NCBI GenBank assembly: GCA_003559395.1
Contig: PWLL01000094.1
Span: 1 to 19,246, forward strand
Length of the DNA: 19,246 nucleotides
Reading direction: 5' to 3'
Source of the DNA: Candidatus Iainarchaeum sp.
GTDB lineage: Archaea > Iainarchaeota > Iainarchaeia > Iainarchaeales > CSSED10-239
Each line of letters begins with the position of its first letter. Position 1 is the first letter of the stretch. The notes under the pieces are model-generated. The model was not told where the DNA came from. It did no database searches and saw only the letters and a list, made by a program, of their open reading frames with translations. Positions 1 through 19,246 of this stretch are shown in pieces. Both the position numbers and the translations under genes were made by a program.

Positions 1-1
1 A

Positions 2-1843
2 TATAGAATCTATTATTCAATAGATGTTGATAATGTTTCTTCAAGTTCAGAATATTTTGTAACATCCAACAACTATTATGTTTATTCTCCAAACAAAGAT
101 CAAAGAGTTTTTTTAAAAATCTCTGCAATTGATCGTGCAGGCAACGAATCAACTTTAACTGATACTGTTTCAGGAGATACACAAAGATATGGGCCAGAAT
201 TTACTTTATCTATTTCTCCTTCAAACAAAATAGATGATGTTTTTTATGTTGGAGGACACCAACTATCAATAAATATAACATCTGATGAAGTGTTAAAAAA
301 CAAACCATCAGTAAGTCTAAAAATAAACTCTGGAACATACCAAACCATGTCTGTAACAGGTTCAGGAGATAGTTTTTCAACAAAACATACTTTTGCAGAA
401 GATTGTAATGCAGAAATAAGAATTATTGGAACCAATCAACAAAGTGAAACTGCACAAGATTACTTTGAACTAAAAGTAAAAGTTGCAAAACCTTCTTTTG
501 ATATTAACTATACAGTCTCAGAAGAAGGTCTGTTTAGTTTTGAGATAGATAATGTTTCAGAAGATGTTTATAGAGTTCAGTATGTTCTGTTAACAGAAGG
601 TCAAATATGTGTTAAAGAAATAGACTATTTTAAAGAAATTACAGAAAATGTTTTTGATTGTGATTTTGATTCTTTAACAGTTGATGATGGCGTCTATGAG
701 TTAGATATTATTGCATATGATGTTTATAATAATAACAAAACAAAAACAATTGAAATAGAAATAGACAACATTGATGAAGATAAACAAACAAGTCAAGAAC
801 TAAAAGAAAAACTATCATCCGAAATTCAAACACTAGATGGATGGTTAAAGATGCTTCAACATTTTATAAATGATTTTGATCAAACACATCTAGAAAATCT
901 AGATGCTGCAAAAAGCAAAATCCTGGACGCTAGTTTTAAATATGAAGAACAAGATTTTGTTTCTTCAAGAGAACTATACACACAAGCAAACATTTTAGTA
1001 AACGAGATAAAAGAACAAATTCCAGAAAAAAAAGAAGTCAGAAGTACTACACACGAAAAAACGTTTAATGAAGATCATGTTGATTTAATAACTAAGTTTA
1101 CTATAAACCCAGAAGTTGTTGAAGAAACAACAAAACTATATGAATCAAAAAATATTTCCTTTCAAAGAGTTTTTGAAATTATTGAAGTAAATCAAAGAAA
1201 ATTTTTTATTGTTTCTTTAACTTTAAAAAACACATCTTCTGAAGAAGAAATAATTACATTAGTAGAAAACATTCCTTCTTCTTTTACAAACCATGCACGA
1301 AATCTGGTCTTTAATAGAGAAGTAGAAATCTTGTCTGCAAACCCGTTAATAAAAGACGTTATGATCCTTCCTCCAAATTCAGAAATAACTTTAACATACA
1401 GTCTTAAAGAACCTGTAACAGAAGTAGATGTTATAACTAAATATAATTTGGTAGAAAATGATTTTATAGACCCAATAGTTCTAAGCGGACACGTTCTAAA
1501 AGACGATATTGTTTATGACGTGCCTGTAAACACACAACTTTTGTTGTTTATTTTTTTAATTATGGTTATAGTGATCGTAATCTTAATTGCAGTAGGTATG
1601 ATAAGTCATTCAAAGAAAATGAAAAAAGAAACATTATTAAAACCATCTTCAAAAGAAGTAATGAGTAATTATTTTTCCTCATCTGGAAAAAAAGAAGATT
1701 CTAAAGAGAAAGAAGCAAAACAAAAAGATGAAAAATCAGACAAAAATACTTCAGAAAACCCAGAAAAAAAAGAAAACGAAGAAAAAAAGAAGTTTGATGA
1801 TGATTATTCATATATTATGAGTGCTATGAAGAAAAAAGATTAA
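2..1843 (+). CDS. Surface protein, 5'-truncated by the window edge. It has Ig-like/beta-sandwich repeats, a coiled-coil region, one C-terminal TM helix and a K/E-rich cytoplasmic tail.
   Basis: I translated the frame by hand from position 2 and found no stop before the GTG at 290 used by the ORF track, so the gene starts upstream of the window. The strand-end motif is repeated: 'ISAIDRAGNEST' (nt 119-151) and 'DIIAYDVYNNNKT', matching the D-x-AGN-x-S signature common at the end of bacterial/archaeal Ig-like adhesin repeats. The TM helix is 'LLLFIFLIMVIVIVILIAVGMI', followed by an approximately 80-aa Lys/Glu/Asp-rich tail. Confidence 0.8.
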   Translation, partial: YRIYYSIDVDNVSSSSEYFVTSNNYYVYSPNKDQRVFLKISAIDRAGNESTLTDTVSGDTQRYGPEFTLSISPSNKIDDVFYVGGHQLSINITSDEVLKNKPSVSLKINSGTYQTMSVTGSGDSFSTKHTFAEDCNAEIRIIGTNQQSETAQDYFELKVKVAKPSFDINYTVSEEGLFSFEIDNVSEDVYRVQYVLLTEGQICVKEIDYFKEITENVFDCDFDSLTVDDGVYELDIIAYDVYNNNKTKTIEIEIDNIDEDKQTSQELKEKLSSEIQTLDGWLKMLQHFINDFDQTHLENLDAAKSKILDASFKYEEQDFVSSRELYTQANILVNEIKEQIPEKKEVRSTTHEKTFNEDHVDLITKFTINPEVVEETTKLYESKNISFQRVFEIIEVNQRKFFIVSLTLKNTSSEEEIITLVENIPSSFTNHARNLVFNREVEILSANPLIKDVMILPPNSEITLTYSLKEPVTEVDVITKYNLVENDFIDPIVLSGHVLKDDIVYDVPVNTQLLLFIFLIMVIVIVILIAVGMISHSKKMKKETLLKPSSKEVMSNYFSSSGKKEDSKEKEAKQKDEKSDKNTSENPEKKENEEKKKFDDDYSYIMSAMKKKD

Positions 1844-1848
1844 AAAAG

Positions 1849-2892
1849 ATGATGATGATAGAAGGTATAGAAAAAAGAATCGTGCTATATGGAACATCAA
1901 TATCATCATTATATCTTGCCTATCTTCTTAAAATAAAAAACCCAGAAACACACGTCACAATCATCTCTAAAGAACAAAATCAACAATACTTTTTATCATC
2001 TTTAGACGCTTTAAAAAACACAAATCTTTTATCTTTAATTGACTACAAATCAATTTTAGAAAACAAATATACAAACTTAAAAATAATAACTAAAAACCAA
2101 AAACAACTAAACCTAAGCACAAACACAATGTTGTTTGATTATCAAAAACTAAGAAAATATTTTTTAAGTTCTTGTATTTCACAAAACGTAGAGTTTATAG
2201 ATGATTTTGAACTAATCTCAGTAAACAATAAAATTATTATTAAAAAAGAAAAAGAACAAAAAGAACTCTCTTATTTTTACTTAATATTTACAGAAGATAT
2301 TAAAGATGTTTTTTCAGAAAATTTTTCTTTTAAAACAATAGATTATCTTTCTTTAATAGTAGATACAAAAACCAAAAATAATCAATTTAAGATTACTTTG
2401 TTAGATACAAGAAACAAAACAACAATGTTTGAACAACCAATAAACGAATATACCACCAAAATAATCATACATTCAAAACAAAAAGACTTAGAAAAAATAT
2501 TTGAAGAAGCCTATAAAGAAAAAGAATATAAAATTATTTCAAAACAAAGAATAACTAAACAAATAGTTGATGATTCTATAAAACTTAAAAACAACATTCT
2601 TTTTTTAGGCACTTCTGCAAACATAATAAACCATAATAATGTTGATGATATTTATCTATCTTTAGTAAATGCAGAACTTGTAGAAAAACAAATTACAGAA
2701 AAAATAAAACACAAAAAAGATATCAAAAACTACGAAAAAGAAATCTCTTTTTTGTTAAAAGAAACAGAAGTTTCAGAAAAAATAAACAACTTCCTTTTTT
2801 CAAAAACAATTCCACAAATAGATGACCTTTTTACAAAACTAGAAAATGCAAATCTTTTTGAAAATATAAATCTTTCATCACCAAGAAAATAA
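1849..2892 (+). CDS. Divergent FAD-dependent oxidoreductase-fold protein (geranylgeranyl reductase / UbiH-like) with degenerate cofactor motifs
   Basis: The N-terminus 'KRIVLYGTSISSLYLAYLL...HVTIISKE' has the beta-alpha-beta Rossmann layout, but GxGxxG is replaced by G-T-S-I-S-S. The segment 'ILFLGTSANIINHNNVDDIYLSLVNAELVEKQI' aligns with the 'L-x-G-D-A-A-x-x-x-x-P-x-x-G-x-G-I' motif of geranylgeranyl reductases, with D->T and the P/G residues lost. It starts 5 nt after the upstream gene, consistent with an operon. The family assignment comes from motif memory only. Confidence 0.6.
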   Translation: MMMIEGIEKRIVLYGTSISSLYLAYLLKIKNPETHVTIISKEQNQQYFLSSLDALKNTNLLSLIDYKSILENKYTNLKIITKNQKQLNLSTNTMLFDYQKLRKYFLSSCISQNVEFIDDFELISVNNKIIIKKEKEQKELSYFYLIFTEDIKDVFSENFSFKTIDYLSLIVDTKTKNNQFKITLLDTRNKTTMFEQPINEYTTKIIIHSKQKDLEKIFEEAYKEKEYKIISKQRITKQIVDDSIKLKNNILFLGTSANIINHNNVDDIYLSLVNAELVEKQITEKIKHKKDIKNYEKEISFLLKETEVSEKINNFLFSKTIPQIDDLFTKLENANLFENINLSSPRK

Positions 2893-2943
2893 ATACAAAA
2901 ACTAAAAATAAAACCAAAAGCCTGGCTTCTTTTAAAAGATCTT

Positions 2944-3417
2944 TTATTTTGATGACAACCATTTTGGAGGCTTTCTTTTTTTCCAAGAAAACAAGTGTTT
3001 TTTCTCACAAAGATAGTAGTTTCTATAAGCTTGAACAATGTTTTTTTGTTTGTATGTTTCAGGCATAGCAAGCACAAAATATTTTTTCTTAGATTTAAGA
3101 GATTTTGGAACATTTTTAAGATAAATCAATATTTGTTCTGTCTTATGATCTTTCATATATCTATAATGATATTCTTTTAATAAAGCTAAAAGATGTTTAT
3201 ATAACCAAACATAATTTCCTTTAGAATCGTTTGCCCAAACAACACAAGGATGTTTAAGATGTGTTGGTAAATATACTTTTTCTTTATAAACCGTCTCCTG
3301 TAACCAATGAACAGAAGATAAAATCTGTGCGCTTTCTAGAATCATCTTTACAAGATGTTTGTTACATAGCATTTTTGCTGCTTTTTTTGGACTTTTATCT
3401 AAAACAAAAACCTGCAT
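2944..3417 (-). CDS. Conserved hypothetical protein of the 'CDKH-xx-KM...ESAQ-x-LS' / 'H-x-x-HPC-xx-W' motif family
   Basis: The 157-aa ORF carries 'FVLDKSPKKAAKMLCNKHLVKMILESAQILSS' and 'HLKHPCVVWANDSKGNYVWLYKHLLALLKEYHYRY'. I recognise this motif pair from a widespread uncharacterised family seen mostly in phage, large-virus and bacterial genomes. I cannot name a verified function. The overlapping ORFs 2730..3113(-) and 2995..3180(+) are low-complexity shadows. Confidence 0.75.
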   Translation of the reverse strand: MQVFVLDKSPKKAAKMLCNKHLVKMILESAQILSSVHWLQETVYKEKVYLPTHLKHPCVVWANDSKGNYVWLYKHLLALLKEYHYRYMKDHKTEQILIYLKNVPKSLKSKKKYFVLAMPETYKQKNIVQAYRNYYLCEKKHLFSWKKRKPPKWLSSK

Positions 3418-3442
3418 AAAAAATCTTTTTAAAAAATAGAAA

Positions 3443-3515
3443 TAGTCCGAAGGAGATTCGAACTCCTGTCACAAGGTTCAAAGCCTTGTATGCTTGGCCT
3501 CTACACTATCGGACT
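3443..3515 (-). tRNA. tRNA-Gln (anticodon UUG), 73 nt, no intron, CCA not encoded
   Basis: The reverse complement folds by hand into a cloverleaf: acceptor AGTCCGA/TCGGACT, discriminator A, D stem GTGT/GCAT, anticodon stem CAAGG/CCTTG, loop CTTTGAA, T stem AGGAG/CTCCT, T loop TTCGAAT. The A1:U72 pair is typical of archaeal tRNA-Gln. Confidence 0.9.
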
Positions 3516-3540
3516 ATAAAATTAGGTATACTAATAAACA

Positions 3541-3548
3541 ATATATAG
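3541..3548 (-). promoter_or_regulatory. Putative TATA box for tRNA-Gln
   Basis: 'ATATATAG' on the plus strand (CTATATAT on the minus strand) lies about 26-33 nt upstream of the mature tRNA 5' end. In DNA this AT-rich, a chance match is quite possible. Confidence 0.3.
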
Positions 3549-3655
3549 TTTAATTAATTTTAAAAAGAGATGTGATTAGGAAAAAACCTATAAAAAAACA
3601 GAAGGCTTTTTATATGTTTTTGTGGGTATAATATTTTATATAAGAACAATCTATT

Positions 3656-3731
3656 GGGAGTGTAGCTTAGCCTGGCTTAGAGCACTCGACTGATAATCGA
3701 GAGGCCGCAGGTTCGAATCCTGCCACTCCCA
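3656..3731 (+). tRNA. tRNA-Ile (anticodon GAU), 76 nt
   Basis: Hand-folded cloverleaf: acceptor GGGAGTG/CACTCCC, discriminator A, D stem GCTT/GAGC, anticodon stem CTCGA/TCGAG, loop CTGATAA, variable AGGCC, T stem GCAGG/CCTGC, T loop TTCGAAT. Confidence 0.9.
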
Positions 3732-3736
3732 TACAA

Positions 3737-4204
3737 CTATTTTGCTTTTTTATTAGTAAATGCTATATTAGGGGTCAATTGGTCTTCATATAAACAAGTA
3801 CCAACAATTTTGTTATCATATATACAAACTATGTAGCCTTTAGACAATATGTTTCTATTAACAACCTGTTCTAAAGAAAATGGTTTTCCTTTAAGAAAAT
3901 CAACAACTAAATCTCTGTTAAGAACAACAAAATTATATTTTATCTCCTTTGCACAAAAAGCACTAAAGCCAAGAGAACTAGGTACAAAATGTTTTTTATC
4001 AGCAAAGATTTCTATACCTGCATTAAAAACAGCTTTATTAAGTATTTTTTTAATCACTTCTTCTTTATCTTTAGAAATAACAAAAACAGACTTATGTTTA
4101 AACAAAAACAAAAACTGATCTAGATATTCTTTAGAAAACCCATATCTAGAAACTAGGTGGTTTATTATTTTTTTATTTTCTAAAAACTTAAACATAAACA
4201 TCAT
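3737..4204 (-). CDS. PUA-like RNA-binding domain protein resembling the detached C-terminal domain of RsmF/YebU-type m5C methyltransferases
   Basis: The 155-aa ORF has a start ATG that overlaps the stop of the upstream methyltransferase ORF (ATGA, 4-nt overlap at 4201-4204). The C-terminal 'KGYIVCIYDNKIVGTCLYEDQLTPNI' resembles the 'G-W-x-L-V-x-x-x-G-x-P-L-G-x-G-K...L-K-N' strand pair of the RsmF C-terminal PUA-like domains. Combined length is 303+155 aa, close to the approximately 480-aa single-chain RsmF. Confidence 0.6.
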   Translation of the reverse strand: MMFMFKFLENKKIINHLVSRYGFSKEYLDQFLFLFKHKSVFVISKDKEEVIKKILNKAVFNAGIEIFADKKHFVPSSLGFSAFCAKEIKYNFVVLNRDLVVDFLKGKPFSLEQVVNRNILSKGYIVCIYDNKIVGTCLYEDQLTPNIAFTNKKAK

Positions 4205-5112
4205 TTTTTTCTAAGCTTACAAACAAAAAAACATTCCAGATTAGTTTTGTGTGGATATATTCTTATTGCTTTTTTAAGAGAAGCATCATATTTTTTATTG
4301 TTATAGCTAGTAAGTCCAGAAGAAACATTTAGCCTAACATCTATATCTTCAACAACAGCAGAATCATTTTTAAGAAGAAAATCAATAACCTCTTCATTTT
4401 CTTCAGGAGACAAAGTACATGTAGAATAAACAAGCACTCCATTTGGCTTTAAAAGATCAAATCCTTTTTTAATTAACTTTTTTTGAAGAATGGCTTTTTT
4501 TAACACAATCTTTTGAGACCATGTATGAATACCTTTGTTTTTTTTAAGAAAAAATCCTTCAGAACTACAAGGTGCATCCAATAAAACTTTATCAAACAAG
4601 AAATCAAAGTTTAATTTTAAAGCATCATTACATGTAACCACTGTGTTATAGACTCCATTTTTTTTAAGAGTATAAATCAGTTTTTTAGATCTATTTGCAT
4701 CAATATCATTAGCAACAATAAGACCTTGATTTTTCATAATCTCAGAAATAAAAGAAGTTTTATTTCCAGGAGCCGCAGACATATCTAGAATAATATCTTC
4801 TTTCTTAGGATCAAGCACATGCACAGGAAGCATAGAAGAAAGTTCTTGCATTTGAAAAAAACCAAGCAATTGTTCAGCACAATTGCCTAGACCAACAACA
4901 TTTGAGGTTATTTTGTAGCAATTATCTAAAAATATTACTTTTTCATAATTCATATCTTTAAAACATTCTATTTCTTTTATATCTTTTATTTTTAAAGTGT
5001 TTATTCTTATTGCCTTATAAGGCGTTTTACAATGATTAATAAACAAATCAACATCCTTTCCTAAAAAAGAACTATATTTTTCAAAAAGTTTTTGAGGAAG
5101 CTCAATAGTCAT
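4201..5112 (-). CDS. RNA (cytosine-C5)-methyltransferase, NOL1/NOP2/Sun (RsmB/RsmF/Trm4) family, catalytic domain only
   Basis: The SAM-binding motif is 'ILDMSAAPGNKTSF'. The two catalytic-cysteine motifs are 'LLDAPCSSEG' (motif IV, PC) and 'LVYSTCTLSPEENEEVI' (motif VI, TC). Confidence 0.9.
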   Translation of the reverse strand: MTIELPQKLFEKYSSFLGKDVDLFINHCKTPYKAIRINTLKIKDIKEIECFKDMNYEKVIFLDNCYKITSNVVGLGNCAEQLLGFFQMQELSSMLPVHVLDPKKEDIILDMSAAPGNKTSFISEIMKNQGLIVANDIDANRSKKLIYTLKKNGVYNTVVTCNDALKLNFDFLFDKVLLDAPCSSEGFFLKKNKGIHTWSQKIVLKKAILQKKLIKKGFDLLKPNGVLVYSTCTLSPEENEEVIDFLLKNDSAVVEDIDVRLNVSSGLTSYNNKKYDASLKKAIRIYPHKTNLECFFVCKLRKK

Positions 5113-5216
5113 GTTTTTTCATAATTTTTAATAAAGGAAACCAATATAAATATTAGGTAACCTATATTATTTATATATATCTTATTTTAAAATAAAAAAG
5201 AATAAACGTGATAAAT

Positions 5217-5360
5217 ATGGTAAAAAAACAAAAGAAAACCGCAACAGAAATAGACCCTTTAGAATATAATCTTACAGACTACGACTATGACGGGCCTATA
5301 AAAGAAAGCAAATTTGATGAAGAAAAAGAAGATAACTACGAAATTGATTTTGATGCAGTA
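5217..5360 (+). CDS. Possible small acidic protein (47 aa as written)
   Basis: An ATG at 5217 follows a TATA-rich stretch. The product is 'MVKKQKKTATEIDPLEYNLTDYDYDGPIKESKFDEEKEDNYELILMQ'. It is below the ORF-track size cut-off, I recognise no homolog, and it may be frameshifted (see findings). Confidence 0.25.
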
Positions 5361-5505
5361 GAAAGCGATGAAGATTAGTTTTTTCTCTTTTTTTCTCTAT
5401 TTTTTTAATATAAATATATATTTAAACAAAACTGTACCTATATATATTATAGAACTAACAATAATAAATTCTTAAAAAATGTTTTTAATTTTTAAAAATA
5501 AAAAA

Positions 5506-5510
5506 GGGGT
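5506..5510 (+). promoter_or_regulatory. Possible Shine-Dalgarno-like element for the histone-fold gene
   Basis: 'GGGGT' lies 8 nt upstream of the ATG at 5519 and is partly complementary to the archaeal 16S 3' end (SD consensus GGAGGTGA). Confidence 0.35.
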
Positions 5511-5518
5511 TGTACGAT

Positions 5519-5968
5519 ATGAATAATATAGAAGAAAAAGAAAACTTTCAAGAAAAAGAAGATATAGAAAAAGAAATAAACGATAGTGTTGAAGAAATGA
5601 CTCAACAAGAAAAAGAAGAATTACAAGAAGAAGAAGATGAAGATTTAGAAGACGAAAAACTTCCTTTTCCAAACGCAACTGTTGTTAGACTTATGAGACA
5701 AAGTTTAGATAAAAACAAACAAATAAAAGGCGTTGTAAAAAAAGAAATGAACCTTTGGTTAGGAAGACTTATAGAAACTGTTTGTAAAAAAATGAATGCT
5801 TTTGACTATAGTTATGTTGACTATGGAATGTTTAAACAAGCAATTGAAACTTTTGAAAATATACAAACAATAGAAATAGAAAAAATGAGACTTATAAAAA
5901 ATATGGAAAAAATAAAAGCAGACTGTGATGCTTTGATAGACGACGTAGAAAGAAAATTTCATGAGTGA
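5519..5968 (+). CDS. Histone-fold protein with an acidic N-terminal tail and a C-terminal coiled-coil extension
   Basis: The core 'LPFPNATVVRLMRQSLDKNKQIKGVVKKEMNLWLGRLIETVCKKMNAFDYSYVDYGMFKQAIETF' matches the helix-loop-long helix-loop-helix pattern of HMf/NF-Y-type histone folds ('LPIAPIGRIIK...'). About 45 N-terminal residues are Glu/Asp-rich. The ORF track starts at a TTG at 5510; I prefer the ATG at 5519 because of the upstream GGGGT. Confidence 0.6.
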   Translation: MNNIEEKENFQEKEDIEKEINDSVEEMTQQEKEELQEEEDEDLEDEKLPFPNATVVRLMRQSLDKNKQIKGVVKKEMNLWLGRLIETVCKKMNAFDYSYVDYGMFKQAIETFENIQTIEIEKMRLIKNMEKIKADCDALIDDVERKFHE

Positions 5969-5973
5969 TAAAA

Positions 5974-6195
5974 ATGGTAGTAAATAATTTTTCTCCAGAA
6001 AAGTACGTAAATAGATTAAACAAACAAATGGAAAAATATACAAATAGAAAATATCTTTTAAAACATGTAAAAGTTGAAGATAATCTCTTTGATCCAACAA
6101 AAGATATTTGTAATTATAATGATTTGTTAATGAGTAATCCGTTAAAAAGAGATACAGACAAAAAATTTATGATAAAAGAAAAAAAAGAGGTGTAA
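5974..6195 (+). CDS. Small basic hypothetical protein (73 aa)
   Basis: The frame overlaps the histone-fold gene stop (GTG at 5965 overlaps TGA 5966-5968; first ATG at 5974) and ends 3 nt before the thermosome ATG. Tight packing in an apparent operon is the only support. I recognise no motif. Confidence 0.45.
   Translation: MVVNNFSPEKYVNRLNKQMEKYTNRKYLLKHVKVEDNLFDPTKDICNYNDLLMSNPLKRDTDKKFMIKEKKEV
6187..6192 (+). promoter_or_regulatory. Shine-Dalgarno element of the thermosome gene
   Basis: 'GAGGTG' lies 6 nt upstream of the ATG at 6199 and matches the archaeal SD consensus GGAGGTGA. Confidence 0.6.
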
Positions 6196-6198
6196 TAT

Positions 6199-7833
6199 AT
6201 GAATAATTCTTCAAATCAAAAATCTGAGTTTTTACCAGAAGGAACAAAAAGAGATAGAGGTAAAGATGCACAAAGATTAAATATACTGGTCGCAAGAGCA
6301 GTAGGAAATGCAGTAAAATCAACTTTAGGTCCTAGAGGAATGGATAAGATGCTTGTTGATGAATATGGAAATGTTACAGTAAGTAACGACGGAGCAGCAA
6401 TCCTAAAAGAAATGGCTATAGAACATCCTGTTGGAAAGATGTTAGTAGACCTTGCAAAAACACAAGACGAAGAAGTAGGAGACGGAACAACAAGTGCCGT
6501 TGTTTTTGCAGGAGGACTAGTTTCTAAAGCAGAAACACTTTTAGACGAAAATATACATCCTTCCATTATTATTAAAGGATATAAGATGGCTGCAGAAAAA
6601 GCTGCAGAACTATTTAAAGAAATTTCAGAAGAAATAACAATTAATGATAAAGAACTTTTACTAGATATTGCAAAAACCTCAATGACAGGAAAAGCATCAG
6701 AATATAGTGGAGGATTAGCACATATTGTTGTAGAAGCTATAAACAAAATATCTAAAATTTCTCATGAAAATCTTGATAAAGAACAAATAAAGATAGAACA
6801 AAAAGTCGGAGCAAACATTTCTGAATCAAAACTTGTAGATGGAATCGTGTTAGATAAAGAAATCGTACACTCAGAAATGCCAAGAGAAATAAATGATGCA
6901 AAAATATTATTGTTAAGTACGGCCTTAGAAATAAAAGAACCAGAAACAGAAGCAAAGATACAAATAACCTCTCCTGAGCAATTACAAGCCTTTTTAGATC
7001 AAGAAGAAAACACACTAAAACAAATGGTTGAACAAATAGAAGCAACAGGAGCAAATGTACTTATTTGTCAAAAAGGAATAGACGATCTTGCTCAACACTA
7101 TCTTGCACAAAAAGGAATCTGTGCGATTAGAAGAGTAAAACAATCAGATCTTGAAATGATTGCAAAAGCAACAAAAGCAAAAATTGTATCAAGACTAAAA
7201 GACGTAACAGAAAAAGAACTTGGATTTACAAAAAAGATATATGATAAAAAAATAGCAGGAGACCATATGTTCTTTATAGAAGGATGCCCAAACCCTAGAA
7301 CAGTAACAATTATTCTAAGAGGCACATCTGAACAAATCCTTGCAGAAACAGACAGGACTTTAACAGACGCAATAGGTGCAGTAATTTCTTCGTTAAAGAT
7401 AGGGCGCTATGTTGCAGCTGGAGGAGCATCAGAAATAGAAGTTTCTTTAAAACTAAAAGACTTTGCAAAAACAGTAGGCGGAAGAGAACAACTTGCTATT
7501 GAATGTTTTGCAGAAGTTTTAGATGTTATTCCAAAAACACTTTCAGAAAGTGCAGGCCTTGACGCAATAGATACAATCGTGTCCTTAAGAAATAAACATC
7601 AAGATCCAAAAAATAAATTTGTTGGAGTAGATGTGATCAATGGAACTTTAACAGACATGAAAGAAAAAAGAGTAATAGAACCATTAAACGTTAAAACACA
7701 AGCCATTACTTCAGCAGCAGAAGTTGCAGAAATGATCTTAAGAATAGACGATATCATCGCAGGATCAAAAGGGGGCCAAGGAGCTGGCCCACAAGGACAA
7801 CCAAATATGCCTAACATGCCAGGAATGATGTAG
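6199..7833 (+). CDS. ths: Thermosome subunit (group II chaperonin, Cpn60/TCP-1 family)
   Basis: Diagnostic motifs are 'LGPRGMDKMLVD', 'VSNDGAAILKEM', 'VGDGTTSAVVFAG' and 'AAGGASEIE'. Length is 544 aa, with a Gly/Met/Pro-rich C-terminal tail 'GGQGAGPQGQPNMPNMPGMM'. Confidence 0.97.
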   Translation: MNNSSNQKSEFLPEGTKRDRGKDAQRLNILVARAVGNAVKSTLGPRGMDKMLVDEYGNVTVSNDGAAILKEMAIEHPVGKMLVDLAKTQDEEVGDGTTSAVVFAGGLVSKAETLLDENIHPSIIIKGYKMAAEKAAELFKEISEEITINDKELLLDIAKTSMTGKASEYSGGLAHIVVEAINKISKISHENLDKEQIKIEQKVGANISESKLVDGIVLDKEIVHSEMPREINDAKILLLSTALEIKEPETEAKIQITSPEQLQAFLDQEENTLKQMVEQIEATGANVLICQKGIDDLAQHYLAQKGICAIRRVKQSDLEMIAKATKAKIVSRLKDVTEKELGFTKKIYDKKIAGDHMFFIEGCPNPRTVTIILRGTSEQILAETDRTLTDAIGAVISSLKIGRYVAAGGASEIEVSLKLKDFAKTVGGREQLAIECFAEVLDVIPKTLSESAGLDAIDTIVSLRNKHQDPKNKFVGVDVINGTLTDMKEKRVIEPLNVKTQAITSAAEVAEMILRIDDIIAGSKGGQGAGPQGQPNMPNMPGMM

Positions 7834-7834
7834 A

Positions 7835-7840
7835 TTTTTT
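7835..7840 (+). terminator. Oligo-T terminator candidate after the thermosome gene
   Basis: A T6 run sits immediately after the TAG stop. Archaeal termination typically uses oligo-T tracts. Confidence 0.4.
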
Positions 7841-7878
7841 AAAAAAATTATGGAAAGTAAGTCTTATATATAACCTAG

Positions 7879-7890
7879 GATATATATATT
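7879..7890 (+). promoter_or_regulatory. Putative TATA box of the OB-fold gene
   Basis: 'GATATATATATT' lies about 45 nt upstream of the ATG at 7931, next to a CCTAGG-centred palindrome and upstream of a hairpin (see findings). Confidence 0.35.
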
Positions 7891-7930
7891 ATTTATGGAC
7901 CTTCCATAAAAAACAAATAATGTGTTATAT

Positions 7931-8245
7931 ATGAAAATAGAAGAAATTAAGAGTTATCAAAAAAAGATAAATGTTTTAGCAAAAGTAATAGACAAAACAG
8001 AGATAAGAGAAGTAAACTCAAGACTAGACAACACAAAACACAATGTTTGTGAAGCAATACTCGCAGACGAAACAGGAAAAGTTTATCTTACCTTATGGGA
8101 TGACGCGATAGAGAAGATAGAAGTTGGAAAAACATATTTGTTCCAAAATTTGTTTTCTTCAGAATTTAAGAAAGAACTAAGACTTAATATAGGTCGTTTT
8201 GGAACCTTTGAAGAAACAGATCAAGAAGTTCAAGTAAAAGAATAA
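7931..8245 (+). CDS. Single OB-fold nucleic-acid-binding protein (archaeal RPA/SSB-like)
   Basis: The pattern 'INVLAKVIDKTEIREVNSRLDNTKHNVCEAILADETGKVYLTLWDDAIEKIEVGKTYLFQNLFSSEFKKELRLNIG' matches the canonical archaeal OB-fold pattern (V-x-x-V-x...-x-DETG-x-I-x-L-T-L-W-D-x-x-A...G-x-x-V-x-I-x-N-A...). The ORF track starts at a GTG at 7922; the ATG at 7931 is more likely. Confidence 0.8.
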   Translation: MKIEEIKSYQKKINVLAKVIDKTEIREVNSRLDNTKHNVCEAILADETGKVYLTLWDDAIEKIEVGKTYLFQNLFSSEFKKELRLNIGRFGTFEETDQEVQVKE

Positions 8246-8256
8246 TTGTTTCCTTC

Positions 8257-8263
8257 TTTTTTT
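8257..8263 (+). terminator. Oligo-T terminator candidate after the OB-fold gene
   Basis: A T7 run lies 12 nt after the TAA stop. Confidence 0.4.
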
Positions 8264-8289
8264 AAATCTTTTTATTTACTTATTCTTTA

Positions 8290-8365
8290 GGGAGTGTGGC
8301 TTAGCCTGGTTTAGAGCATTGGTCTTATACACCAAGGGTCGCAGGTTCAAATCCTGCCATTCCCA
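8290..8365 (+). tRNA. tRNA-Ile (anticodon UAU), 76 nt
   Basis: Hand-folded cloverleaf: acceptor GGGAGTG/CATTCCC (one G:U pair), discriminator A, D stem GCTT/GAGC, anticodon stem TTGGT/ACCAA, loop CTTATAC (U33, then U34-A35-U36), variable GGGTC, T stem GCAGG/CCTGC. Outside the anticodon arm and variable loop it differs from tRNA-Ile(GAU) at 3656..3731 at only 4 positions. Confidence 0.85.
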
Positions 8366-8415
8366 TCTTTTTATCTTTTTTTAAGATGTTTTATATTTAT
8401 ATTTAGTGGTTTTTT

Positions 8416-10200
8416 ATGAAAAACAAATATAATGAAAAAATAAACTTTAAAAAAAACACGAAAATATTTTGGAATATTTTTAAACCATATAAATGGTTTG
8501 GTTTTTTGATTTTGCTTTTAGTTTTTTTAGAGCAAATCGCAATGCTTGTAGATAGATATCTTATAAAGATAATCGTTGATGAAGGTACAAACTTTGTATC
8601 AAAAACAATCACTTTAGTAGAAATACAACAAATCATATTTTTGGTTTTGTTGTTTTTTGGAATTTTGTTGATTGTTAAATCATTGACTGTTTGGTTTTAT
8701 ACTCATTTAAGCAACATACTAGACGCCAGGTTAGCTTACGATCTTAAAAATAGATTTTTTAACCATATAATAAGATTATCATATAAATTTCACACCACAA
8801 ACAAAACAGGCTCCCTAATTTCAAAACTAATAAGAGGAACAAGTGCTTTAGAAAAAATAGTAGATACGCTTTTATATAATTTCATGCCACTTTTATTTCA
8901 GTTGTTGTTAGTCTTAATAACTGTGATCTATTTTGATTTTTTATCAGCACTAGTTATTTTTGTTACGATAGTGTTGTATATCATGTATGGTTATTTGATT
9001 TTATCAAAACAACAAACCCACAGAATAAAATATAATAAAGCAGAAGATAGAGAAAAAGGAACTGTTAGTGATGTTTTTACAAATATAGACTCTATTAAAT
9101 TTTATGGTAAAGAAAAAACAATTTCAAGAAAATATACAAAACTAACAGACATAGTAAAAGCAAACGCACTTAGATTTTGGAACTTTTATAAATGGATGGA
9201 TTTTGGACAAATAATAATTATTGGTCTAGGAAATATTTTTTTAATATATGTTTCAGTAAATAGTTTTTTAGCAGGAAACATAACTATCGGAACTTTAGCC
9301 TTTATTTATACGACCTTTAATGTTGTTATTTCTTATACTACAGGAGTAGTTTATGGTATAAGAAGAATCTATACATCAATGGCAGACTTTCAAGAACTTT
9401 TCAAATACTATTGTGTAGAAAACGAAATTAAAGACAAAAAACATGCAAAAAAACTAATCATAAATAAACCAACAATAGAATTTAAAGATGTTACCTTTTC
9501 ATATAATAAAAGAAAAATACTTACGAAATTTAATTTAAAAATACCAGCAAATAAAAAAGTTGCTTTTGTTGGAGAAACAGGTGCAGGAAAATCAACTATT
9601 ATAAGATTGCTATATAGATTGTATGACCCTCAAAAAGGAGAAATACTTATAGATAATAAAAATATTAAAGATGTTTTACAAGAATCCCTAAGATCAGAAC
9701 TTAGTATTGTTCCTCAAGAATGTGTTTTGTTTGATGATACAATATACAATAATATTAGATTTTCAAAACCAAAAGCAAAAAGAAAAGAAATATTAAAAGC
9801 AATGAAATTTGCACAATTAGATAAAATTATAAAAGAACTTCCAAATAAAGAAAGAACAATAGTAGGAGAACGAGGAGTAAAATTGTCTGGAGGAGAAAAA
9901 CAAAGAGTCTCTATTGCAAGAGCAATTTTAGCAAATAAACAAATATTAGTCTTAGATGAAGCAACCTCTTCACTAGATTCAGAAACAGAACACCAAATAC
10001 AACAAGATCTTAAAAAGCTAATGAAAGGAAGAACAAGCATTATTATTGCACATAGATTGTCAACAATTATGATGGCAGACATTATTGTTGTAATAAGTAA
10101 AGGAAAAATAAAACAAATAGGAACACACAAAGATCTAATAAAACACAAAAGTATTTATAAAAGACTATGGACGATTCAGAAAGGTGGATATATTAAATAA
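8416..10200 (+). CDS. ABC transporter, fused permease/ATPase half-transporter (ABCB / MsbA-MdlB-type exporter)
   Basis: An N-terminal six-helix-type TMD is followed by an NBD. NBD motifs are Walker A 'GETGAGKST', Q-loop 'IVPQE', signature 'LSGGEKQRVSIARA', Walker B 'ILVLDEATSSLD' and H-loop 'IIIAHRLST'. Confidence 0.95.
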   Translation: MKNKYNEKINFKKNTKIFWNIFKPYKWFGFLILLLVFLEQIAMLVDRYLIKIIVDEGTNFVSKTITLVEIQQIIFLVLLFFGILLIVKSLTVWFYTHLSNILDARLAYDLKNRFFNHIIRLSYKFHTTNKTGSLISKLIRGTSALEKIVDTLLYNFMPLLFQLLLVLITVIYFDFLSALVIFVTIVLYIMYGYLILSKQQTHRIKYNKAEDREKGTVSDVFTNIDSIKFYGKEKTISRKYTKLTDIVKANALRFWNFYKWMDFGQIIIIGLGNIFLIYVSVNSFLAGNITIGTLAFIYTTFNVVISYTTGVVYGIRRIYTSMADFQELFKYYCVENEIKDKKHAKKLIINKPTIEFKDVTFSYNKRKILTKFNLKIPANKKVAFVGETGAGKSTIIRLLYRLYDPQKGEILIDNKNIKDVLQESLRSELSIVPQECVLFDDTIYNNIRFSKPKAKRKEILKAMKFAQLDKIIKELPNKERTIVGERGVKLSGGEKQRVSIARAILANKQILVLDEATSSLDSETEHQIQQDLKKLMKGRTSIIIAHRLSTIMMADIIVVISKGKIKQIGTHKDLIKHKSIYKRLWTIQKGGYIK

Positions 10201-10276
10201 TTTTTGTTTTTGGTATGCTTTATAAACCCTTTGTTCTATTTATTATATTATATTTTAGTAAAATAAAAAGATAAAT

Positions 10277-11662
10277 ATGACTTTAGTATCAAGAAAATTG
10301 TTCTTTTGGATATTTGGTGTTGTCTTTTCTTTAGTAACCTATCTATTAATAGAAAACACAACTTTATTCATGAGTATACAAGAAAATACTGGCTACTCTT
10401 TAATAATTTCTTTAGTTATTATTGTTTTATTTTTTGTTTTAGGCCTATTGTTAGAAATGATAGACTATCCACTAAAATACTTGTTTAAATCAAAAAAGAA
10501 TATAAATCTTAATAATTTTTCAGAAGAACTAGAAAAAAATAAAAAAGATCAAGAACTTAAAATATTTTCAAAAAATTTAAGAAAAACACTAGATTTTATT
10601 GTAAAACAAAACTATTCAGACAAATCCCTAAACATCTTAAGAGAATTTGTTGGCTTTGATGAAGAATCTGTACAAAATATAATAAAACACACAAAAACAC
10701 AAAGAAAAATAAAGATCGTTTATTGGAGTTTAGGTATTGTTCTATCAACAATCAATATTTTCTTTGTAACAGCACATCCTGCATTTGAGTTTTTAAGAAC
10801 TACTTGGTTTGTTCCTTACGCTATTTCTCTTACTATCTTTTTGTTGTTTTTTGTTGAAGGAATATTAGTTATTAGAATGCCCTCTGCTTTTTATTTGAAT
10901 ATCCTAAACATAAATAGAGATAATCTTAAAAAAAATAAAAAACAAGTAAACGAAATGATTAATCAAAAACAAAAACTTTCAGAACAAAAAGACAAAGCCC
11001 TAGATAATGTTCTTAACTCTTTATCATATATGTTAAATATGAACATAAGTAAAGAAAAAATAATAGAACACCTAGAAAAAGAAGGAATAGATCCTAAATT
11101 GTCAGAACAACTAATAGAATCAGCAAAAAATAAAAACAAAAAAATAGATGCTAACAAAACACCTTTATTACTAAAATTATTTTTATCAAATGTTCATGAT
11201 GAGTTTAAATCCTTAAAAGAAATGTACTCACAAATAAAAGAAATAAGCGAAGGAGTAGGAGAAATAGAAAAAAAGCAAAAAAAACTAAGCGTCTTGTTAA
11301 ACGAAAACGCAGAAGGTTTAAAACAATTAGAAAAACAACAAAAACAATTAAAAAACATGGTCGGAAACAAATCAACTATTAAAGATAAAAAAATATCCAA
11401 AAAAATAAATATAGAAGCACCAGAAGAAAAAAACAAATATGTTGAAACTATATTTGAAACTATAAAACCATATACGAAAATATATACAAAAAACCAAATA
11501 GAATCATTCCTAATAAGCAATAACGTTGATATAGGTGCTATACAAGATGTTTTTTATCTATGCCAAAAAAGAAACATTTCATTTGCAAAAGATAAGAAAT
11601 CCTTAGGCACACAGTTTGTGTTCTTTGTAAATAATATTTATGATACTTTTAATAAAAAATGA
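10277..11662 (+). CDS. Hypothetical 4-TM membrane protein with cytoplasmic coiled coil and three copies of a ~28-aa helical motif
   Basis: There are two hydrophobic hairpins (aa ~8-26/40-62 and ~147-166/177-199) and Lys/Glu/Gln-rich predicted coiled-coil segments. The repeated motif sits at nt 10613-10696, 11045-11128 and 11483-11566. I recognise no family. Confidence 0.7.
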   Translation: MTLVSRKLFFWIFGVVFSLVTYLLIENTTLFMSIQENTGYSLIISLVIIVLFFVLGLLLEMIDYPLKYLFKSKKNINLNNFSEELEKNKKDQELKIFSKNLRKTLDFIVKQNYSDKSLNILREFVGFDEESVQNIIKHTKTQRKIKIVYWSLGIVLSTINIFFVTAHPAFEFLRTTWFVPYAISLTIFLLFFVEGILVIRMPSAFYLNILNINRDNLKKNKKQVNEMINQKQKLSEQKDKALDNVLNSLSYMLNMNISKEKIIEHLEKEGIDPKLSEQLIESAKNKNKKIDANKTPLLLKLFLSNVHDEFKSLKEMYSQIKEISEGVGEIEKKQKKLSVLLNENAEGLKQLEKQQKQLKNMVGNKSTIKDKKISKKINIEAPEEKNKYVETIFETIKPYTKIYTKNQIESFLISNNVDIGAIQDVFYLCQKRNISFAKDKKSLGTQFVFFVNNIYDTFNKK

Positions 11663-11668
11663 TAAAAT

Positions 11669-12958
11669 ATGGATGTATTACTTTTATTTTTATTTATTTC
11701 AATAATTTTTTTATTTGGTTTTTTTACAAATATTTTTTTTAGAAAAACAAAAATATCAAACATCTTTTTTTTACTTTTGATAGGCTATTTGTTAGGACCT
11801 GTTTTTAATATAATTCCTTTAGGAGATATAATTATACTTAATACCTTTACACCCTTCTTTGGATCACTAGCACTAATGGTTTTGTTGTTTGAAGGAGGAA
11901 TACATCTTAATTTTTATAAAGTTATAAAAGAATTTGGACATTCAATATCGTTTACTATAAGTGTTTTTTTGTTAACTGTTTTATTAACGGGAATTGTATT
12001 GCATTTGGTTTTTAGTTATTCTATATTATATGCTTTATTAATAGGATCTATTATTGGAGGAGTAAGCTCAGCAATAACCGTACCCTTATTACAAAAATCA
12101 AAAGCAAGCGAGGAAACCAAAACTGTATTAACTTTAGAATCTGCAATGAATGATGCGTTATGTGTTTTAATAGCGATATCTATAGTTCAGATAATGTTAG
12201 CAGGCACTCTGAATTTTCAAGTTGTTATGCAAGGAATTGTTGGTGCTTTTGCAATAGCAACAGTAATCGGTGTTGTTGGAGGAATCTTATGGTTGAAGAT
12301 ATTAAGAGATTCAACATATGCTAGAGAGTTTGGTTATTTATTAACTTTATCTTTTTTGTTTTTATTATATGTTGTAACAGAATACCTTCAAGGAACCGGT
12401 GCTTTTTGTGCACTTGTCTTTGGGTTGGTTTTAGGTAACGCTCCAGAGATACTCAAGATATTTAGAATGAAAGAATTTAGGATAGATAGAAACATTCTTA
12501 AATTTCAAAATGAAATATCTTTGTTTTTGAAAACTTTCTTTTTTGTTTATCTTGGATTGATTGTTGATTTATCTATATTGAATTTAAATATTATATTTAT
12601 AGTGGTGTTATTGTTTATAATTATTTTACTTGCAAGAATATTGTCAGTATCACTATTATTTTCAAAAACAGAAGTTTTAAAGAAAGATAGAGACACTTTT
12701 GTTTCATTACATGCAAGAGGACTAGCTGCAGCAGTTTTAGCAACCTATCCTATATCTGTAGGTTTAGTGGACCCCCAAGCATACACAATACTACCAATTG
12801 CATTTTTAATTATCTTTTTAACAAACTTTACAACAACAATTTATTTTTTCATTTCAGAAAAAAAGAAACCAGAAAAGAAAGAAGAAAATAAATTTGTTGG
12901 TACTAAAGAAGAAATAGAAAAACTTAAGAAAAATGTAGACGAAAGTATAAGTTTTTAA
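11669..12958 (+). CDS. Monovalent cation:proton antiporter, CPA1 (NhaP-type Na+(K+)/H+ exchanger)
   Basis: This polytopic membrane protein (about 11-13 helices) carries 'LLFEGGIHLN' and 'LTLESAMNDALCVLI', the latter containing the N-D pair characteristic of electroneutral CPA1 exchangers. It has no C-terminal KTN/TrkA domain. It starts 6 nt after the upstream gene. Confidence 0.85.
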   Translation: MDVLLLFLFISIIFLFGFFTNIFFRKTKISNIFFLLLIGYLLGPVFNIIPLGDIIILNTFTPFFGSLALMVLLFEGGIHLNFYKVIKEFGHSISFTISVFLLTVLLTGIVLHLVFSYSILYALLIGSIIGGVSSAITVPLLQKSKASEETKTVLTLESAMNDALCVLIAISIVQIMLAGTLNFQVVMQGIVGAFAIATVIGVVGGILWLKILRDSTYAREFGYLLTLSFLFLLYVVTEYLQGTGAFCALVFGLVLGNAPEILKIFRMKEFRIDRNILKFQNEISLFLKTFFFVYLGLIVDLSILNLNIIFIVVLLFIIILLARILSVSLLFSKTEVLKKDRDTFVSLHARGLAAAVLATYPISVGLVDPQAYTILPIAFLIIFLTNFTTTIYFFISEKKKPEKKEENKFVGTKEEIEKLKKNVDESISF

Positions 12959-13042
12959 TAAGAAAATAAATTTATAAAGTGATTTGTTTATAAATGGTTT
13001 GTAATTTAAATATTATAGACCATATTAAAAAAATATTAAAAA

Positions 13043-16000
13043 ATGATAAATATGAAAAAAATAAATAATTTTTTAAAAATAAATTTTATAATAGTTTTAA
13101 TACTTATTTTTTTTGCAAATAATGTTTTTGCAATAGATACAGAACTTAACGAAAACCATTTCTTTTTTTGTAACGAACAAGAACTTTGTGATAACCTCTT
13201 TGAACCAAATGAAATCATATATTTAGAAACTACTTATCCTGAATTTAGATATGATATTGAAATATATAAAAATGATGTTATTTATGAAACATATAATAAT
13301 ATACAACTGCCAATGACTATAGACCTTTCAAGTGGACTATATGTATTTAATATTAATTATGAAGACAATACTTTTATAAAAAACCTAGTGATAGGAACAT
13401 CAATAGAAGACAATGATATCTATGATGAGGACAGAACAACCGTTGATCCTTTAAAAGAAGAAAAAAGAAATAATTTGTTTTATATTGTCTTGTTTGTAAT
13501 TGTGATATTGTTAATTGTTATTTTACTTAAAACAAAGAAAAAAAGCAAACCAAAGCCAGTTAAAAAAACAAAAAACCGTCGTAAAAATAGAAGATATATG
13601 AAATGTTTGTTTGTTTTTATTTTTCTTTTTATGTTGAGTTGTAGTGTTTTTGCATTTGATTTGTTAGAAGATTTAGAAATAAACAGATCAGATTTAGAAG
13701 AACTTTATCCATATCCCGAAGAAGTTTCTTTAACAATTATTCCTAATAATAAACATTATGAAATATATGTTCCGATTGTTAGTTATGACAATTTGTTAGG
13801 GGATATATTAAATGATAGAATTAAAATTTTAAATGAAAATAAAGAAGAAATTACTTCTGAAAAAATAAAAATAGACGCTTCACATGTGTTGTTAGCAGAT
13901 AAAGATGAACTTAAAATTTGGTCTGCTAGACATCCTTTGAGATCTGAACCCATGATGCGCAATTTTCCTTCGACAACTCCTTTTATTGTTGGTTCTTATG
14001 TTCGTTTAAATAATTATTATGATCAATATCCAATAAATGAAAACAAAAATTCATTGATTAGAAGAACAAGAAAAAATTTAGAATTGTTTTTTGGAAGAGA
14101 TCTAATTACTAGCTTAATTAGAGAAGACTTGTTAGTGCCTATGCCATATCTATTAACAATTATTGTTGAAAATCAACAATATAATACACAGAATTTTGAA
14201 GAAAAAGAAGAAGTATATTATTTAGACTTTTCAAACGCAACAGTTTTTCCTGCAGGAACACTAGAAGATATAAAAATAAATTTAAAATATGAAGATAAAA
14301 CAATTGATTATATAAAAACAGATGATGAATATAATGTCGTTCAATCAATGATTAAAGAATATGGTTGGAAAAATCAAAAAACAACAATTGCAGATCTTTC
14401 TAGTTTTAATTATAGAGACTTATTTAAATATAAAAACCATTTTAATAATAATCAAATAATCTTTACTAAATTTGATCTGGTAAATGATAAAACATTTGAT
14501 TTGTTTTTTAAGGATATAGAAATAAAAGATATTTTGGTTGCTCCGGATTTTCTTAAGGGACCAAAATATCATAAAGAACAAGGTTTACAAGAAATATTTG
14601 TATTAACAAAACCAATTACAGAAGACGAAACACAAGAACGTTATTTGTTAGTAGACGTATTTCATAATTATGAAGAAAAAGTAACCATTTCTGAAAGTCT
14701 AACAAATAAAAATAATACAGATTCTGGTCGCTGGTATAACCTTATAGACAATCATATTAACTTAAATGACCTCGATGAATTTAGAGATTATTCTTTTCCC
14801 AATTTAAGTGTTGCATTTAATTTAGAAGAGAACAGAATAAGTGTTTATTTTGAGCCTTTTAAAGGGCAGAATCAGATAACTCCCACGTTTATTTCTTTGC
14901 CTTTAAAGGTGGAAAATAAAGACGGAAGAAAAGTTAATGGCCGTTTTTTGTTTAGAATTAATGATCAAGAAGAACTAGATGTGTATTTTTATATAGAACG
15001 TTTAGAAGTTGTAAAAAGAATTAGTCAAAATGAATTTCATTTATTAAATATGAATTTGGATTTAGAAAACTCAAACTATTATTTATCAATTTTAAACAAT
15101 ACTGAAGAAAGAATTATAGAAAACAATTTAACCTTACCAACAAACGAATCATATCTAGAAACAATAAATAACTTTAATTTTGTATATAGTAACTACGAAG
15201 ATGAAAAAGATAAAAAACTAATAGACTTTACTGTTGCAAAACTACTTACAGAAGAAGAAAATACAGAAACAATAAATCTTTCTTTATTTAAACCGTATAT
15301 GGTTATAGGAGAAGACAACTATACAGAAAGATTAGAACAATTAATTGAAGAAAAATATAATCTATTAAAAGAAATTGAATATATAAAAAAACTAGGACTA
15401 ACTGATGTTGATTTTATAACAGAAGATTTTGATATTGATAAAAAAAGACTTGAACTAATAAGAAAAGGAAGACTAGGTCAAATTTGTGACCCAAGCGAAA
15501 AAATTTCAGGAACAAACGAATACTTGTTTAATATAAGACCAGAAAATGAAATAGAAACATCAGTCTATGCATGTGCAGGAAATGCAAATTTTAATAATAC
15601 TTGGATTGATTCTTATAAATATTGTTATAAAGAAGGTAACTTGTGGAAATGGTCTAGCTTTGTAAAATGGAACGACGCTTCATTAACACATCCAGTAAGA
15701 AAAGAATGTGCACCAATTGATAAAAGAAGAGCAGAAATTGCAAAAACAGCAACAACAGACGACCCCTGTAATCCAGAAAAAATGATGTTTGATTATGCAA
15801 CAAGACAAGAATTGTCTTTGTTTAATATAAAACACACAGACAAAGACTCATATGTATATGTTTGTACAGGAGATGGAAGAGCAAGAGTATGTGATGTTAA
15901 AGAACAAAAATGGTTGCCAATATTTGACCCAAAAAACACACGTGATCCAGAACATCCTGTTAGAGGATGTATTATAGAACCAGTAGAAGAGCCAGAAGAG

Positions 16001-17461
16001 CCAGTAAAAGAAATAGAATGTGTGTCTGGTGGAGAAGGAACACTACCAGACCCTATCATTGTTTGTACACCAGAAGATTTAGATAATGTGAGAAATGATT
16101 TAAAGAAATTTTATAGACAAGGACAAGATATAGACTTGAGAGATTATGACTTTAAACCTATTGGAGAAAGTAAAATGATTTCTGATTCAGAACGTGATGT
16201 TGATGTGCCAGTCGTTAACTCTTTTGAAGGTCTTTATGATGGAGGAAACTACACAATCTCTAATCTAGTAATTGAAGTTGAAGATCAAAGTAATGTTGGT
16301 TTGTTTGGTCTATCAAAAGGAATTATAAGAAACGTTAACATTGATAATTTTAGAATTGAAAGTAAGAAAACAGGAGACGCACATGTATCTTCTACAGGAA
16401 TCTTGCTAGGAGAAAATTTAGAAAGAGGCAATATTTATAACACAACTATAAAAAACAGCACTGTTAGAGGATATTCTTCCGTAGGCGCTATAGGTCGTAA
16501 TAAAGGAACAATATTAAATTCAAAAATAATTACAGAAGACGGAACAAATACAGTTGTTTTTGGAAACCAAAATGTAGGTGGTTTAGTTGGATATAATGAA
16601 AAAACGGGAAACATAAAGGATTGTTCAAGTGAAAATATTTGGGTTAGAATTAATACAAATAATCCTGTAAATAGTTTTTATTTTGGAGGGCTTGTAGGAA
16701 CAAATGAATATGGTAAAATTACCTCCAGTAAAGTAGAAAACTTAAGAATTAGAAGTGAAGAAGCAAACATCGTTGGTGGATTTGTTGGAAGAAATTATGG
16801 AGAATATAATGACCACATATCAGAAAGTAATGTGAAAAATACATTTGTTGTAGGTGAAAAGCATGTTGGTGGTTTTGTAGGTGTGAGTTCTGGTGAGGCA
16901 AAAGAATATGTTATAGGACAAACAGCAGATATTAGTCAAAGTTTTGTAGAAAATGTTGAAGTTAAAGGCGAAGAAAATGTTGGTGGATTTGTTGGGTTAA
17001 ATAGAGATTCGTTTATACATTCTTCCTATGGAATTAATATAGATGTAAACGGACATCAAAATATAGGCGGATTTGTAGGCTCAAATTCAGGAACACAATC
17101 AGAAGATCCATCAGTAATTGTTGATAGTTTTGTTAAAGAAGTAAATGTAGTTGGAGAAGGAAATAATGTTGGGGGATTTGCAGGACTAAATCTATATATA
17201 ATTTATAATAGTTATGTTACAGGGGATGTGAAAGGAAATGATTATGTTGGTTGTTTTATAGGAAATAATTTTTATGAAGGTGAATTTAAATATTATGATG
17301 AAAACTTAATTTCAAAGATTAATGTTACTTATTTTAGTAATGGAAATAATCGTGGATTTATGGGTAGTACCTGGCCTTCAAATTTTGCAACATATCATCA
17401 AGAAAATTTGTTTAATACGGTGATCGAGAATAATGGTTGTAGACTTAAATTAAATAAATAA
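13043..17461 (+). CDS. Giant surface protein (1472 aa). Domain order: signal peptide, small ectodomain, TM-basic loop-TM hairpin, approximately 630-aa orphan region, two 4-Cys modules, C-terminal GLUG-repeat beta-helix.
   Basis: The signal-like N-terminus is 'KKINNFLKINFIIVLILIFFANNVFA'. TM 'LFYIVLFVIVILLIVILL' is followed by the basic loop 'KTKKKSKPKPVKKTKNRRKNRRYMK' and a second hydrophobic segment 'CLFVFIFLFMLSCSVFA'. From nt ~16028 the GLUG-domain entry consensus appears: 'GGEGTLPDPIIVCTPEDLDNV...DIDL...KPIG...FEGLYDGGNYTISNLVI...NVGLFG'. About 11 '(N)VGGFVG-x-N' repeats follow. Confidence 0.9.
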   Translation: MINMKKINNFLKINFIIVLILIFFANNVFAIDTELNENHFFFCNEQELCDNLFEPNEIIYLETTYPEFRYDIEIYKNDVIYETYNNIQLPMTIDLSSGLYVFNINYEDNTFIKNLVIGTSIEDNDIYDEDRTTVDPLKEEKRNNLFYIVLFVIVILLIVILLKTKKKSKPKPVKKTKNRRKNRRYMKCLFVFIFLFMLSCSVFAFDLLEDLEINRSDLEELYPYPEEVSLTIIPNNKHYEIYVPIVSYDNLLGDILNDRIKILNENKEEITSEKIKIDASHVLLADKDELKIWSARHPLRSEPMMRNFPSTTPFIVGSYVRLNNYYDQYPINENKNSLIRRTRKNLELFFGRDLITSLIREDLLVPMPYLLTIIVENQQYNTQNFEEKEEVYYLDFSNATVFPAGTLEDIKINLKYEDKTIDYIKTDDEYNVVQSMIKEYGWKNQKTTIADLSSFNYRDLFKYKNHFNNNQIIFTKFDLVNDKTFDLFFKDIEIKDILVAPDFLKGPKYHKEQGLQEIFVLTKPITEDETQERYLLVDVFHNYEEKVTISESLTNKNNTDSGRWYNLIDNHINLNDLDEFRDYSFPNLSVAFNLEENRISVYFEPFKGQNQITPTFISLPLKVENKDGRKVNGRFLFRINDQEELDVYFYIERLEVVKRISQNEFHLLNMNLDLENSNYYLSILNNTEERIIENNLTLPTNESYLETINNFNFVYSNYEDEKDKKLIDFTVAKLLTEEENTETINLSLFKPYMVIGEDNYTERLEQLIEEKYNLLKEIEYIKKLGLTDVDFITEDFDIDKKRLELIRKGRLGQICDPSEKISGTNEYLFNIRPENEIETSVYACAGNANFNNTWIDSYKYCYKEGNLWKWSSFVKWNDASLTHPVRKECAPIDKRRAEIAKTATTDDPCNPEKMMFDYATRQELSLFNIKHTDKDSYVYVCTGDGRARVCDVKEQKWLPIFDPKNTRDPEHPVRGCIIEPVEEPEEPVKEIECVSGGEGTLPDPIIVCTPEDLDNVRNDLKKFYRQGQDIDLRDYDFKPIGESKMISDSERDVDVPVVNSFEGLYDGGNYTISNLVIEVEDQSNVGLFGLSKGIIRNVNIDNFRIESKKTGDAHVSSTGILLGENLERGNIYNTTIKNSTVRGYSSVGAIGRNKGTILNSKIITEDGTNTVVFGNQNVGGLVGYNEKTGNIKDCSSENIWVRINTNNPVNSFYFGGLVGTNEYGKITSSKVENLRIRSEEANIVGGFVGRNYGEYNDHISESNVKNTFVVGEKHVGGFVGVSSGEAKEYVIGQTADISQSFVENVEVKGEENVGGFVGLNRDSFIHSSYGINIDVNGHQNIGGFVGSNSGTQSEDPSVIVDSFVKEVNVVGEGNNVGGFAGLNLYIIYNSYVTGDVKGNDYVGCFIGNNFYEGEFKYYDENLISKINVTYFSNGNNRGFMGSTWPSNFATYHQENLFNTVIENNGCRLKLNK
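15485..15970 (+). repeat. Two tandem ~75-70-aa four-cysteine modules (protein-level repeat) inside the giant surface protein
   Basis: Module 1 is C815...C889: 'CDPSEK..LFNIRPENEIETSVYACAG...YCYKEGNLWKW...THPVRKEC'. Module 2 is C909...C976: 'CNPEKM..LFNIKHTDKDSYVYVCTG..RVCDVKEQKWL...EHPVRGC'. The Cys, LFNI, VY-x-C-x-G, KW and HPVR-x-(x)-C positions align. Confidence 0.75.
16292..17269 (+). repeat. About 11 GLUG-type beta-helix repeats with a ~28-38-aa period, also visible as recurring 'gttggtggatttgt(t/a)gg' in the DNA
   Basis: The repeats begin NVGLFGLSKG, STGILLGEN, SVGAIGRNKG, NVGGLVGYNEKTG, YFGGLVGTNEYG, IVGGFVGRNYG, HVGGFVGVSSG, NVGGFVGLNRD, NIGGFVGSNSG, NVGGFAGLNL and YVGCFIGNNF. Each is followed by an alternating hydrophobic 'I-x-N/S-S/C-x-V-x-N' strand. 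Confidence 0.85.
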
Positions 17462-17486
17462 AATAATATTTAAAATGTGAAAGAAT

Positions 17487-19013
17487 ATGATAAAAAATAG
17501 AAAAAATATAAAGGTTTTTTTAATAATTGTGTTTTTTTGTTTAATACTAACAAATGTATTTGCAGAAAATACAGAATATATTAAACAATTAGAAGAAAGG
17601 ATTCAAGAAATAGATACAGAAATATATAGAATATTACAAATATCCGATAGTTTAGTGATTGAACTAATATCATATGATAATGAAAAACAAATAATTAATT
17701 TAAATATAAATGATGTTTCCTTTGAATATGATTTTTATAACAACATTTTAACAAGTGATAAATTTACTGAAGATGAAATTAAAAGAATAATAAAAATAGA
17801 TGAAGACTCTTTTGAAGCACTAGAATTAGAAGCAAAATTGTTTTATGAAGAAGAAAAAGAAGAAAAAACCCTAAAAGATACTGTAAATTTTATCGATATT
17901 ATAAATCCAGAAAAATCTTATATTATTTCTGAACAATATAAAGATGCTGAAAAATACGATTCTTTTTTTGAGTATTTTAATTATTTTTTATCATCAAATG
18001 ATGATAGAGAAGAAAAAATACAAACCTATTTTAAACAATTTTATAATAATTTAGAAAAACAAAAAAAATTAGAAGAATTTAGGAGAATGACCGAAGGACA
18101 TTTGACAAATATTTTTGACGGACGCTATGAAGATGATTTTGTTGTTTGTGAATATGAAATTGAAGATGTGATAAGAACAGATATTAGATTTGATTCTGAA
18201 AATAAAAACCAGAGAGTTGATTTTGAGCCCGGTTATACAAATAGATATCTTTATTTTAATAAAAAATTATATCCTACAAATAACCCAACAGACGTCAATG
18301 GTTATATTATTGAAATACACGACAATGATTATTTTATCTATTCCTTTTTTTCAAAGGAAAATAATCAATTAAGATATAATGTTTATTTAAAGAAAATATT
18401 AAATAAAGATAACTCTAATATAGAACCAAATAAAACTTACAAATATTCAGATGTTTCATTTGCACCTCAAAATGAAGAAAAAACAAATCAGATTTCTTTT
18501 TTTGTAGATATTAAATATTTAGAAAATGAGTTAAGAAAAGAAGATAGTAAAGATATTGTTGATATACTAAATTCTAGCAAAAATCAAGAGGTAATTTTAG
18601 TAGCAGAGATTACTTTGCCAAATTTATCTTTTGATTGTAATTACAATTTGTTTTATTTTGACCAAGAAAAAGAAATAACAATAGATGATGAACAAAAAAC
18701 AATTGATGATACAGAACATTATTCAGAAATTTCTTTAAAAAATAATTTTTTATTTAGTAACAATGTTTTACAAACAGAGGTTGATTTTGATAATAGATAC
18801 CAAAAATTAGAATTCTCTTTTTTTAATATGCATATTCAAGAAGAAGATAATCAAAAATACGGTTTGAGTTTTTGGAACACATTTAAGAAAAACATTACGT
18901 TTGATTTAACATATTCAGATTTATTTACTGCGACAAGTAAAATAGATAAAAAAATATTAGAAGAAAAAACAGATTCTCCTGTAGTAGGTTCCAAAGTTTC
19001 TGTAGATCCTTAA
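17487..19013 (+). CDS. Secreted orphan protein (508 aa), rich in Glu/Lys/Asn/Phe/Tyr
   Basis: The signal-peptide-like N-terminus is 'MIKNRKNIKVFLIIVFFCLILTNVFA|ENTEY'. There is no further hydrophobic segment and I recognise no domain. It starts 25 nt after the giant surface-protein gene on the same strand. Confidence 0.75.
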   Translation: MIKNRKNIKVFLIIVFFCLILTNVFAENTEYIKQLEERIQEIDTEIYRILQISDSLVIELISYDNEKQIINLNINDVSFEYDFYNNILTSDKFTEDEIKRIIKIDEDSFEALELEAKLFYEEEKEEKTLKDTVNFIDIINPEKSYIISEQYKDAEKYDSFFEYFNYFLSSNDDREEKIQTYFKQFYNNLEKQKKLEEFRRMTEGHLTNIFDGRYEDDFVVCEYEIEDVIRTDIRFDSENKNQRVDFEPGYTNRYLYFNKKLYPTNNPTDVNGYIIEIHDNDYFIYSFFSKENNQLRYNVYLKKILNKDNSNIEPNKTYKYSDVSFAPQNEEKTNQISFFVDIKYLENELRKEDSKDIVDILNSSKNQEVILVAEITLPNLSFDCNYNLFYFDQEKEITIDDEQKTIDDTEHYSEISLKNNFLFSNNVLQTEVDFDNRYQKLEFSFFNMHIQEEDNQKYGLSFWNTFKKNITFDLTYSDLFTATSKIDKKILEEKTDSPVVGSKVSVDP

Positions 19014-19095
19014 GAATCTTAAATAGAAGACGTTGAAGAAGAAAATAACCTTACTTAAGAGAGGATGTACAAGAAAGCTTACCAAGATAAGAATC

Positions 19096-19125
19096 TCTTT
19101 CTTTTCTTTTTTTGTAATTTTTTTA
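19096..19125 (+). terminator. T-rich terminator region after the secreted-protein gene
   Basis: 'CTTTCTTTTCTTTTTTTGTAATTTTTTT' contains several oligo-T runs, including a T7, about 85 nt after the stop. Confidence 0.4.
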
Positions 19126-19160
19126 ATTATATTATTTTATATATCTTTTGTTACTATATA

Positions 19161-19170
19161 TTATATATAA
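19161..19170 (+). promoter_or_regulatory. Putative TATA box for the gene starting at 19187
   Basis: 'TTATATATAA' is centred about 22 nt upstream of the ATG. That spacing implies a leaderless or very short-leader mRNA, which is common in archaea. Confidence 0.4.
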
Positions 19171-19186
19171 ACAAAAAGTGAAAACC

Positions 19187-19246
19187 ATGACAAAAGAAAA
19201 TAAAAAATTTGATTATGATACAGAAAAAGATGTGAAAAAATATTGG
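19187..19246 (+). CDS. 3'-truncated CDS (first 20 codons); N-terminus resembles class I aminoacyl-tRNA synthetases (Val/Leu/Ile type)
   Basis: 'MTKENKKFDYDTEKDVKKYW' resembles the 'YD-x-x-x-[IV]E-x-K-W-x-x-x-W' opening of ValRS/LeuRS/IleRS. Only 20 residues are available. Confidence 0.3.
   Translation, partial: MTKENKKFDYDTEKDVKKYW

Follow-up and report, generated by a model that had tools for sequence, protein, structure and literature searches.

The window analysed here, a complete contig of 19,246 nt from an NCBI genome with a GC content of about 27%, contains three tRNA genes, tRNA-Gln(UUG), tRNA-Ile(GAU) and tRNA-Ile(UAU), which were called by ARAGORN and found at the same three places by Rfam. 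The last of these, at positions 8290-8365, lies directly behind a small protein gene that itself follows a thermosome gene, and an ABC transporter gene is found further downstream. In the following, L121 denotes a close relative of the source organism (GCA_015657915.1, contig NPIE01002285.1, 193 kb) whose thermosome is 88% identical, and L073 a more distant one. The features of the locus and its partner genes are:

3443..3515 (ARAGORN 3442-3516), minus strand: tRNA-Gln(UUG), Rfam 64.1 bits, in an arrangement common to L121 and L073
3656..3731 (ARAGORN 3655-3732), plus strand: tRNA-Ile(GAU), the companion Ile tRNA for codons AUU and AUC, Rfam 72.9 bits
6199..7833, plus strand: thermosome (group II chaperonin), Pfam Cpn60_TCP1 E = 3.9e-169, PDB Mm-cpn E = 3.4e-178
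7922..8245, plus strand: small SSB/RPA-like OB-fold protein, Pfam Ssb-like_OB E = 3.5e-9, ending 45 nt 5' of tRNA-Ile(UAU)
8261..8267, plus strand: TTTAAAT, an A/T-rich, TATA-box-like putative archaeal promoter, found by eye, 23-29 nt 5' of the mature end
8290..8365, plus strand: tRNA-Ile(UAU), 76 nt, from ARAGORN, Rfam RF00005, the L121 orthologue and covariation
8366..8382, plus strand: T-rich tract, a putative oligo-T terminator, found by eye (T5 at 8368-8372, T7 at 8376-8382), abutting the tRNA 3' end

ARAGORN calls a tRNA-Ile with anticodon tat on the plus strand at 8290-8365, and Rfam model RF00005 matches the same interval end to end (68.7 bits against a gathering score of 29, E = 2.1e-13), with model positions 1-71 of 71 covered and zero non-canonical pairs. 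Both programs thus bear out the anticodon UAU and the loop C-U-U-A-U-A-C that the initial annotation had read from the DNA. The loop is 7 nt long (C8324 to C8330), U33 and A37 flank the anticodon at 8326-8328, and the discriminator is A73. Neither ARAGORN nor Rfam indicates an intron, the model match being contiguous over 76 nt and the anticodon loop free of insertions. A CCA end is absent from the gene. A search pattern of 20 bases that includes this loop, the T-loop and the 3' end matches the window once and 0 of 200 shuffles.

Archaeal TATA boxes lie at about -26, and the TTTAAAT element may represent the promoter because its position fits this spacing, although it is a weak match in DNA of 27% GC. 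Oligo-T serves as a termination signal for archaeal RNA polymerase, and the T-rich tract could accordingly be the terminator of the tRNA gene. The tRNA would then be transcribed alone from an A/T-rich promoter, with transcription stopping at the oligo-T tract; splicing would be unneeded, and CCA would be added post-transcriptionally.

Compared position by position, tRNA-Ile(UAU) and tRNA-Ile(GAU) show 14 differences over 76 positions, ten of them within the anticodon arm and variable loop, where 6 of the 10 anticodon stem positions and 2 positions of the variable loop are changed. The other four are position 9, one D-loop base, T-loop position 57 and acceptor position 68, the last giving a G5-U68 pair in place of the G5-C68 pair of tRNA-Ile(GAU); bar this one acceptor base, both molecules have identical acceptor, D and T stems. 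The count of only four differences in the tRNA body, put forward in the initial annotation, is therefore exact. Together with A73, which both tRNAs carry, it identifies the body as Ile-type. In line with this, the claim that the gene is an Ile isoacceptor and not a mis-called tRNA holds: it is genuine, under selection and dedicated to AUA, and of the same kind as the genes of Nanoarchaeum equitans and Korarchaeum cryptofilum. IleRS would probably charge it via the acceptor, D and T framework and the A35-U36-A37 sequence that it has in common with tRNA-Ile(GAU).

The codon that this tRNA is expected to read is indeed very abundant. Among 567 isoleucine codons in 13 window ORFs (5,746 codons), ATA is the most frequent with 291, followed by ATT with 225 and ATC with 51. 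ATA thus makes up 51% of isoleucine codons and 5.1% of all codons, and ATG occurs 97 times in the same 13 ORFs. The bias toward A/U-ending codons across the window ORFs is extreme in general (AAA 521 vs AAG 58; AGA for 141 of 164 Arg codons; TTA the commonest codon for Leu), so several U34 tRNAs beyond tRNA-Ile(UAU) must bear most of the decoding load.

The meaning of AUA was assessed on the thermosome. At its 24 ATA codons, 119 homologues carry I in 75%, V in 18% and M in 0.7% of cases; this profile equals that of the ATC sites, while ATG sites are occupied by M at 86%. Because these 119 homologues are mostly predicted DPANN proteins, the comparison was repeated against the solved M. maripaludis chaperonin (3KFB). 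Here, the ATA sites align with I in 12, V in 11, D in 1 and M in 0 cases, and the ATG sites with M at 13 of 16. AUA keeps its standard meaning, isoleucine, in this organism.

Since the window encodes a thermosome, its source is archaeal. Among named organisms, the thermosomes closest to it are those of Candidatus Iainarchaeum sp. (76, 66 and 64% identity), and Candidatus Diapherotrites archaeon comes next at about 60%, with the labels of the metagenome-assembled genomes (MAGs) taken as deposited; on this ground, we place the organism among Iainarchaeia/Diapherotrites-type DPANN archaea. The product of 7922..8245 also matches NCBIfam models for single-stranded DNA-binding proteins, with scores under their cutoffs.

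Several other genes of the window deserve mention. At 4201-5112 (minus strand), a NOL1/NOP2/Sun-family RNA m5C methyltransferase is encoded (TIGR00446, 258 bits), which resembles the archaeal tRNA (cytosine49-C5)-methyltransferase and falls below the cutoff of that model. It is syntenic in L121 and L073 and lies between both Ile tRNA genes, which implies no link with U34. A small ORF just 5' of the thermosome (5510-5968, plus strand) is 81% identical over 101 aa to its counterpart in L073, is present in two tandem copies in L053 and L020, and has a marginal match to Pfam DUF3456 as its single hit. The product of the plus-strand gene at 13043-17461 is 1,472 aa long, carries a Glug motif (Pfam PF07581, E = 1.6e-20) and is probably a large surface protein. 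Its exact sequence is missing from the protein collection, which does contain those other window proteins for which a look-up was made.

The tRNA-Ile(UAU) gene is identical at 76 of 76 positions between the window and L121, whereas the flanking DNA has diverged and the 60 nt upstream are unrelated. Both genomes have the same gene order, namely pyrimidine-dimer glycosylase, tRNA-Gln, tRNA-Ile(GAU), NOL1/NOP2/Sun methyltransferase, thermosome, SSB-like protein and tRNA-Ile(UAU), and L073 carries its Gln-UUG, Ile-GAU and Ile-UAU tRNAs in the order of the window. The UAU orthologues of the window and L121 are 87% identical to that of L073, while UAU and GAU paralogues reach 76-82%; tRNA-Ile(GAU) orthologues are 88-95% identical, those of L121 and L073 being 93-95% identical to the gene of the window. 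As UAU orthologues are closer to one another than to their GAU paralogues, the two isoacceptors had already separated when these genomes diverged.

Beyond these genomes, tblastn places the thermosome, the SSB-like gene or both beside tRNA-Ile(UAU) in 12 loci (L073, L044, L019, L053, L058, L020, L081, L075, L050, L110, L054 and L069), whose thermosomes are 55-76% identical to that of the window, a range that extends to 55-88% once L121 is added. The SSB-like gene is the immediate upstream neighbour of the tRNA in L121, L073, L019, L058, L044, L054 and L069. The block of thermosome, SSB-like gene and tRNA spans 6199-8365 in the window, 10001-12155 in L121 and 4732-6952 in L073. No functional reason is apparent for this linkage of a chaperonin, an SSB and tRNA-Ile(UAU).

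Covariation was analysed in an alignment of 28 archaeal tRNA-Ile(UAU) genes, that of the window included. Anticodon loop, T-loop and CCCA end were set by the pattern with which the homologues were collected, and their conservation is thus given by construction; the stems were left free, and in these 98.6% of cells are paired, with compensatory double changes in 11 of 21 pairs. At 0.597, the covariation score exceeds that of shuffles (0.191; 0 of 500 reach 0.597), and sliding the partner strands as a control drops pairing to 29-46%. In addition, the anticodon arm UUGGU-CUUAUAC-ACCAA recurs in the distant lineages L019, L044 and L058. The full identity with L121, the closeness of orthologues relative to paralogues, the synteny and the stem covariation indicate, at the sequence level, that the gene is functional, old and vertically inherited.

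L121 also offers a view of the synthetase. Its contig encodes an IleRS (953 aa, TIGR00392, 751 bits) at 14974-17835, 2.8 kb downstream of tRNA-Ile(UAU), followed within the interval 14974-20950 by a class II aaRS of the Asp/Asn type, tRNA-Asn(GUU) and a CysRS-like gene; the window encodes no IleRS, and where L121 has this block it carries the 1,472-aa Glug protein. The L121 IleRS aligns to solved type-2/eukaryote-like IleRS structures over residues 9-849 only, and its C-terminal ~100 residues have no match among solved structures.

Most archaea read AUA with tRNA-Ile2(CAU), whose wobble base is an encoded C modified to agmatidine by TiaS. The task is the same as that proposed for the gene described here, to read AUA as isoleucine without reading AUG; the difference is that tRNA-Ile(UAU) encodes U at the wobble position, and it would therefore offer TiaS no substrate. 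We searched for both components of the usual system. With the A. fulgidus enzyme as query (100% identical to PDB 4RVZ/3AMT), tblastn found no TiaS-like sequence in the 19-kb window or in 120 loci, the best hit (E = 0.18) being in a bacterial locus, nor in 8-kb slices around the 28 archaeal UAU genes, slices that are small and make this weak evidence. The same query yielded 6,639 matches in a protein search, and the best 120 of these 6,639 are all from Archaeoglobi. ARAGORN finds no CAU tRNA in the 19-kb window.

The literature was searched in parallel. TiaS, K06932 and COG1571 were not found in the supplements of DPANN comparative-genomics papers, and no open-access text was found that links TiaS with DPANN archaea in general or that describes the UAU tRNA-Ile pattern in Diapherotrites or Iainarchaeia. 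A search combining agmatinylcytidine with DPANN lineage names returned no open-access paper containing 'agmatinylcytidine' among the matches listed. By analogy with N. equitans and ARMAN, TiaS and tRNA-Ile2(CAU) are probably absent from this genome, and tRNA-Ile(UAU) is most likely the sole AUA decoder of this Iainarchaeia-type DPANN archaeon.

How common such genes are was sampled in one scan of GTDB species genomes with the pattern CTTATA-N14/15-GTTCNAATC-N8-CCCA, which gave at least 120 loci and is to be read as a sample, not a census; the contig of the window is not among the loci listed. Among the matches listed, ARAGORN confirmed tRNA-Ile(UAU) in 106 of 120: all 62 from CPR/Patescibacteria, 28 of the 30 from archaea and 16 of the 28 from other bacteria. 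The archaeal labels among the matches listed are Micrarchaeota, Iainarchaeum/Diapherotrites and 'archaeon', together with one Thermoplasmata and one Marsarchaeota contig. The gene type is thus common in ultrasmall archaea and bacteria and is the marker of no single lineage. Its proposed use as a lineage marker is accordingly weak, since such genes are spread across a number of DPANN groups and abound in CPR bacteria; the lineage signal lies in the conserved neighbourhood of thermosome, SSB-like gene and tRNA.

The CPR hosts include Saccharibacteria, Parcubacteria, Microgenomates and Peribacteria (e.g. L002, L009, L010, L016 and L039), and an encoded UAU anticodon seems routine in these bacteria; no open-access paper was found that links lysidine with CPR. 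The tRNAscan-SE 2.0 survey lists UAU tRNA-Ile in just 17 bacterial genomes (PMC8450103). Going by our sample, DPANN archaea and CPR bacteria seem to encode UAU anticodons routinely, as opposed to the handful of exceptions in complete-genome surveys.

Some labels in the sample call for caution. The contigs labelled Thermoplasmata (L004, 7.4 kb) and Marsarchaeota (L046, 9.9 kb) carry tRNA-Ile(UAU) of the Micrarchaeota type with A38, and the T stem of L046 (GUGAG/CUCAC) is nearly that of the Micrarchaeota locus L030. Both may stem from Micrarchaeota symbionts and have been binned wrongly, in which case they would not be UAU evidence for the lineages on their labels. Eight loci labelled 'uncultured Gammaproteobacteria' or 'Pseudomonadales' (L001, L006, L008, L045, L052, L062, L106 and L117) have CPR-like tRNA-Ile(UAU) genes and represent either unusual Gammaproteobacteria or mislabelled bins; in L008, the gene adjoins two tRNA(CAU) genes. 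In a Methanomicrobiales MAG (L007, PGYL01000006.1), a tRNA-like 3' half at 2289-2330 on the minus strand (…CTTATAACCGGGCGGCCATGTGTTCAAATCGCATCGGACCCA) fits the pattern and receives no ARAGORN tRNA call. It may belong to an intron-containing, split or degenerate methanogen tRNA; a normal Ile2-like tRNA(CAU) lies about 0.9 kb away at 1361-1436.

Encoded UAU anticodons have precedents in Archaea. Complete-genome surveys name N. equitans and K. cryptofilum as the only archaea with tRNA-Ile(UAU) (PMC6000648, PMC8450103), and in both the gene, termed 'tRNA-Ile3', occurs without tRNA-Ile2(CAU) (PMC8450103). The initial annotation had cited these two as the classic exceptions, which is correct for both but leaves out the ARMAN/DPANN cases reported in 2011: ARMAN-2, -4 and -5 possess tRNA-Ile(UAU) and lack tRNA-Ile(CAU) and TiaS (Fujishima et al. 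2011, PMC3239211). Because of this report, the DPANN UAU pattern counts as already published.

The ARMAN organisms (Micrarchaeota, Parvarchaeota) are, like the organism studied here, DPANN archaea with an encoded UAU for AUA, and related tRNA-Ile(UAU) genes are carried by the Micrarchaeota MAGs L017, L024, L030, L037, L042 and L119. The genes differ in structure: that of ARMAN-2 has a 25-nt intron at 37/38, which the window gene lacks, and the Micrarchaeota type combines A38 with a GC-rich anticodon stem, whereas the window gene has C38 and a UUGGU/ACCAA stem. They also differ in lineage, ARMAN as against the Iainarchaeia type, and loss of TiaS and tRNA-Ile2(CAU) is established for ARMAN while it is a deduction for the window organism. 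N. equitans is likewise a DPANN archaeon with tRNA-Ile(UAU) in place of tRNA-Ile2(CAU). It and K. cryptofilum are thermophiles, and their complete genomes have been verified to lack Ile2(CAU); the window, by comparison, is one 19-kb contig of a mesophile-type MAG of 27% GC in which AUA is the dominant isoleucine codon. The tRNA-Ile(UAU) of K. cryptofilum has an intron (PMC6000648), unlike that of the window. A further parallel is bacterial: Mycoplasma mobile has an AT-rich reduced genome and no C34-modifying enzyme, and its UAU anticodon reads AUA (PMC3575796).

We therefore weighed the reading that the gene at 8290-8365 is a functional AUA-decoding tRNA-Ile(UAU), a tRNA-Ile3 used in place of tRNA-Ile2(CAU) and TiaS, against four others. 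DPANN genomes are strongly reduced, which speaks against a genome that maintains the agmatidine system alongside tRNA-Ile(UAU) and so has two readers of AUA. We consider such redundancy, or a transition through it, quite improbable. The window covers only 19 kb of the genome, and with AUA at 5% of all codons a second decoder could help; a redundant stage is moreover known in bacteria that have both LAU (lysidine) and UAU tRNAs (Taniguchi et al., PMC3575796). However, the documented archaeal cases of tRNA-Ile(UAU) are without tRNA-Ile(CAU), and ARMAN is also without TiaS (PMC8450103, PMC3239211). The failure to find a TiaS-like sequence in the window or in the slices around the 28 archaeal UAU genes points the same way, if weakly given the size of the slices. 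It is far less probable still that the gene is a recent duplicate of tRNA-Ile(GAU) in which G34 became U34, and that it is young, specific to this organism and possibly a non-functional pseudogene. The acceptor, D and T arms are near-identical to those of the GAU gene 4.6 kb away, and the tRNA-Ile(UAU) of K. cryptofilum has been traced to its GAU paralogue (PMC6000648). Yet the changed anticodon stem and variable loop, and the recurrence of the same anticodon arm in three distant lineages, are at odds with a recent origin. The duplicate reading is rejected, as it is contradicted by complete identity with L121 despite diverged flanks, by the clustering of UAU orthologues apart from GAU paralogues, by synteny kept over thermosome identities of 55-88% and by strong compensatory covariation.

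Two further readings concern the code and the origin of the gene. AUA means Met in some mitochondria, and some organelles have UAU-anticodon tRNAs that read it as Met. Nothing specific to the locus favours a reassignment of AUA (e.g. to Met) or a charging of the tRNA with another amino acid. The alignment of ATA sites with I and V, and of ATG sites with M, both in the homologues and in 3KFB, led us to reject it, and the match of the tRNA body to tRNA-Ile(GAU) also counts against it; its probability is close to nil. Viruses of AT-rich hosts often bear tRNAs for A/U-ending codons, and the gene could in principle be cargo of a virus or mobile element, outside the core translation apparatus. But its neighbours are housekeeping genes (thermosome, SSB-like gene, ABC transporter downstream), no integrase or repeats were noted in the window, and the position is kept in many divergent genomes, the orthologous site in L121 among them. 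Mobile cargo was rejected on this context and has next to no probability. This leaves AUA decoding by tRNA-Ile(UAU) in place of the TiaS system as the preferred reading, to which we assign a probability of roughly 0.8.

In the decoding scheme that we propose, U34 would pair with the final A of AUA, the most frequent of the isoleucine codons, while tRNA-Ile(GAU) at 3656-3731 would read AUU and AUC, and the UAU route would replace the usual archaeal combination of tRNA-Ile2(CAU) and TiaS-made agmatidine. To our knowledge, AUA/AUG is the sole place in the genetic code where a purine-ending codon pair is split, and the question of how U34 avoids AUG has been solved experimentally for M. mobile and eukaryotes only. 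The issue at stake is how a natural archaeal U34 tRNA-Ile shuns AUG while AUA is the dominant isoleucine codon. The eukaryotic cytoplasmic tRNA-Ile(UAU) resembles that of the window in having an encoded UAU dedicated to AUA, and its anticodon is pseudouridine-A-pseudouridine. The pseudouridines at 34 and 36 are intron-dependent in eukaryotes; unlike its eukaryotic counterpart, the window gene is without an intron that could direct them.

M. mobile provides a working model of the alternative, in which t6A37 accompanies an unmodified U34 and both IleRS and ribosome are adapted: its IleRS has an adaptive Arg865, and the ribosome has been proposed to block the misreading of AUG (PMC3575796). The need for a U34/U36 modification, which the initial annotation had assumed, is overstated, as M. 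mobile reads AUA with a fully unmodified U34 (PMC3575796). The M. mobile enzyme is a bacterial-type IleRS with Arg865 in a C-terminal Zn domain, whereas the L121 IleRS is of type 2 (archaeal/eukaryote-like). Because this type-2 enzyme is alignable over the stated residues only, Arg865 has no mapped equivalent in it. In haloarchaea, tRNA-Ile mutated to U34 gains cnm5U, is a poor substrate of IleRS, binds codons in the order AUA > AUG > AUU and slows growth (PMC3895270). Given this poor performance, a U34 tRNA is not automatically workable in archaea, and some adaptation must exist. In the window organism, misreading of AUG might be avoided either by a U34 modification, for example a 5-substituted uridine, or with unmodified U34 by an IleRS/ribosome adaptation like that of M. 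mobile. The contig does not render this question newly testable; the L121 IleRS and the tRNA-Ile(UAU) sequence make a concrete in vitro pair.

A more far-reaching reading, which we regard as unlikely though conceivable, is that TiaS-free decoding by an intron-less tRNA-Ile(UAU) is ancestral and clade-wide in Iainarchaeia-like archaea and perhaps in most DPANN, with the thermosome-SSB-tRNA locus marking this ancestry and a fidelity mechanism new to Archaea. If this were true, these organisms would need an undescribed archaeal fidelity mechanism, because AUA is their most frequent isoleucine codon; it would be a new U34 modification, or an adaptation of IleRS or ribosome unlike that of M. mobile. 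The textbook rule of agmatidine use by archaea would in that case not apply to a large part of archaeal diversity, and CPR bacteria would offer the parallel for lysidine.

Taken together, the tRNA-Ile(UAU) described here is a further example of a known solution and introduces no new mechanism or principle. What it adds is that, in an Iainarchaeia-type DPANN archaeon, a strictly conserved UAU tRNA serves the most frequent isoleucine codon.

Follow-up and report, generated by a model that had tools for sequence, protein, structure and literature searches.

The window analysed here is the whole 19,246-nucleotide stretch of contig PWLL01000094.1 (GenBank assembly GCA_003559395.1) from Candidatus Iainarchaeum sp. 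It carries the gene of a giant protein with a GLUG-motif C-terminal region, followed by a shorter ORF on the same strand, and the features of both are listed below.

13043..17461, + strand: giant putative surface-protein ORF, 1472 aa
13043..13132, + strand: putative signal peptide 1, aa 1-30, ending ...IFFANNVFA before ID; hydropathy peak at aa 6-35, basic N-terminal stretch
13133..13471, + strand: small acidic putative ectodomain, aa 31-143 (113 aa), with Cys43 and Cys49; orphan
13472..13528, + strand: predicted transmembrane segment, aa 144-162, NLFYIVLFVIVILLIVILL; top hydropathy peak, 3.31
13529..13603, + strand: polybasic, putatively cytoplasmic loop, aa 163-187, containing Met186; identical in contig L083
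13604..13654, + strand: second hydrophobic segment, aa 188-204, CLFVFIFLFMLSCSVFA before FD; hydropathy peak at aa 184-211
13655..15484, + strand: orphan stalk, aa 205-814, mixed alpha/beta
15485..16024, + strand: Cys-rich neck, aa 815-994, within the orphan region and set by cysteine positions
16025..17332, + strand: GLUG right-handed beta-helix (modelled), aa 995-1430; entry module bracketed by Cys993 and Cys1008, then about 11 rungs
17333..17461, + strand: C-terminal tail and stop codon, aa 1431-1472, predicted disordered
17487..19013, + strand: downstream ORF of a putative secreted protein, 508 aa, signal peptide ending ...LILTNVFA before EN

The 1472-aa ORF claimed by a first-pass annotation of this DNA was confirmed, and the NCBI gene call starts it at Met4 (13052), giving a product of 1469 aa. 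Over the first 219 codons, frames +1 and +2 contain 28 and 31 stops, so frame 0 is the sole open frame. A contig from a second assembly (JGI contig L083) is identical to the window over 13043-14783, including the junction region between the polybasic loop and the second hydrophobic segment. Together, the giant gene and the 508-aa ORF form a species-specific insertion of ~6 kb in a conserved housekeeping block. The GC content of the insertion resembles that of the rest of the contig, and a search for signs of a mobile-element origin found no integrase and only AT-rich flank repeats at chance level. The 508-aa ORF had no Pfam match, was absent from 80 related loci and was found only in two contigs of the same species (L001 and L002); its sequence suggests an orphan secreted protein, possibly a partner of the giant one.

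The Pfam GLUG model (PF07581) matched the giant protein in four stretches (E=1.6e-20, 72.4 bits against a cut-off of 20.5) and the tip alone at 87 bits. In this family the rungs are typically preceded by an entry module of the form 'GxGTxxDPYxI...DIDL...PIG...FxGxFDGxGxxIxNL'. The entry module proposed in the first-pass annotation is literally present as 'GGEGTLPDPIIVCTPEDLDNV...QDIDL...KPIG...FEGLYDGGNYTISNL' at aa ~996-1075, and it lines up with the consensus drawn from 66 homologs, in which G5, P10, D37, F67, G69 and I78 are nearly invariant. The proposal of about 11 VGG repeats also held, with nine 'xVGGFVGxN'-type rungs recovered by a relaxed pattern and two further degenerate ones (NVGLFG and SVGAIG) picked by eye; the rung motif is visible in the DNA as well, as a repeat family (D1).

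Homologs of the tip number 1439, at 28-36% identity and ~86% coverage. A phmmer search of the tip against PDB returned nothing significant, and a profile from alignment A1 reached 3n6z (E 1.8e-43) and the N-terminal domains of IgA1 proteases (6xja, 6xjb, 7jgj, 7uvk and 7uvl; E ~6e-23). The AF2 model of the tip consists entirely of short beta-strands (pLDDT 86.9, pTM 0.87), and Foldseek placed 3n6z first (E 3.4e-5, probability 1.00, structural identity ~16%), followed by beta-helix enzymes, tailspikes, PfbA and the IgA1 protease N-terminal domain, all of them right-handed beta-helices. The TM-scores were low (0.2-0.37), as is usual for beta-helices of unequal length. Pfam, the profile, AF2 and Foldseek all agree that the tip is a GLUG beta-helix, and a right-handed parallel fold is confidently modelled.

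Between the N-terminal segments and the tip, aa 206-994 (789 aa) matched only itself in a phmmer search of 1.84e9 representative proteins. The stalk had no match in Pfam or PDB, tblastn against the 80 related loci was negative, and no internal repeats were found, which strengthens the earlier remark that this region resembles nothing recognisable. A single-sequence AF2 model of the stalk was unusable (pLDDT 32). Nine of the protein's 17 cysteines lie in the neck (aa 815-994), or ten in aa 815-1008 when Cys1008 is included, and they are probably disulfide-bonded. A candidate two-fold repeat of a Cys module ('LFNI...VYxCxG') was rejected (score 38; shuffle mean 25 +/- 4, maximum 39).

Hydropathy analysis gave three hydrophobic segments (aa 6-35, 140-168 and 184-211). 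The first, with its basic start and 'VFA' end, agrees with the signal-like N-terminus noted earlier, and cleavage after VFA30 is probable. The acidic region that follows (aa 31-143) contains 26 D/E against 7 K/R and had neither a Pfam match nor a tblastn match in the 80 related loci; sequence searches found no homolog for aa 1-205. Residues 144-162 are predicted to act as a stop-transfer segment, and the adjoining loop (aa 163-187), with 15 K/R in 25 residues and no D/E, would be cytoplasmic by the positive-inside rule. After the second hydrophobic segment the charge reverses, with 13 D/E against 3 K/R in aa 206-260. Since these charges fit the positive-inside rule, the C-terminal ~1270 residues are predicted to lie outside the cell, as had been proposed, where sidedness is read from hydropathy and charge bias rather than from a trained topology predictor. 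A GLUG match, a beta-helical model and a C-terminal part predicted outside the cytoplasm were thus all obtained, the three points on which the first-pass annotation had said that it could fail.

A membrane hairpin had also been proposed at aa 150-205. Sequence analysis resolves it into the predicted transmembrane segment, the polybasic loop and a second segment with the build of a signal peptide. Residues 186-204 ('MKCLFVFIFLFMLSCSVFA', before FD) comprise a basic stretch, a hydrophobic core of ~11 residues and a small-residue cleavage region closing with 'SCSVFA', in which small residues occupy positions -3 and -1. The N-terminal signal peptides of the protein itself ('NNVFA' before ID) and of the downstream ORF ('TNVFA' before EN) close with the same 'VFA', and the sole local BLASTP cross-match paired aa 181-204 with residues 3-26 of that ORF (E 0.44). 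At the C-terminus, we found no sorting motif and no hydrophobic or transmembrane segment. The N-terminal anchor assumed earlier is therefore uncertain. The sequence of the second segment is compatible with two roles, an anchor that re-inserts into the membrane or an internal signal peptide that is cleaved, and because it is signal-peptide-like and shares the 'VFA' end, the large part may be cleaved off rather than anchored. A signal-peptidase cut after VFA204 would release a 1268-aa part that has no C-terminal anchor; tethering of this part and its release between VFA204 and F appear about equally probable.

The same segment raises a reading that we regard as a serious contender, though not the probable one, in which two former genes were joined in frame, one for a small type-I membrane protein (aa 1-185) and one for a secreted giant with a signal peptide of its own (Met186 onward). 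Such a polyprotein-like precursor would be cut after VFA30 and VFA204, and the 1268-aa GLUG protein would be freed or, with no covalent link, retained by a partner such as the small membrane product or the cell envelope. Taken alone, residues 1-185 look like an entire type-I membrane protein, with signal peptide, ectodomain, transmembrane segment and basic tail, and aa 186-204 have the full signal-peptide layout with the 'SCSVFA' end, the 'VFA' ending of both genuine N-terminal signal peptides of the locus, and the downstream signal peptide as their sole local BLASTP match. The short core of ~11 residues points the same way, as short hydrophobic cores reportedly favour cleavage over signal-anchor behaviour (Nilsson, Whitley and von Heijne, 1994). 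However, no stop codon or frameshift separates the halves and the second assembly is identical; neither half has a standalone homolog, so a two-gene ancestor is undocumented. Met186 has no Shine-Dalgarno-like motif upstream, as is the case for most genes here, the motif being clear for the thermosome gene only. Signal peptidase processes internal signal peptides in the multi-spanning precursors of viral polyproteins, but we know of no description of such processing in archaeal surface proteins.

A more elaborate version, which we consider rather unlikely, is a natural surface 'polyprotein' in which the two VFA cuts yield a small hairpin membrane dock and a free 1268-aa GLUG protein in a 1:1 ratio, the latter re-docking on the former. 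If true, membrane dock and adhesin would come from a single gene. The small product would in that case consist of the acidic ectodomain, the transmembrane segment, the polybasic loop and the retained second signal. The tandem-signal N-terminus may undergo internal cleavage, a processing question that can be checked.

The position of the GLUG helix was then considered across the family. The entry module has a median relative position of 0.08 in the 63 homologs in which it is recognisable, and the C-terminal partners among 67 aligned members include Ig-like, T9SS, dockerin and PG-binding modules. Four archaeal homologs with the Cys bracket (P0080, P0098, P0108 and P0110) have a hydrophobic or pilin-like N-terminal segment and a C-terminal GLUG region, which supports a distal tip, and the ORF L023:6729-9842 has the same layout, with GLUG opposite the hydrophobic N-terminus. 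The helix thus lies at the end away from the anchor in each of the two designs encountered, bacterial and archaeal, which supports a distal binding role family-wide. In the giant protein, the proposed membrane-distal tip keeps its geometry, with the helix opposite the N-terminal hydrophobic apparatus in a layout that recurs in archaeal homologs, and a distal helix is the probable arrangement, although its anchoring is uncertain.

The archaeal GLUG proteins are the nearest in design. They share with the giant protein the entry module 'C..GG.GT..DPII.C..EDL.N.RNDL', in P0110 with identical C-to-C spacing, together with the C-terminal helix, the hydrophobic N-terminus and an archaeal gene context, at a tip identity of 29%. 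These proteins are 424-1037 aa long, with ~50-170 residues between N-terminus and helix in the four database homologs, whereas the giant protein combines a Sec-type signal peptide with a further ectodomain, the hairpin of transmembrane segment, polybasic loop and second signal, and an orphan spacer of 790 aa. Among the homologs, P0110 scores above the cut-off of the archaellin/type IV pilin N-terminal model TIGR02537 (24.8 bits against 20), and P0098 has a precomputed class III signal match. The giant protein gave no class III signal or pilin match (PF04021, PF07790 and TIGR02537; Pfam E<=1, NCBIfam E<=0.01).

The best solved relative is BACOVA_03286 of Bacteroides ovatus (3n6z, 'putative immunoglobulin A1 protease'), in which entry module and rungs are covered; it is a 363-residue bacterial chain of unassigned function, with neither the stalk nor the hairpin N-terminus. 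The M26 IgA1 metalloproteases of S. pneumoniae (6xja, 6xjb, 7jgj) and G. haemolysans (7uvk, 7uvl) carry a homologous N-terminal GLUG beta-helix, which in the pneumococcal enzyme both controls access to the active site and binds the Fab of IgA1 (PMC7695701), so that ligand binding by this fold is directly evidenced. Unlike these enzymes, the giant protein has no protease domain, with no Peptidase_M26, Peptidase_M26_N (PF05342) or G5 match in Pfam at E<=1, and no LPXTG anchor. The bacterial proteases, held in the cell wall through LPXTG, follow the opposite anchoring logic. The first-pass annotation had placed the tip in the IgA1-protease/adhesin class of beta-helix passengers; the GLUG beta-helix stands, whereas the autotransporter passenger does not, the relatives being Gram-positive M26 N-terminal domains and BACOVA_03286. 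Type V autotransporter passengers, the class of the serine-type IgA1 proteases, depend on a C-terminal beta-barrel translocator and an outer membrane; no autotransporter or translocator family was detected in the giant protein (Pfam E<=1), and thermosome and NIP7-like genes mark the organism as an archaeon. The SPEARE proteins of Nanohaloarchaeota are likewise DPANN proteins of very large size that lie mostly outside the cytoplasm. They have been proposed to act in contact with other cells, and one version has a transmembrane segment near its N-terminus (PMC6642349). They have 3,315-8,553 aa with laminin-G adhesion, serine protease and cytoplasmic type III restriction-endonuclease domains, none of which was found in the giant protein (Pfam E<=1), and the resemblance is one of function only.

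Given these data, the reading that we favour, and hold to be reasonably probable, is that of a Sec-exported DPANN surface protein whose GLUG helix is a distal binder of an external ligand. The protein would be extracytoplasmic on the surface of an Iainarchaeota-like cell, and its composite N-terminus would consist of a cleavable signal peptide, the 113-aa acidic ectodomain, a transmembrane segment, a cytoplasmic loop of polybasic character and another, signal-peptide-like segment that restarts translocation. The orphan stalk and Cys-rich neck, together ~790 residues, would carry the GLUG helix at their far end. There, the C-terminal ~440 residues would form an archaeal-type GLUG helix with a Cys-bracketed entry module, and this distal module may bind the envelope of another cell, a polymer or a surface. 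Ligand binding is suggested by the pneumococcal IgA1 protease helix, the one experimentally studied case, which binds a protein ligand; an adhesin role for the GLUG-tipped protein is plausible. For DPANN contact with cells or surfaces, there are few candidate proteins with a recognisable, structurally understood binding module, and the GLUG tip, confidently modelled and separately expressible, would be a tractable handle. Current understanding is not overturned: proteins are routinely annotated as "GLUG motif-containing protein", and DPANN genomes are expected to encode giant surface proteins of orphan type.

The ligand need not belong to a host. The first-pass description of a reduced, probably episymbiotic archaeon was not supported, as the organism falls, by its thermosome, among Iainarchaeota/Diapherotrites-like MAGs and the Iainarchaeota are described as putatively free-living (PMC12892359). 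For this reason host contact is speculative, one of several possible targets. It is accordingly conceivable, although we consider it unlikely, that the protein serves adhesion unrelated to a host or an envelope structure, with mineral or organic surfaces, biofilm matrix, sister cells or its own cell envelope as the partner. Besides the putatively free-living lineage, the wide occurrence of GLUG proteins in free-living Planctomycetota, in Bacteroidota-type T9SS cargo and in Firmicutes, and the sample name SL_3KL_010_SED, which suggests sediment, are consistent with such a role, but a species-specific gene inserted in an otherwise conserved block is more in keeping with an interaction protein under rapid turnover than with a core component of the envelope. 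The contig name may denote a soda lake.

The Foldseek matches after 3n6z are dominated by fucoidan lyase, polygalacturonases, alginate epimerases and lyases, and phage depolymerase tailspikes, and a catalytic beta-helix was therefore weighed. The domain would then be polysaccharide lyase-, hydrolase- or epimerase-like and would act on polymers outside the cell, for instance EPS or the envelope glycans of a host or neighbour. We judge this improbable. The enzyme matches stand at E 2e-3 or weaker, with TM-scores of 0.2-0.3 and identities of 8-13%, which amounts to generic fold likeness, and the relatives at sequence level are GLUG helices, of which that of the pneumococcal IgA1 protease has no reported enzymatic activity (PMC7695701). 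Pfam at E<=1 listed no glycoside hydrolase, lyase or peptidase family for the protein, which also lacks HExxH and HxxEH motifs.

A merged-gene artefact, in which a homopolymer or other assembly error within the A-rich stretch 13538-13575 would have joined two adjacent genes, is very improbable: the A7 run at 13538-13544, the 24 open codons of the +1 frame and the 'ATGA' at 13598-13601 that ends them, a typical stop/start overlap in which the +1-frame TGA overlaps the ATG of Met186, would suit it, but read in frame the sequence yields a textbook polybasic tail on the cytoplasmic side, the frameshift has that one 24-codon stretch as its sole backing, and we rejected it on finding the junction unchanged in JGI contig L083.

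At the extreme C-terminus, pLDDT falls below 50 at tip-model residues 438-442 and 446-478. In this low-confidence region, only 'YYDENLIS' and scattered W/F are left of the homologs' C-terminal cap motif 'YWD...SG...TT.EM...TF..WDF..W....YP.L'. Strain variation in the tip was compared among same-species contigs only and gave no sign of hypervariability: L001, the sole strain variant, matches the window at every position of the 590 nt of helix that it covers. The three differences found in the overlapping part of the gene all fall in the tail and include a stop at codon 1470.

The giant ORF (13043-17461, + strand) proved to be open throughout its 1472 codons, as the first-pass annotation had described, and is also called by NCBI (P0001), with Met4 as the start and a product of 1469 aa. 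Within its first 219 codons, in a genome of ~26% GC, the other two forward frames contain 28 and 31 stop codons, so the ORF is a real coding sequence. At Met186, A-runs lie upstream and a TGA in the +1 frame overlaps the ATG; two separate genes or a frameshift artefact at this junction were rejected on account of the JGI contig L083, which is identical to the window over 13043-14783, so the in-frame fusion is reproducible.

Within the tip (aa ~995-1472), the entry module and rungs quoted at first reading are literally present, with a relaxed pattern matching nine rungs and two degenerate rungs (NVGLFG and SVGAIG) giving about 11, the number originally counted. The Pfam GLUG model matched the giant protein at 72.4 bits (E 1.6e-20; gathering score 20.5) and the isolated tip at 87 bits, and no other Pfam domain was found in the giant protein. 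Homologs of the tip numbered 1439 at E<=1e-3 and came from many phyla, typically with 28-36% identity over ~86% of the tip length. A single-sequence phmmer search of the tip against the PDB missed the solved relatives later matched by a profile of the tip-family alignment A1 (67 sequences), namely BACOVA_03286 (3n6z, E 1.8e-43) and, from the IgA1 metalloproteases of S. pneumoniae and G. haemolysans, the N-terminal domains (E 6e-23 to 1e-18). Using alignment A1, AlphaFold2 returned a tip model with short beta-strands throughout (pLDDT 86.9, pTM 0.87) and disorder in the last ~40 residues only. Foldseek of this model against the PDB ranked 3n6z first (E 3.4e-5, probability 1.00), followed by right-handed beta-helix enzymes, phage tailspikes, the PfbA adhesin and the IgA1 protease N-terminal domain, with low TM-scores of 0.2-0.37. 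Low TM-scores are usual among solenoids differing in length. Both the profile searches and the structure prediction thus bear out the proposed GLUG beta-helix. A ligand-binding role of the fold has been demonstrated, since the GLUG helix of the pneumococcal IgA1 protease both gates the active site and binds IgA1 Fab (PMC7695701). Unlike the IgA1 metalloproteases, the giant protein has no protease and no HExxH motif. Extracellular binding is the best-supported mechanism.

The entry module was recognisable in 63 of the 120 listed homologs compared for layout, at a median relative position of 0.08, near the N-terminus; Ig-like, T9SS sorting, dockerin and PG-binding domains are among the partner modules that occur in the 67 aligned members of the family. 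In the giant protein this module has Cys on both sides ('CVSGGEGTLPDPIIVC'), a bracket common to only four of the 120 (P0080, P0098, P0108 and P0110), all of which have a hydrophobic or pilin-like N-terminus and GLUG at the C-terminus; P0110 has an archaeal gene context and passes the NCBIfam archaellin/type IV pilin N-terminal model. A fifth example, with lower Pfam scores, adjoins the thermosome in an Iainarchaeota-like MAG (L023). Since the GLUG helix is located opposite the anchor end in both designs, N-terminal-GLUG and C-terminal-GLUG, the distal-tip geometry first proposed is supported. The comparison also supports placing the tip in an archaeal-type subfamily with a Cys-bracketed entry module, and we assign the giant protein to this subfamily of the GLUG motif-containing surface-protein family. 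A close bacterial donor was not found, the best homologs being only ~30% identical. The L023 protein (6729-9842, 1037 aa) is encoded immediately before the thermosome gene and combines an N-terminus like a class III signal with PEGA- and DUF5018-like modules, repeats rich in G and, at its C-terminus, a GLUG-like domain. P0002 and P0003, the two tip homologs with the best scores, stand in tandem clusters of 3-6 GLUG-domain genes, one gene product reaching 3069 aa:
L086, 5938-14334, GLUG gene cluster
L087, 72-11283, GLUG gene cluster
In some genomes, GLUG proteins thus multiply as local families of paralogs.

A Kyte-Doolittle scan of the full protein gave exactly three hydrophobic segments (aa 6-35, 140-168 and 184-211) and none after aa 211. 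The regions aa 31-143 (26 D/E vs 7 K/R) and aa 206-260 (13 D/E vs 3 K/R) are acidic, and the loop aa 163-187 has K/R in 15 of 25 residues and zero D/E. Judging sidedness from hydropathy and charge by the positive-inside rule, we infer that this loop is cytoplasmic and separates two extracellular parts, the small N-terminal domain and the C-terminal ~1270 residues, the latter the same extracellular length as first predicted. A missing GLUG match, a missing beta-helix or a cytoplasmic C-terminal part, any of which would speak against the surface-protein reading, was not encountered.

The first segment is a Sec-type signal peptide of the normal kind ('...FFANNVFA/ID'), and the downstream 508-aa ORF (17487-19013, + strand) opens with a very similar one ('...LILTNVFA/EN'). 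The third segment ('MKCLFVFIFLFMLSCSVFA/FD') is preceded by a basic stretch containing Met186 and has a hydrophobic core of ~11 residues, then a small-residue region with a 'VFA' end like both N-terminal signal peptides; its sole local BLASTP match is the signal peptide of the 508-aa ORF. Because this segment is built like a signal peptide, aa 1-185 can be read as a small type-I membrane protein complete in itself, fused in frame to a complete secreted protein (aa 186-1472). The N-terminal anchor originally proposed is uncertain: the hydrophobic segments are present, but the N-terminus is not a simple anchor, its third segment resembling a cleavable signal peptide that ends in 'VFA'. A hydropathy scan and motif search of the giant protein found neither a TM segment nor a sorting signal at the C-terminus, so a possible cleavage at 204/205 would release the large part. 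Anchoring and release by signal peptidase at this site appear about evenly balanced, and one precursor cut by signal peptidase into a membrane dock and a released GLUG adhesin is a less probable reading. The basic stretch before the third segment (aa 179-187, window 13577-13603) has two Arg-Arg pairs ('NRRKNRRYMK') and fits the twin-arginine consensus S/T-R-R-x-F-L-K poorly.

Among 1.84 billion representative proteins, a phmmer search with aa 206-994 returned the self match only, and the stalk had no match in Pfam or the PDB, in agreement with the initial impression that it matches nothing recognised. No homolog of the N-terminal 205 residues and no significant internal repeats in the stalk were found, and single-sequence AF2 gave an unusable stalk model (pLDDT 32). 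Ten of the 17 cysteines cluster between aa 815 and 1008, which fits a putative disulfide-stabilised extracellular neck. The orphan stalk of the giant protein is unusually long, and its tandem-signal N-terminus is likewise unusual.

The neighbours of the giant gene are:
thermosome
RsmB/F methyltransferase
NIP7-like protein
Na+/H+ exchanger
ABC exporter
The thermosome shows up to 77% identity to those of archaeal MAGs, with 63-76% to MAGs that bear the label Candidatus (I)ainarchaeum or Diapherotrites, and 59% to AR10. Relatives share a syntenic block (orf517, orf347, RsmB, orf152, thermosome, orf107, orf461 and Na/H exchanger), in which the exchanger or orf461 is immediately followed by a class-I aaRS-like gene of ~950 aa ('YYFIDGPPYASG'). 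The same-species strain contig L001 reaches 462 bp beyond the window end and carries the same aaRS-like gene after the 508-aa ORF. Because this gene adjoins the exchanger or orf461 in relatives and the 508-aa ORF here, gene order identifies the giant gene together with the secreted 508-aa ORF as a ~6 kb species-specific insertion, in which neither an integrase, nor meaningful flanking repeats, nor a compositional anomaly was found. The giant gene was found in one sample family only (JGI 3300000563 'SL_3KL_010_SED'; SRR490128/9). The episymbiont premise behind the proposed host contact is not secure, because the literature describes Iainarchaeota as putatively free-living (PMC12892359). Contact with a host, tethering by the N-terminus and a specific target are candidate properties of the giant protein.

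Further features of the window are:
290-1843, 517-aa protein with a C-terminal TM segment and a tail rich in K/E
2944-3417 (- strand), pyrimidine dimer DNA glycosylase (Pfam Pyr_excise, E 2e-10), flanked by two tRNA genes
8290-8365, tRNA-Ile with the uncommon anticodon TAT (UAU), immediately upstream of the ABC exporter gene
8416-10200, ABC exporter gene (ABC_membrane and ABC_tran)
The ABC exporter had no tblastn match across 80 syntenic relative loci and so looks like a second species-specific insertion, adjoining a tRNA gene. The 517-aa protein is conserved in nine relatives, where it occupies the same position (29-36% identity), shows weak NCBIfam likeness to surface-associated families (scores under cut-offs) and may belong to the conserved envelope proteins of the lineage.

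Contigs carrying the giant gene are near-identical only (99.2-99.9% DNA identity). The suggested hypervariability of the tip was not borne out in these minimal data, L001 showing 0 differences from the window over the 590 nt of helix covered. In the disordered tail (window 17428-17451, codons 1462-1470) L001 differs three times, by E1462D, by N1464S and by a stop at codon 1470 that shortens the protein by its last 3 residues. One 23-nt patch (18545-18567) within the 508-aa ORF holds 12 of all 20 differences that separate L001 from the window; this patch may be a locally variable spot or else a short segment that was replaced or re-aligned.
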